DNA of 64,000 nucleotides, from positions 43,855-107,854 of the forward strand of contig CAVXMK010000008.1 in the NCBI GenBank assembly GCA_963762985.1. Reading direction: 5' to 3'. Numbering within the stretch: the stretch's first letter is position 1; each line of letters begins with the position of its first letter. The translations under genes and the position numbers were made by a program. The notes beneath the pieces were generated by a model. The model ran no database searches. It worked only from the letters and a program-made list of their open reading frames with translations, and was not told where the DNA came from. The stretch is from an uncultured Chloroflexia bacterium. Its GTDB lineage: Bacteria; Chloroflexota; Chloroflexia; Thermomicrobiales; UBA6265. Of this stretch, positions 1-64,000 are shown one piece after another.

Positions 1-2755
1 CTCCCGACCGGCACCTACGAAGCCGTGCTGGAAACGACGGTCGAAGCGCCCGATGTCGAGCAGCCCCAGGAAGCGCGGCAGCGCCGCTCCGTTTCGGTGC
101 GCGGCGGCAACCGCCCCACGCGGGCCGAGTTCCGCGTGCGCGCTCAGCAAAACCAGCGCGGTTCGCTGCTGATTCGGGTCCGCGACCAGGATGGGACGTA
201 CCTGGCCGGCGCCTGCTTCGAGCTGATTCGCGACGGCGAAACCGAACCGGACGTGGAGGTCTGCGACAACCGCTCCGGCGACGAGAACAGCTCCAACGGC
301 CGCATCCTCATCAGCCGGACTGCGCCCCGGCGGCTACACGCTTGCCCAGACGGAAGCGCCAAACGGCTTCGCCCCCGCCGCGGATCAGTCGGTGCGCGTG
401 CCTTCGCGCTCGGTGCGGGAAGTCGCCGTCACCAACCGCGCGGAACCGGACAACACCGCGAGTCTCGACGTCGAAACCATCAACCCGGAGGGCGAAATCC
501 TGCCCGGAGCCTGTTACGCGCTGCTGCGCGGGAACTCCACGGCGGAAGCCTGCGACGACGACGGCGGCGACGAGGGCATCACCCAATTCACCGACCTCGA
601 GCCCGGCAGCTATCTGGTGCGCCAGATCGAGCCTCCGGCCGGGGGATTCGCTCCCGCCGGCGACACGGCCACTCGCCTCGACCCCGGCGAGTCCGCGACC
701 GTCACCGTCACCAACGAGGCACGGCCGGGCAGCCTCTCCATCCGCAAGACCGACGACGCCGATCAGCTTCTCGGCGCCGCCTGCTTCGCCCTGGTCGTCG
801 ATGGCCGCGTCGCCTACTCCTTCTGCGACAACGACGCCAGCGACGCCAATCGCGGCGAAGGATCGATCGTGCTCGGCACGGTCGCTCCGGGCACGTACAT
901 CCTGCGCGAGACCCAACCGCCGGTCGGCTACCTCCCCTCCGCGGATCAGGACGTGACCATCAACGCCAATCAGCGCACCCAGGTCACGGTTCTCAACGAA
1001 CCGGAACCGGAACCGGAGGTCACGGGCGACCTGCGCGTCCGCAAGGTCGACACGCAGGGCCAGTCGCTGGCCGGCTCCTGCTTCACCCTGATCGACGGCG
1101 ACGGCAACTCGCTCGTGCCCCGCTGCGACGCCGACGACGGCTCCGACGACGGAACCATCCTGCTCGCCGGCGTGGAGCCAGGCAGCTACACCCTGCGCGA
1201 AACCCGCCGCCCCTCCGCGGATTACGAGACGGCGGCTGATGTAGCGGTCGAGATCATCGAGAATCGCACCGTCGACGTCGACGTCGAAAACCGGCTGCGC
1301 ACCGGGCGCATCCTCATCCGCAAGTTCGACCCGAACGGCGGGCCGCTGGCCGACGCCTGCTTCGAGATCGTCGACACCCCCAGCGAGGCCTGCACTGACG
1401 AGAACGGCGAGCTTGTCTTCTCCGGGCTGGCCCCGAGTGTCTACCGCGTCGTGGAGACGGAAGCGCCTCCAGGGTTCCTGGGCGGGCCGGCGCTTGACCC
1501 GGTCACGGTGCGCCCCGGCAGCACCACGACCGTGGACGTGATCAACCAGCCGGAGCCCCCGCCGCCGGACAGCGGCTCCATCCAGGTCCGCAAGTTCGTT
1601 TGCCTGGTCGAACCGGGCGGCGGCGGCATCGACTTCGTCGATTCGTCCGATCCGGACGGCGGTGGGTTGGCCCGTACCGCCGGCTGCAACCCCGGCGACG
1701 CCGCCTTCGTCCTCGACGGCCCCTCCGGCCCAATCGAGTTCCGCACCGGGGCCGGTGGCCGCTTCCAGACCACGGTCGACACCGGGGAGTACGTCCTCAC
1801 CGAGTTGGCAACCGGCGCTTCGGAAGCTCTGGTCGTCTCGATCAACACCCTGACGACGGTGGTGGTGGTCAATTACGTCGAACTGGAGACTCCGGCGCCG
1901 GCCGCGGTCGACGTGCTGAAGTACACCTGTGCCCCCGGGTTCCAGGGCCGCGTCTGGCTCGACTTCGCCGAAGGGTGCCTCAGCGACCAGAACCTCACCA
2001 GCAACGTCGGCTTCCGCCTCTCCGGCGCGGTTTCGGCCCGCCGCGTGACGGGCGACGCCGGATTCGCCGGCCAGACCCGCTTCGACAACCTCCCGCCCGG
2101 CGACTACCGCCTGCGCGAGGAGACGCCCCTCGGCGTTGTGGCCATCTACGCCTTCTGCGGTCTCGACCCGGCCGCGCCGGATGGGCGCGCCGTCGGCGAG
2201 TCGCTCGGGCTGCGCCTGGCGTCGGGGCAGAACGTCACCTGCTACTACTTCAACGTGCCGGAGGATCTGACCGGGAGCACCGGAGCGGTCACGGTCTACA
2301 AGTACGCCTGCCCCATCACCACGCCGCCCACCTCCTACGATTGGTTCGGCCACTGCAGCTCGCAGGGCGGTGGCGTCCGCTTCAGCCTGGCCATCCTCGA
2401 CGGCGACCGCTTCCTGCCGGTGATCACGGGCGCCACCGACGGCGACGGCATCCTCCGCTTCACGCGCCTGCAACCCGGCACCTATGAGCTTACCGAGGTC
2501 GACGCCACCTGGTGCCATGCCGAATCGGACAGCGTCACCGCCCAGGGCCACCTCATCGTGGAGGCGGGCGAGCGGGCCAGCGTCTGGATATTCAACTGCG
2601 TCGGGGCCAAGAACCCGCCGAATACCGGCGCCGGGCCGATGTGGTCCGGCGCGGCGTCGGCACTGCCAGGGATGGGGGCGGCCGCCGGAATGGCTGCTGG
2701 CTTGATTTGGCCGGTGGTGGGATTGTTTGGACTGCGGCTGCGGAGGGGGAGGTAG
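1..2755 (+). CDS. Large cell-surface protein with repeated SpaA/Cna-B-like (prealbumin-fold) domains and sortase-type C-terminus; 5' truncated, frameshift near 320
   Basis: Repeats of the type LxIRKxD..G..LxGACF...PGxYxLRETxxP; C-terminal PPNTG followed by a hydrophobic stretch and basic tail LRLRRGR; ORF 25.. joins ORF 392..2755. Confidence 0.8.
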
Positions 2756-2786
2756 TGCATTAGCCTCCAACGCCTCTCCCCGAACG

Positions 2787-2916
2787 CCCCTCATCCCCAG
2801 CCCTTCTCCCCGTGCGCGGGGAGAAGGGAGCGCTTCCCGGAGCGGGTTTCGCGACAACGAGCCCCTCGCCCTGCGCACAGGGCCGGGTGCCCTCAGGGCG
2901 GCGGTTGGGGTGAGGG
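2787..2916. repeat. Inverted doublet of the CCCTCA(C/T)CCC...hairpin repeat (REPIN-like)
   Basis: 2787-2828 CCCCTCATCCCCAG plus a perfect 12-bp stem CCCTTCTCCCCG/CGGGGAGAAGGG; 2862-2916 is an opposite-orientation copy ending GGTTGGGGTGAGGG. Confidence 0.75.
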
Positions 2917-3058
2917 TCAATCGGGACTGGGATAAGGGGATTGCGCCCTTATGTGGTGCAAACTCCAACAACTCGCTACTATTCGCCTCGATCATCCCAG
3001 CCGGAGCGTCCGGTCGTAATTTGGCACTCGTCAGTCGTCGCGGCGGAGCGTCGTCATC

Positions 3059-5024
3059 ATGCCCATGCGGGTCCGAATTCCTGGTCGTGGCGCGGCAACG
3101 CGGCTGCTGCTGGTCCTGATCCTGGTCGCCGCATCAGCCGCGGCCGGTCTGGCTCCGGCTGACACGCCGGTCGGCTCACCATCCCACGCCACCGCGAAGG
3201 AAGCCAAGAAGCACGAACGAGCCAGGGCGAAAGCGAAGACCAAGGAAAGCAACCGCAAGGGCACCAAGGACGGCAAGCAGAAGGGCAAGGACAAGCCCCG
3301 GCGCGGCAAGCGCTCGAAAGCCGCGCTCGACGCCCGCCGCATCGCCGCCGAAAAGGCGGACAGCCTCGAGGCGATGGAATGTGGCGGCGAGCTCATCGCG
3401 CTCCGGGTCGATGGCCGCGTCTACTGCACCCACGGCGAAGACGAGGCGCCGCCAGGAGGTGATGCAGCGACAGGCGCGGCGAGCGACGAAGCGGCAATCG
3501 CCGCCGAAAGCACCGCCCCGGCCCCGCGCGCCCTGTGCATCGATGATGGGGTCTCCGGTCCCCGCGTCCAGATGGTCTACGTCCACCGCATCGACCGCGC
3601 CAACCGCCTGGATGAGTTGCTGCCCACCTTCCGCCGTCTCGCCTCCGAGATGGACCTCATCTTCGACCAGAGCGCCCGCAAGACCGGCGGCTCGCTGCGC
3701 GTCCGCTTCGTCACCGACGCAACTGCCGCGTCGATGTTCAGCGCCTCGCGGTCTCCGACAACGCCATCTCCGGATTCGGCTCCCTGATCCAGAAGATGGA
3801 CGAGGCCGGCTACGACGACCTCGACCGCAAGTACCTGATGATGGTCGACGCAAGCGTCTTCTGCGGCGTCGGCACCTACGCCGGCGGCAGCAATGCCGAC
3901 AACCCCGACACCGAGGCGCACGACTTCACCGGCTACGCCCGCGTCGATGTGCCCTGCTGGGACGCCGGCAGCATGGCCCACGAGATTTCCCACACCATGG
4001 GCGCGGTCCAGAATTCCGCCCCCAACACCAGCCGCGGCGGGCACTGCATCGACGAGTGGGACGTGATGTGCTACTCCGACGAGCCGTTCAAGCCCAAGAT
4101 GCGGTTCGTCTGCGAAGATGGCGCACAGGACTTCCGCCTCGACTGCGGCAACAACGACTACTTCGCGGCCCGCCCGAAACCGGGGTCGTACCTCACCAGT
4201 CACTGGAACATGGCCGACAGCCAGTATCTGACGCACCGGCAGCGGGCAAACGTGCGTCGACGCCCGTATCGAGCCGGACGACGCCTTCTGGTTCGACTAC
4301 TGGAAGGTGCCGATGCCTGCCTTCCCGTTCGGCCATGACCAGCAGCGCGCTTTCTGCTCCGAACCGGGCGACACCGACTGGGCGCTCATCCGCGCCAAGG
4401 CCGGAGAGACCTATTCGGTCGAAACGACCAATCTGGCGCCGGGCGTCGATACCCGCATGGTTCTCTATCGCGGCTTCGAGGAGCAGCGCTGGGACGGCAT
4501 GGACGAGTTCGGGGCAAACGACGACCGCGCCGAGGGCGACCCCTCCTCCGCCATCACGTTTACCGCTCCCGCCGATGGTTCCTTCCTGGTGGGTATCGCC
4601 GAGGTCAGCGAGCGGGCCGGGATTGGACCAGACCTACACCCTGTCGATCGAGAAAACGGGCGCGGTCCAGGCCCCGCCGATGGCGCTCTCGCGCAATTCC
4701 GCCAAACCCGGCGGGGCGTTCACCGTGACCGTGGGCGACCTCGATCCCGCCGAATCTGTTGTCATCTGGCGCCAGCGCAATGGCCAGTCGGTCAAGCTCG
4801 GGGACGCCACCGCCAGGGAGGATGGCACGGCCAGCGCGACGTTCACCATCCCCCGCGGACTCACCAAGGGGACGTACCAGATCGAGGCGGTGACCGAGAA
4901 CCGCTCGGCCGCGACCGCTCCCTTCAAGGTGCTAACTGCCAAGGACGGCAAGGGTAAAGGGAAAGGAAAAGGCAAAGCCGGCAAAAACCGCAAGTCCAAA
5001 CGCGGCGGCAAAGACAAACGGTGA
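3059..5024 (+). CDS. Secreted zinc metallopeptidase-like protein with C-terminal PPC/Ig-like domains (frameshifts near 3725, 4235, 4620)
   Basis: Signal peptide; AHEISHTMG (HExxH) then HCIDEWDVMCY; PPC-like DTDW...GETYSVET...NDD; Lys-rich segments at both ends. Confidence 0.65.
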
Positions 5025-5162
5025 TCCCGTGCCCGCGAGCTGACGGCATTGCCGATCTCCCGCCTTGCCAACTTCATGAATTATGTCGCATTATTCCCAC
5101 CTGCCGCGGTCGGGTGATCGCGGAGCGAGACGCCCGATCCCCGTGGTGATGCCATCGTGCCC

Positions 5163-6545
5163 ATGCGAGTAAACGAGCAATCCGGGGTGTCCCTACCCAC
5201 GCGCGTACTGTTGGCCCTCATGGCCGCGGTCGTCGCTTTCGGCGTTCTCCCCATTGCATCGCTGGCGCCGGTTCCTCCCGCCTCCGCCCAGGAAGCGGAA
5301 GGCGAAGAGGTCATCGTCGTCCTCGAAGACGGTGAAGATCCGATTGCCGTCGCCGAGGAGCTGGGTGTCGACGTCACGCACGTTTACGAGGAGGTCTTTA
5401 CTGGATTCGCCGGGACGCTGCCGGCCGAGGCCATGACCGAAGCCCGCTCCACCCGCGCGGTGCAGCGTGTATTCCTCGATGGTCCGGTGCAGGCGGAAGC
5501 GCAGACGATCCCGACCGGCGTTCGCCGAGCCGGCGTTCCCGTGGAGCCCGGCACCGACAACCTCGCCATCGACTCGCCGATCGACGCCGACATCGCCATC
5601 CTCGACACCGGTGTCACGCACCGCAACGACCTCACCGTGGCCGGCGGCAAGGACTGCGTCGACCCGAAAAAGAAGAAGACCAAAAAGAAAAAGGGCAAGA
5701 AGGGGAAGAAGGGAAAGAAGGGAAAGAAAGACAAGAAGAAGAGCAAGAAGCAAAAGCGCAAGCAGCGGCGGAAGAACCGCGGTAGCAAGCCCTGGGAAGA
5801 CGGCAACGGCCACGGTACGCACACCGCCGGTATCGCCGCCGCCATCGACAACGGCTCCGGCGTCGTCGGCGTTGCGCCCGGGGCGCGCATCTGGGCCGTC
5901 AAAGTGCTTGACGCCAATGGGAACGGTACGTTCGGCGATGTGATCTGCGGACTCGACTGGGTCGTCCAGAAGCAGGGCACGATCGACGTCGTCAACTTGA
6001 GCCTCAGTGGCGCGGGAAGTGACGGTCCGTGCTCGAACACACCGTTTCACCAGGCCATCTGCAATGTGGTCGATGCCGGAATCCCGGTGGTCGTGGCCGC
6101 CGGCAATCAGAACACGAGCGCTAGCAGCCGCGTGCCCGCGGCGTATGACGAGGTGATCACCGTCTCCGGACTCGCCGACTCCGATAGCGCACCCGGCGGC
6201 GACGGGCCGACGACCTGCTTTGGTCACGGAGATGACACCTTCCTCAGCTTCTCGAACGACGGCCCGGACGTCGACATCATGGCCCCCGGCGACTGCATCC
6301 TCTCCCTATCGAACCGGGGAGAGCCAGTTCGCGAATCCGGGACCAGTGAGGCGACGCCGCACGTCGCGGGCGCTGCAGCGCACTTTATCGCTCAGGAAAT
6401 CGAAGTCACCGGCGACCGCCCGACGTCCGAAGAGACCAAGCAATGGCTGCTCTCTGAAGCTTCCCGTTCCCAAGCCGTCGACGGCGTCTCCGGCGACAAC
6501 GATGGCTTTCCTGAACCGGTCCTCTGGCTGGAGGTGCTTGAGTAA
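5163..6545 (+). CDS. S8 subtilisin-family serine protease with I9-like propeptide and Lys-rich insertion
   Basis: Catalytic motifs ILDTG, HGTHTAG, AAGN, SGTSEATPHVAG; N-terminal signal peptide. Confidence 0.9.
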   Translation: MRVNEQSGVSLPTRVLLALMAAVVAFGVLPIASLAPVPPASAQEAEGEEVIVVLEDGEDPIAVAEELGVDVTHVYEEVFTGFAGTLPAEAMTEARSTRAVQRVFLDGPVQAEAQTIPTGVRRAGVPVEPGTDNLAIDSPIDADIAILDTGVTHRNDLTVAGGKDCVDPKKKKTKKKKGKKGKKGKKGKKDKKKSKKQKRKQRRKNRGSKPWEDGNGHGTHTAGIAAAIDNGSGVVGVAPGARIWAVKVLDANGNGTFGDVICGLDWVVQKQGTIDVVNLSLSGAGSDGPCSNTPFHQAICNVVDAGIPVVVAAGNQNTSASSRVPAAYDEVITVSGLADSDSAPGGDGPTTCFGHGDDTFLSFSNDGPDVDIMAPGDCILSLSNRGEPVRESGTSEATPHVAGAAAHFIAQEIEVTGDRPTSEETKQWLLSEASRSQAVDGVSGDNDGFPEPVLWLEVLE

Positions 6546-6697
6546 CCATAGTTCGTCAAGCGCCCTAAAGGGCGAGGTAGATTCCGTTGGTTTGATGCGC
6601 AAACGACGTGCAAACGCCGATAGTCCATTCAGCCGCGCATTATGCACTTGGTCGCGGCGTAAAATAGCTCGAACGAACTTCCGGAGAGGTGAATCCC

Positions 6698-7126
6698 ATG
6701 CCCTCCGCAGCCTACACGAGCGCCAACGGTTGGTCGAGGCGCTCCCTGACACGCAGCATTGCTTATCCTGCCCTGCTTCTCGGCGCTGTCGCGTTTATGG
6801 CCTACGGGGCCTTCTGGCCGATCTTCGATACCCTTCCCGGCCGCGGAATCCAGCTCCTCACGGTTGTTGCCATCGCCACAACGGGCGCCGGCGGGCTTGC
6901 GTTGCCCCGCGGCAGCCGTCCCGCATTCCACATGCTCTGGGTCGCATTCGGCATGGCCGCGGCGCTCGGCACGGTGGGCATCTTCTCGGTCGGGTTCGTC
7001 TACCTCGGCGCCGCAGCGCTACTGGCTCTCGCCATCATCGCGACCCCGAACAGTTCAGATATCGAACTTCACTACGACTGGCGGTATGAAGCGGGGTTCC
7101 ATGCCGGGTACCTGGGCATCCCCTGA
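6698..7126 (+). CDS. Small integral membrane protein (about 4 TM), unknown function
   Basis: Hydrophobic ORF with GGAGAGG upstream. Confidence 0.55.
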   Translation: MPSAAYTSANGWSRRSLTRSIAYPALLLGAVAFMAYGAFWPIFDTLPGRGIQLLTVVAIATTGAGGLALPRGSRPAFHMLWVAFGMAAALGTVGIFSVGFVYLGAAALLALAIIATPNSSDIELHYDWRYEAGFHAGYLGIP

Positions 7127-7261
7127 TCTGAACTCAAGGCGTCCTCTTAAGCGAAACTCGGAAGCCGACCGTCGTCCCAGCGAGACCTGCCCTCGCCTCC
7201 CCAGATCTTCAACACCTTCAACATCTTCCGACAACCGCGCCAGAATCTTGGTCGCCAAAAG

Positions 7262-7317
7262 CCCCTCGCCCCGCGCACGGGGCCGGGTACCTTCTGGGCG
7301 ACGGTTGGAGTGAGGGG
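7262..7317. repeat. Solo copy of the hairpin repeat
   Basis: CCCCTCGCCCCGCGCACGGGGCCGGGT...GGTTGGAGTGAGGGG closely matches 2862-2916. Confidence 0.7.
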
Positions 7318-7425
7318 CGTACGCCAGGCGACGCAACTCGCTCTCCGCGACGGAAGATTGCCAGCCACCCTGCCCCGCCAAAGTTGGCATTCTTGGCAAA
7401 GTTGGCAAACTTCCCGGCGCCGCTC

Positions 7426-7815
7426 CTATGTCACGAGCGCCACGCACTCCACCTCCACCAGCGCCCCCATGGGCAGCTTCGCCACCTGCACGGTGGAGCG
7501 CGCCGGCGGGTTGTGCGTCAGATAACGGCCATAGACGGCGTTGAACGCGGCGAAGTCGTTGAGGTCCGCCAGGAAGCAGGTCGTTTTCACCACCTGGTCG
7601 AAACTGGAGCCGGCCTCGGCCAGCACAGCCGCCAGGTTCTGTAGTACCCGCTCCGTCTGCGCGCTGATGTCGCCTTCGACCAGCTTCATCGTCTCCGGAT
7701 CGAGCGGGATCTGCCCCGCGGTGAACACCAGCCCGTTGGCCACGATCGCCTGCGAATACGGCCCGATAGCCGCCGGTGCCCCGTCCGTCGCCACGATCGT
7801 CCGCTCGTGTGTCAC
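7426..7815 (-). CDS. ridA: RidA/YjgF family reactive intermediate deaminase
   Basis: APAAIGPYSQA, TAGQIPLDP, PARSTVQVAKLP, VEVEC; AAGGAG RBS before GTG. Confidence 0.9.
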   Translation of the reverse strand: MTHERTIVATDGAPAAIGPYSQAIVANGLVFTAGQIPLDPETMKLVEGDISAQTERVLQNLAAVLAEAGSSFDQVVKTTCFLADLNDFAAFNAVYGRYLTHNPPARSTVQVAKLPMGALVEVECVALVT

Positions 7816-7834
7816 AACACGCTCCTTGAACGCA

Positions 7835-7990
7835 GGTGACAAGGTGACAGGGTGTCGGGGTGTCAGGAGAGCCGGAGAGCCGCGGAATGCGCTTCCCACT
7901 ACCAACTCCCTTGGTCCCGCCACCTTGTCACCCTGTCACCTCAATACCCTATCACCCCCGTTACCCTAACACCCCAACACCCTATCACCC
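7835..7990. repeat. Inverted pair of short octamer tandem repeats (GGTGACAG-like / CCTATCAC-like)
   Basis: GGTGACAAGGTGACAGGGTGTCGGGGTGTCAGG at about 7835-7867 and the complementary run at about 7921-7990. Confidence 0.65.
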
Positions 7991-8052
7991 AACTACCGTC
8001 TATACTGCCCGCAACAATCACTCGCGCTCATCGTCTACCCGCCGGAGACTCG

Positions 8053-10321
8053 ATGAATCTCACCAACCGGCTGAGCGGCGCCGCTGCTCCCGGCCATACG
8101 CTGACGCTGCCGCTTCCTCCCCCCTCCCCGGCCCTGGCCCGGTCGATCACCCGCGTCCTCCTCGTCTTTCTTCTCTTCGTCGCCGCTGGCGCTGCCGGGC
8201 TGGGTTTGTATGCGTCCTCGTACTCGGGCCGCGTCCTGCAGGGAGTCGATGTCTCCGGGGTCGACCTCAGCGGACTCTCGATCGCGGAGGCCCGCGCCAG
8301 GCTCGACGATCATTTTGCCGCCTACGCCGCCACGCCGCTGACCCTCACGGCGGGTGAAAGGACTTTCCAGCTCACGCCGAGCGAGGCGGGCGCCCACCTC
8401 GACAGCGCGGCCACCGTTGAGCACGCCATGGCCTGGGGCCGCGAAGGATCCTTCTGGGACCAATCGCGGGCATGGGCGCGGGCATTGCTGCGGGGTGTCT
8501 CGATCACCCCGGTCGTTACCCTCGATGCCGAAGCCGCACGCGAAAGCATCGCCGCCTTCGCACCGGACATCGTCCGGCCGGCGGTCGATGCCACGCTGAC
8601 CTATGGTGCGGCGGGGGATGCGGAGATCGTCCCCGACGTCACCGGTATCCGCCTCGATTACGGCGCCACCCAATCAAGTCTCGCGGCCCGCATCGCCGCG
8701 TTCGGCAGTGACCCGGTTCCCCTCGTCACGCACGAGGAGCCGGCCGACATTACCGTCGCCTCCCTTTCGCCGCACTTGTCAATTGCCAGCGATGCCGTCG
8801 ATGCCTCGTTGACCCTCTCGGCGGTCGAATTCGTCTGGCACATCCCCCCTGAGAATCTGCGCCCGCTGCTGAGCGTCGATCCCGCCACGTCGACCCTGCG
8901 CGTCGACCGCCGGCCGATCGCCGCGCTCGTCGAAACTCTGGCGGCGGAAGTCAATCGCCCGGCCCGCGACGCCGGGATCACCGTTGATGGCAATGGCCGG
9001 CTCGCGGTCGTCCCCGCGGTTTCCGCGGCGAACGTCGACGTGGAAGCATCTGTCGCGGCCATCGCCGAAGGGCTCCTCGCTGGCGACAATGAGATCGCCC
9101 TGGTCGTGGCGGAAACCCCGGCCAAAATCTCGGATGCCATGGCCGCCGCCGCTGTCGAGCGGGGCGAAGATCTGATGGACGATGGCATCGCTCTTACCTG
9201 GAAGGGCGGCGAAGGCGTGCTCGACCGGGGCGATCTGCTGCGGGTGCTCACCATCCGCTCCCGGCCGGGCGAAGAGGAGCCGTTCGTCTTCGGTCTCGAT
9301 CCGGATCTGGTTGCGGGAGAGTCTCGGCGGCTACGCCGCGGAGTTCGACATCCCGGTGCAGGATGCCCGCTGGCGCATCATCGACGGCAAGATCCAGCTC
9401 GCCGTCCCCGAGAGCAAGGGGCGCGAGCTCGACCTCGAAAAGGGCGTCGCAGACGTTGCCACAGCCTTCCTGGCCGAAGAGCCCAAAGTCACCCTCCAGG
9501 TGCGCACCATCGACCCGGAGTGGACCGGTGCCGACGGCAGCGCCATCACCCTTGGCAGCGACATCCTGGGCGAAGGCGGCACCTGGTACGGCGATTCCAG
9601 CGACGCCCGGCGCCGCAACGTGGAGCTGGCCTCTTCCTTCCTCACCGGCTGGCTCGTGCCGCCGGACGGTGTCTTCTCCTACGCCGACAGCGTCGGGCTG
9701 ATCACCGAACAACGCGGGTTCACGACCGGGCTCGGCATTGTCGACAACGGAAACGGCGGTTTTACCACCGCCCCGGTCGTCGGCGGCGGCATCTGCCAGG
9801 TCTCCACCACCCTCTTTCAGGCCGCCTTCTGGGCCGGGCTGCCCTTCGAGGAGCGCCACCAGCACCCCTACTACCTGTCCACCTACGGCGAGGCGCTGAC
9901 CGGCCTTCCCGGGCTCGACGCCATGGTCAACATCGAACCCGACTGGCGCGTCGACCTCAAATTCCGCAACACCACCGAGCACTGGATCGCGGTGGTCATG
10001 ATCCCGGACGGGGCGATGGTCTACGCTCGCATCGTCGGCACCGATCCCGGCTGGGAGATCACTGTCCCCGCACCCACAATCGAAAACGAAGTCAAGGCGC
10101 CCACCGATATGCTCTACACCGAATCGCCCGAGTTGCCGCTCGGCCAGGAGCGCGTCGTCGAGGTCGCCCAGGATGGCTTTGACGTCCGCATCGACCGCAC
10201 CGTGCGCGACGGCAGCGAGGTGATTCTCCAGGACTCGATCTTCAGCTCGTTCAACCCCTCGCGCAACACCACCATGCGCGGGACCGGCACGGGACTCGAA
10301 GCGGGAACCCAGGGCGGCTGA
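8053..10321 (+). CDS. VanW-family protein with PG_binding_4-type repeats and G5-like tail (frameshift near 9310)
   Basis: N-terminal TM, GVDVSGVDLSGLS; C-terminal RRRNVEL...FSY...GGGICQVSTTLFQAA...ERHQH...DLKFRN. Confidence 0.85.
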
Positions 10322-10421
10322 CGGGCGTTCTCCCTGCACGGCGCCGGCTTGCTGCGAGTACAGGCCGGCGCATGCTCCGGTCGTCCGCTGGCCGGCGAAC
10401 TTGACCCTGGAAAGGATCACC

Positions 10422-11690
10422 ATGCCGATCGCTCCTCCCACCGAAAACGCCACCCGCCGCGGCCCGGATCGCCGTCTCATGGCGGCCGGAGTCCTCCTGG
10501 CGGCGGCCGCGGGCGCCTGGGTTGGCAAACAGTTGCAGGAACAGGCGCGGAAACCGTCCTCCGCCACCGAGCCGCCGCGCCTCATCGACTGGCGCGCCGC
10601 GCGCGACATCGCCGTATCAATGAGCCGGGATGAAGCCCTGACCATGCCGGAGCGACGCAAGCTGGACGCGGAGTACCGCCAGCTCGTCGCCCGCTGCGTG
10701 CCCATCGTCAGCGACTACACCGGCGACCGCCTCCCCGACGCGCCGGAGCGCACCTTCGCCTTCGATCGCGTCGACTGGGTCAACGCCAACATCGAGGCCT
10801 TCGAGCACATGTTCGCTCCCCTGGAAGGGATCCACCTCCTGGGCGACGCGGCGCAGCGCACCATCGCCGGCCAGATGCTGGGCACTCTCAACCAGAAGCT
10901 TCTCAGCGCCGAGGTCGGGCTGCTGCTGGGCTACCTCGGACGCAAGGTATTGGGCCAGTACGATCTGACCCTCCTCGGCCGCGAGCCGATGATTTCCGGC
11001 CGCCTCTATTTCGTCGCACCGAATATCCGCGCCGCCGAGCGCACCCTCAGACTGCCCAGCGACGAGTTCCGCATGTGGCTGGCACTGCACGAAACGACGC
11101 ACGCCTTCGAGTTCGAAGCGCACCCCTGGCTGCGCGACCATTTCAACGGCATGCTGGAGCGCTACTTCGAGTTCCTGAAAGACGACGCACAGAGCTTGCG
11201 CGCCGACGGTCTGGGCGGTCTCAAGCTCTACCTCGACCGCATCCGCTCAGGCAGCGGCGAATCCGGGAGCTGGCTGGAAGCCTTGATGAACCCCGAGCAG
11301 CGCGCCCTCTTCTCCGCCATGCAGGCCACCATGTGCATCGTGGAGGGGTACTCGAATCACGTCATGAACGCCGTCGGCCGCGATCTGCTGCCAAACTACG
11401 CCCTCATCTCCCGCCGTTTCGAGCAGCGCCTGGAGCAGCGTTCCCAGGCCGACCGCCTCCTGGCCAAACTGACCGGTCTCGACGTGAAACTGGAGCAGTA
11501 CCGCCTCGGCGAACAGTTCATCGACCGCATCGTGCGCGAGCGCGGTCACAACTTCGCCCGCCGCGTCTGGGACGGCCCGAACTACCTGCCGACCATGGCC
11601 GAGATTCGACAACCGGACCTCTGGCTGGCTCGCATCGACTATCGCGACGGGCGCGTCCCGGCCATGCCCGCGACCGTGGCCGCGGGATAA
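10422..11690 (+). CDS. Zinc-dependent metalloprotease, DUF2342/zincin-like
   Basis: LGQYD, LYFVAPNI, WLALHETTHAFEF, MCIVEGYSNHVM, KLEQYRLGEQF. Confidence 0.85.
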   Translation: MPIAPPTENATRRGPDRRLMAAGVLLAAAAGAWVGKQLQEQARKPSSATEPPRLIDWRAARDIAVSMSRDEALTMPERRKLDAEYRQLVARCVPIVSDYTGDRLPDAPERTFAFDRVDWVNANIEAFEHMFAPLEGIHLLGDAAQRTIAGQMLGTLNQKLLSAEVGLLLGYLGRKVLGQYDLTLLGREPMISGRLYFVAPNIRAAERTLRLPSDEFRMWLALHETTHAFEFEAHPWLRDHFNGMLERYFEFLKDDAQSLRADGLGGLKLYLDRIRSGSGESGSWLEALMNPEQRALFSAMQATMCIVEGYSNHVMNAVGRDLLPNYALISRRFEQRLEQRSQADRLLAKLTGLDVKLEQYRLGEQFIDRIVRERGHNFARRVWDGPNYLPTMAEIRQPDLWLARIDYRDGRVPAMPATVAAG

Positions 11691-11706
11691 GACCCGCGAA
11701 ACGCCG

Positions 11707-12175
11707 ATGCGGTGCCAGGAGTGCGGCGCCGACCCGCCGGGTGAGACATCCTGCCTCGACTACTTCCACGCGCTGCTCGCGGCGGAAGTGGAGAACGCGG
11801 AACTGCGCAGCATGCACGGGTTGACGGTGCTGACCTACCACCTGCAGCACCCGTCGCTGACGAAGACCGTGGTATCAGGTCTTGGGCAAGGAGGTCATGC
11901 GACGGGTGTTCGCCGACGGCGAGGACTGGGGCAATGTCCTGATGGAATCGCACCCGCGGCGCATCGGCCGGCGCGCGGATGCTGAAGTCGCTCGACTCAA
12001 GGCGGCGGGAGGGGCAACGATGCCTGGCTGGGTCGTCACTCAGCCAATTGCCGGGGAAGTGACGGTTACGGCCGTTTCTGCTGGGGCGCCGTCGGGGCAG
12101 ACCGAGCAGGTCCGGGCCTGGGCGCGATCCGTCGCCGAGCACCGCTTTCTCGACGGCAACCACCGCGAGTCCTGA
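11707..12175 (+). CDS. DUF5946-like protein (frameshift near 11870)
   Basis: CxxCG start, H-x-LTVLTYHLQHP, C-terminal VRAWARSV. Confidence 0.6.
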
Positions 12176-12200
12176 TGTTGCATCGGTCCCGGCGCCCATC

Positions 12201-12768
12201 ATGAACGAACCCCGCATCGTCACGAATCGGCTCACCCTGCGCCTTGCCCGGGCCAGTGATGCTCCTGCCCTGCTCAGCTACTTCACCGACAACGCCGCGC
12301 ACCTCGCCCCCACCTCGCCGTTACTGCCGCCGGAGTTCTTCACCGAGCCCTATTGGCGGGCCCAGATCGCGCGAAACCAGGAAGAGTTCGCTGCCGGCCG
12401 ATCCGTGCGGCTTTTTCTCTTCCCCCGCGACAAACCGGATACCATCATCGGCACCCTCAGCCTCAATACCATTGTCCGCGGCGCGGCCCACTACTGCGAC
12501 CTGGGGTACTCGCTGGCGGAAAATCGGCAGGGTCAGGGGTTGATGAGCGAGGCGATCATCGCCGCCATCCGTTACGCCTTCGACGAGCTGCGATTGCACC
12601 GGGTGAAAGCGGCCTACCTGCCGACGAACGAGCGCAGCGCCCGCCTTCTGCGCCGCCTCGGGTTCGTCGTCGAGGGCGTACGCGCGAGACTATCTGCTGA
12701 TCCAGGGGCGGTGGCAGGATCAGGTGCTGGTGGGGCTGCCCAACCCGGGGTGGCGCGCTCCGGATTGA
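12201..12768 (+). CDS. RimJ/RimL-family GNAT N-acetyltransferase (frameshift near 12678)
   Basis: TNRLTLR, LGYSL..QGQGLMSEA, LHRVKAAYLPTNERSARLLRRLGF, then YL.IQGRWQD in the next frame. Confidence 0.85.
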
Positions 12769-12789
12769 GCGTGCGCGGAAATGACCAGG

Positions 12790-13074
12790 CTATGCGCTCC
12801 GCAGGGCGGGGCGATCAAGAACAACGTCGTCCAGGGCGGTGAAGCGGGGCTCTGGCAGCGCGATACCGTGGCTGGCGCGGGAGGCAAGCACCATGGCGAT
12901 GGCCTCTTCGCCCATTCTGGCGGCCTCATCGCGCGTGGCGCCGTGCGTGCGGCAGCCGCGAATGTCGGGGGCCGTGGCGATGTACACCCCGTCCTCTTCC
13001 GACCACTCGATCACGAGCGCGTAGGGCTTCGCCGCCGCGTACTCCTCAGCGTTCAGGCCGCGTGGCTCGCTCAT
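12790..13074 (-). CDS. hicB: HicB-family antitoxin (copy 1)
   Basis: YALVIEWSEEDGVYIATAPDIRGCRTHGATRDEA. Confidence 0.85.
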   Translation of the reverse strand: MSEPRGLNAEEYAAAKPYALVIEWSEEDGVYIATAPDIRGCRTHGATRDEAARMGEEAIAMVLASRASHGIALPEPRFTALDDVVLDRPALRSA

Positions 13075-13295
13075 GGCGCAGTCTCCTCCTTGGCGCGAAC
13101 TTCAGCGATGGCTTCGCGAACTTCCCGCTCTTGGTAGTGGTGAGCATCGTCTCCATCGTGCCCGGCGAGATTGACGCTGATTCCGGGGTGAGAGCGGTGT
13201 ACCCACAGCACGTGGCTTCCCTTGCCGCGCATGGGTTCGATCACGAATCCTGCCCTGCGGAGGTCGGCTTTGAGCTGGCGAATCTTGCGCGGCAT
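13071..13295 (-). CDS. hicA: HicA-family mRNA interferase toxin (copy 1)
   Basis: MPRKIRQLKADLRRAGF...GKGSH...; ATGA overlap with hicB. Confidence 0.85.
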   Translation of the reverse strand: MPRKIRQLKADLRRAGFVIEPMRGKGSHVLWVHRSHPGISVNLAGHDGDDAHHYQEREVREAIAEVRAKEETAP

Positions 13296-13459
13296 GGGCG
13301 AGACTAGCAGGCGACTCTGGCGACGGCTGCATTGGCTCTGCCCATGATCACCGATCTCCAAAGCTGATGACACCAAGCCATGCGCTTTGGCAAGAGAAGT
13401 TTCCCATATCCCACGTGCGAGCAGCGTTCGAGAATGCACGCAAAATACGTGTTCTCGAG

Positions 13460-14084
13460 GCAACGAACGAAGCGCCCGCCGCCTGCGCCGCCTCGGCTTC
13501 GTCGTCGAGGGCTACGCGCGTGATTACCTGACCAGATCGACATACGAAAGGACACGGAGGCATGACGCAGACACAATCGCACCCGTATGAGCCGCACGGG
13601 ACGCGCCGCAGGGCATTGGCGACCACTGGCTTGACCGTCGCCAGCCTGACCGCCGTGGTAATTCTGGCGATGGCCGCTCTGACCGGGCAGGCTTGGTTTG
13701 GCGGGCAGATGGCGTTGATTCGCGTCCACGGCATGATTGGCGGGATCGCCCTGCTTGGCGCACTGGCCCTGTCGGCGATCACCTTCATCGAGTGGAGACG
13801 GTCCGGCCGCGGCCAGGCGCAACTCGCCCTCTCCGTGGCGTTGTTCGTCCTGATGCTGGGGCAGACGGCGCTCGGGATGAGTGGCCGCGCCAGCACGGCA
13901 GCGGCGGCGCTGCACATTCCGAACGGCGTCCTCGTGACGATGGTCGCCGCCGCCGTGCTCACGCTCGCGGCAAGCGCCGGCAGCCGAGTTGAGTCATAGC
14001 GCGGGATTGCCGGTAAATTCAGGGGCGGTGGCAGGACCAGGCGCTGGTCGGCCTCACGAATCCGGCGTGGCAGGCCCCGAGCTG
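13460..14084 (+). pseudogene. Duplicated 3' end of the rimJ-like gene, split by an insertion
   Basis: 13462-13530 encodes NERSARRLRRLGFVVEGYARDYL; from about 14017 it continues IQGRWQDQALVGLTNPAWQAPS*, matching 12627-12768. Confidence 0.75.
13562..13999 (+). CDS. Small 4-TM membrane protein with two TM histidines, inside the rimJ remnant
   Basis: GGAGG RBS; four hydrophobic helices; RVHGMIG and ALHIPNG. Confidence 0.65.
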   Translation: MTQTQSHPYEPHGTRRRALATTGLTVASLTAVVILAMAALTGQAWFGGQMALIRVHGMIGGIALLGALALSAITFIEWRRSGRGQAQLALSVALFVLMLGQTALGMSGRASTAAAALHIPNGVLVTMVAAAVLTLAASAGSRVES

Positions 14085-14108
14085 AGAGCGAGACGAGGTC
14101 AAGCGGGG

Positions 14109-14396
14109 CTAGGCACTCCGAACAGCGGCGTGGTCGGAGGCGGATTTGTCGAGTGCGGTGAAGCGAGGCGCTGGGAGCGGCACGCCGCTGTCCGCGAACG
14201 TGGCCAGCATCGAGGCGATGGCCTCCTCGCCATTCCTGGCGGCTTCCTCGCGGGTGACGCCCGATGTGCGGCAGCCGCGCAAATCGGGCACGGTGACGAT
14301 GAACTTCTGGCCGGGATCGGACCACTCGATGACCATCGCGTAAGGCTGCACGGCGGCGTAATCCTGTTCGGTCATGTCGGTGTCGTGCCGGTTCAT
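14109..14396 (-). CDS. hicB: HicB-family antitoxin (copy 2)
   Basis: YAMVIEWSDPGQKFIVTVPDLRGCRTSGVTREEA, paralogous to copy 1. Confidence 0.85.
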   Translation of the reverse strand: MNRHDTDMTEQDYAAVQPYAMVIEWSDPGQKFIVTVPDLRGCRTSGVTREEAARNGEEAIASMLATFADSGVPLPAPRFTALDKSASDHAAVRSA

Positions 14397-14614
14397 GGCT
14401 CCTCCTGTACGCCCCTCAAGTGAACGAGGGCGATTGCTTGTCACACTGCACGCTCTTCGTAAGGATCGGCGTCTTCGCCGTCCTGGATGGCCAGAACGAC
14501 GGCGATGCTGGGATAGCGTTCGTGCTCCCACGTGACGTGGCTCCCCTTCTGCCGTTCCGGCCGGAAGCCAGCTTTGCGCAGGTCGGCTTTGAGTTGTCGG
14601 CCCTTACGCGGCAT
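14393..14614 (-). pseudogene. hicA: HicA-family toxin (copy 2) with in-frame TGA at codon 58
   Basis: Manual translation MPRKGRQLKADLRKAGFRPERQKGSH...YEERAV*QAIALVH...; stop at 14441-14443; absent from the ORF track. Confidence 0.75.
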
Positions 14615-14737
14615 GCGTAAGCCGGTTGGTCATCGGCGATCCTCGTGTCCAAGACAGCTCCCGGCACCGGTCTGATCCAAGCGAGCTAACCTGCGCAATC
14701 ATAGCTTCACGCCGGGGTTTGATCGGCAACACGACGG

Positions 14738-14766
14738 TTGACATCCGGGCATTCACCCCCTATTGT
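14738..14766 (+). promoter_or_regulatory. Sigma70-type promoter
   Basis: TTGACA-17 nt-TATTGT. Confidence 0.65.
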
Positions 14767-14814
14767 GTCACCCTGCCCCAAGCGGGGCTCGCGTCTCGAT
14801 GCGGGAGACAGGCG

Positions 14815-14943
14815 ATGGAGCGCATTCTGACCAACACCGGGTTCTCCGGCCGAAGCTTCGGCCGGCCCGTGGTGTGCCCGCGCGTGTGGGACATCGCGCC
14901 CGGCGCTAATGGCCGGAATCTGCCTGTCGGCTGGGAGACGTGA
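14815..14943 (+). CDS. Putative 42-aa leader peptide
   Basis: GGGAG RBS; MERILTNTGFSGRSFGRPVVCPRVWDIAPGANGRNLPVGWET lies between the promoter and the terminator. Confidence 0.45.
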   Translation: MERILTNTGFSGRSFGRPVVCPRVWDIAPGANGRNLPVGWET

Positions 14944-14970
14944 GCGAGTAGCATCACGCAGCGCTTTCCC

Positions 14971-15011
14971 ACCGCGGGCAGAGGACCACCTCTCGCCCGC
15001 GGTTCTTTTTT
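14971..15011 (+). terminator. Intrinsic terminator/attenuator in the 5' leader of the ABC operon
   Basis: ACCGCGGGC-AGAGG acca CCTCT-C-GCCCGCGGT followed by TCTTTTTT. Confidence 0.75.
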
Positions 15012-15063
15012 GCCCGCGTTGCCCCGAGAGGTGTCGCGCAATCGACGAGAAGGGGAAAAGACC

Positions 15064-15948
15064 ATGGTTGCAACACTGGAACGACCAACAGCGCAGGTGC
15101 AGCCCGAGCCTCACATCGCAATGATGCCCGTCATCGAGCCGGCGGCCGTCGTCGAGCACGTCTCGAAGGTCTTCGTGCAGCGCCCGCTCTTCTGGCGCGG
15201 GCAGACCAAGACGGTGCAGGCGGTCGACGACGTCTCGTTCACGGTCGGGCGCGGCGAGATCTTCGGCATCCTGGGCGCCAACGGCTCCGGGAAGTCGACG
15301 CTGATCCGCATGCTCTCGACCTTGCTGATTCCCGATTCGGGGCGGGTCGAAGTCTTCGGCTACGACGTGCGCCGCGACGAGGCGCAGGTCAAGCGGCTGA
15401 TCAACCGCGTCTCGGTCGAGGCGTCGTTCTTCAAGAAGCTCTCGCCGGGCGAGAACCTCGCCTACGCCCTGCGCCTTTACGGGCGGACCGGGCCGACGGT
15501 GCGCGACGAAACGTACGCCGTACTCGATCGGCTCGGCATCGCCCGCGACAAGGTCGGCGAGCCGCTGGAGCAGCTCTCCCGCGGCATGCAGCAGAAGGTG
15601 GCGATCGCCCGCGCGTTGCTGACCTCGCCGGTGCTGCTGCTGCTCGACGAGCCGACGACCGGGCTCGACCCGCGCTCGAAGCTCGACGTGCAGCGCTTCG
15701 TGCGTGAACTGCGCGATGGCCACGACGCCACCATCCTGCTCTGCACCCACGACATGGCCGAGGCCGAGGCGCTCTGCGACCGCGTCGCCATCGTGGACAA
15801 GGGCAAGCTGGTGGCCCTCGACACGGTCGACGGCCTGAAGCGCCGGTTCGGCGCCGAGATGGATGCCACCGACCCGACCCTGGAAGACATCTTCATCCAC
15901 CTGACGGGGCGATCCCTGGAGGATGACGAGGAGGAATCAGACGAATGA
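15064..15948 (+). CDS. ABC-2 exporter ATP-binding subunit (DrrA-like)
   Basis: GANGSGKST, LSRGMQQK, LLLLDEPTTGLDP. Confidence 0.92.
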   Translation: MVATLERPTAQVQPEPHIAMMPVIEPAAVVEHVSKVFVQRPLFWRGQTKTVQAVDDVSFTVGRGEIFGILGANGSGKSTLIRMLSTLLIPDSGRVEVFGYDVRRDEAQVKRLINRVSVEASFFKKLSPGENLAYALRLYGRTGPTVRDETYAVLDRLGIARDKVGEPLEQLSRGMQQKVAIARALLTSPVLLLLDEPTTGLDPRSKLDVQRFVRELRDGHDATILLCTHDMAEAEALCDRVAIVDKGKLVALDTVDGLKRRFGAEMDATDPTLEDIFIHLTGRSLEDDEEESDE

Positions 15949-16811
15949 ACCAATCGCTAGGCCCGGCGCAACGCACGCTGCCGGGCGCCGGCATCTGGTG
16001 GGAGACGCGCGCCTCGCTGGCGTTCGTCGAGCGCAACCTCTACCTGGTCAAGCGCTACTGGCATCTGGAGCTGGCGTTTCTGATCTTCAATGTCGCCTCC
16101 GCCATGAGCGTGCTCTACATCGGCGAGGCCCAGATGCAGCGCGAGGCCGGTTCGGCCGAGGCCCGCGTCGATCTGGTGCTCTACCTCGGCATCGGCACGG
16201 TGGTCTGGGCGTACCTGCGCGCCGTCTTCTCCAACGTGGGCGAGATGGTCGCCTGGGAGCGCTGGGAAGGGACCATCGAGTACACGATGATGGCCCCGAT
16301 CTCGCGGCTGGCGCACATGCTGGGCGTCTCGCTCTTCAGCATCGTCTACGGGTTGGCCCGCTCCGCGCTGCTGCTGGGGGTGCTGGCGCTCTTCTTCAGC
16401 GTCGACCTGAGCAACGCCAACCTGGCCGGCGCGGCGGTGATCCTGCTGGTGGGCAGCGTCAGCTTCCTCGGCTTCGGCATCATGGCCGCGGTGCTGCCGC
16501 TGCTCTTCCCGGAGCGCGGCGAGGAGATGACCTTCGTCATCTCCTCGATCCTGCTCCTGGTTTCCGGCGTCTACTACCCGATCTCGGTGCTGCCGGACTG
16601 GATGGAGCCGCTGGCGACCGTCTCCCCGGCCACCTACGTGCTGGAGGGGATGCGCGCCGCACTGCTCGAAGGCGCGCCGACCTCGGCGCTGGGGCCATCG
16701 CTCGTGCCGACCGTGATCCTGGGCGCGCTGACGCTGCCCATCGGGATCGCCATCTTCGGCTGGGGCGAGCGCTACGCCAAGCGCACCGGCCGGCTGAAGC
16801 GGAGCGGGTAG
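15945..16811 (+). CDS. ABC-2 exporter permease
   Basis: About 6 TM; WERWEGTIE; SGVYYPISVLPDW. Confidence 0.9.
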   Translation: MNQSLGPAQRTLPGAGIWWETRASLAFVERNLYLVKRYWHLELAFLIFNVASAMSVLYIGEAQMQREAGSAEARVDLVLYLGIGTVVWAYLRAVFSNVGEMVAWERWEGTIEYTMMAPISRLAHMLGVSLFSIVYGLARSALLLGVLALFFSVDLSNANLAGAAVILLVGSVSFLGFGIMAAVLPLLFPERGEEMTFVISSILLLVSGVYYPISVLPDWMEPLATVSPATYVLEGMRAALLEGAPTSALGPSLVPTVILGALTLPIGIAIFGWGERYAKRTGRLKRSG

Positions 16812-16816
16812 TTGTG

Positions 16817-16922
16817 GAGTCGGAAGTCGGGAGTAGCATGTGCGAAGCCGTGCCCAACGGGGAGCGACCAACATTGGACGAACCACAGCACATCGACTTT
16901 CGACTCTCGACTCTCGACTCTC
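16817..16922. repeat. Inverted pair of heptamer repeats (GAGTCG / TCGACTY)
   Basis: GAGTCGGAAGTCGGGAGT, then TCGACTTTCGACTCTCGACTCTCGACTC; related runs near 24388-24410 and 44138-44168. Confidence 0.6.
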
Positions 16923-17288
16923 GCCTGTCATGCGTCCGTATCGGCAACGCGGAGCGTATACTCCTGCGAGAGAGGCGGTCATTCTCGACGCCCGCAACGC
17001 CGGGGGTGTCACGCCAGTTCACCTCGGTTACTTCGATCCTCGTCGCCCTGCCCACTCCGTTCCCCAGCGTCCGGTGGATCGCGGACGCGCTTCGTCTGGC
17101 CCCGGTCTCTCCCTGTAGCAATTCGGCGCGCAAGCGCTCGTACACCTCCCGTCGCGGGACATGGCGTTCCGGGGAGGGCATGGCGCGGAACTTGCGTTTG
17201 CGCATCCCGCCATGGACAACGTCGGGCGCGCCCGCCGCGTCGCACGTCACGTGTCAGCGTTGGCTCTCTACGTCCCGGAGGTTGGGCG

Positions 17289-17714
17289 ATGAACGAGACA
17301 GAAACAGCATCCACGCTCAGCCCGCAACTCCTGGCGCGGGCGTACGATCGCTTTGTGTCGGCGCGGTGGCGAGGCGAAGACGAGGCGGCCGATCCGGTCG
17401 CTCTCTGGTTCGAGGCGCACTGGGTTGCCGAACCGTCTCCCGAGCCCGAGTCGCCTCCCGCCAGCGCCAGCGTCCTCGGCGCCTCGGGGCGCGGCATCCA
17501 TTGGTACGCGCGGGGCGATCAGCTCCTTGGCTACGTCCCCGGCCACGTCGAGGGCTGCTACCGGGTGGCGGCCGGCGAGACGATGCCCGCCCTCACGTCG
17601 CCGTGGGATGCGGCGCCGACGCAGGAGCGCACGCTCTCCGAGAGCTTGGCCGCGGATCGCGTCCTGAGCCATAAGCCGGCGAACGCCCGACCCGGCGCCG
17701 CTGCGAAGCTCTAA
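17289..17714 (+). CDS. Hypothetical protein upstream of nitrile hydratase
   Basis: GGAGG RBS; MNETETAST...WFEAHW...WYARG. Confidence 0.45.
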   Translation: MNETETASTLSPQLLARAYDRFVSARWRGEDEAADPVALWFEAHWVAEPSPEPESPPASASVLGASGRGIHWYARGDQLLGYVPGHVEGCYRVAAGETMPALTSPWDAAPTQERTLSESLAADRVLSHKPANARPGAAAKL

Positions 17715-17849
17715 CCGATTTCCATCGCGCTGCGCGAGGGCCGTTCGCGGAACTCGGTGGCGCACCACTCACGCTGGCCGCGGCATCCGAGCTCGATAGC
17801 AGGCACGCATCATCGTGCGATACACTGCCGCCGCAATCGGAGGCGAGCG

Positions 17850-18518
17850 GTGAACGGCGTCCACGACCTCGGGGGCATGCACGGCTTCGGTCCCATCGAT
17901 CTTGGACCGTACGGCCGGGCGACGATCCACGCCGATTGGGAAAGGCGCCTCGTCGGCATCGAGGAGCTGACCGCCGATCGGTATTTCAGTCTTGACGCGT
18001 TCCGCTACGGCATCGAGCGGATGGATCCGGCCCACTACCTACGCTCGTCGTACTTCGAGCGCTGGCTGGAGACGATCGTCGCCAACCTGATCGAAGGTGG
18101 CTTCCTGACCGCCGACGAGCTGGAAGCCCGAACGGAGCGCCTGCAGCAGCCCGACGCCGTACTGCCTGGTCCCGCCGCCGGCGTTGACCGCCCGGCCGCC
18201 CCGGTCCAACCTTCGGACCCGGCGCCGGCAGCGCCGGAACCGCGGTTCGCTCCCGGCGATGCTGTTATGACTCGCAATGTCCATCCGACCGGGCATACCC
18301 GGCTCCCACGGTACGCCCGGGGGAAGCGGGGCATGATCTCCCTCGTCCATGGCCCCGAAGTCTTCGCGGACACCAACGCCCACGGGCTGGGAGAGCAGCC
18401 ACAGGTGGTCTACAACGTCCGCTTCGAGGGTCGCGAACTCTGGGGCGACTCCGCCGAGCCGGCGACCATGGTGTCGATCGACCTCTGGGAGAGCTACCTG
18501 GAGCCGCTCGCCCGCTGA
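17850..18518 (+). CDS. nthB: Nitrile hydratase beta subunit
   Basis: NGVHDLGGMHGFG, FRYGIERM, YFERW, HTRLPRYARGK, DLWESYLEP. Confidence 0.93.
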   Translation: MNGVHDLGGMHGFGPIDLGPYGRATIHADWERRLVGIEELTADRYFSLDAFRYGIERMDPAHYLRSSYFERWLETIVANLIEGGFLTADELEARTERLQQPDAVLPGPAAGVDRPAAPVQPSDPAPAAPEPRFAPGDAVMTRNVHPTGHTRLPRYARGKRGMISLVHGPEVFADTNAHGLGEQPQVVYNVRFEGRELWGDSAEPATMVSIDLWESYLEPLAR

Positions 18519-18563
18519 ACCGGCATCGGGTCGGCGCCGATGCGCGCAGGGAGGGTGGAGCCA

Positions 18564-19199
18564 ATGCCGAGTGACCCGGAACAGGAACCGTACGTCGCAC
18601 TACGAACCAGGGCGCTCGAATCGCTCCTGATCGAAAAAGGGCTGGTCACGGCCGAAGCCGTCGACGCCAGAATCGCCCGCTACGAACAGGACATTGGGCC
18701 GCTGGCGGGCGCCAAGGTGGTCGCCCGCGCCTGGACCGATCCCGCATTCAAGGAACGGCTCCTGCGCGACGGCGGCCAAGTCCTCCCCGAACTCGGTCTT
18801 CCCGCCAACAATACCCTGGTGGTCATCGAGAACACCCCGGCGGTCCACAACCTGGTCGTTTGCACGCTCTGCTCCTGTTACCCCTGGGCGATGCTCGGAT
18901 TGCCGCCCACCTGGTACAAGAGCTTTGCCTACCGCTCGCGTGCCGTTATCGAGCCGCGGGCCGTCCTGCGCGAGTTCGGACTGGAGCTCGATGGGGCGGT
19001 GACGATCCACGTCTGGGACAGCAGCGCGGAGCAGCGCTACCTGGTCCTCCCCCAACGCCCGACCGGCACGGAGGGCCTGCGCGAAGAAGAACTTGCCGCG
19101 CTGGTGACGCGCGACGCCATGATCGGCGTTGCCGTGGTCTCCGCCACGCCGCCCGCTGGCACCGTCGTCCGCGTTGGGGAGAGCGCCGATGCCGGCTGA
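18564..19199 (+). CDS. nthA: Nitrile hydratase alpha subunit, cobalt type
   Basis: VCTLCSCYPW (Thr and Tyr typical of Co-type), GAKVVARAWTDP, WYKS..YRSR. Confidence 0.95.
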   Translation: MPSDPEQEPYVALRTRALESLLIEKGLVTAEAVDARIARYEQDIGPLAGAKVVARAWTDPAFKERLLRDGGQVLPELGLPANNTLVVIENTPAVHNLVVCTLCSCYPWAMLGLPPTWYKSFAYRSRAVIEPRAVLREFGLELDGAVTIHVWDSSAEQRYLVLPQRPTGTEGLREEELAALVTRDAMIGVAVVSATPPAGTVVRVGESADAG

Positions 19200-20085
19200 C
19201 AATCGGATAGAGGATCTCAGCGACGACCTGGCGGTGCCTCGCCGCAACGGCGAGCTCGTGTTCGAGGCCCCATGGGAAGGGCGCGTCTTCGGCATGGCGG
19301 TCACACTCAGCGACAACCAACTCTGCGATTGGGACGCTTTCCGCGACCGTTTGGTCGCCGAGATCGCGGCGGCAGAGGAACATGACGACGACTCCAGCTA
19401 CTACGAGCGCTGGCTCGCCTCGTTCGAGCGGCTGCTGCTCGATTCGGGCGTCCTCACCGCCGAGGAGCTCGACACCCGCACCGCCGAGTACACCGCGGGA
19501 CTCTACGACGAGCACGAGCATTACGAAACCACGTCGGACGCCATCCCCAGCCTCACCCGTTCGCCGCACGCCTCGCGGGCGCGCAACATCGTCTGGCGTG
19601 CCGACGGAGAACCGATCAACGTCTTCCGCCGCCCGGGGCAGCTCTTCGTCTGCGCGACCGGCTGCTGCTGCGGTCACACCGAGCGCGGCCACGCGCCGGT
19701 GCCGGTCGAGCTCTACCACCGCGAGTGGTCGCGGCGGCGCATTCGCCACAAGGTGCATCTCTCGCTCGGGGGTTGCCTGGGACCGTGCGCACTCTCGAAC
19801 GTGGTCTTGCTGCTCTACGCCGCCCGCGAAATCTGGTTTCACTCCGTGACCGGCGACGAACAGATCATCGCCATCTTCGACTACGTGGAAGCGATGGTCC
19901 GCGCGGATCGCCATCTGCCGCCGCCACCCACCCTCGCTCCGCAGGTGTTCGATGTGTTCGACTGGCCAAAGCCGGCACCCAGGCCTTCGCCCGCCATGCC
20001 CACATATCGCGTCGCGCGTGGGCACGGGCAGGAAGATCGCGCAACCGCCGCGCGTTCCAGCTCGGCTGCGCCACTTCCGGAGTGA
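19189..20085 (+). CDS. Nitrile hydratase accessory/activator protein fused to a Cys-rich thioredoxin-like domain
   Basis: N-terminal PRRNGELVFEAPWEGRVFGMAV...YYERWLASFE; C-terminal VCATGCCCGH...GCLGPC. Confidence 0.8.
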   Translation: MPADNRIEDLSDDLAVPRRNGELVFEAPWEGRVFGMAVTLSDNQLCDWDAFRDRLVAEIAAAEEHDDDSSYYERWLASFERLLLDSGVLTAEELDTRTAEYTAGLYDEHEHYETTSDAIPSLTRSPHASRARNIVWRADGEPINVFRRPGQLFVCATGCCCGHTERGHAPVPVELYHREWSRRRIRHKVHLSLGGCLGPCALSNVVLLLYAAREIWFHSVTGDEQIIAIFDYVEAMVRADRHLPPPPTLAPQVFDVFDWPKPAPRPSPAMPTYRVARGHGQEDRATAARSSSAAPLPE

Positions 20086-20206
20086 CGTTGGCGGCATCGG
20101 CGGCCCAGGAGCGTCGGTGGTACGCTCGCGGAGTCCTCCGCGAATTCGCACGAAGGATGCCAATGAAAAGAGCGGACCGGTCGGCCTTCTGCCTTCGTCG
20201 CGGCAA

Positions 20207-20599
20207 TCAGCCGCTGGTCTGCATCAGCGCCAAATATGCCCCAGCGGGATCCTGGATGACGCAGTAGCGACCCTCGCCCTCATTGCCCCTGATCTCGGTG
20301 ACGATCTTTCCCCCACCTTCCAGGCACCGTTGCAGACTCGCGTCGAGATCATTGACCACGACGTAGGTCAACCACTGCGGCGGCATCCCGGCGTTCTCGC
20401 CCCGCGCGTGGCACACGCCGGCAACGACTTGATCGCCGTCTGGCGTCTTCATGAAGTAGTCGGCGTAGCCGCCCATGTCGAATGGTTCTGACCGCCATCC
20501 GACGACCGACGCGTAAAAGTCGCGGATCGCCTCCGCGTCGGGTACAGTCAGGTCGAACCCGATGACCGTTCCCGGAGCCTGCTTCTGCTCTTCTGGCAC
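20207..20599 (-). CDS. VOC/glyoxalase family protein
   Basis: DLTVPDA..RDFY..VVGW; WLTYVVV; GRYCVIQDPAGA. Confidence 0.85.
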   Translation of the reverse strand: MPEEQKQAPGTVIGFDLTVPDAEAIRDFYASVVGWRSEPFDMGGYADYFMKTPDGDQVVAGVCHARGENAGMPPQWLTYVVVNDLDASLQRCLEGGGKIVTEIRGNEGEGRYCVIQDPAGAYLALMQTSG

Positions 20600-20801
20600 G
20601 CCTGCCTCCCGCGTATGCTGGTCTTCCTCAAGCGGGGCCAGACAAAAGTATGCCGGTTCCCGCGCCCAGAGTCGCTTCCCTGTCGATGGATGCAGAGTTC
20701 GCCACGCGGCATCGCGGGTTCCGAACTAAAGCGCCCGCAAACGGCGAGGGACGGGTCGCTACGACCCGCCCCTCCTCTTACGTTCCGGAAATCTGGACTC
20801 G

Positions 20802-21691
20802 CTAAAGCCCCGGCTCGCTCCCCTTGGCGATCGGCGACTTGACCAGGCTGCCCCACTCCGTCCAGCTTCCGTCGTAGTTGCGCACGTCGGGATAGCCGAG
20901 CAATTCGCGCAGCACGAACCAGGTGTGGCTCGAACGCTCCCCGATGCGGCAGTAGGCGATCACGTTCTTGTCCGGCGTGATGCCCTTGCCCTCATAGATC
21001 TCCTTGAGTTGCTCCGGGCTCTTGAAGGTGCCGTCCTCGTTCGCCGCCGTCGCCCAGGGGATGCTCTTGGCTCCCAGCACGTGGCCGCCGCGCTGCGCCC
21101 CCTCCTGGGCATAGCCGGCCATGTGCAGCACCTCGCCGGTGTACTCCGGGACCGAACGGACGTCGACCAGCGACGGCGCGCCGGACTCGACGTGCTTCAG
21201 CACGTCGTCGCGGTAGGCGCGGATGCGCTCATCCGAGTCCTGGGCGGTGTAGGAGGTTTCCGGGTAGGTTGGGCACGTCCTTCGTCATCGGCCGCCCTTC
21301 GGCCTCCCACTTGGCGCGGCCGCCGTTCATGACCCGCGCATCCTTGTGCCCGAAGTACTTGAAGAGCCAGTAGGTGTAGGTGGCGTACCAGTTGTTGCGG
21401 TCGCCGTAGAAGACGACGGTCGTGTCGTTGCCAATGCCGCTACGGCGCATCAGGGCTTCAAACTCGGCCTTGTCGACGAAGTCGCGCGTCGACCTGATCT
21501 TGCAGATCGGTGTGCCAGTCGAGCTTGATCGCGCCGGGGATGTGTCCCAGGTCGTAGAGGAGCACGTCCTCATCGGACTCGACGATGCGCACGTTCGGGT
21601 CATTGAGGTGCTCGGCGACCCAGTCGGTGGAAACGAGCACGTCCGGGTTGGCGTACCCGCTGTCGGCAAAGCGCGGATCGGTGGCGACCAT
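20802..21691 (-). CDS. Two-domain sulfurtransferase (rhodanese, SseA/CysA-like), frameshifted
   Basis: [34 protein letters not shown]. Confidence 0.9.
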
Positions 21692-21815
21692 GACTGCCTC
21701 CTTGCTTGCGTTGGGCTCCCGCGACGCGCCGCGACCGCCAGACGGCGCTCCGCGACGCGTGCGGCAGACCGATTCTAGAGTTCTCTATGAAGATACTACA
21801 GATCGTAAGCGGCGA

Positions 21816-22583
21816 TCAGTCGCCTCGCGCTCCGGCCGCCCAGTTGGCGATGTTCTGCCAGAGGGTCGCGTACCCGTCCCATTCGACGAACGCCGGCGGG
21901 GCCCAGTGCGGTCCGCAATCCGAGGCGAACGCCACGGCGCGGCCGTCACCATAGTCCCAGCCCACCACCAACGGATCGGAGCCAGCCACGGCCACGGTCG
22001 TCGCCTCGGGACGCGCCGCGAGGCGGTTGTAGCCCAGCAGCGCCGGCCAGATGTCGGGCAGACCCGCCGCCAGGGGGTGGTCGGCGGCCGTGACCTTGGG
22101 AATGACGCCCTCCGGAAGCTCGACGCGGTCGTCGTGGTAATGCATCGTCACCGGCAGCGCCTCTTCGACTGCCGATCCGGCATAGTGCCCCTTGGCCTCG
22201 ATGCCCTGGAACGTCAGGTAGCCGCCGACCATCACCAGGCCGCCGCCGCCCCGTACCCAATCGCGCACGAGGGCCAGCCGGTTCGGCGCCGACTTGGAGC
22301 GCACGAAGGTATCTGGAGACAGCAGGAGCGAATTGGCCCCGATGTCGCTGAGGATGACGACAGCGTACCCCTCCAGCTCCGCCATCGTCGTCGGGAACTC
22401 CGCCGGGGCCAAATGGTTCGGCAGGTGCACGACTTCCCAGCCGCCGCCCTCCAGCGCGGCTTGCAGCCATTTGTGCCCGGTGCCGTAATCCGTCGTGGTA
22501 AACGAATCAACGCCCTTCTGGTGGATCGTGTGCATGATCCACGATTCCCCAGCGAGCAAGACGCGACGGGATCCTGATGGCAC
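21816..22583 (-). CDS. Glutamine amidotransferase-like protein (GATase1-like/DUF1355)
   Basis: LLAGESW..H, VILSDIGAN, GGGLVMVGGYLTFQG, SDCGPHW. Confidence 0.85.
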   Translation of the reverse strand: MPSGSRRVLLAGESWIMHTIHQKGVDSFTTTDYGTGHKWLQAALEGGGWEVVHLPNHLAPAEFPTTMAELEGYAVVILSDIGANSLLLSPDTFVRSKSAPNRLALVRDWVRGGGGLVMVGGYLTFQGIEAKGHYAGSAVEEALPVTMHYHDDRVELPEGVIPKVTAADHPLAAGLPDIWPALLGYNRLAARPEATTVAVAGSDPLVVGWDYGDGRAVAFASDCGPHWAPPAFVEWDGYATLWQNIANWAAGARGD

Positions 22584-22659
22584 TTGCTTCCTCTCCCTTC
22601 GTTGCTTCTGCGCGACAAGCTAACGGCGCGCGGCAAAGGTGCAACCTCGCTGTCGAGGA

Positions 22660-23067
22660 CTATCTCCAGGTTGACATCAAGGAAAGTTCGGACATCGGAA
22701 AATCCTTGACGTTACCGGTCACAAGCGTTGCGCCGACACTAACGGCAGTGGCAGCGATGATTGCGTCGGTTGTCGCAAGCGTCGTCCCCCTCCTGGCATA
22801 TGTGAAACGATAGATGCCGGCCTGCATCGCGATTTGCGGCGTCACATCCCAGAACTCGAGCCGCTCAACGAACGTCGCCCAACGCGGCCGCTGTTCCGGC
22901 CGCAGCCCGGCAAAGAATTCAGTGACGACGACACCACAGACGCCCACTTCAGTCAGGTCCGCCAACCAACGGTAGATAATTGAGGAAATTGGCTCATGTT
23001 TCTTGGAGATGTCGATTAGGACGGTCGCGTCAAGTAAGTAGCGACCAGTTGCCGTCACCGATTGCAA
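22660..23067 (-). CDS. vapC: VapC PIN-domain toxin
   Basis: YLLDATVLID, E in VTEF, TDAIIAATA, LVTGNVKDF. Confidence 0.9.
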   Translation of the reverse strand: MQSVTATGRYLLDATVLIDISKKHEPISSIIYRWLADLTEVGVCGVVVTEFFAGLRPEQRPRWATFVERLEFWDVTPQIAMQAGIYRFTYARRGTTLATTDAIIAATAVSVGATLVTGNVKDFPMSELSLMSTWR

Positions 23068-23345
23068 TCCCCAAGCTGTTCGGCCAGCCTTTCTGGATTG
23101 TATCGGAGATCATGCACCCACTGGGCGACTGCTTCCGGCGACTCCCAATCTGGTGTGTCACTATCCTTGAGCGAGCCGACTACGTGTTCGAAAGCCTCGA
23201 CACGGCTCAATCGGGTGAGCTTCTCCTCGATCGCTTCCTGAATAAACTCGCTGCGCCGACGTTGACCTACTCGTGCGTCAACGTTGCGCAATAACTCGTC
23301 AGGCAACACGACGTGTGCCCGACGCCGTTCGGTCGATACGGCCAT
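23055..23345 (-). CDS. RHH-type antitoxin, VapB-like (copy A)
   Basis: RRAHVVLPDELLRNVDARVGQRRRSEFIQEA; overlaps the vapC start. Confidence 0.75.
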   Translation of the reverse strand: MAVSTERRRAHVVLPDELLRNVDARVGQRRRSEFIQEAIEEKLTRLSRVEAFEHVVGSLKDSDTPDWESPEAVAQWVHDLRYNPERLAEQLGDCNR

Positions 23346-23355
23346 GACCTGCTCC

Positions 23356-23643
23356 TTACCGTTGGAATGACTCGTCAACGCGCAATCGGTGGTCCCTATC
23401 CTCTCGAAGCTCACGTAGCCACTCAACCGTCATCTCTCTCGTAGCCCATTCCGGAATCGTTTCGGTCGGGGTGGCCATGACGCGCTCAAACGCCGCAACG
23501 CGTCTCAGCATCTGCAGCTTTTCCGCCGCGGCTTCCTCAAGAAACCGGCTACGGCCGCGCCGGCCAACCAGTGCGTCGATTTCTTCCATCAGCGCAACGG
23601 GCATCGTCACGTGCGCCCTGCGCCGTTCTGGCGACACAGCCAT
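23356..23643 (-). CDS. RHH-type antitoxin paralog (copy B)
   Basis: RRAHVTMPVALMEEIDALVGRRGRSRFLEEA; aligns along its length with copy A. Confidence 0.75.
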   Translation of the reverse strand: MAVSPERRRAHVTMPVALMEEIDALVGRRGRSRFLEEAAAEKLQMLRRVAAFERVMATPTETIPEWATREMTVEWLRELREDRDHRLRVDESFQR

Positions 23644-23716
23644 GGCAAGCTCCTATCCGTCTCAGGAGCTTAGCACACAGCCGTGTGCTAAACGTCGGGT
23701 GTCAACGCTGGCGCCA

Positions 23717-24208
23717 CTATGCCACCTCGTGAATCCGCCCCGTCTTCACGTCGTAAACGAACCCGGTTACGTCGATGTCGCTCGGGATCAACGGCGAGGA
23801 GCGGACGATCTCGATGTCGTCGCGCACGCTTTGCTCCACATCGGCGAAGGGCAGGAAGTCGATGTCCGAGGCATCCACGCCAAGCCGCTCCTGGCAGATG
23901 CCGTGCATGGTCGGGTTGTCGAAGGTGAGCATGCCGCAGTCGGTGTGATGGACGACGATCACGGCGTTCGTGCCCAGCAGTTGCTGCGAGATCGCCAGCG
24001 AGCGCAGTGCGTCGGCGGCGCGCCCGCCCGCGTTGCGGATGACGTGGGCGTCCCCCTCTTCCAGCCCGAGCGCCCTGGCGGGATCGAGCCGGGCATCCAT
24101 GCAGGCCACCACGGCGAACTTGCGCCCCGGCGGCATCGGCAGATCGCCCTTGGTGAAGTTCTCGGCGTACGCCTCGTTCGCGGTGCGGACCTCGTCGATG
24201 AGCGCCAT
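23717..24208 (-). CDS. Beta-class carbonic anhydrase (clade D-like)
   Basis: CMDAR, IRNAGG, HHTDCGM, GFVYDVKTG. Confidence 0.92.
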   Translation of the reverse strand: MALIDEVRTANEAYAENFTKGDLPMPPGRKFAVVACMDARLDPARALGLEEGDAHVIRNAGGRAADALRSLAISQQLLGTNAVIVVHHTDCGMLTFDNPTMHGICQERLGVDASDIDFLPFADVEQSVRDDIEIVRSSPLIPSDIDVTGFVYDVKTGRIHEVA

Positions 24209-24387
24209 GTCGTCCTCCTTCTCCCATGCGGATGCGACGAAGAACTGGATAACTTGATCCAGAAGTCAAGAATATCGCGCGCGGAGAGCAAGAGCAACCC
24301 CGCGGCGACCCATGGGTCTCCGCGGGGTTCCGTATGCGTCACGCCGAATGCACGGCATGCCGTGCCCCTACCGCCGTTCTTCCAACC

Positions 24388-25606
24388 TTACGACTTACGA
24401 CTTTCGACTTCCGGCTCGCCCAGGTAGCGCAGCGCCACGTTGACCATCGATTCCATGCCGATGGCCAGCGCGGCCTCGTCGAGGTCGAACTTCGGGTGGT
24501 GGTGGCCCCAGACCAACCCGCGTTCCGGGTTCTGGCTGCCGATGAACCAGAACGACCCCGGCACTGCCTCCAGGAAATAGGAGAAGTCCTCCGCACCCAT
24601 CCTCAACGGCGCATCGCGCACCCCCTCCGGTTCCACGATCTTGGCCGCCTCCTCTCGCACGAGTTCGGTCATTTCCGGGTCGTTGACGGTGGCCGGGTAG
24701 CCGCGGGTGTAGGCGAAGTCGATCTCCGCGCCCATCGCTTGGGCGATGCCGCGCGCCAGTGTCTCAATCCGCGCTTCGAGAAAATCCCGGTTCCTGGCAT
24801 CGAAGGTGCGCACCGTCCCTCCCAGCTCTGCGGTGTCGGGGATGACGTTGAACGCCTCGCCCGCCTTGAACGTCCCGACGGTGACGACGGCCTCGTGCGT
24901 CGGGATCGACCGCTCGTGCCACCAGCGTCTGCAACGCGGTCACGATCTGGGCGCCGATGACGATGGGATCGACCGTCTCGTGCGGCTTGGCGCCGTGCCC
25001 GCCCTTGCCGCGAATTACGAGGTGGAACCGGTCGGCGGCGGCCATCGCCGGGCCGGGGCGCACCTCGATGAACCCGACCGGATTGCCCTGGTCGATGTGG
25101 ATGCCGAACGCGGCGTCGACCCTCGGGTCCTCCAACACCCCGGCCTCGATCATCGGTTTGGCGCCGCCCGGCGGCGATTCCTCGGCCGGCTGGAACAGCA
25201 CCTTCACCGTGCCTGCGAATTCATCGCGCCGGTCGAGCAGAAGGCGAGTCACCCCCAGCAGCATGGCGGTGTGCGCGTCGTGCCCGCAGGCGTGCATCAC
25301 GCCCGGGGTCTGCGAGACGTACTCGATCTCGTTCTCCTCCAGGATCGGCAGGGCGTCCATGTCAGCCCGCAGCAGGACCGTCTTGCCATCGCCCTTCTGC
25401 CCGCGGATGAGCCCGGTCACCCCGGTCTGGGCGATCCCGGTGCGCACGTCTTCCACGCCGAGCGCCCGCAACCGCTCCGCCACGATGCCGGCGGTGCGCA
25501 CTTCCTGAAAGGCCAATTCCGGGTGCTGGTGGAAATCCCGCCGATCCGCCACCACCCCCGGCAGGATCTCGTCGATGTCGTCCCGCAGCCGATTCTTCTG
25601 AGCCAA
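24388..25606 (-). CDS. M20D family amidohydrolase (frameshift near 24900)
   Basis: HQHPEL, RADMDALP, MHACGHDAH, FQPAEE, GAEDFS, HHPKF. Confidence 0.9.
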
Positions 25607-25727
25607 CGCCCTCTCCTTTGCATCACGCGCGTCCCGCGGCCGTTCACGATACCAAAGCCCCGGCTCTCCATCCCGAGTACGATCCCGCAACCGCGGACTT
25701 GGGAGCGGCGCAGCGCGGAGGGGCGCG

Positions 25728-26414
25728 GTGGATCTCGAAGGACCGTTTCAGATCCCGCTCTGGTTCGACTACGGCGCCACCTTCATCTGGGCGCTCACCT
25801 GAGCCCTGATTGCCGCCCGCCGTGGCTACGACATCGCCGGCATCGCCACCCTGGCACTGGTCTCCGCCACCGGCGGCGGGCTGCTACGGGATTGCATCTT
25901 CCTGCAGAACGGCCCGCCGCACTTTCTTTGCACCTGGGTGTACATGGCCCTCGTCATCGCCGCGGCCCGCGCCGTTCATCTGGCCGGGAGCCGCATCCAG
26001 CGCATCCCGTTGATCAACCGCACCATCGCCATCGTCGATGCTCTCGGGCTGGGGGATTCGCCATCACCGGATTGCAGATCTCCCTGGCCGCCGCGCTCAG
26101 CCCGCCCGCGGCCGCGTTCGTGGGGGTTGTCAACGCCGTCGGCGGCGGCGTGTTGCGGCGTGTTGCGGGACCTGTTCGTGCGCCGCGACCCGGCCATGTT
26201 CCGCCCCGGCCCGCCCGCCGCACTGGCGGCGCTGGCGGGGAGCATCATCTATCTTGGGTTGCGCCAGGCGCCGGAAGTCGCGGACATCGTCGCCGGCACG
26301 ATTTCCGTGATCGCCGTCTTCCTCATCCGCATCGCCGCGCTACGCTACGAGTGGCAGACCCGCGCTCCGCGGGGATTCGCAGGATCGGCTGACTCCGATC
26401 CTTACCAGGGCTGA
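25728..26414 (+). CDS. TRIC/UPF0126 (YadS-like) membrane protein, frameshifted
   Basis: GYDIAG...ATGGGLLRD; VDALGLG; NAVGGG..RD. Confidence 0.7.
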
Positions 26415-26434
26415 GCGCCCGCAAGGAGCCATCG

Positions 26435-26720
26435 GTGTCGGATTCGCCGGAACAACGACCATCGCTGAGCGAAGCCGACGCCACCGGTCTCGCCTGGCAG
26501 GCTGTCGAGCTGGCCGGCGGGGCGCGCATGGTCTATCGCAGTCCCCGCCAGGCCTTCAGCGCGAAAGGCCGCGAAACGTTCGACATCGACGGTCACGCCG
26601 TTGAGGTCCGCTGGGGCGAAATCAGCTCGCCGGCTATTGTCAGCGTCAGCGGGTACGTCTTCGAAATCCTGGATGAGGGAATCTCGCTGCTGGCGCGCCC
26701 GCCAAAGCCAGATCCTGAAC
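26435..26720 (+). CDS. Small hypothetical protein (3' end uncertain)
   Basis: AAGGAG RBS; globular-looking MSDSPEQ...EVRWGEIS...FEILDEG. Confidence 0.4.
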
Positions 26721-26808
26721 GCAATTCCGCGGCTGTCCAGCGCCCTCCAGGGTACGAGCGTCGTGGGCCAGGTGGGGCAGCAGCGTGGGTTCACAACGTC
26801 AATCGCTC

Positions 26809-27238
26809 CTACGCCAGCAGTGCCTCGATATCCGCCAGATGGTTCTCCCGATGCTCGGCCCGATCGAGCTTGACCTGGCCCACGCTCCGAATCTCGGAGA
26901 CCAGCGCCTCCGGCGTACGCGCGGCGGCCTCGTCCGCGGTTTCGGCGGCGGCCAGCACTTCCGCGGCGACGGCGCGGGGCGGGATGCGGCGGGTAAAGTG
27001 CGGCAGACGCCTCGTTGATGGTGTCGTAGTCGTAGGGCGAGGCGAAGACCCCTTCCTCGGCGAAGCGGCGCAGCAGGATGGCCGCCCGCCGGTCGTAAAA
27101 GGCCAGGTGCGCCAGCGCGTCGGCGACCGTCCAGCCGTCGGGCAGCTCCCGCATCAACTCGTCGTCGCTGAGCCGCGCCACCAGCGCCCGCAGCCGCTCT
27201 TGCGAGACTCGGTTGCGTTCCACATAGCTCGATTCCAC
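26809..27238 (-). CDS. DinB/mycothiol maleylpyruvate isomerase N-terminal family protein (frameshift near 27005)
   Basis: LSDDEL...GWTVADALAHLAFYD; His-containing C-terminal helix. Confidence 0.7.
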
Positions 27239-27344
27239 GCTGTCCTCCCTCCTTCGCAGCCTTCGCACCTTGCGTCCTACGGCGCAGCTTCTCCCGCCCC
27301 GCGCTCGCGCGCCAACGCCTCCTGGCATTCCACGCCCGGCGGGC

Positions 27345-28613
27345 TGATCCCGCGGTTCGGGCGTGGGACGCGGTGGGCGGCCCGCCATCGCCCGCGGCGG
27401 TGACGCCGGGCGCGAACCCCGGCGGGGCCACCGAACCCGCGCATCCAGCGCCAGCCCGGCAGCGCCGACAAGCCCGGCCAGCTTCGCCTCCCGCCGCGCC
27501 TCGGTGTACTGCGACAGCAACACCTGGATCGCCGCCGCGACCGGGATGGCCAGCAACGCCCCCGCGATCACCGGCGAACTCGGTCCCGGCCAGGATCGCC
27601 AGGAAGACGGTCAGCGGCGAGAGCCCCACCGCCCCGCGCATCACCCGCGGCACGAGAATCGCGTTTTCCGTCATCTGCAGCAGCAGGATGAAGCCCGACG
27701 ACCATCAGCGCCTTCTCCCACCCCTGGGTGAGGGCAATGATGACCGCGGGGATGCCGCCCAGCCATGGCCCGAGGATGGGGATGAACTCGGTGATCCCCG
27801 CCCACAGCCCGAGCAGCGGCCAGAAGCTGATGCCCATGAGCGGCGTACCCGATCGTCGCCGTGACGCCGATGATGAGCACCAACGTCAGTTGCCCGCGCA
27901 GCCAGTCGCCGACCTTTTGCTCGACCTCGTCCCAGGTCTTGCTGACGCGGATGCGCGTCTCCGCCGAGGCGGTGCTGAGCACGACCCGGCGCAGCCACGC
28001 CTTCTCCATCAGGTAGTAGAAGGAGATGATCAGCACCGTCACCAGCCCGATGACCCCGCCACCGAGCCCGGTCAGCAACCCGACCGCGGCGCCCCCCGGC
28101 ACGGGAATGCTGGCCCCGACCGCCGGGTTTTCGATGAAGGCGATGCCGCGCCCCAGCAATTGCTGCCCGACGCCGCTGAGCAGCGCGTTGCCGCTCGTCC
28201 GCCAGGCGTCCCGCAACTCATCCAGCGACTCCGGCGCCTGCTCCCGGAACATCGCCGCCTGCTCCCGGACCGCCGGGCGAGAACAGCATGAAGAGCACGC
28301 GTGATCGCCGCGATCAGCATGGCGTAGACGAGCAGGATCGCCAGCGGCCGCGGCACGTGCCGCCGCTCCAGGGCATCGACCGGTCGCTGGATGACCGTCG
28401 CGAAGACCAGCGACAGCAGCACCAGCACCAGCACGAACTGGATCTGGATCAGCAGGTAGCCGACCGCCAGCACGATGAGCAGGGAAAGGGCGTCAGCCCC
28501 GGCCGCCGCTCGCTGGCGGCCGGGGCGGCTGGCGCCACATCGGCCGCGGGGGTCGGCGGGCGCGAGGGGGCGAGGCGCTGGGGATGCACGGGAGCGGGAA
28601 CCTCGCTACTCAC
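27345..28613 (-). CDS. AI-2E family transporter, multiple frameshifts, ends approximate
   Basis: WLRGQL, EFIPILGP, ENAILVPRVM..AVGLSP, GALLAIP. Confidence 0.8.
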
Positions 28614-28684
28614 GACGCGGCCTCATCCAGAAAGGACGTCGGCAACCGACCCGGGCCATCGCGGGCGGCCGGTGCGGGGCGCTG

Positions 28685-29072
28685 TCAATAGACCTCGTGC
28701 TCGCCGCGGCGCCGGCGCGATCTGCCAGTAGCGGGCATCCAGGGGATCGACCCGCTCCCGCTGCTTTTCGCGGCGGCAGGCGTGTTCCAGACGGTCGGGA
28801 ACGAGAAGACCTCGCGGCCATCGACGACGATCCGCCGCGCGGCGCCGAACGGCTTGTTGACCGGGAAGATCTCGCGCGGCGGCCGCGAGATGACCTCGGT
28901 CTGAAACCAGCCGTGCTCCGGGCAGCGCCCCGCGTGGATCTGCCAGAACAATCCGGCGGTGACCCCGCCCAGCATCCCGGACCAGGGTCTCCTCCAGCTC
29001 GCCGCCGCAGATCGGGCAGCGCAGCGGCGTACGCGCCTGCACCCGGTCGCGCGACGGAAACGTGGCATCCAT
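28685..29072 (-). CDS. Small zinc-ribbon-like protein, frameshifted
   Basis: CPICGG ... CPEHGWF. Confidence 0.55.
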
Positions 29073-29136
29073 AGGCGTTCGACTGGCTCCCTGATCGTGA
29101 CACGAGCGGCGCACTGGCGGGAGTCTAGCATTCGCG

Positions 29137-29267
29137 GGCTATGGAGCTATGAGCTATGAGCTATGAGCTATGGGCTACGGCTACGAGCGATGGGCGTACG
29201 CGTCATCCTTGCCAGTCTTGCCGACGAACGACTGATAGCTCACAGCTCATAGCTCATAGCTCCTAGC
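29137..29267. repeat. Inverted pair of heptamer tandem repeats (GAGCTAT)n / (ATAGCTC)n
   Basis: At least 4 GAGCTAT units at 29144-29171 and about 4 complementary units at 29235-29262. Confidence 0.85.
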
Positions 29268-29323
29268 CGCGCCCCGTGGTACGATCCCGCGCCAGAATCC
29301 GCGCCGCCAAGAGGGGGAAAGCG

Positions 29324-29793
29324 ATGAGCGAGCAACGCAACGGCCAGCAACACCTGTTCGATGGGTTGATCGCGACCTACCGCGAGCTCAACCTCAAGGT
29401 GCGCCCGCATGCCCGAGGACCGCCTCACCATCGGCCGCTCCGGGCAGACGGTGCGCGACGTCATCGTCGACTTGCGCGACGACGAGCTGCGCTTTTCGCA
29501 GGCGCTCAAGGACCGCCTGACCGGCAGCACCATGATCGACGTCTTCAAGGACGAGGAAGGCGTCGCCAAGGCCGAGATCCCGTCGGCGGACGACACCACG
29601 TCGAGGTCATCTCCCAGTTCGGCACGGCGCGGGAATCGACCCTGGCCATGCTGCAAGGACTGTCGCCGGAGGCACTGGGACGACGGCAGCCAGGGCCCGC
29701 TCACCATCCGCGCCGCCTCCGACGCCCTGCTTCGCCAACGACCGCGCGCACATGGAAAAGATCGTCAGCCTGCTCGGCTCGCCCACGGGGTGA
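29324..29793 (+). CDS. DinB-like four-helix protein, frameshifted
   Basis: TVRDVIVDLRDDELRF...QFGTARESTLAMLQGL. Confidence 0.55.
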
Positions 29794-29877
29794 CGGGGTG
29801 ATTAGGGTGCTCGTGTGGTCGGAGTGACAGGGGCGCGGACCGTTCGACTTCCACTCCCGTCACCTCGCCTACACCCG

Positions 29878-31042
29878 TCACCTGCCGCCCCAGCGTCACG
29901 TCGAACACCTGCTCCTCGTTGTTGCGCAGGACCGTGACGGGAACCGTTTCGCCGGCCGCGCGGGCGAAGAGCGCCTCGGGGAAGGTCGTGCTGCCCGCTG
30001 ATGCGCTGGTCGCCGATAGCCACGATGATGTCCCCGGCCCTGATCCCCGCCTCGGCGGCCGGCCCGCCCGGCTCGCTTTCGATGACGTACGCGCCGTAGT
30101 CGATCGGCAGATCGTTCTGGGCCGCGAGGTCGGGCGAGATCGGTTGATAGCGGATGCCGATGCGCGGGTAGGACACCTCCCCATTCTCGATCAGCTCATC
30201 GGCGATCCGCGCCACGTGGTTGGCCGGAATGGCGAAAAAGAGTCCTTGCACCGGGGTCATCCCGGATTGCGGAATACCGAGCGTGTTGACCCCGATGACC
30301 CGGCCGGCCAGGTCGAAGAGCGGCCCGCCGGAGTTGCCGGGGTTGATCGCGGCGTCGTGCTGGATGAGATCGGTATAGACCCCTTCCCCGCTGCCCGCCG
30401 GGGCAGGCCGGGAAATCGCGATTGAGCGCGCTGATGATGCCGCTGGTGACGGTGCCGGTGAACTCCCCCAGCGGCGAGCCGATGGCCAGCACCGGTTGAC
30501 CCTGCTGCAAGGTGTTCGAATCGCCGAAGTCGACGCTGGCCGGCACCGACGCCCTCCATGCGCACCACGGCCAGATCGCTCAACGGATCGGCCCCGACCA
30601 GCTCCGCGGGGCGGTTTTCGCCATTGGCCAGAATCACCTCGAATCCCGTCCCACCCTCCACCACGTGCTGATTGGTGACGATGTGCCCGGCGTCGTCGAT
30701 GATGAACCCGGTGCCCCGCCCGGCCTCGATCTCGGTCTGCCCGAAGATGCCGTCGTTGAACTGCTGCTCGTTGATGACCGTCACGACCGCCGGCATGACC
30801 CGGTCCACCACCTGCGCGGCGTCGAAGGTGACGACGAAGAGCTCCCCCGGTTCCCTCGCTGCCGCCGGCGGGCTGCCGACGATGGTGACCCCGGCCTCGT
30901 CCAGATCGACCGTCACCGGCACCGGGGTCGGCGTGGGTGGCGGGGGCGGCGGCGTAGGCGTATCCTGCACGGGGGCGCAGGCGGAGAGGAGGAGCAGGGT
31001 CGCCAGCATCGCCGCCAGCGAGGATCGACGCGGTAGGTTCAC
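29878..31042 (-). CDS. HtrA/S1C serine protease lipoprotein with PDZ domain, frameshifted; 3' end approximate
   Basis: Lipobox LSAC; [29 protein letters not shown]; [11 protein letters not shown]. Confidence 0.88.
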
Positions 31043-31213
31043 ACGGTTCCTCCCGGAATAGAGCGTCTTCAGCGCCCGGAGCGATACGGAGCAGACGCGC
31101 GGTCAGGGTCGCCAAGCCGCAGCCTATCGTCGCATGGAGGAGGCCATCCAGACAGCACCCCGGCTTGAGAAGCGCCGATGCGGGCGAGATCGACCCGGCC
31201 ACCCGGAGGGGAC

Positions 31214-32035
31214 ATGGCCAACGGTAGACCATCAACCACCCAGACCCCGTCCTCCGCGCGTCCCGACGAGCCGCCAGCGCCTTCCGCCCCCGGTCCAGAT
31301 CGATCCCGCCCGCATGGCAGGCCGACGAGGCGCGCTGGCTGGAACGCTCCCGCGCCGCCTGGGACGCCCGCGCCGAGCGGTGGGACGCCCGCTCCGAGGC
31401 GAACGCGCTGGCCCCAGACCGCAAACGCGACCTCGACCGCATCTGGGACGCCCTCCGCCTCTCGCCCGGCGCCCGCGTGCTCGATGCCGGGTGCGGCAGC
31501 GGCCAGTTCGCCATCGCCCTGGCCGAACGTGGCGCGCGGGTGACCGGCATCGACCTCTCGCCGGAGATGATCCGCCGCGCCCAGCACCCACGCGGCCGAG
31601 CACGGCGTCGGTGACGACATCGAATGGCGCGTCGGCGACATCAAGCATCTCTCCGATCCCCTGGCCGTCTTCGACGCCATCCACGCGCGGGTGCTCTTCC
31701 AGTTCCTGCCCGACATCCCGGGAACACTGCGCGAGTTGCGGCGCGTCCTGAAACCGGGTGGGCGGCTGCTGGCGAGCGTGCCGGGGGCGCTCTCGCCGAT
31801 CTACCGCGCCTCCTGGATGCGCCATCTTCCCGGCGGCGATCCCGGCCACAACTACCTCTTGCCCTGGGAGCTGGAAAACCTCCTGATCGAGTATGGCTGG
31901 CGTATCCTCGACGGCTGGGGCGAGTGGGGCGACGATCTCTACGGCGATCCCAACGACGCCAATGCCGCCTATCGCCGCGCCGACCGCGCCATGCAGCAGG
32001 CGACCGCGACGACCTGGACGGTGGTTGCGGCGTGA
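31214..32035 (+). CDS. Class I SAM-dependent methyltransferase, frameshifted
   Basis: [27 protein letters not shown]. Confidence 0.8.
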
Positions 32036-32291
32036 GGTCGTGTCATGCTGCAAGTGAACGGAGTGAAGCATCCCGGCTCAACACCAGCCTTGTTCGCGGA
32101 GAACGAGATTCTTCGGCTTCGCCTTCAGAATGAGACGATCGGGGCACGCCGCTGTCGGGTGTTGAGGTGTTAGGGTGATGGGATGATACGAGCGCAGAGC
32201 ACACCGACCATCGCGCTGTCGAGCCGGGCTCTCGCGGGCCGATCCGGTTCCCCTCGGTCAGTCCGTCGTCGCCGGGCCAGTCGAGCTTCAG

Positions 32292-33161
32292 GTGCAGGAC
32301 GTGCTCATCGGTCCTGACGCGGTGGCCGCCGTGCTGGGCGCCTCCCCGAGCAACGTCGAACCCCGCGACGGGACGACCTACGTGGCCGTGAACGTCTCGG
32401 CGCGCAACGCCGGGACAACGCCGCTCTGGATCAGCAACGACGACTTTGCGGTGACCGGAAGTTCGGGGCTGATCTACCGGTTCCTGGGTGCGCAACCTCC
32501 CGAGCCGGCGCTCGACCAGACGCTGGGGCCCGGGGAGAGCGCCTCAGGGTGGGTCGGCCTTCGGCGTTCCGCTCGAAGAGGCGTCGCTTCTGCTTCTGTT
32601 CGACAGCCTCGAACTCGGCGGGGTCTGGGCCGATCGCGTTCTGGCGCTGCAGGACGGGGCCGCGCATGCCCGATCTCGCGGAGCGCACCGCGGCGCCCAA
32701 CGGCGAAGGAGCCTCGATCGGGGCCGCGCTCGGCTTCGGGGCCGTCGCCAGTGACCGACCAATGGTCCGTGGAGCTGCTCGACGTCGTCTCGGGCGCCGC
32801 CGCGTTCGACCTCGTCGATTACCGCACCGGGGCGCTTGGCGTCGGGGATGCGGTGGGGGACGACGGTTCGGTCTGGGTCGCGTTGCGCTTCCGCATCCAG
32901 AACGCGCAAGCCGGCGGGGAGCTGGCCTGGTTCCCGAGCAACGCCTTCGCCCTCGTCGACGATGCCGGGAGCCGCTGCTCGACGTCGTCACGCTCACCCC
33001 GCCCCGGCCGGACGCCGCCGGCGGGTACTATCCCGGCGCCGCGCGCGAAGGCTGGGTCATGTTCGACGTGCCAGCGGGCTACACGACGGCCACGGTGCGC
33101 TTCCTGCCGTTCGCGCACACCTCCACCCCGCTCGACCCGCGCTTTTTCGTCTTCTGCCTGA
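32292..33161 (+). CDS. Hypothetical protein with two DUF4352-like Ig domains, frameshifted, start uncertain
   Basis: Twice the pattern YVAVxV..N...F...PG....GWV.F.VP. Confidence 0.45.
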   Translation: MQDVLIGPDAVAAVLGASPSNVEPRDGTTYVAVNVSARNAGTTPLWISNDDFAVTGSSGLIYRFLGAQPPEPALDQTLGPGESASGWVGLRRSARRGVASASVRQPRTRRGLGRSRSGAAGRGRACPISRSAPRRPTAKEPRSGPRSASGPSPVTDQWSVELLDVVSGAAAFDLVDYRTGALGVGDAVGDDGSVWVALRFRIQNAQAGGELAWFPSNAFALVDDAGSRCSTSSRSPRPGRTPPAGTIPAPRAKAGSCSTCQRATRRPRCASCRSRTPPPRSTRAFSSSA

Positions 33162-33366
33162 GGGACGAAAACGCCGCTACGGCGTTGGCATGACGGCATC
33201 GCACGATGCCACGGGTGGCGAGAGCGGATCGCTCGTCGTTGGATCGATCGTCGTTCGGCCCCCGCGTGGCCACTGGAGGACCGACGCTCGCCCTAACGGG
33301 AAGCACCCTGGAAGGGCGCTGGAAGGTCCGCGGGCGGCTAGCGCTGTAGTAGAGGTAGATGACGGC

Positions 33367-35106
33367 ATGTCCATCGACATCGCTCATCGCTCAGGCGCCT
33401 GCGCCACCCCGATCCCGTGCCGGGGACCGCACCCTCGAGCGGCGCCCGGATCGCCGCCGCGGCCGGATTCCTTCTGGGCGTGTTCCTCTCCTTCCTGGGC
33501 TTTACCTGGGACGTCCAGTGGCACACCGACGTCGGCCCCGACACCTTCTTCACCGCCCCGCACCTGGTGCTCTACGGCGGCGTGGCCATCGCCGGCCTGA
33601 CCTCCCTGGCCATGGTGCTGCTGACCACTTGGTACGCCCGGCGCGGCTCGTCCGCGGCGCTGGAGGGGACTATCGCCGTTCCTGGGCGGGCTTTTTCGGG
33701 GGCCACTGGGGTACATCATCGGCGGCTTCGGCGCGCTCTTCTTCCTCCTCTTCGGGCTGATGGACCAGTGGTGGCACACCCTCTACGGCTTCGACGTCAC
33801 CCTCGTCTCGCCGCCGCACGTCGGGCTGATCCTCTCCATCATGGTCACCATGGCCGGCTGCCTCACCGCGCTCGCCTGGCACGTGCGCACGGCGCATGGC
33901 CCCGTCCAGCGGTTCTTCGCCGCGATGGGCGCCGCGTTTGCGGCCGCCGTGCTCGTGGCCTTCATCACCCCGACACTGACCGATCTCTTCCCGTGGCGGT
34001 TGTTCGGAGTGGTCTCCTGGCCCAACACCGTCGTCTCATTGCTCTACCCGGCAGCGATTTTGACGGTCATCTCCGTCGTCCGTCGCCCCTGGGGCGGCAC
34101 CCTCTTCGGCCTCGTTTTCACCGCGCTCGATCTGCTCACCACCGCCATCATCCCCGGCATCACCCGCGACTACGCGGCCAGCATCGGGTTGTTCATGCGC
34201 GACAACACCACCGGCGACGTCGTCGTCTCCGGGCTGTTGCCAACGTATGTCCTGCTCGCCGGCATCGCCGCGGATCTCGTGCTCCTTGCCGGCCGCGCGT
34301 TGGGATGGCGTCTCTCGATCGTCGTGCCGCTCGCCGGCGCCGCGGCCGCGTTAGCCCTGCGGCTGCCCGAACCGAACCTGCCGCTCTATGCGCCGGACCC
34401 GCTGGCCCCTGCCGAGGTCATCGCCGCCTGGACGGAAATCACCGCGGCGGTCTCCACCTCCAGTCTCATCCTGGCCCCGCTCCTCGGCGCGTTGGCCGGG
34501 TGGTTCGGTTGGTTGCTCGGGATCGTGCTCACGGGGAGCGCGTCAGGAGCCGCACCCCGCGTTCCGGGAAAGGCTGTCGTGGCGACAGCCGCGGCCATCC
34601 TCCTGCTCCTGACCCCGGCGACGACCTTGGCCCACGCGCCCGACCCGCACCACGAAACGATCCAGGCCGGCCCCTATGAGGTGCTCGTCGGCTTCAGCGA
34701 GTGGCCCATCCGCGCCGAGCGCTCGCTCGACATCACCTTCGAACCGGAAGGAGGGATCGGAGACAAGACCGCCACGATCCGGATTACCGACCCCAACGGC
34801 GAGTGGGAACGCGGCGGCGTCGGCCCCCTCGGCCGCCATCCCCGCCAGCGCGACCTGTGGGGTCTCGACCTGATCGCCTTCCCTACCCCCGGCGACTGGA
34901 CGATCGAGCTGACCATCGACGGCCCGGAAGGAACTGGCACGGGAACCCTGTCAGGCATCGCTGTCGGCGAGCGCCCCGGCCCGCCCCCGGCCCCGATGTG
35001 GGTCATCGCCGCGTTGCCGCTCCTCTTTCTGGTCTGGCTCGGGGTGCGCGGCTGGGTGCGGGTGCGACCGGGCAAGAGGCAAGAAGCCTTTGCCTGGACG
35101 ACGTAA
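33367..35106 (+). CDS. Polytopic membrane protein with two DxxWH...H motifs and a C-terminal YtkA/FixH-like domain (frameshifts near 33410 and 33690)
   Basis: DVQWHTDVGPDTFFTAPH, DQWWHTLYGFDVTLVSPPH, ATTLAHAPDPHHE, FPTPGDWTIELTIDG, final TM. Confidence 0.7.
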
Positions 35107-35286
35107 GCAGCGGAACTGTGCCGGGGCGAGTTCGCCCGGACCATGGCTGCGGCGCGGGTCCCCTGACCCAGGCCTCCACGAGTGTCCTGCGTGGTGTCGC
35201 CGGTCGCGTTGCATGGCCAAAAGTTGCAGCGGCCCCCCGGAGGCGGGCCCCACGGGACCCGCCTCGCCGCCTGTTAGCGTCTCGCC

Positions 35287-35661
35287 TCACGCTTCCTGCA
35301 TCGCCAGGAAGTTGCGAGAGGCGACCTCCATGGTCCGGTGAAACGGCTCCCGCGGGCTGAACTCGATGACCTCCGTCCCGGCTTCCATGGCCGGTGCGTG
35401 TCCGGGCGGCAGGTAGTAGGCATCGCCGGCCTCGACGATCTCCTCCCGGTCGGGATAGCGGACTCGCATCCGGCCCCGGACGACGTAGCCCCAGTGCGGG
35501 CACTGGCACATGTCGTCCGGCAACCCCTGCAGGAGGGGACCGACGTCGAACGCCGTCTCGAAGGTCTCGTGCCCGACATGGAAGTCGCCCCACTCGGCCT
35601 CGCGGATGACGACGCCATCCTCTTCAACCATGACCTGAAGTTCTCTTGTTGCCGCGTGCAT
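35287..35661 (-). CDS. Cupin-domain protein
   Basis: CQCPHWGYVVRG...AGDAYYLPPGH...EFSP. Confidence 0.8.
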   Translation of the reverse strand: MHAATRELQVMVEEDGVVIREAEWGDFHVGHETFETAFDVGPLLQGLPDDMCQCPHWGYVVRGRMRVRYPDREEIVEAGDAYYLPPGHAPAMEAGTEVIEFSPREPFHRTMEVASRNFLAMQEA

Positions 35662-35724
35662 GGTAGATACCCCCTCGGGAGCGTGCGGCCGTCGTACTGG
35701 CCAGCTCCCGACTATCGACTCGAT

Positions 35725-36039
35725 TCAGACTGGCACGGAGGCCGGCTCGATGGCGACGATTTCGCCGTCGTTCCACTCGGGGTCGCGCTCCAGCAGCGCC
35801 CGCATCGCTTCGTACTGCCGGTGCTGCTCCGGGTCGGCGGCGTTCTTTCGGTAGTTGGCTTCCGAGTCGAAGATCGACAGCACGAGCCATTCGCCGGGGA
35901 CCCGCTCCGACTTGAGCACGTAGTTGGCGATGAACCCGGTCGCCTGTGGTTGGTGTTCCCGCGGCCACTCCTCGTGAAGCACCCTGGCGGCCTCTTCCTT
36001 TCCGGGCTTGATCTGGATCCGCGCGACGGTTCCATACAT
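35725..36039 (-). CDS. ABM-like dimeric alpha/beta barrel protein
   Basis: MYGTVARIQIKPG...FDSEANYRKNAADPEQH...PEWNDGEI. Confidence 0.7.
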   Translation of the reverse strand: MYGTVARIQIKPGKEEAARVLHEEWPREHQPQATGFIANYVLKSERVPGEWLVLSIFDSEANYRKNAADPEQHRQYEAMRALLERDPEWNDGEIVAIEPASVPV

Positions 36040-36185
36040 GCCTCGCTCCTCTCCTGTGCCGTGCCGCGCCGGTCGATTCCGGCTGGAGAGAGCGTGCCAG
36101 CGTTCGGCGCCGCTGACGATTGTGGAAAGCACCGATTTTGCGCGGTTCCGAGTACGCAGATCGCGGGCTGGGCGTGACGCAGTAC

Positions 36186-39158
36186 TTACGTACCGGGATG
36201 GGCGAGGCGCTGTCGCTCCGCCCAGGCCGCGACGCCGGCTCGTGAGCGAACCTCCAGCTTGCGGAGGATGCTGGCGACGTGCGCTTCGACGGTGCGCTCG
36301 CTGACAAAGAGCGCCGCGGCGATCTCGCGATTGGAGCGGCCGGCCGCGAGATGCACGGCCACCTCGCGCTCACGTCGCGTCAGACCTCCGGCAGCCTCTG
36401 TCGCTGGGCGCGTCGCCGCGTCGTCCACTACCAGATCGGCGGCGAGCCTGAACTCCGCGCGAAACGCTTCTTGCGGGATCGTCTCGGCAAGTCGCTCGGC
36501 GATTTCGCGGGCCAAGGTCTCCTCCCGGCCCGCGTCGTGCACCCGGCCGTGGTCACGCAGGACATTGGCAAGCGTCGCGTGCAGCACCCGCAGCGTTGGG
36601 GCGGCGCCTTGTGCCCGAGCCGCGTCCTGCGCTTCGCGCAGGAGCGCCTCGGCCCGCTCCACGTCGCCAATCGCCGAGAGTGCGGCCGCCTTGCGCCGCG
36701 CCAGGTGCGGAATCTCGCCTTCGGCGCCGAGGTTGACGGCGGTGGCATAGAGCTGGTCGACGATGGCAATGGCGTCCCGAGACCGGCCACTCGCCAACGC
36801 CATGTCGGCTTGAGCTGCCCAGAGCAATCGCTCTCCCTGCGCCCGCATCGGTGTTTCGGGGGTCAGCACGTCGGCCAATGCTGAAGCGGCCGCCTCCGTT
36901 TTCCCCAGCGCAACGAATGCCGACGCGAGGCCCGCCGTCGCCGTGCTCGTCCACCCGCGGGAGTGGATATCCCGCGCCAACCCCAGGACACCCTCCAATT
37001 CGCCCCGTTCCCGCTCGGGCATGAGCATTGCGCCAAATAGCCGAGCCAGTCCCCAACGCGCCTGCACCATCCATTGCCGGTGATCGATCTCTTCGGCGAT
37101 GGCCGTGCTCTGGTGCAGGAATGCGAGCGCCTTGCCGAAATCCCCCGCGGCCGCCCATCCCTCCCCGAGCAATGCCAGGAGAAAGGCCTCCCCAGAGCGC
37201 CAATCGATGTCACGGGCCACGGACAGGGCGCGCTCAACCGCGGCGATGGCATGGGGAATGCCCGGTCCGCCAGCCAGCGTCTCGAGCTCGAAAAACGCGC
37301 CTGACTGCGCCGTCAGTGGCAGGACGCCGGCAAGCCCCTGCCGATCCTCGAGGACCTCGAACAGGTTCGCGGCCCGCTCCGCGGCTTCCCGCGACGCGAC
37401 GAGATCGCCGCCCAAGCTGTGCGTCATGGCCAACAGGTCAAGCGTTTCGGCGAGACCGGAGCGGTCCTCCAGTCGCGCAAAAATCACGAGAGCCTCATCG
37501 TGGCAGCGCAACGCCTCAGTCAGCTCCTCGCGGTTGGCATGCCAGTTGCCGAGCCGATTGAGCGCGCCTGCCAAAGCCGCCGCGTCGTCCATGGCGCGCG
37601 CGAGATCGACCGCGCGAAGCAGCCAGGCGTGGGCCCGATCGTAGTCGCGCCCGCTCCAGAGGAGCCCAAGAGCGAGCAGCGAGGCCATGGCGAGCGCCTG
37701 GTCGTCGGTGGCTTCGGCAGCCTCCAACGCCGCCGTGTAGTCGGCATGCGCGGCGCTGAAGTCGCCGATGGCGTCGAACGCTTGCCCGCGCGCATGAAGA
37801 AGCCCTGCGGCGGGAACAGCTTCCAGACGGGACGCCGCTTCCATGGCCCGCGTGTATTGGTCGGCGGCGATCTGCGGCGCGTAGAGGGCGCGCGCCCGGT
37901 CGCCGGCTGCCCGAGCAAGCGCGCTGGCGCGCTCCCAGTGCTCTGCTTCGAAGTGGTGGTACGCGAGATCCTCAAGCAAGGCATCGCGCGTCGAAGGCGT
38001 CTTCCGCTCAATAGCGTGCGCCACCCGCTCATGCAGGGTGCGCCGCTCTCGCGCAAGCAAGCCGGCATACACCGCTTGCCGGGCCAGGGCGTGGCGAAAG
38101 GCGAATTGATCGGCGGAGACCTCCACCAGGAGCTGGGCTGCGATCAACTCCTTGACGGCGGTCACCAGGGCCGCTTCGTCGAGCCCGCTCAAGGAGCGGA
38201 GGAGGTCGAAGTCGATGCGGCGCCCAACGACCCCGGCCAGGGTAAGCACCTCGCGAGCGGTGGGGCTAAGCAAGGCGCCGCGTCGCTGCACCGCGTCCTC
38301 GACGCTGCGTGGGACTCGCAATCGATCGAGCGGCTTGCGCTGCCATCCTTCATCCGACGGGTAGATGCCCCCCTCGGCGATGAGGGACCGCACAACTTCC
38401 TCCGCGAAAAACGGATTGCCCCCGGTCAGCCCATGCAGCGAACGCACGAAGACCGCGGCCGGCGGCCGCGGGAGATCGAGGATGGCTCGCAGCAATTGCC
38501 CAGTTTCAGACGGAGTGAGAGGTCGGAGTGCAATTTCGGCCGCAACGCGCTCCCGATCGATTTCCGCCAGGAATCGGGCGAGCCCTGAACCCTGTTCGTC
38601 GCTGCGATATGTGAGCAGCAGCGCAATGGGTGTGTCGGCTCTACGCCGAATGAGGCGCAAAAGCAACTCGAGACTGGCCTCGTCGCTCCAGTGGAGATCC
38701 TCAACGACGACGAGCAAGGGACGTTCCCTGGCCAGATGGGCCAGAAACTCCCGCATTTCATGGAAGAGGCGATGTTGCTCCAACCCAGGATCAAGCGCGG
38801 AGCGCGAGCCGACTGACGGTCCAGCCAGTTCGGAAGCGAGCTTGAGCAATTCTGGCGCCGCGACGTGCAGATGCTTCCGGACCTCATCCGGATTCGCCGC
38901 GACGTAGGTTCGCCAGAGGTCGAGAAACGGTGCGTAGGGAAGCGACCGGTCGCGCTCGAAGCAGGCGCCCTGCAGCACGCGATACCCGCGAGCCTCGGCG
39001 CGGGCAACGGCTTCACGCGCCAAGCGACTCTTGCCGATGCCTGCCTCGCCAGATACGAGGAGCAGACCGCGTTCGTTCCCGAGCAGGGCATCGATGGCGG
39101 CGAGCTCCTGGTCGCGGCCGACGATGAATGGTGCGCTGACTGGGCCAAGCAATGGCAT
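36186..39158 (-). CDS. Large ATP-binding LuxR-family (LAL/MalT-like) regulator: AAA, TPR and HTH domains
   Basis: VGRDQEL, GEAGIGKSRL, VVEDLHWSD, GGNPFF, FRHAL; LTRREREVA..GRSNREIA..LFVSERTVEAHV. Confidence 0.92.
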   Translation of the reverse strand: MPLLGPVSAPFIVGRDQELAAIDALLGNERGLLLVSGEAGIGKSRLAREAVARAEARGYRVLQGACFERDRSLPYAPFLDLWRTYVAANPDEVRKHLHVAAPELLKLASELAGPSVGSRSALDPGLEQHRLFHEMREFLAHLARERPLLVVVEDLHWSDEASLELLLRLIRRRADTPIALLLTYRSDEQGSGLARFLAEIDRERVAAEIALRPLTPSETGQLLRAILDLPRPPAAVFVRSLHGLTGGNPFFAEEVVRSLIAEGGIYPSDEGWQRKPLDRLRVPRSVEDAVQRRGALLSPTAREVLTLAGVVGRRIDFDLLRSLSGLDEAALVTAVKELIAAQLLVEVSADQFAFRHALARQAVYAGLLARERRTLHERVAHAIERKTPSTRDALLEDLAYHHFEAEHWERASALARAAGDRARALYAPQIAADQYTRAMEAASRLEAVPAAGLLHARGQAFDAIGDFSAAHADYTAALEAAEATDDQALAMASLLALGLLWSGRDYDRAHAWLLRAVDLARAMDDAAALAGALNRLGNWHANREELTEALRCHDEALVIFARLEDRSGLAETLDLLAMTHSLGGDLVASREAAERAANLFEVLEDRQGLAGVLPLTAQSGAFFELETLAGGPGIPHAIAAVERALSVARDIDWRSGEAFLLALLGEGWAAAGDFGKALAFLHQSTAIAEEIDHRQWMVQARWGLARLFGAMLMPERERGELEGVLGLARDIHSRGWTSTATAGLASAFVALGKTEAAASALADVLTPETPMRAQGERLLWAAQADMALASGRSRDAIAIVDQLYATAVNLGAEGEIPHLARRKAAALSAIGDVERAEALLREAQDAARAQGAAPTLRVLHATLANVLRDHGRVHDAGREETLAREIAERLAETIPQEAFRAEFRLAADLVVDDAATRPATEAAGGLTRREREVAVHLAAGRSNREIAAALFVSERTVEAHVASILRKLEVRSRAGVAAWAERQRLAHPGT

Positions 39159-39364
39159 GCGGGCGGAGACCTCCGCGCTGAAACGGCGCCTGCGCTATTG
39201 TCGCGCACAGAAGCGAACGTTCTCCCCTCAAGTGTGCGAGAGCAAGTTGAAGCCCATGGCTGCCACGCGTCTTGCGCGGTTCGAGCATCGCGGCCTACAA
39301 CGGTGATTCATGATCAAACGTCGTGCCGTGTTTCGGATGCAACAAGAAGAGGAGACTCCATCAC

Positions 39365-40210
39365 ATGGTTGGCCGCCCCTGGACGTATCTCCCATCCGAA
39401 CCCTCCGCCATCGCCGTCGACCGCCCCTTCTACGACCGCATCGCCAGTGAAACCGATGGCCGCGTCTTGACTCACCGCCACACCGTCCCCATCCGCTCCG
39501 GCTACGCCTGGCCGGTGAGGGCGGGACAGGTCTGCCGCGTCGTCGCCGTCGAGGGACCGCAGGTCGTCGACTTCAACTGCTGGAACAGGCACAACCCGCG
39601 GGAGCGCTTCTGGGCGGCGCGCACCCGGCAACTGGAGAGCACCCACCTGACCGACAGCCACCGCCTCTGGTCCGTCCTCCCCTACCTGCGGCCGATGCTG
39701 ACCATCACTCGCGAGACGGTCAAGTACGGCGAGGACGCGGACGGCGGGCGCTGCCACGACCTGCTCGGCACGCGCTGCGATCCCTACGTGACCAAGCTCC
39801 TCTCCGGGGAGACGTTCGATTTCAACTGCCACGCCAATCTCACTCGCGCCGTCCTCCCCTGGCATCTCAACGAGTCGGACGTCCACGACGTGCTCAACAT
39901 CTTCCAGGTCACGGGACTCGACAAGGATGGCCGCTACTTCATGACGGCGAGCCCCGCCAGAAAGGGCGATTACTTCGAGTTCCTGGCCGAGATAGATCTC
40001 CTCTGCGCCGTCTCCACCTGCCCCGGCGGCGATCTCTCCGTTCCCCTCTGGGGACCGGAGACCGGTGATCCTCTGCCGACCTGCAAACCGATCGGTATCG
40101 AGGTCTACGATATTCCGGAACGGCTGCTAACCGGATGGTCGTCGCCCGCGCCTTCGGACTATGACGGGTTCTTCGGGTTGCGTCGGCCGGTGTGGGGCGA
40201 GAACGACTGA
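39365..40210 (+). CDS. Urea carboxylase-associated DUF1989 family protein
   Basis: EGPQVVD, HDLLGTRCDPY, CHANL, VHDVLNIFQ, STCPGGD. Confidence 0.85.
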   Translation: MVGRPWTYLPSEPSAIAVDRPFYDRIASETDGRVLTHRHTVPIRSGYAWPVRAGQVCRVVAVEGPQVVDFNCWNRHNPRERFWAARTRQLESTHLTDSHRLWSVLPYLRPMLTITRETVKYGEDADGGRCHDLLGTRCDPYVTKLLSGETFDFNCHANLTRAVLPWHLNESDVHDVLNIFQVTGLDKDGRYFMTASPARKGDYFEFLAEIDLLCAVSTCPGGDLSVPLWGPETGDPLPTCKPIGIEVYDIPERLLTGWSSPAPSDYDGFFGLRRPVWGEND

Positions 40211-40220
40211 TTGCTTTCCG

Positions 40221-41482
40221 TCAGCCGGTTGGCGTTGCCTCGATGGCCGTCGCCACGGCGCGCCCCCCACCGAGCACGATGAAAACCCCCAGCAACGCCA
40301 CCACGATCCCGCCCGCCACACCGTACGCCGGCAGCCAGCCGTATCGCTGCGCCGTCCAGCCGAACAGCGGAAACGCCCAGATCATGGTCACCGAATAGAG
40401 GAACCCTTCAACGGAGAGCACCGTCGCTCGTTGCGCCGAGGAAATCGCCATGTTGACCCGCTGCGCGATCATCGGCTCGAAGGCGCCGGCAAAGAGTTCG
40501 GCCACGATCAGTCCGGCGATGGCCAGGGGGACCGAGGCGCCACCCAGCAACAACCCTGACCCGGCGATGGCGCCCGTCGCCATCACCGTCCAGAAGCGGA
40601 ATGGGCGTAGACGCGTCAGCCGCCCCGCCAGCCACGCCCCGATGGCGGTGGTGAAGAGGGTGACGCTGAGCACGATGCCGATCTGCGATGGCGCCAGACC
40701 GCGTTCCGACAGCACCGCCTGGGCATAGAGATGGACCAGCGCCGAAACCGTCCACAGCGCGGCGGCAAAGACGATCAAGGCCGCGAGCTGCCCATCCCCG
40801 CGCACGATCCGCAAGGCCTCCACAATCGTGCCGCCCATGCCGCGCCGCTCTTCGCTCGGACGGGTCGGTTCGTTGAGACCGACGCCAACCAGGCTGCGGC
40901 CAGTCCCGCCCCGACGGCCAACCCGAAAGGCAGGGCGTAGTCGCGCTCGGCCAGCGTGGCCCCCAGCGCGGTCGTTGCCGCGATGGCCACATAGGCCACC
41001 GCGTTCAGCTTCCCCAGCAAGCTCGTGAAGCGGGTTCCCGTCGGCTCGCTCCCCATGCTGTCGAAGAGAAATGCCTGCTGCGCCCCGGAGCGGAAGGCGT
41101 ACGCCGCGCCGTTGAGGTACATGGCCGGCAGCAGCAGCCAGAGCGAGTCCGCCACGAACATCAGCGTCGTCGATCCGGCGATCAGCAGCGCGCCGGCCGT
41201 CATCGACCACTTGCGGCCGAGCACGTCGGCGAACGACCCGGACGGGAGTTCCAGCGTCACCGGGGCCAGGTGGAACGCGGATTCCGCCAGCCCGATTTCG
41301 GCCAGCGAGAAGCCGCGGCTTTGCAGAAAGATGATCCAGATACCGGCGGTGAAGCTGAAGTCGTTGACGACCTGGAAGGCGTAGAAGCGGCGCAGATCGG
41401 CGCCCGGGGGCGCGGCCTCGGCCGCCGCCAGCGTCGCCGCGCTCTCGGCCGGAACGTGTCGGATCTGCTCCTCAGCATCCAT
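40221..41482 (-). CDS. MFS transporter (frameshift near 40880)
   Basis: ELPSGSFADVLGRK, SGAQQAFLFD, QRATVLS. Confidence 0.85.
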
Positions 41483-41615
41483 CCAGAAGTCCCTCTTCGC
41501 GCTCGCCACGACGGCTGGGGGAGTCTAGCAGCGCGTCGATCCGCCACAATTCGGGATTCGGTCGCTACAATGGGTCTCGGTCGCATCGTCCTATTCGCGT
41601 ATTCCGGGTGGTTGC

Positions 41616-41888
41616 GTGCCTGACCTCAAGACAGTGTTGCTCGTCTTCGCGGTGCTGCTGTGGGCCGGGGTTCAGTACGGTCTGATGGCCTGGGCCGTGC
41701 GCGACCTCGTCCGCCGGCCCCGCGTGCGCGGCGACAACAAGATGCTGTGGGGCATCCTCATCCTCACCGTGCCGGTCATCGGCGCGCTCTTCTACGCCGC
41801 GGTCGCGCCGGTGACCCCGATGGCGCGCGCGCCACGCCTCGTCGTGCCGCAACGCCGCCTGGCCGACCGTGACGAATCAGCCGCCTGA
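41616..41888 (+). CDS. PLDc N-terminal domain small membrane protein
   Basis: WAVRDL...KMLWGILIL..PVIGALFY. Confidence 0.7.
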   Translation: MPDLKTVLLVFAVLLWAGVQYGLMAWAVRDLVRRPRVRGDNKMLWGILILTVPVIGALFYAAVAPVTPMARAPRLVVPQRRLADRDESAA

Positions 41889-42894
41889 CGCACATCGAAC
41901 GGCGCTCTACCGGTCGCCTGCCTTTCGCGACCACGACACCGGAGCCCACGTCGAAAACACTTCCCGCCTCGTCGCCATCGACGCGGAACTGGAACGGCGC
42001 GACCTGCTCCGCGGTCGCCCGGAAATCCCCTTCGCCGCAGCGTCTGACGAAGACCTGTCTCGCGTGCACGATCCGCGCTACATCGCCGGCGTGCGCCAGT
42101 TCGCCGCGGGCGGAGGCGGCTGGTTGGACGCCGACACCGCTGTTTCCCCGCGCTCCGTTGACGTGGCCGCGCTCGCCGCCGGGGCGGGCATTGCCGCGGT
42201 CGACGCGGCGCTCGATGGCCGGGCGCGACGCGGTTTCGTGATGGCCCGGCCACCCGGCCATCACGCCACCCCGACGCGAGGGATGGGATTCTGCCTGTTC
42301 AATACAGTCGCCGTCGCCGCCGCGCACGCGCTGGACCAAGGGGTGGATCGGATACTCATCGTCGATTGGGATGTCCACCACGGCAACGGCACCCAGGACG
42401 CCTTCTACGACACCGATCGAGTGTTGTTCGCCTCGGTTCACCAGTGGCCGCTCTATCCAGGAACCGGGACCACGTCGGAGCGTGGCACTGGCCGCGGTGA
42501 GGACTACACCATCAACCTGCCCCTCGCCGCCGGCGCGGACGACCAGACCTACGCCGAGCTGTTCGATCGGGTCATCCTCCCGGCCGCCGCGGGCTACCAA
42601 CCCCAGCTCGTCCTCGTTTCGGCGGGGTTCGATGCCCACGCCCACGATCCGCTCGGCGGGATGCGTCTGACCGACCAAGGATTCGCCGCGCTCGCCCGCC
42701 GCGTGGTCCGCATCGCCGATGAACATGCGGACGGCCGCGTCCTGGCCTTCCTCGAAGGGGGCTACGACCCGCACGCGTTGGCCGCCAGCGTGGTGGCGAC
42801 ACTGGCCGCGCTCGACACAGACGACGCATCATTGAGCGGCGGCGCCCCCCGTTCCGAACCCGAGCGCCGCCAGAACGGAGACGCGGCACGATGA
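41869..42894 (+). CDS. Histone deacetylase-family Zn-dependent deacylase
   Basis: RPPGHHA, GFCLFN, DWDVHHGNGT, SAGFDAH, LEGGY. Confidence 0.95.
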   Translation: MTNQPPDAHRTALYRSPAFRDHDTGAHVENTSRLVAIDAELERRDLLRGRPEIPFAAASDEDLSRVHDPRYIAGVRQFAAGGGGWLDADTAVSPRSVDVAALAAGAGIAAVDAALDGRARRGFVMARPPGHHATPTRGMGFCLFNTVAVAAAHALDQGVDRILIVDWDVHHGNGTQDAFYDTDRVLFASVHQWPLYPGTGTTSERGTGRGEDYTINLPLAAGADDQTYAELFDRVILPAAAGYQPQLVLVSAGFDAHAHDPLGGMRLTDQGFAALARRVVRIADEHADGRVLAFLEGGYDPHALAASVVATLAALDTDDASLSGGAPRSEPERRQNGDAAR

Positions 42895-44036
42895 GCAGCA
42901 CGCGGAGCAATGCGCAAACCCCTATCAACCCTGGGGCCATGCGCCAGGACGACGAGCGGCGGCGCGACGAGGCCCGCTTCTCCGCCTTGCAGAACCAGGT
43001 CGACGAACTGCGCCAGGCCATGCGCGAGGTGCTCAGCCGCCAGGGCCGCGACGAAGAGATGCTCAAGCACTACGAGAGCGCTGCTGCCCAGAACCGGATC
43101 GCCATCGAGCAGCTTCGACAGGAGAGCCAGCAGAGCGCGCAGGCCCGCGCCCTGGACGAGAACCGCACCCGGCAGCAGGTGGGCGATCTCGACGCCCGCC
43201 TCGAGGACGTGGCCCGCCCCATCCGCTCCCTGCAAGCCCACGTCATGGAGCTGGTCGAAGCCGCGCGTCTCAAGGCCGAGGACACCAGCCAGTATCGCCA
43301 GCGCGACGACGAGTTACAGACCCAGATCGAGCACCTCTCCGCGCACGTTGACCGCACCGGCGTTCTTATCCACCAGGTCCGCGACTCGATCGACGCCGCC
43401 CGCGAAGAGACCGATGGCCTGCGCCGCGACATCGTGCGCGCCGAAGACAGCATCAAGATCGTCGATCAGGATGCCCGCCGCCGGGTTGCCGAGGTTGCCC
43501 AGTCGGGCGAAACGATCGCGGCACGCATCGACGAGCTGCGCTCGGACCTCGGCCACCTCTTCGATTTGATCGACGACACCCGGCGCTCGATCGTCCATAT
43601 CGACCCGTCGTTGGAGGAGCTCCGCGAGGCAGACGCGGCGATCCGGCAGGAGCTGGGGCGGGTGCAGACGCAGGGCGCGGAGCGCCACGAGCTGGTGATG
43701 GAGCGGGTGGAAGACATGCGCGGCGACATCGACGCCCGCTTCGCCGACGTGCGTCAGGCGTTGGAGCAACGACACGAGCGCCTGGCCGAGCGGATCGACG
43801 ACCTCAACGAGGCGCACCGCGACCTCGGATTCCGCATCAGCCAGCTCAGCGGGCAGCTCGACGAGTTGCGGCTCGTCGACGCGGGGGTCCGCCGCGACCT
43901 GTGGCTCCTCAACGAGCAGCGCGTCCGCCTGCGCCTGGACCAGGCCCAGCAAGAATTGGACATGATCGCCGCCCAGCGCCGCGACGCGGAAACGGAAAGC
44001 GGCGCCGGCCGCGTCCGCCGCCCCAGCGACCACTAG
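42891..44036 (+). CDS. Long coiled-coil protein
   Basis: Continuous heptad-rich E/R/Q/L sequence; ATGA overlap with the deacetylase. Confidence 0.7.
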   Translation: MSSTRSNAQTPINPGAMRQDDERRRDEARFSALQNQVDELRQAMREVLSRQGRDEEMLKHYESAAAQNRIAIEQLRQESQQSAQARALDENRTRQQVGDLDARLEDVARPIRSLQAHVMELVEAARLKAEDTSQYRQRDDELQTQIEHLSAHVDRTGVLIHQVRDSIDAAREETDGLRRDIVRAEDSIKIVDQDARRRVAEVAQSGETIAARIDELRSDLGHLFDLIDDTRRSIVHIDPSLEELREADAAIRQELGRVQTQGAERHELVMERVEDMRGDIDARFADVRQALEQRHERLAERIDDLNEAHRDLGFRISQLSGQLDELRLVDAGVRRDLWLLNEQRVRLRLDQAQQELDMIAAQRRDAETESGAGRVRRPSDH

Positions 44037-44086
44037 TGTTCCCATAGTGTTCCCAGATTGGCATCGCGTACGAACGCGGAGACAAA

Positions 44087-44126
44087 CCCTCACCCCAACT
44101 TCGCTCCCTGCGCGCCACGAGAGGGG
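44087..44126. repeat. Degenerate solo copy of the hairpin repeat
   Basis: CCCTCACCCCAACTTCGCTCCC...GAGAGGGG. Confidence 0.55.
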
Positions 44127-44188
44127 CTTTCGCTCGCGTCCGACTTCCGACTTTCGACTTTCGACTTCAGTCTGCGGCTGGCCACGGG

Positions 44189-44217
44189 TTGACACCCCGG
44201 CGGGCCTTTGATATGGT
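44189..44217 (+). promoter_or_regulatory. Sigma70-type promoter with extended -10
   Basis: TTGACA-17 nt-TATGGT, with TG one base upstream of the -10 box. Confidence 0.65.
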
Positions 44218-44625
44218 CGCTCCAACCCGACGCCTTTTGGGCGGTGGAGCGGGTTTGGCCAAGGGTCGGAAGCGGCCCTTTCGCACGACTCACGGATGAG
44301 GAGCCGCACCGATGCGGAAGGCCGGGAACACCGCGCTTCTTCAGCGGAACGCCTGCCATTCCTCATCGTGGATCAACATCGCGGTGCCGTGGCGCATGCA
44401 GGCACTGCCCAGGATCATCTGACAAACATCGGCTTCGGCCGCGCGGCGTGGATGGACGCCCGCACCGGAGCCGTTTCATTGCCCCGGCGGGCTAGGGATG
44501 GATCGCCGGAGCGAGTGACGACGGCGGAACCCCGGACAGAGGAGGTCGCAATCAGGTTCTGAAAATCCCGACACCTGCGGGCCGGTCGAGGGGCTGCTCG
44601 GCCGGAAAAGTTGGAGGGAAGGGTC

Positions 44626-46101
44626 TTGACGTTTCGTACGCCGATCGTGCGCAGCCGCCTCGCAGCGCTGATCGCATGCACACTGATCGCTACCATCGTG
44701 CCGCTGTCGGCCGTGGCCGAGCAGGGTATCGCGCCGGGAAGTGGCGCAATCGTCACCGCCGGGCAACCGCTTATGGTTCGCGCCACGCCCGGTTGGGATG
44801 CCGAGATTTCCTACGAAATCGCCAACGGTTCCTACGTCACGGTCTGGGATGTGGCCCAGACCGCACCGGATGGCACCCTGTGGTATCCGGTTGATGGCGG
44901 GTTTGTGCCCGTCGATGCGGTCACCAGCCAGACCGCACTCGAGGGCGGTGTCGCGCTGTACCAGGAGGCTTCCCCCGAAGCCGTCGCCGAGGAATGGGTT
45001 GAGCCCGCGCAAAGCGAGGGCTGGGTCGATCCCAATACCGGCGAGTGGGTAGAGCCCGCTGCTGAAGAGTGGGTCGATCCGGCGGCGACGGAATACGTCG
45101 AGCCCGCCAGCGAAGGTTGGGTCGATCCCAATACTGGCCAATGGGTCGAGCCGGCCGCCGAGGAATGGGTGGAACCCGCTCCCGTCGCGCAAGAAGGCTG
45201 GGTCGATCCCAACACTGGCGAATGGGTAGAGCCCGCCGCCGAGACAGGATGGGTAGACCCCAACACCGGCGAGTGGGTCGAACCGACCGCAACGGAGACC
45301 GGTTGGGTCGATCCCAACACCGGCGAATGGGTGGAGCCGGCCGCGGAAGAGTGGGTCGAGCCTGCACCCGAGGAATGGGTCGAACCCGCGCCGACCGAAA
45401 TGGTCAACACGGGCGGTCCCGAATCGTGGGGTGAGCCAATTGGCACCGCGTATATCTCGGGCAGCAGCGGCGACGGTGCCGTCTGCCGCGCGGGCGCCGA
45501 GCGCGGCACCGACCGCCTGGCGGTGCTGGGCGAAGGCGAGGCCGTCGAAGTTCGCGGCGAAGCCGTGGGCGAATGGCAACCCGTCAATTGCGCCGGTATC
45601 GGCGGCTACGTCCACACCTCGCTCATTTCCTGGGAACCGGCGGCCCCGGTCGCCGAAGAGGGGCGAAACGGCAATCGCGGCAACGCCGGAAATAATGGCA
45701 CCGCAAACTCGAGCGGCACCAACGGCGGCTCTGGCAATCAGATCGCCAACTTTGCCATGCAGTACGTCGGCTACCCGTATGCTTATGCCGGCGAGGGGCC
45801 GTACGCCTTCGACTGCTCCGGGTTCACCAAGTTCGTCATCCAGAACACGCTCGGCATGGACATCACCCACGACATGTTCACCCAGATCGGGATGGGCCAG
45901 TCGGTGGGCATGAACGAGCTGCAACCGGGTGATCTGGTCTTCTTTGCCAACACGTTCCGGCCGGGGCTGTCACACGCCGGCATCTACATCGGCGGCGGGC
46001 AGTTCGTCCACGCCGAGAACGAAGGGACTGGCGTGAAGGTCAGCGACCTCAATTCCGATTACTACGGATCGCGCTGGGCTGGCGGTACGCGACTCGCGTA
46101 A
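44626..46101 (+). CDS. NlpC/P60 (C40) cell-wall peptidase with SH3-like domains and a Trp/acidic repeat linker
   Basis: Signal peptide; YVGYPY..G.GP.AFDCSGF, LQPGDLVFF, SHAGIYIG..FVHA. Confidence 0.92.
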   Translation: MTFRTPIVRSRLAALIACTLIATIVPLSAVAEQGIAPGSGAIVTAGQPLMVRATPGWDAEISYEIANGSYVTVWDVAQTAPDGTLWYPVDGGFVPVDAVTSQTALEGGVALYQEASPEAVAEEWVEPAQSEGWVDPNTGEWVEPAAEEWVDPAATEYVEPASEGWVDPNTGQWVEPAAEEWVEPAPVAQEGWVDPNTGEWVEPAAETGWVDPNTGEWVEPTATETGWVDPNTGEWVEPAAEEWVEPAPEEWVEPAPTEMVNTGGPESWGEPIGTAYISGSSGDGAVCRAGAERGTDRLAVLGEGEAVEVRGEAVGEWQPVNCAGIGGYVHTSLISWEPAAPVAEEGRNGNRGNAGNNGTANSSGTNGGSGNQIANFAMQYVGYPYAYAGEGPYAFDCSGFTKFVIQNTLGMDITHDMFTQIGMGQSVGMNELQPGDLVFFANTFRPGLSHAGIYIGGGQFVHAENEGTGVKVSDLNSDYYGSRWAGGTRLA

Positions 46102-46181
46102 CGACACAGGCCCGCGCCAGCGGGATCCTCGGGGGACGAGGGCTGGGACCGGCGATCGCGCCAGGGACCGGCAGGGGGAAA

Positions 46182-46217
46182 GCGAAGAGGGCGCCGCAAT
46201 CGCGGCGCCCTCTTCGC
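46182..46217. terminator. Perfect 16-bp hairpin between convergent genes
   Basis: GCGAAGAGGGCGCCGC aatc GCGGCGCCCTCTTCGC; no clear U-tract. Confidence 0.6.
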
Positions 46218-46248
46218 GATCGCTTCCAACGGCGAAGGCAACAGAAGG

Positions 46249-46288
46249 CCCCTCTCCCATCGCAGTGGGAGAGGGGTTGGGGTGAGGG
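46249..46288. repeat. Solo copy of the hairpin repeat downstream of recA
   Basis: CCCCTCTCCCA tcgcag TGGGAGAGGGG TTGGGGTGAGGG. Confidence 0.8.
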
Positions 46289-46315
46289 TTTCTCAGGGAA
46301 AGCGGCTAAAGGCTC

Positions 46316-47410
<1,095 letters not shown>

Positions 47411-47486
47411 TTGGATTGCTTCCCTCGTGATCGCCGGGAGCGGTGGCCCGGGCGTCCGTATTCTCGATGCGGGAGCCGAAACTGGT

Positions 47487-47545
47487 ATAGAAAACTTGTT
47501 CTATTTTCCGTGGGAATAGTACCCCAGCACGGGGCGTCCGGTCAA
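47487..47545 (-). promoter_or_regulatory. recA promoter and probable LexA (SOS) box
   Basis: Minus strand TTGACC-18 nt-TACTAT (47545..47516); palindrome ATAGAACAAGTTTTCTAT (47487-47504) matches GAAC-N4-GTTC with one mismatch. Confidence 0.65.
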
Positions 47546-47554
47546 TGCCGAAAA

Positions 47555-47710
47555 GGGTGATAGGGTGATAGGGTGATAGGGTCATGGGGTGGTGGGTTCC
47601 GTGATCTATGTCTATGGAGCCGAGGGCAGGACCTGTAGCGTGATCGCCGCGGCACCCAGTCCGCAAGGAGCCATGTCCTATCACCCCATCACCCTGACAC
47701 CCTATCACCC
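47555..47710. repeat. Inverted pair of octamer tandem repeats (GGGTGATA)n / (TATCACCC)n
   Basis: GGGTGATA x3 at 47555-47580; complementary run at 47677-47710. Confidence 0.75.
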
Positions 47711-47722
47711 GGGAGAGACCAC

Positions 47723-48836
47723 ATGGCGCGCATGACGATCCTCGGCGCCGGGGACATGGGAACCGCCCTCCTGACGCCACTTCATGCCGTTGGCCACGAG
47801 CTGCGCCTCTGGGGATCCGAGCGCGATGCGGCCATCCTGGCGGTGTCTCGATCGTGGAGACCCACATCCCGAGACTCGGCTCGCCGGTGCCGGCCGGGGT
47901 GGAACTCTATTCAGACGCGGAAGCCGCGGCGGCACTCGACGGCACCGGACATCGTGGTGGTTGCCATTACCTCGAATGCCATCCGCCCTGTCCTCGGCTC
48001 GCCTCGCTGCCGAGCTCGATGCGCCACGCGCCATCGTCGTCGTCGGCAAGGGGTTCGATTCCGGTCCTCGCGGCGACGAGATCCTGCTCCTGCCACACGT
48101 CATCGCCGAGTTCAATTCGGCGCCGGTCGTCGCCGTCGGCGGACCAGCAATCGCCAAAGAGATCGCGCTCGGGACCCCAACGGCGGCCGTCTTTGCCAGC
48201 ACCAACCCGGATGCGCTCGCCTTGACCCAGCAGGCATTCAGCACGCCCAACTTCTTCGTCGAGACGACCGATGATGTCGTCGGCCTCGAAGTGGCCGCGG
48301 CCATGAAGAACGCCTACGGGGTGGCCATCGGCATCGCCGACGGTATTGAGAAGCGGACCGGTCTGCCCCACGCGAACCTGCGCGCCGCGCTCTTCCCGCT
48401 GGCGGTGGCGGAGATGGGGTTGCTGGCGGAGCTGCTCGGCGGTCGGCGGGAAACTGTGGCCGGTCTCGCCGGGGCCGGTGATCTGCAAGTGACGGTCACG
48501 TCGGGTCGGAACCGGCTGCTGGGCGAGCGGGTCGGGATGGGGATGAGTGGGGCGGAGGCGTTTCGGGAGCTGACCGCGGCAGGGACAACGACGGAGGGGT
48601 ATTTGGCGACAGAATTTGGGTATCGCCTCGCCACACGCGCGGGGGCGGGAACGGAACCGGCCGACCGCCGGTTTCCCTTGCTCGATGCGCTGTATCGGAT
48701 CCTCTATGGAGATGCCCAGCCTGTTGAGGCGTTATGGGATGCCATCATCAAGGTGCACTCGACGAGCCGCCCTCACCCCCAACCCCGTCTCCCGGCTCGA
48801 CGGGAGAGGGAGTCTTCTCGGCGCATTGGAAAGTGA
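47723..48836 (+). CDS. NAD(P)H-dependent glycerol-3-phosphate dehydrogenase-like protein, frameshifted
   Basis: ILGAGDMGTA, GKGF, GGPAIAKE, DVVGLE..AAMKN, GLAGAGDLQVT..SGRN, TEG. Confidence 0.8.
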
Positions 48837-49350
48837 ACATCCGGACTCGGAATGACACGAGGCAAATGTTGGGAGGCAGCTTGAATGAGTCCTGGCAGAC
48901 CAAGAGGGCATTCGCACAATGTGCCCGCGGCGCGTGAATTACGGGCTCGCGAAACCGACGCCGAGGATCTTCTGTGGAAATCGCTACGCGGGCGCCGTCT
49001 GGGAGGCTTGAAGTTCCGGCGAGCATCCCATCGGCCCGTTCGTCGTCGACTTCTGCTGCGTCGAACGGCGCCTTGCGATTGAGCTTGACGGCGAAGTGCA
49101 TGACGAGCAGCAGGAGCACGATGCCGAGCGCGAGGCACTGCTGGTTTCCGCCGGGTATCGGGTAGTTCGTTTCACAAACGAAGCCGTTCAAAAGCAGTTA
49201 TCAACGGTATTGGCATCGATTCAAGCCGCGGCGCGAGAGGAACCAACGTCACGACCACCTGCGCCCGGTCGGCGCCCAGGATGGAGCTAACGTTCGTCGG
49301 TGGATAGCCCCCTCTCCCGGCTCGACGGGAGAGGGGGTTGGGGGTGAGGG
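48770..49350. mobile_element. Candidate repeat-flanked endonuclease element
   Basis: Inverted hairpin repeats of about 41 bp at 48770-48810 and 49308-49350 bracket a DUF559 gene. Confidence 0.5.
48885..49290 (+). CDS. DUF559 (Vsr-like) endonuclease domain protein (frameshift near 49022)
   Basis: ARELR..TDAE..LW..LR.RRLGGLKFRR / HPIGPFVVDF...LAIELDG.VH...D..R...L...GYRVVRF.N. Confidence 0.88.
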
Positions 49351-49377
49351 CCTACGCGAGCAACATCCCGGATCTCC

Positions 49378-50614
49378 CTACCCCTCCATCCGATCCTTCT
49401 CCGGCGTCACCACCCCCCGCTGCCACTCCGGGATCCCCGACCACGGCTGCAGCGGCAGCTCCGGCGCGTGCCCCAGCACCTCGCCGTCGATCATCGTCAG
49501 CGAATTGATCAGCCGCTGGTTACCCCGTCGCGGGCTCATGCGTACGTCGCGGAAGACATACTCCCCTTCCTCTAGCCGGAAGATGGCCACGTCCGCCACG
49601 CTTCCTGGCTTCAACGTTCCCAAATCCGGGCGCCGCATCGCCGCGGCCGGGCGGGACGTGGCGCGCTCGATCACCTCAGGCAGGGTCAGTCCCAGGTTGA
49701 GGAATTTCGAGAGGGTCGTCGGCAGGTCGAACATCGGCCCCTGGATGGCCATTTGATGGATGTCGGAGGAGATGACATCTGGCTTCACCCCGGCTTTCAG
49801 CATCGCCTCGGCGGTGTCGTAGGAGAACGACCCGGTGCCGTGGCCGATGTCGAGGATGAGGCCCTGCTCCCGTAGCGCCATGATCGCGGGGTTCGGCACG
49901 CCAGCGTCGTCAACGATTTTCATGTCGCCGCCGGTGAAGCAGTGGGTGAGGATGTCGCCCGGCCGCAGCAGCGGCGCGACCTCGTCGATCGTCGGCGGAC
50001 CGTACCCGATGTGCGTCATCAACGGCAGCCCCACCCGATCGGCCAGCTCACGCGCCAGCTCCAGAGGCACGGATGCCTACGCCGCGCGTCGTGTTCTGGT
50101 CGATGCGCGCCTTGATGCCCAGGATGAGGTCGCGGTTGGCGTTGACGATCGTCTCCGCCAGGTCGAGGTCGCAGTAGTCGAGGTTGGCGAACTCCCAGGT
50201 CGGCGCGATCAACCCGATCGAGGAGGCGTTGAGCAAGGCGAAGATGCGCGATTTACTCGGCTCGATCAGAAATCGCCGGAACGCCGGCCACGAGTACGAG
50301 CCCGACGAGCCGACATCGAGCCACGTCGTCACTCCGGTGCGCGCCGCCACCGGATCGGCTTCGATCCCCCAGTAGGTCGCGCCCCAGTAGACGTGGGTAT
50401 GCAGATCGACCAGCCCGGGGGTGACGATACCCCCCGTGGCATCGATGACCTCGCGCGCGGACGAACGAGCCAGATTCGGCGCCACCTCCGCGATCCGGCC
50501 ATCCCGAATCGCCACGTCGAGCGCGCCCTGGAGACCCGCGCCTGGATCGACGACCTCGCCGCCCACGATCAGCGTGTCAAAGACCTTCGGTTCGCTTGCC
50601 GTTGTTGCCGACAC
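49378..50614 (-). CDS. Amidohydrolase/deacetylase (dihydroorotase-like) metallohydrolase (frameshift near 50070)
   Basis: PGLVDLHTH, GIKAR, MTHIG, DILTHC, DIGHG, ISSDIH. Confidence 0.88.
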
Positions 50615-50988
50615 GTCGCTCTTCCCCTTCATCCCGCTCATGATCCGTGTCGGGAATCGTATCAGCGCAGCCACCGGTCCTCACGCCTCTGCTTCCCAGC
50701 CCCCCGTGAATCAGGAGCGTGTGGGAGGGCCATAGGCGCATCAATGCGACCCGCACAGACGAACCGCAAGACTCAGGCTCCAGACCCCATGACAAGTCCC
50801 GTACTTGGTACGGGGGCCGCCATGCCGGATGCCACGTAGGATCGACGGTATCCGAGCGGGGCTTCGCGGCAGGTGGCGGCGATGAAGCAGCGATGTGCGC
50901 AGTGGGGCTGACCAAGCCTCCGCACCGAGAGGGCACCGAGGAAGCAGTCGCGAGCTGCCGTGCTCCGGCTCCACCGAGGAGGACAACT

Positions 50989-53084
50989 GTGGCAAGGCTG
51001 GTGATGCTTGCGTTGATCGTCGTGGCCAGTATCGTCGGAGCGACGCCAGACGGCGTTGCACAGCAGTCCGGGGTAGCCGCCGACATTCGCCAGGGAAATT
51101 GCGAGGAGATCGGCGATGTCGTCGCGCCGCTCGTCGAGGCCACGATCCCCGAGGGCGAGCCTCGCGGAAACGCGTAAGCGATGCCCGCCGCCACCTCCTT
51201 CACGACCATCCCCCTCCCGCTCGCGGCGTTGGTGGCGAGCGACCATGCGCTCGTCATTCCTTTTCCGGCCGGGGACGAACTGGTGGCCTGCGGCGAACTC
51301 GGGGGAGTGTTGACCGAGGCGGGGGCTCTGGTCGTCGGGATCAGGCCGCAGGGCGACGTGGGGATCTCGGGCATCGCTTTCCTGAGTCCAAGCGCCGACG
51401 GCGCGCAGACCAACGTCTCGCTCTTCATCTCCGGCGCAGGGCTGAACACGTTCTTTGCCGCCACCTTCCTCCCACCGACGGTCGCGGAAGAAGACGCCGC
51501 GCGCTTCGCCGCGGCCCTGGCTGCCCGGGACGGATCCTCAAGTCTGGCCGGACCGTTCGCGGGCCAATTCGTGCAGCGCGAAGGCCAGCGCGCCGTGAGG
51601 GGCGCTGGGATCGCGGCCGCGGACTTCTCGGCCACCGTCACATTCGTCAATCCAACCGAGCAGACCGATACGCCGTGGGACGTTGGCCTGGCATTCCATC
51701 AGAATCCAGAGCAATCCGCGGCCCGGGAGATCGTCGTCAGTTCGGATGGGGGATGGCTCTACAGCGATCCCTGGACCGGAACGCTCGGGGCGGGACCTGA
51801 GACCACCTTCGACGCCACGCCAGGAGCGACGAATACCCTCGACCTGGTGGTGGAGGGCGCCACAGCGCTGTTCGGCGTCAACGGGGAGTTGGCCGCCACG
51901 TTCGACCTGTCGCCCGCGGCCACTTCGGACATCTTCGTGACGACCGACTATCTCTCGGAAAACATCGTGGACGGCCGCGTCATCACCTACACCGACTTCC
52001 AGATCTGGGATCTGGCAGGGACCGGATCGCCGGCAGAGACGCCCGCGTCGGGGGTCGCCGCGGACGACGCCGCGCGGTTCGCCGCCGCCCTGGCGGCCCG
52101 GGACCGCGCATCCCACCTCGCCGGACCATTCGGCGGCACGTTCTCGCAATCGATGGCCGGACTTGCCGCGGCCCCGGCCGGGATCACCACCGAGGACTTC
52201 TCGGCGACCCTCACCTTCGTCAACCCGAGCGAGCAATCCGGAGCGCCGTGGGACTACGGGTTCGCCTTCCATCAGGTCCTCGAGCCGTACAGCGTGCAGG
52301 AGGTCTACGTCGATTCGAGCGGGGTCTGGTTCTACGCCGACTTCCCCAATGGCGTGCGGCAGTCGGGCCTCGTGCCCACCTTCGACGCCGCGCCAGGGGC
52401 GACCAACACCCTCGACCTCATCGTCCAGGGCACGACGGCGCTGTTCGGTGTCAACGGCGAGTTCGTGGCCACTATCGACCTGACGCCGCCGATCGCTGCG
52501 GACGTCATGGCGGCGACCGACTTCGCCTCGCAGATCATCGTGGAGGGCCGGCAGATCATCTACAGCACCTTCGAAGTCTGGGAAGCGCCGACGCCCGCTG
52601 CGCTGGCCGCGTCCCCGCCGCCGGCTTCCACCCTAGACGATGCAACGCGGTTTGCGGACGCTTTGGCCACTCGGGATGCCATGCGGGAATTCGGGAGTGG
52701 ACCGTTCACGGACACGCTCGTGCAACAGCAGGCATCCCCGCCTCCAGGATCGCGGAGATCGACTTCGAGGATCTGTCAGCGACCGCCGCCTTCACGAACC
52801 CGGCGGAGTCGAGTGGAGTGCCTTGGGACTACGGGTTCGCCTTCCACCCGATCGACAACGCGGTCCAGGTCGTCTCTGTCGACTCTGCAGGGTTCTGGCA
52901 CTTCAACGGCACGCGAGCAGGATGGGTCGCCGCATTCGACGACACCCCCGGGGCGACGAACACCCTCGACCTCATCATCGAAGGGGACCCGACGAGCTTC
53001 CGCATCGGGGTTGTCACCGGCTTGGACCCGGAAGTCCGGATCGAGGGCCGGGAGATCGCCTTCACCCTCCAGGTCTGGTATTAG
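50989..53084 (+). CDS. Secreted protein with three internal repeats of about 190 aa; in-frame TAA at 51175 and frameshift near 52745
   Basis: Signal peptide; DDAARFAAALAARD...GPF...DFSAT.TF.NP...PWD.G.AFH...TPGATNTLDL three times. Confidence 0.6.
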
Positions 53085-53547
53085 GGCTGGAACAGGGTAG
53101 CTGGTGGGGCACGGCGAAATTTGGGAACTTGGGGAACTTCGGGAACTTCTCTGGGATCGGGGCGCGGGACCGACACCGCTTCCTGGCACAGGATCGAGTG
53201 AGCCGACTGCCGCGCTCATGGTCGTCTCGGCGTCATCACTGTCGTTCTTGCGCTGAACGCGCGCTTCTCTGATCGCTGGAGGTTGCTCATGTCCACACCG
53301 TCTGAATCGCCAGGACTGCTCGATCAATTCCGACCGCATGTCTTGCCCGCCAAGGACACCGCGCATACGCGTGCTCAGCTCCTCGTCCTGGCCTTCCGCC
53401 CATGGTAGCGGCCGGGGCGCAGGCGTGCCCTGGGCGGCGCCCGCCCTCAGAACCCTGTTGCCGCGGGCGCCACGAGCCCGCCCCGAGCATGCGGCGTCAG
53501 GCTGGGGTTCCATGAACTTGATCGGCGCGATGTTTGGAGTTGGAGCG

Positions 53548-54021
53548 ATGGATCAGGCGAATTCGACGTGGCGATCATCGCTGTGGGCGCGGTGGCTCGG
53601 CTGGACACTCGTGTTCGTCCTGGTCACCGCCGCCGGTTGGCTCGTCGACCAAGCGGCCAGGATGGCGTTCTCGTTCTCCCTGCCGGCCTCGTTGCCCTTT
53701 TTGGCGTCGGTCATCGCCGTGTTCTGGATCGGGCAACGGTTTCGCTCCTGGTGGTGGGTGGCGGGACCATTGGCCGCGCTCGCGGTGCCGGCCGCAGGAT
53801 TTGCATTGTGGACCGTCCGGCTGATGTGGGAGCCGCAAGTCTCGGTGGAAACCGTCTGGGGACCGCAAACGCCGCAAGATTCGGCTGAGTTCATTTTGTT
53901 CTTCCTCATAATCGGTGTGGCGATGCTCGGCATCATGTATACCGCGGTGGCCGCCGCGGGCGTGTGGTGGGGCCGGCGCCGCCGCGAACCCGACCCGGCA
54001 CCGCATAGGGTCGATGGCTAA
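53548..54021 (+). CDS. Small membrane protein, paralog family A
   Basis: ARWLGWTL...WIGQRFRSWWWVAGP...YTAVAAAGVWWGRRR. Confidence 0.65.
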   Translation: MDQANSTWRSSLWARWLGWTLVFVLVTAAGWLVDQAARMAFSFSLPASLPFLASVIAVFWIGQRFRSWWWVAGPLAALAVPAAGFALWTVRLMWEPQVSVETVWGPQTPQDSAEFILFFLIIGVAMLGIMYTAVAAAGVWWGRRRREPDPAPHRVDG

Positions 54022-54045
54022 TAGATATTCGCCTGGGGACATGCA

Positions 54046-55470
54046 ATGCCCGACTGCCCGGTGACCGTCAACGATGTGCATTCCCGGCTCAACGCGACGC
54101 GGGTGGCCCGCATCATCCGCCCACGGACTGTCGCCGAGGTGCGCGACGCGGTGCGTGCCGCCGCGGGTCGCCCGCTGGCGATCGCCGGGGGTCGCCACGC
54201 GATGGGCGGGCAGCAGTTCGCCCGTGGGGCCGACTTGCTCGACCTGACGGGATTGGCCGACGTCTTCGCTTTCGACGCGGCGCGCGGCGAGGTCGAGGCC
54301 GCGGCCGGGATCACCTGGCCCGCGCTCATCGACTGGCTGCACAGTGCTCAGCAGAGGATGCCCGAGCCCTGGGGCATCATCCAGAAGCAGACCGGCGCCG
54401 ACCGTCTCACGCTGGGTGGCGCGCTGTCGTGCAATGCGCACGGCCGCGTGCTCGGCCGCGCCCCGCTCGTCGGCGACGTCGTGGCCTTCACCCTGATCGA
54501 CGCCAACGGCCAGGTCTGCCGTTGTTCCCGCGAGGAGAACGCGGAGCTTTTCCGGCTCGTCATCGGCGGCTACGGACTCTTTGGTCCGATCGTTTCGGTG
54601 CGTCTGCGCCTGGCGCCGCGGCAAAAGGTGCGGCGCGAGGTCGCCATGCTGACCATCGACGAAGTCGTGGCCACGCTCGAAGCGCGTGCCGCGGAGGGGT
54701 GCCGCTACGGCGACTTCCAATTCGCCATCGATCCCGCCGGCGACGATTTCCTGCGCCAGGGCATCTGCTCCGTCTACCGGCCGGTCGCCGACGAGACGCC
54801 GATCCCGCCGGGGCAGCGCGTCCTCTCCCGCGCCGACTGGGAAGCGTTGTTCTTGCTGTCGCACACCGATCCTCGCCGCGCCAGCGACGCCTACGCCCGC
54901 CACTACCTGGCGACCGACGGCCAGGTCTACTGGTCCGATTCCCACCAGCTCGCGGACTACCACGACGGCTACCACGCCGCGCTCGATCGGCGGTTGCGGG
55001 CGTCGCATCCTGGGTCGGAAATGATCTCGGAACTCTACGTGCCGCGTCGTGATCTGCCGCGTTTCATGGCCGACGTCGCGGCCGACGTGCGGCGGCACGG
55101 CGCCCGGGTGATCTATGGCACGGTGCGGCTGATCGAACGGGACGTCGAGTCGTTCCTGGCTTGGGCGCACCAGCCGTGGGCTTGCGTCGTCGTCAACCTC
55201 CACATCGACCATACACCTGCCGGAAACGCGTGCGCCGCCGCGGCCTGCCGCCGCCTGATCGACCGCGCCCTGGCCCTCGGTGGCAGCTACTACCTGACCT
55301 ACCATCGCTGGGCCACCCGCCGCCAGGTCGAGACCGCGTACCCGCAATTTCCCGCATTCCTCGCCGAGAAACTCCGCCACGACCCCGAGGAGCTGTTCCA
55401 ATCGGAGTGGTACCGGCACTACCGGGAGCTGTTTCGCCCCGAGGCGCCGCACACGGGCAAGGGCGACTGA
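54046..55470 (+). CDS. FAD-binding oxidoreductase (VAO/PCMH family)
   Basis: GGRHAMGGQ, TLGGALSCNAHG, LFRLVIGGYGLFG, GGSYYLTY. Confidence 0.88.
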   Translation: MPDCPVTVNDVHSRLNATRVARIIRPRTVAEVRDAVRAAAGRPLAIAGGRHAMGGQQFARGADLLDLTGLADVFAFDAARGEVEAAAGITWPALIDWLHSAQQRMPEPWGIIQKQTGADRLTLGGALSCNAHGRVLGRAPLVGDVVAFTLIDANGQVCRCSREENAELFRLVIGGYGLFGPIVSVRLRLAPRQKVRREVAMLTIDEVVATLEARAAEGCRYGDFQFAIDPAGDDFLRQGICSVYRPVADETPIPPGQRVLSRADWEALFLLSHTDPRRASDAYARHYLATDGQVYWSDSHQLADYHDGYHAALDRRLRASHPGSEMISELYVPRRDLPRFMADVAADVRRHGARVIYGTVRLIERDVESFLAWAHQPWACVVVNLHIDHTPAGNACAAAACRRLIDRALALGGSYYLTYHRWATRRQVETAYPQFPAFLAEKLRHDPEELFQSEWYRHYRELFRPEAPHTGKGD

Positions 55471-55637
55471 TCATCGCGTGGGCTCCTCACGAAGCGTGGC
55501 CGCCCCGGGCCAAAAAACCCGTACGCCCTACGGGCGCGCTACAGGCCGACGCCGACGAGAATGCCGGATGTGAGCCGGATCGCGAAACCCGGCCCGTCCC
55601 GGACCGTCGTGCGTATCACCGCCAGAGAGGAGCCACC

Positions 55638-56176
55638 ATGGATAGCGACCGCTCCAACCACCCGTCGGGTTGGGAGGCCGTGGAGGGCCCCGTAGCCACA
55701 TGCTTGATCGCTCTACTGGTGGTGGGGATGGGGGGGTGGCCGCCGACTGGCTCCTCTTGCAGTTCCTCTATTCTGGCCACCTATGTTCGACGCCGAATTG
55801 CGTGGCGGAGGTGGACGCCCTGAACATGTCGGCGATCGCTGCCCTCGTCGGCGCCGGCTGCGTGGTCCTGAGCGCCTCCGAGATTCGGGTCCGACCCATA
55901 CCGCTCCTGGCCGGAGCTGTTGGCGCGTTCGCCTTCGCCGCGTGGGCAAGCTTCAGGGCAGAATTGTCGATTATGCCCCTCATCGACGCAGTGCTCATGG
56001 TCGTCCCGATCGTGTTGTTTCTGTACCTGGAACCGACCCGGCGGGCGACCGATCGCCACACCGCGCGGATGGAGTCCTACGCCCACCGGCTGTATTGGCT
56101 CGCGATGGCGCTCCTCTTACTCGCTTGGTTCGCCATCGTGTTCGCGGTCCTCACGGCGGCGACGTTTGGGCGCTGA
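55638..56176 (+). CDS. Small membrane protein, paralog family B (frameshift near 55735)
   Basis: GAGGAG RBS; ALNMSAIAALVGAGCVVLSA...AVGAFAFAAW. Confidence 0.5.
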
Positions 56177-56264
56177 AACGCCCTCTCGATTAGGACAATT
56201 CGCATGATCCTCAACACCTAGCCCTTCCTGCCACACGTCGTGACCCGCGGAAATCGCTCGCGGC

Positions 56265-56597
56265 GTGGCCGTGGCTTCGGGAATGGTCGGCTCGACGGGC
56301 CGTGCGCGAGGCCTCGCGCACGACCACTCGGCGACCTGGGCGATTGGCCCATCCTCAGCCGACGTGCACGCCCTTAACCGGTCGGCGGTCGCCGCCTTCG
56401 CCGGCGTCGGCTGCGTCGACCTGGGCGCCTTGACCGCCCCGGTCTGGCGGGCGCTGCTGCTCGTGGCGGCGGTGGGCGCGTACGGCTTCGCCGCGTGGAC
56501 GGGCTCCGGGCCGGGGTTCGTCGTCTTGCCCGCCTCCGCGCTCGTGCTCACGCTCGTCCCGATCAGGCTGCTCGTCCTGGAACACAGCGAGGGGTGA
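56265..56597 (+). CDS. Small membrane protein or fragment, paralog family B
   Basis: ALNRSAVAAFAGVGCVDLGA...AVGAYGFAAW...LVPI.L..LE. Confidence 0.45.
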   Translation: MAVASGMVGSTGRARGLAHDHSATWAIGPSSADVHALNRSAVAAFAGVGCVDLGALTAPVWRALLLVAAVGAYGFAAWTGSGPGFVVLPASALVLTLVPIRLLVLEHSEG

Positions 56598-56752
56598 GGC
56601 CGGCGGGCGGGAACCCGTCGCCGCCCCCGGCGCGGGCGGCGGGCCTGCCCGGACACAGGGACAGGGCCTGGAATGGCCGGAGGAACACATCGCCCCCGCC
56701 GCAGGGCCGGTCGGGCTGGAAGGAGGCGCCGACGATTGCATCGCGAGTCTCG

Positions 56753-57166
56753 ATGTGGGTTCGCCGCATCGGCTGGGTCTTGGCGCCCTTCCTGGTACTG
56801 GTCGCATCAGCGTTCCTGACCAACGCGTTCGGTCTCGCCCTGGATTTCTGGCCGGTTCTGCCCTCGCTGGTGGCGACCATCCTGGTCGGGGTGCGTGTGC
56901 GGGAGCGGTGGTGGGTGAAGACGATGCCGGTGGCCATCGTCGCCTTGTGCCTTGCCGCAACCGCGCTGCTCGTGGCGCCGGTCGTGGTGGAATTGGTTTC
57001 GTCCCGGGGCGACGGGGCTGCCTCGAATCCCAACCCCGGCCTCGGGTTCCTCCTGTTCGCCATGCCGCTCTTCGCCCTGGTGGCCAGCGCGCTGTACGTC
57101 CTGCCGGCCGCATTGGGCGTGTGGTGGGGCAAGCGCCGCGACAAGAATCGGCCGGGTCAGGGTTGA
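56753..57166 (+). CDS. Small membrane protein, paralog family A
   Basis: RRIGWVL...GVRVRERWWV...YVLPAALGVWWGKRR. Confidence 0.6.
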   Translation: MWVRRIGWVLAPFLVLVASAFLTNAFGLALDFWPVLPSLVATILVGVRVRERWWVKTMPVAIVALCLAATALLVAPVVVELVSSRGDGAASNPNPGLGFLLFAMPLFALVASALYVLPAALGVWWGKRRDKNRPGQG

Positions 57167-57206
57167 GTCGCCGCGGCGCACGGCGCCAACGATGGAGGGG
57201 GCGACG

Positions 57207-57647
57207 ATGGACTGGCGGTACACGACCTTGGCGCGATGGCTCGGCTGGACGCTGGCGTTCGCGCTCCTGTTCGTGAGCTTTTTGGTTCCCTTCGTCCACC
57301 CCGTGTTGCCCGACGTCGCGAATCTCCTGGTCCTGCTTTGCTTCGTGCTGTCGTTTGTCGCGGCGTACTGGATCGGCGTGCGCTTTCCATCGCCGTGGTG
57401 GCCGGCGGGGCCGCCGGTCGCGGTCCTCGCCGCGGTGCTGGTAGTGCTCGCCGTGCCGGAGTCGGGTCCCGCCACGCCGACCGCGATGGGCCCCATGACG
57501 GGGAAGGACAACTTCGAACTCTTGCTGATATTCGGAGGGTGGATCCTGCTCGTCCTGCTCGCCCTCGCCTACGCGGCCCTGGCCCGGGCGGGCGTCAGGA
57601 ACGGCAAGCTCCGCGCGGCGGAACGAAGGCGGGAGGTGAGGCGATGA
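57207..57647 (+). CDS. Small membrane protein, paralog family A
   Basis: ARWLGWTL...WIGVRFPSPWWPAGP...YAALARAGV. Confidence 0.65.
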   Translation: MDWRYTTLARWLGWTLAFALLFVSFLVPFVHPVLPDVANLLVLLCFVLSFVAAYWIGVRFPSPWWPAGPPVAVLAAVLVVLAVPESGPATPTAMGPMTGKDNFELLLIFGGWILLVLLALAYAALARAGVRNGKLRAAERRREVRR

Positions 57648-58039
57648 ACGGGTGCGCCGGGGTTAGTAGGGAATCCTCCTTTCACAGGTTGGGCCTCCTG
57701 ACCGGAATCGGGCGCTGCTTGGCCAGCCTAGCAGTCTACGTCGGCGCTATGGCGGTGGTGATCCAGGCGTCCCATTGGCTGACCAACCCCTCGACGTGGC
57801 GCGACTACCCGTTCCTGACACCGTGGTTCCTGGCGTGGTGGGTCCTCTTCCCGCTTGCCAGCGGCGTGTGGATGCGGTCATGGTTGTGGTCGCCGGTGGC
57901 GTGGCTCGGTCCGCTACTGCTGCACCCGTTCGCGCCGAACCTCATGGGCGAGCAAGCCGCGGCCTTCTTTGCGTTCGGGGCATTCGTCACCGCCCTTGGA
58001 GGGACGATCATTGGCAAGTGGCGCCACAGACGCACCTAA
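57644..58039 (+). CDS. Small Trp-rich membrane protein, possibly a distant family A member
   Basis: GGAGG RBS, ATGA overlap; GVWMRSWLW...GTIIGKWRHRR. Confidence 0.55.
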   Translation: MNGCAGVSRESSFHRLGLLTGIGRCLASLAVYVGAMAVVIQASHWLTNPSTWRDYPFLTPWFLAWWVLFPLASGVWMRSWLWSPVAWLGPLLLHPFAPNLMGEQAAAFFAFGAFVTALGGTIIGKWRHRRT

Positions 58040-58447
58040 CCTCCGCCGATGCGGGATCCTCGGATCGTCGGGCACCGGCCGCAAGCAGCGCGCACGCAAG
58101 CGCCCGCAGAGCCCTGACTGCCCAGCCGCGCCGGCTCGCAGGCGGCCTGCGATCACGAACCGTTCAGCGGTCTGGGCACAGGAGCGCAATACCCAGCGCG
58201 CCGCCCGCACTCCAAACTGCCCTCTTGATATCCGATCGCCCGGCGCGTCCCGAAATCCCCGTACCCGGTACGGGCGACGACTCCCTCGAAAGTGACTGAT
58301 TATGGGAGGTGTAAGTCAGAATGCTCGGGACGGCCAATATCCTGCATTCTCCAGCGGGCCTACGACTGCCGGCCAGTAATTGGCGACTATGAGCACGTCG
58401 CCGCGGAACCACGTCCCTTCGAAGACCTGCTTGTGCGCCACCTTGAG

Positions 58448-61186
58448 TTACGCCGAATCCTGTGACTCGCCCCGTTTCTTCGCCGCCGCCCGCGCACTCC
58501 GCCGCTCCGCCCCATCGCCGCTACGCGCCATCGGCGTCGGGGCAGCACCGTCGGCGGCCATGGCCGGCACAGTCCGCTCCCCCAGCGCCAGCGGTATCAC
58601 GTCCTCTGCCGAATCGGCGAAGATGAACTCCATCTCGCCTCGCAGCTCCTCCGGCACATCCTCCAGGTCGCGCTCGTTCCGAGCGGGGAGGATAACCTTC
58701 TCGATCCCGGCACGATGAGCTGCCAGCACCTTTTCCCGGATGCCCCCCACCGGTAACACCTTGCCACGCAGGGTGATCTCCCCGGTCATCGCCAGATCGT
58801 CGCGCACCGGGCGGCCGGTGGCCATGGATGTCAATGCAGTCGTCATGGTGACGCCGGCCGAGGGGCCATCCTTCGGTACCGCCCCGGCTGGCACGTGGAG
58901 GTGGACCGCCTTGCCGGCGAACACCTCCGGGTCGATTCCGAGTTGGGCCGTATTGGAGCGGACGTAAGACAGCGCCGCCTGGGCACTTTCGCGCATCACG
59001 TCGCCCAGCATCCCGGTGAGGATCAGCCGCTCCTCGCTACTCGGCATCATTGTCGCTTCCACAAAAAGAACGTCACCGCCGGTCGGCGTCCAGGCCAGCC
59101 CAGTCGCAACGCCGGGCCGGTCAGTGCGCTCGGCGACCTCATCGAAGAAACGCGCCCGGCCAAGGTAGGCGACGACCTTGTCGGGCGTCACCTCGACGTT
59201 TCCGCTCTTGCCCTCGACGATGTCTCTGGCGATTTTGCGCGCGATCGTCGCGATCTGCCGCTCCAGGTTCCGAACCCCCGCCTCGCGCGTATGATCGCGG
59301 ATTATCCGGCGCAGCGCCTCGTCGGTAAACGTCAGTTCCTCGGGCGTCAGCCCATGCGCCGAGACCTGTTTCGGCACCAGGTACTTCTGGGCAATCTGCA
59401 CCTTCTCCTCGTCCGTGTAGCCGGAAAGGGGGATCACCTCCATGCGATCGAGCAATGGAGCCGGGATCGTGTCGGTGGTGTTGGCGGTGGCGATAAAGAG
59501 CACTTGCGAGAGGTCGAACGGCACTCCCAGGTAGGTGTCGAGGAAGGTGTGGTTCTGTGCCGGGTCGAGCACCTCCAGCAGCGCCGACGACGGATCCCCC
59601 CGCCAGTCGGAACCGACCTTGTCGATCTCGTCCAGCATGAAGACCGGGTCGCGCGTCTCGCCGCGACGCAGCGCCTGGATGATCCGCCCCGGCAGCGCGC
59701 CGATATAGGTCCGGCGATGCCCCCGGATCTCCGATTCGTCGTGGACCCCGCCCAGGCTAAGCCGCACGAACTCGCGGTCGAGCGCGCGGGCGATCGATTG
59801 CCCCAGGCTCGTCTTGCCCACCCCCGGTGGCCCCACGAAGAGCAGGATCGGCTCCCGCGCGGCGCGGTCGGTCGGCGTCTCGCGCCGCACATTCGACTCC
59901 GGGTCGGGCACAATCTCGCCCTCGCCTTCGACATCCACGCCGACATTGGCCGGGACGACCTCCTCTTCGCGCTGCTCCGCCTCTCGATCTTCGCGCAGCT
60001 TGCGCACCGCCAGGTACTCCAGAATGCGGACCTTGATCTTCTCCAGGTCGTAGTGGTCCTCGTCCAGCACCCGCCGCGCCTTGGCGATATCGATTTCGCC
60101 GCCGGAGAGCGAGTCCCACGGCAGGTTGGCGATCCAATCGAGGTAGGTGCGGATGATGCCGTGCTCCGGCGAGGCCTGCGGGATACTCGAGAGCCGGTCC
60201 AGCTCCCGATCGGCCTCTTTCCGCGCCTCCGGCGGCAAATTCGCCTCGGCGATCTTCTGCCGCAGCTCGGCTATCTCGGGGTCGGCGTCACCCCCCTCGC
60301 CCAGCTCTTGCTGGATGGAGCGGAGCTGTTCGCGCAGGAAGTACTCCCGCTGCTGCTTGCTCATCCGCCCTTGCGTCTCGGAGGCGATGCGCTGCCCCAG
60401 TTCGCGCACCGATTCCTCCCGCTGTAACAGCTCGATCAGCCGCCGCAACTTCGCCTCAACCGAATCCAGCTCAAGGATTTCCTGCCGCGCTTCGACATCA
60501 ATCAGCCCCGTGGAGGCGATCAGGTAGGCCACCTGCCGCGGCTCGGCGATCGTCTCCGTGGCAGCGGCCACCTCGTCCGGCACCTCCGGGATGAGTGCCA
60601 CCAGCCGCCGGAAAAGATCGAGCGCCGCCCGACGCAGACCGTCGACCTCCACCCCAGTCGCGACCCGGTCGGGCGCTGGCTCGACGCGGGCCACGAGGTA
60701 CGGCTCGGTGGCAATGAAGTCGAGCACCCGGATGCGCTCCACCCCCTGCACGATCAGGCGCACGCTGCCGTCCGGCCCTCGCATCAATTGGTGGATCAAT
60801 GCCGCGGTGCCAATGCGGTGGAGGTCGTCTGGGCCAGCCTGCTCGGTCTCCTCATTGCGCTGGGCCACTAACGCCAGCATGCGGTTGCCGCGCATGACGT
60901 CGTCGACCATCTGAACCGATCGCGGCAGCCCAACCGTCAATGGCACGACGGCCAGAGGGAAGACCACGGTGCCCCCGCGCAGGGGCAATACCGGCAACGC
61001 ATCGGGGATTTCGAGGGTACCGGACCCGTCGGGAACGCCCCCCGGTGCAGCGGCATCGTCCGTTTGGCGCTGCTCGGTTGCCTCGGCGGTCTGCGACTGC
61101 GCCAGAGTCTCGTCGGAGCGGGTCCGTTCTTGGTCCCGATCCGGACGCTGGTTCACTTCGGCATCAGGCTGGGTGTCATCCTGCAC
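58448..61186 (-). CDS. lon: ATP-dependent Lon protease
   Basis: LPVLPLR..VVFP, GPPGVGKTS, GHRRTYIGALPG, PKDGPSAG, GGIREK. Confidence 0.97.
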   Translation of the reverse strand: MQDDTQPDAEVNQRPDRDQERTRSDETLAQSQTAEATEQRQTDDAAAPGGVPDGSGTLEIPDALPVLPLRGGTVVFPLAVVPLTVGLPRSVQMVDDVMRGNRMLALVAQRNEETEQAGPDDLHRIGTAALIHQLMRGPDGSVRLIVQGVERIRVLDFIATEPYLVARVEPAPDRVATGVEVDGLRRAALDLFRRLVALIPEVPDEVAAATETIAEPRQVAYLIASTGLIDVEARQEILELDSVEAKLRRLIELLQREESVRELGQRIASETQGRMSKQQREYFLREQLRSIQQELGEGGDADPEIAELRQKIAEANLPPEARKEADRELDRLSSIPQASPEHGIIRTYLDWIANLPWDSLSGGEIDIAKARRVLDEDHYDLEKIKVRILEYLAVRKLREDREAEQREEEVVPANVGVDVEGEGEIVPDPESNVRRETPTDRAAREPILLFVGPPGVGKTSLGQSIARALDREFVRLSLGGVHDESEIRGHRRTYIGALPGRIIQALRRGETRDPVFMLDEIDKVGSDWRGDPSSALLEVLDPAQNHTFLDTYLGVPFDLSQVLFIATANTTDTIPAPLLDRMEVIPLSGYTDEEKVQIAQKYLVPKQVSAHGLTPEELTFTDEALRRIIRDHTREAGVRNLERQIATIARKIARDIVEGKSGNVEVTPDKVVAYLGRARFFDEVAERTDRPGVATGLAWTPTGGDVLFVEATMMPSSEERLILTGMLGDVMRESAQAALSYVRSNTAQLGIDPEVFAGKAVHLHVPAGAVPKDGPSAGVTMTTALTSMATGRPVRDDLAMTGEITLRGKVLPVGGIREKVLAAHRAGIEKVILPARNERDLEDVPEELRGEMEFIFADSAEDVIPLALGERTVPAMAADGAAPTPMARSGDGAERRSARAAAKKRGESQDSA

Positions 61187-61196
61187 GGCAGTTTCC

Positions 61197-61625
61197 TTAT
61201 CGTCGAGGGGCGTTCGCGGTGCGCTGGCGCTTGGGGAAGGTAATGCGCAGCAGCCCCTGGTCGTAGCGGGCGTCGACACGGTCCAGATCGAAGGCCACCG
61301 GCAGACCCAGTTCGAGCCGGAACGGTCCCTGCCGGATTTCCGCCAAGTGGTAGACACCACTAGGCGCCGTCTTCAGCCGGCGCTTTCCCTCGACGATCAG
61401 CGCATCCTCGTAAAGCACGACGTCAAGTTCGTCCTGATCCACCCCGGCCAGATCGACCGTCACCTCGATCGCACTCTCCGATTCACAAACATCGGCCGGT
61501 GGCCGCCACCAGGTCTTCGCAAAACGCACGCCAGATTCCGCGGCCAGACGGGCGTTGTCCCACGTCCGGTCCCGATCGGGCGCCAAGACGAGCGCGTACC
61601 GGTAACTCAGGCGTCGATAGCGCAT
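61197..61625 (-). CDS. Hsp20/alpha-crystallin small heat-shock protein
   Basis: PPADVCE, DLAGV, EI..GPF, A.YDQGLLRITFPK. Confidence 0.85.
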   Translation of the reverse strand: MRYRRLSYRYALVLAPDRDRTWDNARLAAESGVRFAKTWWRPPADVCESESAIEVTVDLAGVDQDELDVVLYEDALIVEGKRRLKTAPSGVYHLAEIRQGPFRLELGLPVAFDLDRVDARYDQGLLRITFPKRQRTANAPRR

Positions 61626-61645
61626 GGACGCGGCCTCCGGTCGTG

Positions 61646-61800
61646 GGTGATGGGGTGATGGGGTGATAGGGTGCCAGGAATCGGCAATTGCGTGGAGTGC
61701 ATGTGACATTCCTGAGAATCAACACGATCGGCCAGTCGAGCCAAGATCATGTGCCAGTCGTTGCTGCCTGACACCCTATCACCCTACCACCCCATCACCC
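61646..61800. repeat. Inverted pair of octamer tandem repeats
   Basis: GGGTGATG/GGGTGATA x3, then CCCTATCA/CCCCATCA run at 61767-61800. Confidence 0.7.
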
Positions 61801-62459
61801 AAATTAACCCGATCACCTTCGTTCTCAAACCGGGCCAGGTAGCCGAGACGTCCACCGTGGCGGCTGGTCAAGCGTAGTCCAGCGGCTTCGGCTCGCCCGC
61901 GGAGGTCATCGATGCGCACGTGGTGCGGATCCGGTTGCCCCTCGCCGACCACGAGTCTGCCGCCGGGCTTCAGCACCCGACGCAGCTCGCGCAATGTCCG
62001 CTCCTGATCGGGGATCTCTCCCAGGGTGGCCACGAGGAACGCAGCGTCGAACGTCGCATCCGCGAAGGGAAGCATCTGAGCATCACCTTGGACGGGGGCG
62101 ATATTGACGATCCCCTCGGCTTCCGCCCGTCGCATCAGCTCATCGAGCATCGACGGCTGGAGATCGAGAACGACGAGCTGACCGCCCGGCGTGACCGCTC
62201 GCGCGACATGGAGGCTGTAGTACCCGGTGCCGGGGCCGGCTTCGAGCACGCGTTCTCCCGGCACCGGCGCCAGGATGTCGAGCAACGTCTCGCGCCGCAG
62301 AAACGGGCGCGGCAGATCGAGGAAAAACCGCTGGCTGTATGGGCAGGCAGAAGGCGATCGCCGCTGCTGGAGCGCCCAGGCGACGGCGCCCCCCGCGAGG
62401 AGCGCCGCGCCAAACACTATCAGGCCTCGACGTTTCGACAAGATGTCCCCTGTGAGCAA
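61779..62459 (-). CDS. Class I SAM-dependent methyltransferase
   Basis: [26 protein letters not shown]. Confidence 0.88.
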   Translation of the reverse strand: MLTGDILSKRRGLIVFGAALLAGGAVAWALQQRRSPSACPYSQRFFLDLPRPFLRRETLLDILAPVPGERVLEAGPGTGYYSLHVARAVTPGGQLVVLDLQPSMLDELMRRAEAEGIVNIAPVQGDAQMLPFADATFDAAFLVATLGEIPDQERTLRELRRVLKPGGRLVVGEGQPDPHHVRIDDLRGRAEAAGLRLTSRHGGRLGYLARFENEGDRVNLGDGVVG

Positions 62460-62468
62460 AGGCCCTTG

Positions 62469-62930
62469 CTACTCCACGGTCAGCGTTCCAAACATCCCCG
62501 CCGCCTCGTGACCGGGGACGTTGCAATAGAAGTAGTATTCCCCAGCCGGCGCATTGATCGTGACCTGCTCGGTCGCTCCCGGATCGATGTCGATATCGAT
62601 CGGTTCGAACGGCAGATCGTCGTTCTCGTGATCGGTGATCGAGAAATTGTGCAGCGTGACGCCCTCGTTGGGCAGCATGATGGTCACGTCGGTGTCGGCC
62701 GGGATCGTGACCTCCTTCGGTTCGAAGTAGATGTCGTACGAGACGATCTCGACCTGTTCGCCCGCCACGGGGCTCGCCCCTGGGCTGGCTTCGGGACTGG
62801 CGTCCGGGCTGGCTTCGGGACTGGCGTCCTGCGCGATCCCGGCCGGCGCGGCTACGAGCGCGATACCCGGCACGGCAGCCATAGCGCCAATCATGATCGT
62901 CAGTTTCCGGCGGTCGAATTGCCTGTCCAC
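62469..62930 (-). CDS. Exported cupredoxin (type-1 blue copper protein)
   Basis: Tat-like DRRKL leader; HNF ... YCNVPGHEAAGM. Confidence 0.88.
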   Translation of the reverse strand: MDRQFDRRKLTIMIGAMAAVPGIALVAAPAGIAQDASPEASPDASPEASPGASPVAGEQVEIVSYDIYFEPKEVTIPADTDVTIMLPNEGVTLHNFSITDHENDDLPFEPIDIDIDPGATEQVTINAPAGEYYFYCNVPGHEAAGMFGTLTVE

Positions 62931-63019
62931 AGTGTTCCTCCACGGTAGCGATGGCCAGTTGAGCGCGCGCGGCGGCACCGGGCGCAGGGCCAACGTGCGA
63001 GACAACAATCCATGTCGCA

Positions 63020-64000
63020 AGGTTGGTGCCATTTGGCGCGATTCCGGGGCCCTTGGCCCGGCGGCCCGCGGTCATCGTCGCGGAATCGCGGCCGTTCGCC
63101 ATGTGGTGGCAGGCGATCAGGAAACGTCGAACCACGCCCGCCACATCGCGGCCGCCCAGGCCCCACTGCCAGGCCCGGGCAGATGGCTGGCCGCGCCGAT
63201 ACGAGCGCGCTCCCCGTACCGTTCCTCTCCCACCAACGCGCCTAACTCGGCGAGCGCGGCGGTCAGCGTCGCCACCGGAGAGGGGAGCACATCGTCCATG
63301 ATGGCGCGGCTCAACGGCGGCACCCCTGAATCCGGTGGACGGTCGAGCCAGCCCCCATCCTGTCCGAATCGGTCCAGGACCACGTCGGCCAGCGGACGCG
63401 CCCGCTCCAACCATCGGCCCTCCCGTGTCACGCGGTACGCGGCGACCATGGCGGCGAGGAGAGCCGCTTGATCTTCCAGCCAGCCATGTGCGGGCGCGCC
63501 GGGACGGGCATAGCCGAGATCCGCGCGGAAGTGGACGGCGGTAAGACCGTCCAGGTGCTCCACCAACGCTCCGACATCACTATTGCAGCCTTGCTCGGCC
63601 GCGCAGAGCAGCCAGTGAATCGTCGTTGCCGCCCAGCTCGGGGCCGACAGGCGCACGCGCGGGAGGGCGGCGCTGAGACCTTGCGCGGCGCAATTGCTGC
63701 CGGCCGGCCTCGAGGCGTTGACGGAGTGTCTCCGGACGCTCTGGCCCGAACTCCGCGATGGCTTCCGCGCCGCGAGCGCGGTACAGCACCTGTCGGGTTG
63801 TATCGGGCATCATGTTGTAGTGCAAGCTGACCGCCTGCCGCAGCGCTGGGTCGAGCGCCCCCATCATCTCGCGCGATGTCCAGGTGTACGAGTGGCTATC
63901 CGAAGCAACGGCATCCACGCCCGCGCGCAGGCACGTCTGGCTGAACGTAGCCAGGGCGTTGGCTTCAGTCAGCAACGCGGTGTCCTTTAAGCGGCGGGCC
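63020..64000 (-). CDS. C-terminal part of a YyaL/DUF255-like glycosidase-fold protein, frameshifted, runs off the window
   Basis: YTWT, LRRARSQR.PP, WLEDQA, D...PSP. Confidence 0.55.

Follow-up and report, generated by a model that had tools for sequence, protein, structure and literature searches.

The membrane monooxygenase pMMO is a three-subunit membrane complex that is hard to handle, and for years it has been disputed which of the two copper sites in PmoC, CuC or CuD, is the catalytic one. PmoD consists of a beta sandwich with a membrane helix at its C-terminal end. The ligands and spacings of CuC and CuD in PmoC are given in the part of PMC12576850 used here. Among copper-handling proteins, YcnJ of Bacillus subtilis has a CopC-CopD-YtkA architecture, and YtkA domains of the same species have been linked to the import of copper and to the biogenesis of oxidases (both from excerpts of PMC12362106). 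The locus analyzed here lies within a stretch of 64,000 nucleotides from an uncultured Chloroflexia bacterium of the Thermomicrobiales (the whole stretch is referred to as the window) and encodes a membrane protein that carries two Asp/His/His motifs and an outward beta sandwich. The protein belongs to a family of 1591 clusters at 50% identity (E ≤ 1e-3) that is distributed mainly over the Chloroflexota and the Actinomycetota.

The gene and the layout of its protein

The proteins of relatives were aligned to the window with tblastn and matched the gene in three pieces, in frame 2 (33374-33439), frame 0 (33444-33710) and frame 1 (33652-35100). The order of the frames (2, 0, 1) identifies the ATG at 33359 as the true start and not the ATG at 33367, which lies in another frame. 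When read through, the gene is a single open reading frame (table 1), and the relatives have unbroken open frames of 582-592 aa; both results agree with the initial annotation, which had described a polytopic membrane protein encoded by a single frameshifted gene. Base 33443 is omitted in one soil-metagenome contig (depth 3 of 12.7) and base 33675 is omitted by the sole covering contig of another soil run (depth 3.87 of 3.87). Furthermore, nearly all genes from 26.8 to 41.5 kb in the window contain 1-3 frame changes compared with relatives. Because near-identical soil contigs lack the two indels and nearly all neighboring genes are frameshifted, the indels in the target gene are most likely assembly errors, and the locus is one gene that is intact in nature. 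The two frame changes might also be taken as signs of a decaying pseudogene in this organism whose motifs are a mere remnant, but this is highly improbable: frame changes in almost every gene of the region are expected of an error-prone assembly, the bases missing from the soil contigs are precisely 33443 and 33675, a GC3 of 0.87 is maintained across the long open frame 33625-35106, and the amino acid identity to relatives is 82-94%.

Table 1. Coordinates of the target gene, its parts and its conserved neighbors in the window
Feature	Position	Strand	Description and basis
HtrA-type serine protease gene (Trypsin_2 + PDZ)	29885..31072	-	Three frame changes; divergent; conserved neighbor in relatives
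SAM-dependent methyltransferase gene	31269..32032	+	Frameshifted; first of the conserved row methyltransferase - DUF4352 - target
DUF4352 protein gene	32211..33154	+	One frameshift; upstream; conserved operon partner in Thermomicrobiales
Whole target gene	33359..35106	+	About 577 aa; two 1-base indels interrupt the frame in the assembly
Four-helix bundle TM1-TM4 (N-terminal)	33408..33889 (approx.)	+	Duplicated hairpin, PmoC/AmoC-like core; mapped from residues 14-174 of relative P0004; models, internal repeat, PmoC/AmoC matches
Frame change 1 (frame 2 to frame 0)	33440..33446	+	tblastn pieces; soil-metagenome contig omitting one base
Motif 1, D-x3-H-x12-H, DVQWHTDVGPDTFFTAPH	33510..33563, frame 0	+	Outer end of TM1, loop, start of TM2; invariant D, W, H, G, H
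Frame change 2 (frame 0 to frame 1)	33672..33678	+	Extra base at 33675; soil contig omits it
Motif 2, D-x3-H-x13-H, DQWWHTLYGFDVTLVSPPH	33763..33819, frame 1	+	Outer end of TM3, loop, start of TM4; invariant D, H, G, D, H
Second membrane domain TM5-TM10	33898..34543 (approx.)	+	S-component-like fold; conserved outward loop G-L-F-x-R-D
TM11, signal-peptide-like segment ending ...TTLA	34573..34632	+	Alignment with stand-alone homologues
Outward beta-sandwich domain	34633..34970	+	Model of relative, fold matches, conservation
TM12, last membrane helix, then basic cytoplasmic tail	34993..35061	+	Translation, model, positive-inside pattern

An AlphaFold2 model of a relative with 84% identity (pLDDT 80.3, pTM 0.80) gives the target protein 12 membrane helices, with a beta sandwich at residues 428-533 and the final helix at residues 542-566, and the positive-inside pattern places both motifs and the beta domain on the extracellular side. 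Both motifs, the ATTLA-His segment and the stop codon (35104-35106) were placed by translation of the three plus-strand frames. The translation and the model reproduce the positions that had been assigned to the two motifs, to His 34633, to the beta-rich domain and to the last membrane helix; the hydrophobic segments described after motif 2 are likewise present, but in the model eight membrane helices, and not about 10, separate motif 2 from the beta domain. Two contigs of 151 bases each from one RNA run map to 33969-34282; since DNA may be present in this library, they hint only faintly at expression.

No Pfam or NCBIfam model matched the target protein or the family, look-ups of the clusters returned solely the name “hypothetical protein”, an atlas look-up gave the membrane protein no family name, and limited full-text literature searches found no paper that describes the family. 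In an alignment of 122 sequences, down to about 29% identity, the sole invariant columns are D48, W51, H52, G56, H65, D132, H136, G140, D142 and H150. These include all six candidate ligands of the two triads, whose conservation in homologues the initial annotation had left to be checked, and two Asp residues outside the triads are conserved as well (D58, nearly invariant, and D142, invariant). Judged by sequence, both motifs lie far beyond chance.

The N-terminal bundle and its relation to PmoC/AmoC

The model of the N-terminal domain folded alone has a pLDDT of 93.2, and the two hairpins of the family match each other as an internal repeat (hhalign, probability 97.5%, E 5e-12). As modeled, TM1-TM4 form a pseudo-symmetric four-helix bundle that is built from a duplicated hairpin. 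In each hairpin an Asp and a His stand one turn apart at the outer end of the first helix, and a second His starts the return helix. From these helix positions, the six residues would cluster into two putative Asp/His/His metal sites at the outer membrane face, and the hairpin duplication is a clue to the origin of a CuC/CuD-type site.

A distant relation to the CuMMOs had been proposed from motif 1 and gained support from profile searches. The top 8 matches of the family profile among 177,635 PDB sequences were all subunit C (hmmsearch, best match 9cl6_C with E 5.6e-4), PmoC/AmoC made up 9 out of 12 matches at E ≤ 10, and this was the only solved family that the profile found by sequence; an earlier, narrower profile found no PmoC among the PDB sequences at E ≤ 10. 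AmoC was also the commonest weak Pfam match among 110 members (12/110, next family 4/110), with no member reaching the threshold of the AmoC model PF04896 (26.7 bits; best match 15.9 bits, E 0.0088) and no PF04896 match at E ≤ 1 in the two window pieces. A profile–profile comparison with PmoC/AmoC (hhalign) gave E 2.2e-4 over 92 columns, and a single collinear alignment paired motif 1 with CuC and motif 2 with CuD. The N-terminal domain alone (P 6.3e-5) and hairpin 1 alone (P 1.4e-5) also matched, compared with P 0.27-0.62 for reversed sequences, and hairpin 1 against the CuC hairpin gave P 1.8e-6.

The two motifs differ in how closely they follow PmoC. Motif 1 aligns with Asp156/His160/His173 of PmoC, is in register with PmoC/AmoC sequences from viral contigs (TEQD(G/A)(T/S)WHQ..(V/I)RDT.FTPSH) and shares both the D-x3-H-x12-H spacing and its context, D..WH....(R/P)D..FT.(P/S)H, which upholds its original assignment as a CuC-like motif. 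Motif 2 lies two helices on and has the x3/x13 spacing of Asn227/His231/His245, but it pairs with these residues solely in the collinear alignment. Homology of motif 2 to CuD is not claimed from sequence, as hairpin 2 against PmoC gave only an out-of-register match of 17 columns. The description of motif 2 as PmoC/AmoC-like holds for its spacing; its sequence is that of a motif 1 duplicate and, taken alone, shows no likeness to the CuD region.

Fold comparisons were less specific. A Foldseek search with the N-terminal domain model against 350,542 chains ranked C subunits 2, 4, 5, 6 and 22 with weak E-values (0.2-0.7), and the whole 579-residue model found nothing for the membrane part. Superposition of model residues 12-180 on PmoC 118-278 with VIA-align gave Z 9.0-9.5 (rmsd 3.5-3.9, 148-153 residues aligned, 15-16% identity), values exceeded by generic or designed four-helix bundles (up to Z 12.4) and by cytochrome b561 (Z 10.1). 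Overall, the profile matches argue that the bundle is distantly related to PmoC/AmoC, at least through hairpin 1, and the fold Z-scores are not decisive.

As modeled, the protein resembles PmoC/AmoC in having a four-helix membrane core with both triads at the same end of the bundle. Unlike PmoC, it has no counterpart to about 115 N-terminal residues of that protein, has an Asp in the second site where PmoC has an Asn, retains hairpins that are clear duplicates (the repeat probability in PmoC is 0.1%), has eight additional helices as well as an outer domain fused to them, and is found, apart from any setting of methane or ammonia oxidation, in Chloroflexota and Actinomycetota. The initial annotation had also noted that pmoA and pmoB homologues are missing. 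For pmoA this is consistent with the genome of the organism (75% complete), which yields no match to the AmoA family (PF02461) at E ≤ 1 and none to the AmoC family (PF04896) at E ≤ 10; for pmoB the search was uninformative, as PF04744 found nothing in this genome and nothing in control genomes either. No PmoA/PmoB-type partner is present among the annotated neighbors of the Thermomicrobiales, Pseudonocardiales or Actinomycetes loci.

The second membrane domain and the outer sandwich

Residues 177-393 of the model superpose on the ECF S-component 5edl_A with Z 14.1 (VIA-align, rmsd 3.5, 166 residues aligned) and on at least 10 further S-component entries with Z 8-11 (150-178 residues aligned across S-components), in a range of Z that may arise by chance for helical bundles. 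The fold superposes on those of 5edl, RibU, ThiT, BioY and CbiM/NikM, but there is no sequence similarity between these S-components and the second domain, and no EcfT or EcfA gene was seen among the annotated neighbors in six loci. A match to the PmoA chain 3chx_B (Z 8.3) falls within the chance range. Genes for PmoA/AmoA were sought beside phage-borne pmoC/amoC as references for this domain, and none are present there.

The beta-rich domain and final membrane helix noted initially correspond to an outward sandwich followed by a membrane anchor, and the best fold matches of the sandwich are copper proteins. Foldseek returned CrdA, CopC, FetP/P19 and PmoD at probability 1.0, and VIA-align gave Z 10.7 against CrdA of Helicobacter pylori (9ll2_A, rmsd 2.6, 100 of 108 residues aligned) and Z 7.9, within the chance range, against PmoD (6cpd_B). 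Beta sandwiches of such a size are common. Although CrdA, PmoD, FetP/P19 and CopC (5icu) are the best structural matches, their identity to the target sandwich is 12-18%, with no match at the sequence or profile level; the sandwich has no CopC (PF04234) match at E ≤ 10. The proposed YtkA/FixH-like character has a weak profile link to neighboring YtkA-like proteins in its favor (hhalign with the domain family, probability 74.4%, P 2.7e-5, 41 columns) and is not matched by the Pfam YtkA model (PF13115). Putative metal ligands are conserved in the sandwich at His 34648-34650, Glu 34654-34656 and His 34837-34839, the last within an RHPR loop; to our knowledge, these are not among the ligand sets of CrdA, PmoD, FetP/P19 or CopC. 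The C-terminal domains of plasmid-borne family members were considered as relatives of the window sandwich and do not match its domain family.

In the Actinomycetota the sandwich is encoded by a separate downstream gene, translationally coupled, whose product is a secreted, membrane-anchored protein with the same layout of sandwich and C-terminal helix as PmoD. This stand-alone homologue (40-51% identity) is located immediately downstream in 49 out of 78 loci and carries an N-terminal signal peptide (...ALA|Y/F-E-P). Directly behind this peptide, 24 out of 25 aligned stand-alone homologues have Tyr or Phe and one (L093) has His, and a leading His is otherwise confined to the fused Thermomicrobiales forms. 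The His-led mature N-terminus described initially is not a conserved feature. The signal-like ATTLA segment is present before His 34633 as described; it is read here as TM11, which by the alignment is what remains of a signal peptide from a formerly separate gene, now fused.

The separate membrane protein and its sandwich partner were predicted to form a complex with a score of 0.82, versus 0.54 for the best control; the mark for this score is reached by 116 out of 157 solved complexes and by 2 out of 215 mismatched pairs. At least 82% of contacts recur between the runs, and the pLDDT of the partner is at least 83. On the side of the membrane protein the predicted interface consists of both motif loops, TM3/TM4 and the R-D loop, and on the side of the partner it consists of the RHPR loop and the membrane helix. 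We know of no similar complex.

Gene neighborhoods and the probable role

The methyltransferase, DUF4352 and HtrA protease genes are conserved neighbors in the window and in the Thermomicrobiales relatives. A cupin and an ABM gene adjoin the target in the window and are absent from syntenic relatives, and a cupredoxin gene is nearby in one out of six Thermomicrobiales loci examined. In 78 mostly Pseudonocardiales loci, the commonest upstream partner (60/78) has a YtkA-like domain (probability 98.3%), and YtkA-like proteins are neighbors in 13 loci. This partner is not related to the DUF4352 partner of the Thermomicrobiales (probability 0.2%). For the actinobacterial upstream partner there are structural leads only, to PF31173 clusters that co-occur with HMBD, YtkA, CopC and cupredoxin.

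Neighborhoods of homologues, proposed initially as a check, give a divided picture. Four plasmid-borne copies, confirmed as family members, sit among copper genes (multicopper oxidase, cupredoxins, an HMA domain protein with a P-type ATPase, a YHS protein and CopY/M56 pairs), on plasmids the family travels with copper-resistance genes, and on one plasmid CopC is directly upstream of the family member on the same strand. A fifth plasmid context examined (Rubrobacter) has no metal genes. On chromosomes, the gene context says little in favor of copper: none of 120 neighbors in 20 loci across the Actinomycetes (three genes on each side) has a copper-related Pfam domain at E ≤ 1e-6. “Ig-like” proteins encoded beside the plasmid copies were compared with the upstream partners of the Pseudonocardiales and the Thermomicrobiales and match neither.

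The role that we consider most probable, at about 0.5, is copper handling at the cell membrane. The analysis shows how the gene is built, its conservation, the duplication, the likeness to PmoC/AmoC, the classes of fold, the fusion of genes and a predicted docking; that the protein binds a metal, which metal this is, and where and why it would be passed on are what we infer. The outer sandwich, sitting over the membrane sites and offering its own conserved His and Glu, would capture a metal ion, most probably copper, and deliver it to the Asp/His/His sites of the bundle; the metal might then cross the membrane or go to other envelope proteins. Such a role would be of the CopC-CopD/YcnJ type and not one in hydrocarbon or ammonia oxidation. 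Like these proposed copper importers, the family has a polytopic His-bearing membrane domain joined to or beside outward sandwiches, on one plasmid the family member directly follows the CopC gene, in the usual place of copD, and YtkA-like proteins are among its neighbors. The differences are that the Pfam models of CopD, CopC and YtkA find none of the members, that the membrane fold and motifs differ and that a CopC-type N-terminal His is not conserved; CopD (PF05425) had no match in the window pieces and is not among the 25 commonest families at E ≤ 10 for 110 members.

A copper enzyme is less likely than copper handling. The protein might be a membrane-bound oxidase or monooxygenase that works with copper and is related, as a single chain, to the CuMMO catalytic core; its CuC-like and CuD-like sites would perform oxygen chemistry on a hydrophobic substrate that the second domain holds. 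Consistent with this, both triads are invariant with the spacings of CuC and CuD, PmoC/AmoC is the sole solved family found by sequence, the second domain has a fold like that of ligand-binding S-components (Z 14.1) and also matches PmoA, and the outer domain has the layout of PmoD; the PmoA and PmoD Z-scores (8.3 and 7.9) are, however, within the chance range, and hairpin 2 has no CuD-specific similarity. Neither a PF02461 match in the 75%-complete genome nor conserved reductase, dehydrogenase or substrate-pathway neighbors were found (6 Thermomicrobiales, 78 mostly Pseudonocardiales and 20 Actinomycetes loci), the cupin and ABM genes are missing in syntenic relatives, and the plasmid copies lie in metal-resistance islands. 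It is doubtful that the family is a minimal single-chain cousin of the CuMMO core, with oxygen or copper redox chemistry at both sites and the sandwich in the place of PmoD/PmoB. If it were, the duplicated hairpin would keep the ancestral symmetric form behind the asymmetric CuC/CuD pair of PmoC.

Asp/His sites bind Zn, Fe or Mn too, and a somewhat less remote alternative, still unlikely, is that the sites hold one of these metals, possibly in a two-metal center of four His and four Asp, in an intramembrane metallohydrolase, a di-metal oxidase or an envelope-stress or metal sensor. The extra Asp residues D58 and D142 would fit a carboxylate-bridged metal pair, and the conserved chromosomal neighbors are an HtrA protease, two-component systems, MerR regulators and NlpC/P60 enzymes and not copper genes. 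Against this, it is specifically a copper site that the sequence resembles, the partner domains look like sandwiches that bind copper and like YtkA, and the plasmid contexts are copper islands and not zinc or iron islands. Ligation of haem b by the four conserved His, as in a small membrane cytochrome like b561 or of the MsrQ type, is very improbable. Cytochrome b561 (4o6y_A) superposes on the N-terminal domain slightly above PmoC (Z 10.1, 154 residues), and four invariant His lie on four helices, but all four are at one outer end, each paired with an invariant Asp one turn away, which is the pattern of a metal ion and not of bis-His haem sites on two membrane sides. Furthermore, the identity to b561 is 7-8% versus 15-16% to PmoC, and no b561-type family is among the weak Pfam matches.

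If the copper role is true, a widespread family that has both sites, with their spacings, in a simpler, symmetric form would be a tractable model for such membrane copper sites, with cultivable carriers in the Actinomycetota (Amycolatopsis and Lentzea). The family, its docked sandwich partner and the unnamed neighbors represent a sizeable body of unannotated envelope biology. Among the latter is a recurrent unnamed pair in the 20 Actinomycetes loci, a lipoprotein of about 135 aa (6/20) and a membrane protein of about 430 aa (9/20).

Gene structure, reading frames and family

A six-frame reading reproduced all strings and coordinates of the initial annotation (both motifs, the leading His, the beta-rich stretch, the last helix and the stop, see the table) and placed the two motifs in different frames. 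A tblastn search with the proteins of close relatives joined three frames into a single gene, and five relatives of the same genus carry unbroken ORFs of 582-592 aa. Compared with the orthologues of relatives, nearly all genes in the stretch of the window from 26.8 to 41.5 kb contain one to three frame changes. Furthermore, two independent soil metagenomes lack single bases of the gene: one base at 33675 is absent from the sole covering contig of run X2, and one base at 33443 is absent from one contig of run X3 (depth 3 of 12.7). The breaks could be taken as marks of a pseudogene, but because of the intact relatives, the frame changes in the neighboring genes and the soil contigs without exactly those bases they are read here as assembly indels and not as gene decay, and a pseudogene is considered very improbable. 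With 27 contigs, 6.7 Mb and 75% completeness, the assembly has the look of an unpolished long-read bin, and most genes of this genome will come out fragmented under ORF-based annotation.

Features of the window in and around the gene of the membrane protein
Feature	Position	Strand	Remark
Region with frame changes	26800-41500		HtrA 3, methyltransferase 1-2, DUF4352 1, MFS 1, among others
Gene start	33359	+	ATG
Frame 2 segment	33374-33439	+	tblastn
Frame 0 segment	33444-33710	+	tblastn
Frame 1 segment	33652-35100	+	tblastn
Motif 1, D-x3-H-x12-H	33510-33563	+	six-frame reading
Motif 2, D-x3-H-x13-H	33763-33819	+	six-frame reading
ATTLA-H-APDPHHE junction	34633 (His)	+	six-frame reading
Beta-rich stretch, then last hydrophobic helix	stop at 35106	+	six-frame reading
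Cupin	35287-35661	-	between target and DUF1989 gene
ABM-type monooxygenase-like protein	35725-36132	-	between target and DUF1989 gene
990-aa AAA_16/TPR/LuxR-type regulator	36186-39158	-	between target and DUF1989 gene
DUF1989 protein and MFS transporter genes	39365-41509		downstream of target

Neither piece of the protein matched Pfam or NCBIfam. A word-indexed search returned 73 relatives, all annotated as hypothetical, in two length classes (about 577 and about 410 aa); the few with an organism name are Thermomicrobiales. An exhaustive profile search identified 1591 clusters at 50% identity (E <= 1e-3; 555 at E <= 1e-10), mostly of 350-450 aa, and a Pfam scan of 31 of them gave nothing except one weak AmoC match. 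Within named genomes, a close G-P-D subfamily (300 of 315 pattern matches confirmed) occurs in Thermomicrobiales metagenome bins and in many Pseudonocardiales (Amycolatopsis, Lentzea, Umezawaea, Kibdelosporangium and others), and also in Promicromonospora and a Rhodococcus. A family member (E <= 1e-10) is present in 34 of 301 genomes in an even sample of the Actinomycetes, a count that takes in the unpublished genome G074 (left out of all later steps), and matches were found in 13 of 41 genomes among the window's own relatives, including a weak one in the unpublished genome G036. The window's genome contains one copy. A limited full-text literature search found no description of the family and returned additional copies of pmoC/amoC in methanotrophs and nitrifiers.

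Protein architecture and relation to PmoC/AmoC

In the AlphaFold2 model of a relative with 84% identity (pLDDT 80.3, pTM 0.80), the chain forms 12 membrane helices, and a single beta sandwich (residues 428-533) is inserted between helices 11 and 12. Judged by the placement of Lys and Arg, the N-terminus and even-numbered loops face the cytoplasm, and both motifs, a conserved G-L-F-x-R-D loop and the sandwich face the outside. The sole invariant columns in an alignment of 122 sequences down to 29% identity are D48, W51, H52, G56, H65, D132, H136, G140, D142, and H150, which are both proposed triads and their immediate frame. In the predicted secondary structure, the outer end of a helix carries the Asp and first His of each triad, separated by one turn, and the other His follows two residues into the return helix, a layout that suggests a chelating geometry.

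An excerpt of PMC12576850 gives the copper sites of PmoC as Asp156/His160/His173 (CuC) and Asn227/His231/His245 (CuD), and the spacings derived from these residue numbers (x3/x12 and x3/x13) are those of motifs 1 and 2. Reference sequences of PmoC/AmoC were collected from viral contigs by a scan for a degenerate version of the PmoC/AmoC motif, resulting in 68 loci with ORFs that contain TEQD(G/A)(T/S)WHQ..(V/I)RDT.FTPSH (Pfam AmoC E 1e-58 to 1e-127). A profile of 110 family members compared with all 177,635 distinct PDB sequences had PmoC/AmoC as its top eight hits and as nine of the 12 hits at E <= 10, the best of which (E 5.6e-4) aligned at motif 1, and no weak Pfam hit was more frequent in the 110 members than AmoC (12/110 compared with 4/110 for the runner-up). 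The hhalign comparison of the family with PmoC/AmoC gave one collinear alignment of 92 columns (E 2.2e-4) in which motif 1 falls on CuC and motif 2 on CuD; the N-terminal four-helix bundle (TM1-TM4) alone reached P 6.3e-5 and its first hairpin alone P 1.4e-5, compared with P 0.27-0.62 for reversed controls. When the bundle was folded alone (pLDDT 93.2), chains confirmed as subunit C occupied Foldseek ranks 2, 4, 5, 6, and 22 of 350,542 (E-values 0.2-0.7), and VIA-align superposed residues 12-180 of the model on residues 118-278 of PmoC, which include both copper sites (Z 9.0-9.5, rmsd 3.5-3.9, 148-153 residues, identity 15-16%).

The Pfam AmoC threshold was never reached by the window pieces, the window's own genome or the family members, the PmoC match was absent with a narrower family profile, and the second hairpin alone gave no in-register CuD match in hhalign. 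Rivals of PmoC in VIA-align were designed or generic four-helix bundles (up to Z 12.4) and cytochrome b561 (Z 10.1); a haem cytochrome is considered as improbable as a pseudogene. Overall, distant kinship with the metal-binding core of PmoC/AmoC is secure for the first hairpin and plausible for the whole bundle because order, spacing and superposition agree with PmoC/AmoC. The two hairpins, TM1 and TM2 with motif 1 between them and TM3 and TM4 with motif 2 between them, are clear duplicates (hhalign prob 97.5%, E 5e-12, 64 columns), and motif 2, initially counted as a second PmoC/AmoC-like motif, is a duplicate of motif 1 and not an independently recognizable CuD site. Similarity between the two halves of PmoC itself was undetectable.

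Residues 177-393 superpose on ECF S-components (5edl_A: Z 14.1, rmsd 3.5, 166 aligned; at least ten further entries at Z 8-11), and the PmoA chain of pMMO (3chx_B) aligned with residues 177-383 (window about 33898-34513; Z 8.3, 150 residues). The S-component likeness of this modeled second membrane domain is treated as a lead because, by the tool's calibration, this Z range can be chance for helical bundles, and the PmoA match is likewise a lead that is too weak to claim. A PmoA likeness would be important in the case of a fused PmoC-PmoA-like unit; a copper enzyme is regarded as unlikely, although less so than a haem cytochrome.

The 68 IMG/VR viral contigs (L018-L085) carry pmoC/amoC-type genes of three kinds, a methanotroph type, a betaproteobacterial ammonia-oxidizer type and a third divergent type (VESDAAWHQVTIRDTDFTPTH), with neighbors that look phage-like and no adjoining pmoA. 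Phage pmoC has reportedly been published already (bioRxiv 10.1101/2020.02.13.942896); the viral amoC-like and divergent types may merit a look.

The sandwich domain, gene fusion and partner proteins

The best fold match of the C-terminal sandwich is CrdA (Z 10.7, rmsd 2.6, 100 of 108), followed by HftA, Tp34, P19/FtrA, and PmoD (Z 7.9), and Foldseek adds CopC and FetP (prob 1.0); by sequence it matched nothing in Pfam or the PDB. Gene calling and neighbor clustering covered 78 of 80 loci from named genomes. A gene for a ~175-aa protein lies downstream on the same strand in 49 of the 78 loci, and in 11 more the gene caller placed an opposite-strand ORF over its position. In this protein a signal peptide precedes the sandwich and a membrane helix lies at the C-terminus; its identity to the C-terminal domain encoded in the window is 40-51%, and its gene overlaps that of the membrane protein by a few bases in many loci (own gene calls). 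Two genes have therefore been fused in the window's lineage, in which TM11 is what used to be the signal peptide. Of 25 aligned stand-alone forms, 24 have Tyr or Phe directly after the cleavage site and one (locus L093) has His; the His-led start stressed in the initial annotation is therefore specific to the fused lineage and not a family feature. The proposed outward position and copper-protein-like fold of the outer domain are supported, but the domain was once separate and not originally part of the same gene. The sandwich family conserves a His (>= 90%) and an invariant Glu within H-x-E, as well as the His in an R-H-P-R loop.

The predicted complex of a separate Amycolatopsis pair scored 0.82 (best control 0.54) and passed a mark that 116 of 157 solved complexes and 2 of 215 mismatched pairs had reached, counts that are rough since own alignments were used. 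At least 82% of contacts were common to the runs and the partner pLDDT was at least 83. In the predicted interface, the RHPR and neighboring loops of the partner contact both motif loops as well as the R-D loop, and the partner helix packs against TM3/TM4, a model that supports, but does not show, docking of the sandwich partner on the membrane protein.

Directly upstream in 60 of the 78 loci, in Pseudonocardiales, lies the gene of a ~480-aa secreted and membrane protein (L096-L165) with two His-rich repeats (motifs H..A..HL...H.HP and WLGM.GH...WAH.H.M) and no match in the Pfam copy searched. Its C-terminal part is YtkA-like (prob 98.3%), and in the Atlas this region groups with PF31173 clusters, which are found together with HMBD, YtkA, CopC, and cupredoxin domains. 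Other neighbors are a small YtkA-like protein (13/78, Pfam E 7.8e-7), a HisKA_3 kinase (34/78) and a LuxR-type response regulator (18/78). At profile level, the similarity of these YtkA-like proteins to the C-terminal domain encoded in the window is weak (prob 74.4%, P 2.7e-5).

Genomic context, metal and role

According to an excerpt of PMC12362106, the proposed copper importer YcnJ of B. subtilis contains the YtkA domain, and a paralogue of this domain acts in cytochrome oxidase biogenesis in that species. Five of the seven plasmid records with a match were opened. Four plasmid proteins were confirmed as members of the family (E 1e-18 to 3e-23 at Z = 1e6), all among copper genes: a YHS protein and a CopY/M56 pair in Mycolicibacterium aubagnense; a multicopper oxidase, DUF6153, CcsB/ResB, DUF5134, and a cupredoxin in Streptomyces sp. 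F2; CopC directly upstream on the same strand, an oxidase assembly protein, DUF305, and TlpA in M. vanbaalenii; and a cupredoxin, DUF5134, an HMA protein, a P-type ATPase, and CopY/M56 in S. mirabilis. The fifth, from Rubrobacter, has no copper-related genes nearby. On chromosomes of Actinomycetes (20 loci, three genes per side), none of 120 neighbors carried a copper-related Pfam domain at E <= 1e-6, and MerR-type regulators were found at six loci. A cupredoxin gene is nearby in only one of six Thermomicrobiales loci examined. These chromosomal contexts, including the unnamed downstream pair and the conserved gene row described below, speak against copper.

The initial proposal, in which a membrane protein of a new kind combines a metal site like that of PmoC/AmoC with an outward copper-chaperone-like domain, is supported. 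Copper is the best-supported guess for the metal of the family, not a finding, and is favored because of the similarity to a copper site, the copper-protein folds of the outer domain, the YtkA-like neighbors and the plasmid contexts. Copper handling at the membrane is considered the most likely role (probability about 0.5); another metal or another role has a minor share, larger than that of a copper enzyme.

An unnamed downstream pair on Actinomycetes chromosomes, a ~135-aa lipoprotein (6 of 20 loci) with E-V-H-V-H and H-E-T-H motifs and a ~430-aa polytopic membrane protein (9/20), accompanies longer (~620-aa) actinobacterial members (loci L212, L215, L216, L221, L223, L224, and others). Neither protein matched Pfam, and the pair may represent another unnamed cassette for metal handling. 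A gene row of HtrA protease, methyltransferase, DUF4352 protein and target is conserved between the window and its Thermomicrobiales relatives. The cupin, ABM and regulator genes (table) are absent from that spot in the closest syntenic relative (G006), and this stretch is an insertion or a variable spot. The DUF1989 and MFS genes likewise lie downstream in three relatives (L010, L011, and L013).

Follow-up and report, generated by a model that had tools for sequence, protein, structure and literature searches.

An inverted-repeat cassette carrying a DUF559 endonuclease gene in a Chloroflexia genome, and the association of this gene family with BoxC/triplex-motif repeats

A YcjD-like DUF559 endonuclease gene of an uncultured Chloroflexia bacterium is framed by two inverted copies of a dispersed repeat, identified here as the BoxC/PIT/'triplex motif' (TM). 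DUF559 is a very common domain of unknown function. The cassette was found in a 64,000-nucleotide stretch of DNA (the window) and is present, inverted, at its locus in the closest relative and absent in three others. The same pairing of gene and repeat recurs across bacterial phyla, and the type of repeat matches the type of nuclease. On balance, we lean towards the reading that the repeat family has a gene-bearing form, TM–DUF559–TM, and that its copies without the gene rely on the nuclease in the way that REPs rely on RAYT; recognition, cleavage and mobilisation of TMs by DUF559 are what we infer from these patterns. By this pairing, DUF559 becomes a candidate enzyme for the spread of BoxC/TM repeats, and one that can be tested.

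Architecture of the cassette and its locus

The two arms of the cassette (48769–48810 and 49310–49351; Table 1) are 42 nt each, 88% complementary and separated by 499 nt. The first-pass annotation had described inverted repeats around the nuclease gene, with the tails inverted yet the GCTCGA loop in direct orientation. Both descriptions hold; hairpin and loop also form a 31-nt direct repeat (48783–48813 and 49308–49338, 94%). Folded as single-stranded DNA, the right arm reaches -16.6 kcal/mol, a value equalled by 0 of 200 shuffles; the left arm, at -9.3 kcal/mol, is no better than shuffles (64 of 200 as good). The left-unit boundaries at 48769 and 48810 coincide with loose ends of metagenome contigs, and the right repeat shows a spike of metagenome contig depth with loose ends at 49308 and 49344–49352. 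The tail motif GGTTGGGGGTGAGGG has four matches in the window with up to two mismatches (shuffle mean of 0.19, with 0 of 100 shuffles reaching four). Known RNA families gave no match at 48400–49700 (E up to 1), and consensus scans of 48700–49420 returned 0 promoters and 0 terminators.

Table 1 Features of the cassette and other TM copies in the window
Feature	Positions	Strand	Remarks
Whole TM–DUF559–TM unit	48769..49351	+	583 bp; insertion relative to empty sites in G008, G013 and G010; inverted in G006
Left BoxC/TM repeat	48769..48810	-	On the + strand, C-rich tail CCCTCACCCCCAACC, then hairpin with loop GGCTCGAC; one stem mismatch
Right BoxC/TM repeat	49308..49351	+	Perfect 13-bp-stem hairpin, loop GGCTCGAC, then G-rich tail GGTTGGGGGTGAGGG
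DUF559 gene, 5' part	48885..49021	+	ATG to frame break; PF04480 profile positions 6–38; G006 orthologue aligns across the break
Frame break in DUF559 gene	49021..49022	+	2 nt fewer than the G006 orthologue and two metagenome contigs
DUF559 gene, 3' part	49022..49290	+	Stop codon included; PF04480 profile positions 39–107; VVDF...IELDGEVH
TM copy, CCTTCTCCC stem variant	2788..2827	-	Left half of tails-outward doublet
TM 'form B'	2861..2916	+	Right half of doublet; 25-nt insert in place of 3' arm
Solo TM, form B	7261..7317	+	
Degenerate TM	44087..44128	-	Tail retained, hairpin decayed
Solo canonical TM	46250..46288	+	Downstream of recA

The DUF559 gene is readable in two frames, 48885–49082 and that of 49018–49290, which score 32.6 and 80.4 bits against PF04480 (curated cut-off of 20.6; profile positions in Table 1). 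Described at first as the only nuclease gene of its type in the window, it is the sole PF04480 match that a profile search returned from the whole 6.74-Mb assembly. A 2-nt gap at 49021/49022 breaks what would be a single uninterrupted reading frame. In two near-identical metagenome contigs (X2 and X9, one contig each, depth 2–2.4), GC follows 49021 and the RRQHP frame is restored. The gene is thus either dead in this copy or misassembled at this spot; an assembly error is possible because the genes neighbouring DUF559 also carry 1-nt indels.

Four residues (D42, E53, D55 and H59) are invariant across 24 DUF559 sequences, and the Vsr-like catalytic residues D...E.D...H are found in the second frame of the window gene. 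The family profile matches PDB entry 3HRL with E of 1e-35 and, with weak similarity over 71 profile positions, the catalytic domain of I-Bth0305I (PDB entry 3R3P) with E of 5e-5. The motif of the DUF559 family here is E.DG..H, which differs from EDxHD. The window nuclease is assigned, from sequence, to the Vsr / PD-(D/E)XK fold as a YcjD-like protein.

The genome carrying the window is denoted G000, and the other genomes compared are numbered from G001 onward. In three genomes of the same genus (G008, G013 and G010), the spacer between gpsA and the amidohydrolase gene contains neither repeat nor gene. These empty sites in relatives, which the first-pass annotation had proposed to look for, are only 71–75% identical; the unit's inverted ends are present, and a known transposase fold is absent. 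That annotation had also held that a DUF559 gene fixed at this locus without flanking repeats would speak against its reading, and at all three sites gene and repeats are missing together. In the closest relative (G006), the unit occupies the same locus in the opposite orientation. By alignment of these loci, the unit is an insertion, with the gene and both repeats gained or lost together.

The repeat family in the host genome

A likeness of the repeat to enterobacterial BoxC, suggested by the first-pass annotation, proved right: it is the BoxC/PIT/TM of Holder et al. 2015 (PMC4666352), with a GC hairpin and a G-rich tail and approximately 280–300 copies in G000. Knowledge of such repeats goes back to the 1990s (Bachellier et al. 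1999; Hoyne et al. 2000; both cited in that paper). They are present in over 260 genomes and mark unstable loci, and they fold in vitro into a stable triplex, as demonstrated for the E. coli motif (PMC4666352). The layout in G000, CCCTCTCCC-loop-GGGAGAGGG-GTT(G)-GGGGTGAGGG, agrees with the BoxC/PIT/TM structure, namely homopyrimidine/homopurine hairpin arms (CCCTCTCCC / GGGAGAGGG) followed by 2–5 nt and a G-rich mirror block (GGGTGAGGG). The repeats of G000 and BoxC/PIT/TM are alike in being intergenic and multi-copy and in occurring also as inverted pairs. However, loops and linkers differ by lineage, G000 has a variant that bears a 25-nt insert, and the copy number far exceeds the 23 BoxC copies of E. 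coli K-12 (PMC4666352).

Genome-wide, 302 hairpins of the form CCCTCTCCC-N4-12-GGGAGAGGG were found with at most one substitution per arm, of which 276 have one tail, two have two tails and 24 have none. Exact TM copies number 196, compared with two for a reversed-pattern control. In form B, a 25-nt insert before the tail replaces the 3' arm, and 73 such inserts are present in G000. The commonest loop class, ATYGCRAT (110 copies), has no matching gene in G000; G004 and G006 have one. TMs stand downstream of many unrelated genes. The gene-less doublet and solo copies that had been reported in the window (2787–2916; 7262, 44087 and 46249) are all real (Table 1). The TM downstream of recA is present in G000, has another loop in G006, and is absent at this site in G001, G005, G009 and G013.

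Close TM pairs (less than 200 nt apart) with both tails recognisable point their tails outward in 24 of 24 cases, as in the gene unit, and one identical 39-mer is common to 52 TM copies; these two observations and the presence or absence of the TM downstream of recA are signs of repeat mobility. Further tails-outward pairs that frame genes at a spacing of 300–700 nt number only two in G000 (387 and 677 nt). Judged from the sequence alone, what lies between them is a small ferredoxin-like gene and a kinase-like fragment, and neither pair has DNA similarity to the DUF559 unit. An IS-like element with seven near-identical copies in G000 abuts TM hairpins; a Pfam search of its open reading frame (E up to 0.01) gave no family. 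The single RAYT of G000 (PF01797; C15:84434-84757) was rejected as a partner of the TM repeat, as its flanks carry a repeat of its own that is not the TM.

Association of repeats and nucleases across genomes

A survey of 95 DUF559 loci, from relatives and from many phyla, recorded TM-class hairpins within 300 nt of the open reading frame, with control windows placed 700–1000 nt away. An exact TM-class hairpin was found at 73 of the 95 loci (33 on both sides, 40 on one and 22 on neither), compared with 4 of 175 control windows; because the genomes share ancestry, these counts are not independent. Enrichment of the repeat beside DUF559 genes had been proposed as a check of the first-pass reading, which a lack of association across genomes would have contradicted. 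The best inverted-repeat score between the two flanks exceeded the control maximum at 33 of 74 loci, compared with 0 of 72 outer-flank controls. The outer-flank control was used in place of a swapped-flank control, whose own maximum reached 108 because different organisms share the same repeat. Chance as the origin of the repeat pattern is ruled out by the shuffles, the reversed-pattern control and the control windows.

Most of the 27 DUF559 loci in 41 related genomes have an inverted tail and hairpin upstream and a hairpin and tail downstream, the exceptions (L004, L012, L009 and L028) having partial flanks of this kind or none. Tails point outward at DUF559 loci in the window's genus and inward in many other lineages. 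Among gene-less doublets, tails-in and tails-out junctions alternate in the arrays of G041 (50 and 42, respectively), neither G042 nor G044 has any, and exact patterns find few in G000. Each DUF559 type occurs in one copy per genome. Outside the genus, DUF559 is present in 8 of 10 genomes with at least six canonical hairpins and in 3 of 15 genomes with at most two, and those three bear other repeat types. Canonical repeats are also found where no small DUF559 was detected (273 in G003, 45 in G011, 44 in G002, 35 in G001, 33 in G010, 19 in G034, 16 in G007, 15 in G031 and 6 in G005). The assembly of G001 comprises 10 contigs and is 90% complete, and that of G031 comprises 8 contigs and is 99% complete.

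Repeat type follows nuclease type; co-occurrence of repeat and gene was among the checks that the first-pass annotation had proposed. Only G021, G033 and G037 have the hairpin CCCCCCA..TTGGGGGG (44, 17 and 146 matches, as against 0 in the remaining 38 genomes), and it is exactly these genomes whose DUF559 has flanks of this type. Similarly, CCCCTCCC..GGGAGGGGCCGG reaches high numbers in G025, G033 and G037 alone (48, 44 and 21 copies; 0–3 elsewhere), which again carry the matching gene. In the genus of the window, copies with loop GGCTCGAC are present in 7 of 7 genomes with the CVERR/CAERR protein clade (2–49 copies) and in 2 of 9 genomes outside it (1–2 copies). Resolution of the DUF559 protein tree is poor (58 of 92 inner branches open), and the flank class requires 37 changes compared with a shuffled mean of 48.8, a moderate clustering.

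The pairing extends to cultured isolates. Among 38 plasmid records with a match, TM-type inverted flanks were present at DUF559 in all four replicons examined: Sinorhizobium meliloti pSymB (114-nt arms), D. proteolyticus, A. lipoferum and Picosynechococcus PCC 7002.

A candidate partner of BoxC/TM repeats

According to the reading towards which we lean, the cassette would be a compact selfish unit in which a YcjD-like DUF559 endonuclease gene is framed by two inverted TMs, and the 280–300 single and double gene-less TMs would be its non-autonomous relatives. The nuclease would recognise its own repeat type, either as a duplex or as a hairpin or triplex folded on single-stranded DNA, and would nick or cut there. 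Repair by copying from another repeat-bearing site could then spread and homogenise the repeats and occasionally also carry the gene between them. DUF559 would thus act as a functional counterpart of RAYT for REP/REPIN, as an unrelated enzyme without covalent transposase chemistry. We know of no transposition chemistry for the Vsr-like PD-(D/E)XK fold.

The likeness to REP/REPIN–RAYT lies in a single-copy nuclease gene between inverted copies of its own dispersed palindromic repeat, in gene-less copies that are single or in inverted doublets, in the pairing of gene types with repeat types, and in repeat populations that occur without the gene. The two systems differ in the enzyme, which here is Vsr-like PD-(D/E)XK, approximately 120 residues long and of PF04480, whereas RAYT is a Y1 HUH transposase of PF01797. 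They also differ in the repeat, as the TM lacks the GTAG/CGTC tag and has a triplex-forming tail. A role equivalent to that of RAYT was the central proposal of the first-pass annotation; enrichment, co-occurrence and empty sites bear out its comparative side, and the role itself stays an inference, with a frame-broken gene in the window and repeats that persist in genomes where no DUF559 was found. Several further observations count against the reading that we prefer: a nuclease of about 120 residues without evident strand-transfer activity, the ATYGCRAT class without a gene, TM-rich genomes in which no small DUF559 was found, 22 of 95 loci without a TM-class hairpin within 300 nt, a tail direction that varies by lineage, and only moderate clustering on a poorly resolved tree.

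Homing offers a different and, in our judgement, unlikely explanation that still deserves weight, in which DUF559 is a parasite: TMs or doublets serve it as landing sites and homology arms, it cuts repeats that lack the gene, and repair copies it in, the TMs themselves being moved or kept by other means. The profile match to the proven homing endonuclease domain 3R3P suits it, as do the two orientations of the unit at one locus, which are expected of symmetric inverted homology arms. It would also accommodate plentiful repeats where DUF559 was not found (as in G003, G001 and G031), a commonest loop class without a matching gene in G000, and an IS-like element that likewise lies against TM hairpins. 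However, the three empty sites hold no repeat, so that no pre-existing doublet was entered unless one came first in the ancestor of G000 and G006; whole repeat families are limited to genomes with the matching nuclease type, which is unexpected of a mere lodger; and active homing among hundreds of targets might give multiple copies of a gene that is single-copy. With Vsr-like (EDxHD) homing endonucleases such as I-Bth0305I (PMC3239194), DUF559 would have in common a small selfish nuclease gene and, at the sequence level, a possibly related catalytic domain. Unlike these, the window gene is intergenic between dispersed repeats rather than in an intron or intein, and the similarity is weak.

It is quite improbable that DUF559 is an ordinary host nuclease, a solitary mismatch-repair or restriction-type enzyme of the Vsr kind, with TMs that pile up near small acquired genes or act as terminators or insulators. 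The Vsr-like fold and the position of TMs downstream of many unrelated genes would suit such an enzyme, and the functional tie described for Caulobacter VsrA, a DUF559 protein, is to cytosine methylation and a methyltransferase rather than to repeats in the accessible portion of that study (PMC12907096), a point that also counts against the preferred reading. Against this stand the enrichment over control windows (73 of 95 loci versus 4 of 175), the tracking of nuclease type by repeat type, a gene and two repeats that come and go as one unit, the presence of only two other tails-outward pairs at 300–700 nt that frame genes in G000, and the finding of no terminator-like T-run at 48700–49420. 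Less credible again is that gene and repeats are both passengers, the TMs being moved by RAYT, by an IS-like transposase or by host recombination at non-B DNA, with DUF559 carried as part of a composite element. TM loci are recombination-prone in E. coli, in the available text of PMC4666352, and the IS-like element abuts TMs. Yet RAYT lies beside another repeat, the other phyla that show the pairing are not known to have the IS-like element, and the same gene family occurs beside TMs in Chloroflexota, Proteobacteria, Deinococcota and Cyanobacteria, which is unexpected of a passenger.

If the preferred reading is true, the repeats gain a candidate enzyme, DUF559 gains a candidate substrate, and a second kind of long-lived partnership of repeat and nuclease stands beside REPIN/RAYT. 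With slightly more doubt than belief, we put forward the wider proposal that, throughout bacteria, the missing enzyme partners of BoxC/PIT/TM repeats are nucleases of the YcjD-like DUF559 kind. They would form a second, independently evolved repeat–nuclease symbiosis, in which a Vsr-fold nuclease reads hairpin- or triplex-forming DNA and stem and loop sequences set the pairing. The accessible part of the BoxC/PIT/TM literature names no associated gene, and Holder et al. 2015 report there that mobility functions were never found near TM motifs (PMC4666352). Full-text literature searches, with subscription journals outside their coverage, found no paper that links DUF559 to BoxC/PIT/TM.

A direct test is possible in E. 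coli K-12, which has both ycjD and BoxC copies. YcjD, which like PDB entry 3HRL is a DUF559 protein of unknown function, belongs to the same family, with 39% identity to the G006 orthologue (E of 8e-27), and its gene likewise adjoins BoxC. In the accessible text of the studies concerned, ycjD takes the place of the eefRABCD operon in some E. coli phylogroups (PMC12817139), and TM mobility in this species is low because most sites keep their position among 56 strains (PMC4666352), a conservation that is also counted against the preferred reading. The ycjD unit is degenerate, with a canonical repeat on one side only and a partial duplicate of ycjD's 3' end. The 3' end of ycjD itself overlaps a degenerate hairpin; the canonical BoxC lies approximately 170 nt downstream, and the BoxC copy beside the gene reads ...CCCCTCTGGGGAGAGGGTTAGGGTGAGGGG.

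A DUF559 gene and two inverted repeats form one unit

The DUF559 gene (PF04480, a Vsr-like nuclease family) lies between a gpsA-like gene and an amidohydrolase gene, bracketed by two inverted copies of a GC hairpin with a G-rich tail, referred to here as the triplex motif (TM). This arrangement, described in the first-pass annotation, was recovered both by reading of the region and by a repeat finder, which also returned the hairpin with its GCTCGA loop as a direct repeat in both arms (31 nt, 94%). Two reading frames share the coding sequence of the gene. The claim that it is the only gene of its type can be extended from the window to the whole 6.74-Mb, 27-contig assembly (G000), where it is the sole PF04480 match.

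Coordinates of the features described (window positions, or contig and position in G000)
Feature	Position	Strand	Description	Basis
Inverted arms of the unit	48769-48810 and 49310-49351		42 nt, 88% complementary, 499 nt apart	Repeat finder
DUF559 5′ ORF	48885-49082		PF04480 positions 6-38	Profile match
DUF559 3′ frame	49018-49290		PF04480 positions 39-107	Profile match
gpsA-like gene	47784-48836
Amidohydrolase gene	49378-50674	minus
IS-like element copies	C8:678994; C14:262739; C15:2836; C15:340964; C17:67448; C10:468181-469412; C15:438224-439455

A search probed with the 3′ end of gpsA showed gpsA adjoining the amidohydrolase gene in three genomes of the same genus (G008, G013 and G010), whose short spacers contain neither repeat nor DUF559 and are the empty sites that the first-pass annotation had proposed to look for. 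The unpublished genome G011 has different DNA at this site. The closest relative, G006 (gpsA identity of 87%), carries the unit at the same site with the whole 48769-49351 stretch inverted, and its DUF559 reading frame is intact. The gene and its two inverted TMs are one unit, gained or lost whole.

The DUF559 gene of the window is 2 nt short at 49021/49022 relative to G006. A GC is present there in near-identical pieces from two metagenome runs of different studies (one contig each, depth 2-2.4), and restores the residues RRQHP. In comparison with the same relative, six indels were counted in gpsA (five +1, one −1) and a single +1 in the amidohydrolase gene (47844-48257 and 50065, respectively), reflecting either assembly errors or gene decay; recA has in-frame indels only. 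Because of the gpsA and amidohydrolase indels, the gap in the DUF559 gene is as likely to be an assembly error as a real mutation.

The repeat family and its identity

In each TM copy, GTT(G)GGGGTGAGGG follows the hairpin CCCTCTCCC-loop-GGGAGAGGG. G000 contains 302 hairpins with at most one substitution per arm, comprising 276 with one tail, 2 with two tails and 24 without a tail; exact hairpins number 196, against 2 for a reversed-pattern control. The joint pattern yields 279 full copies, 52 of which have one identical 39-mer in common. The loops fall into classes ATCGCAAT/ATTGCGAT (118 copies), TGCGCACA (44), CGCGCACG (21) and GGCTCGAC (20), with both arms of the window unit belonging to the last. 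The direct orientation of the two GCTCGA loops, singled out in the first-pass annotation, was seen as claimed; nothing special attaches to it, since genome-wide the loop runs either way with respect to the tail (52 versus 23 exact copies), making it a common variant. The other copies that had been listed in the window were all confirmed. Among 30 neighbouring pairs less than 200 nt apart in G000, tails point outward in 24 and one member lacks a recognisable tail in 6, with no inward-pointing or tandem tails.

The suspected likeness to the enterobacterial BoxC repeat proved correct, as the repeat is the motif of Holder et al. 2015 (PMC4666352). In that account, BoxC of E. coli corresponds to the later PIT element, or TM, which is known from more than 260 genomes and whose hairpin and G-rich block form an intrastrand triplex in vitro; the authors report that they never encountered mobility functions near TMs. 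The words 'endonuclease' and 'DUF' are absent from its text in a word search.

Several variants accompany the family in G000. In the copies at 2861-2916 and 7261-7317 of the window, a conserved 25-nt insert (GGGCCGGGTGCCCTCTGGGCGGCGG) replaces the 3′ arm of the hairpin before the tail, a form with 73 copies across G000. At C2:95327-95371, C3:147630-147654 and C5:346466-346488, among other sites, two or three further G-rich tails come after the TM in tandem, spaced ~22 nt apart. The palindrome GGGCACGGCATGCCGTGCCC, which may be another dispersed repeat, adjoins TMs at C15:7885-7907 and C15:336778-336800. Downstream of recA, a TM (46250-46288) lies between the stop codon and a conserved terminator-like hairpin; at this site G006 has a TM with a different loop, and TMs are absent in G001, G005, G009 and G013.

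TM–DUF559 pairing recurs across phyla

PF04480 is present in 22 of 41 related genomes (1-4 copies each). Flanks were read at 27 loci of these relatives and at that of the window, most having a C-rich tail and hairpin upstream and a hairpin and G-rich tail downstream; loci of other genera share the layout with different hairpins. TM flanks are missing at locus L004, limited to an upstream copy at L012 and partial at L009 and L028; the downstream flank of L019 is masked and L022 is truncated by a contig end.

A profile of 24 proteins was used to collect loci from named genomes spanning many phyla, and the best 80 of 599 candidates were analysed. The upstream flank aligned to the reverse complement of the downstream flank with a median best score of 35 (n=74), compared with a median of 18.5 and a maximum of 36 for control flanks 600-900 nt away (n=72); the control maximum was exceeded at 33 of 74 loci and the control 95th percentile at 50 of 74. 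Arms across phyla are mostly of the same motif, CCCTCTCCC...GGGAGAGGG...GGGTGAGGG, with tails pointing inward in many lineages, whereas they point outward in the genus of the window. The proposed enrichment of the repeat beside DUF559 genes was borne out: over 95 loci, from the relatives and, among the best 80 of 599, from many phyla, exact hairpins occur on both sides at 33, on one side at 40 and on neither at 22, as against 4 of 175 control windows. The pairing thus recurs across phyla, far above background.

TM-type inverted flanks were found in all four plasmid replicons examined, of 38 matching plasmid records from cultured isolates: S. meliloti Ak57 pSymB (114-nt arms), D. proteolyticus pDEIPR03 (56-nt arms), A. 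lipoferum 4B p3 and Picosynechococcus PCC 7002 pAQ6. In E. coli K-12, a degenerate hairpin overlaps the 3′ end of ycjD, whose product shares 39% identity with the G006 protein; some 170 nt downstream there is a canonical BoxC. At the sapF-fabI site, ycjD is described in phylogroups without the eefRABCD operon (PMC12817139). Between ycjD and BoxC (L113, NC_000913.3 1351039-1351407), the final ~40 nt of the gene are partly duplicated, as if a second copy or slipped repair had left a remnant. Separately, the 2.4-Mb Dehalococcoidia genome G041, whose chromosome holds locus L092, has 170 TM hairpins, and its TMs are arranged in regular arrays of alternately inverted copies with a period of ~102 nt (for example, C1:534088-534478).

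Repeat families and nuclease types co-occur, in counts that do not amount to a statistical test because the genomes are related. Every one of the 16 genus genomes has the canonical hairpin, in 33-196 copies where a small DUF559 is present and 6-273 where it is not; the genome with 273 copies (G003) has only a weak DUF559 match within a long frame. Outside the genus, DUF559 is present in 8 of 10 genomes with at least six canonical copies and in 3 of 15 with at most two, and in these three other repeats frame the gene. The B-type hairpin CCCCCCA..TTGGGGGG is confined to G021, G033 and G037, and CCCCTCCC..GGGAGGGGCCGG is abundant in G025, G033 and G037 only; in each case these genomes match precisely the set carrying the gene type that the repeat frames. 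Each pattern was derived from its own carrier loci, yet the counts (17-146) far exceed one or two flanking copies. Copies with the GGCTCGAC loop occur in 7 of 7 genus genomes with the protein clade of the window gene (2-49 copies) and in 2 of 9 others (1-2 copies). ATYGCRAT loops number 19 in G006 and 14 in G004, both having a gene framed by that loop, and 110 in G000, which has no such gene. Three unpublished genomes contributed, namely G021 (B-type count), G011 (hairpin counts, gpsA site and recA TM) and G036 (hairpin and CCCCTCCC..GGGAGGGGCCGG counts), and the conclusions stand without them.

The nuclease and other candidate movers

The repeat and DUF559 are each known already, and their pairing appears in none of the papers that searches of open full text turned up. 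A system of the same kind, in which a repeat family is paired with its own single-copy nuclease gene, is known from REP repeats and RAYT. We lean towards a reading in which the DUF559 nuclease would recognise and cut its own TM, and repair of the break would spread and homogenise the repeats and, rarely, spread the gene as well. All 24 DUF559 sequences compared share residues D42, E53, D55 and H59, and the family profile matches PDB entry 3HRL (E 1e-35). It also matches 3R3P, the catalytic domain of the homing endonuclease I-Bth0305I (E 5e-5); the main alternative, that the gene merely homes into TMs, is a possibility to which we give distinctly less credence. DUF559 has been grouped with Vsr in the PD-(D/E)XK superfamily (PMC3424549; PMC1189080), and one Caulobacter member has been tied to cytosine methylation (PMC12907096), the only functional DUF559 study found in our literature search. 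Set beside the pairing across phyla, it is unlikely that the gene encodes an ordinary repair nuclease of Vsr-like type whose flanking repeats are incidental.

Movement of the unit as a passenger of a different enzyme seems slightly more improbable still. The single RAYT (PF01797) of G000, at C15:84434-84757, is framed by an inverted repeat unlike TM. An IS-like element of ~1.23 kb is present in seven copies (99.8-100% identity) and contains a 371-aa ORF without a match in Pfam. At least five of the seven copies directly abut a TM hairpin at one end, four of them a hairpin with the GGCTCGAC loop. This suggests targeted insertion into the repeat; the element looks like a user of TMs as target rather than their mover. 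The RAYT region (C15:84260-84851) has its own repeat, GTGGCCCTAAAGGA..., with 25 copies of the motif in G000, and is a second, separate repeat-and-nuclease pair. Elsewhere in the window, a 639-aa ORF (51181-53100) contains approximately three internal repeats, each about 160 aa long, with the recurring motifs ARFAAALAARD... and TNTLDL.V.G.TALFGVNGE.
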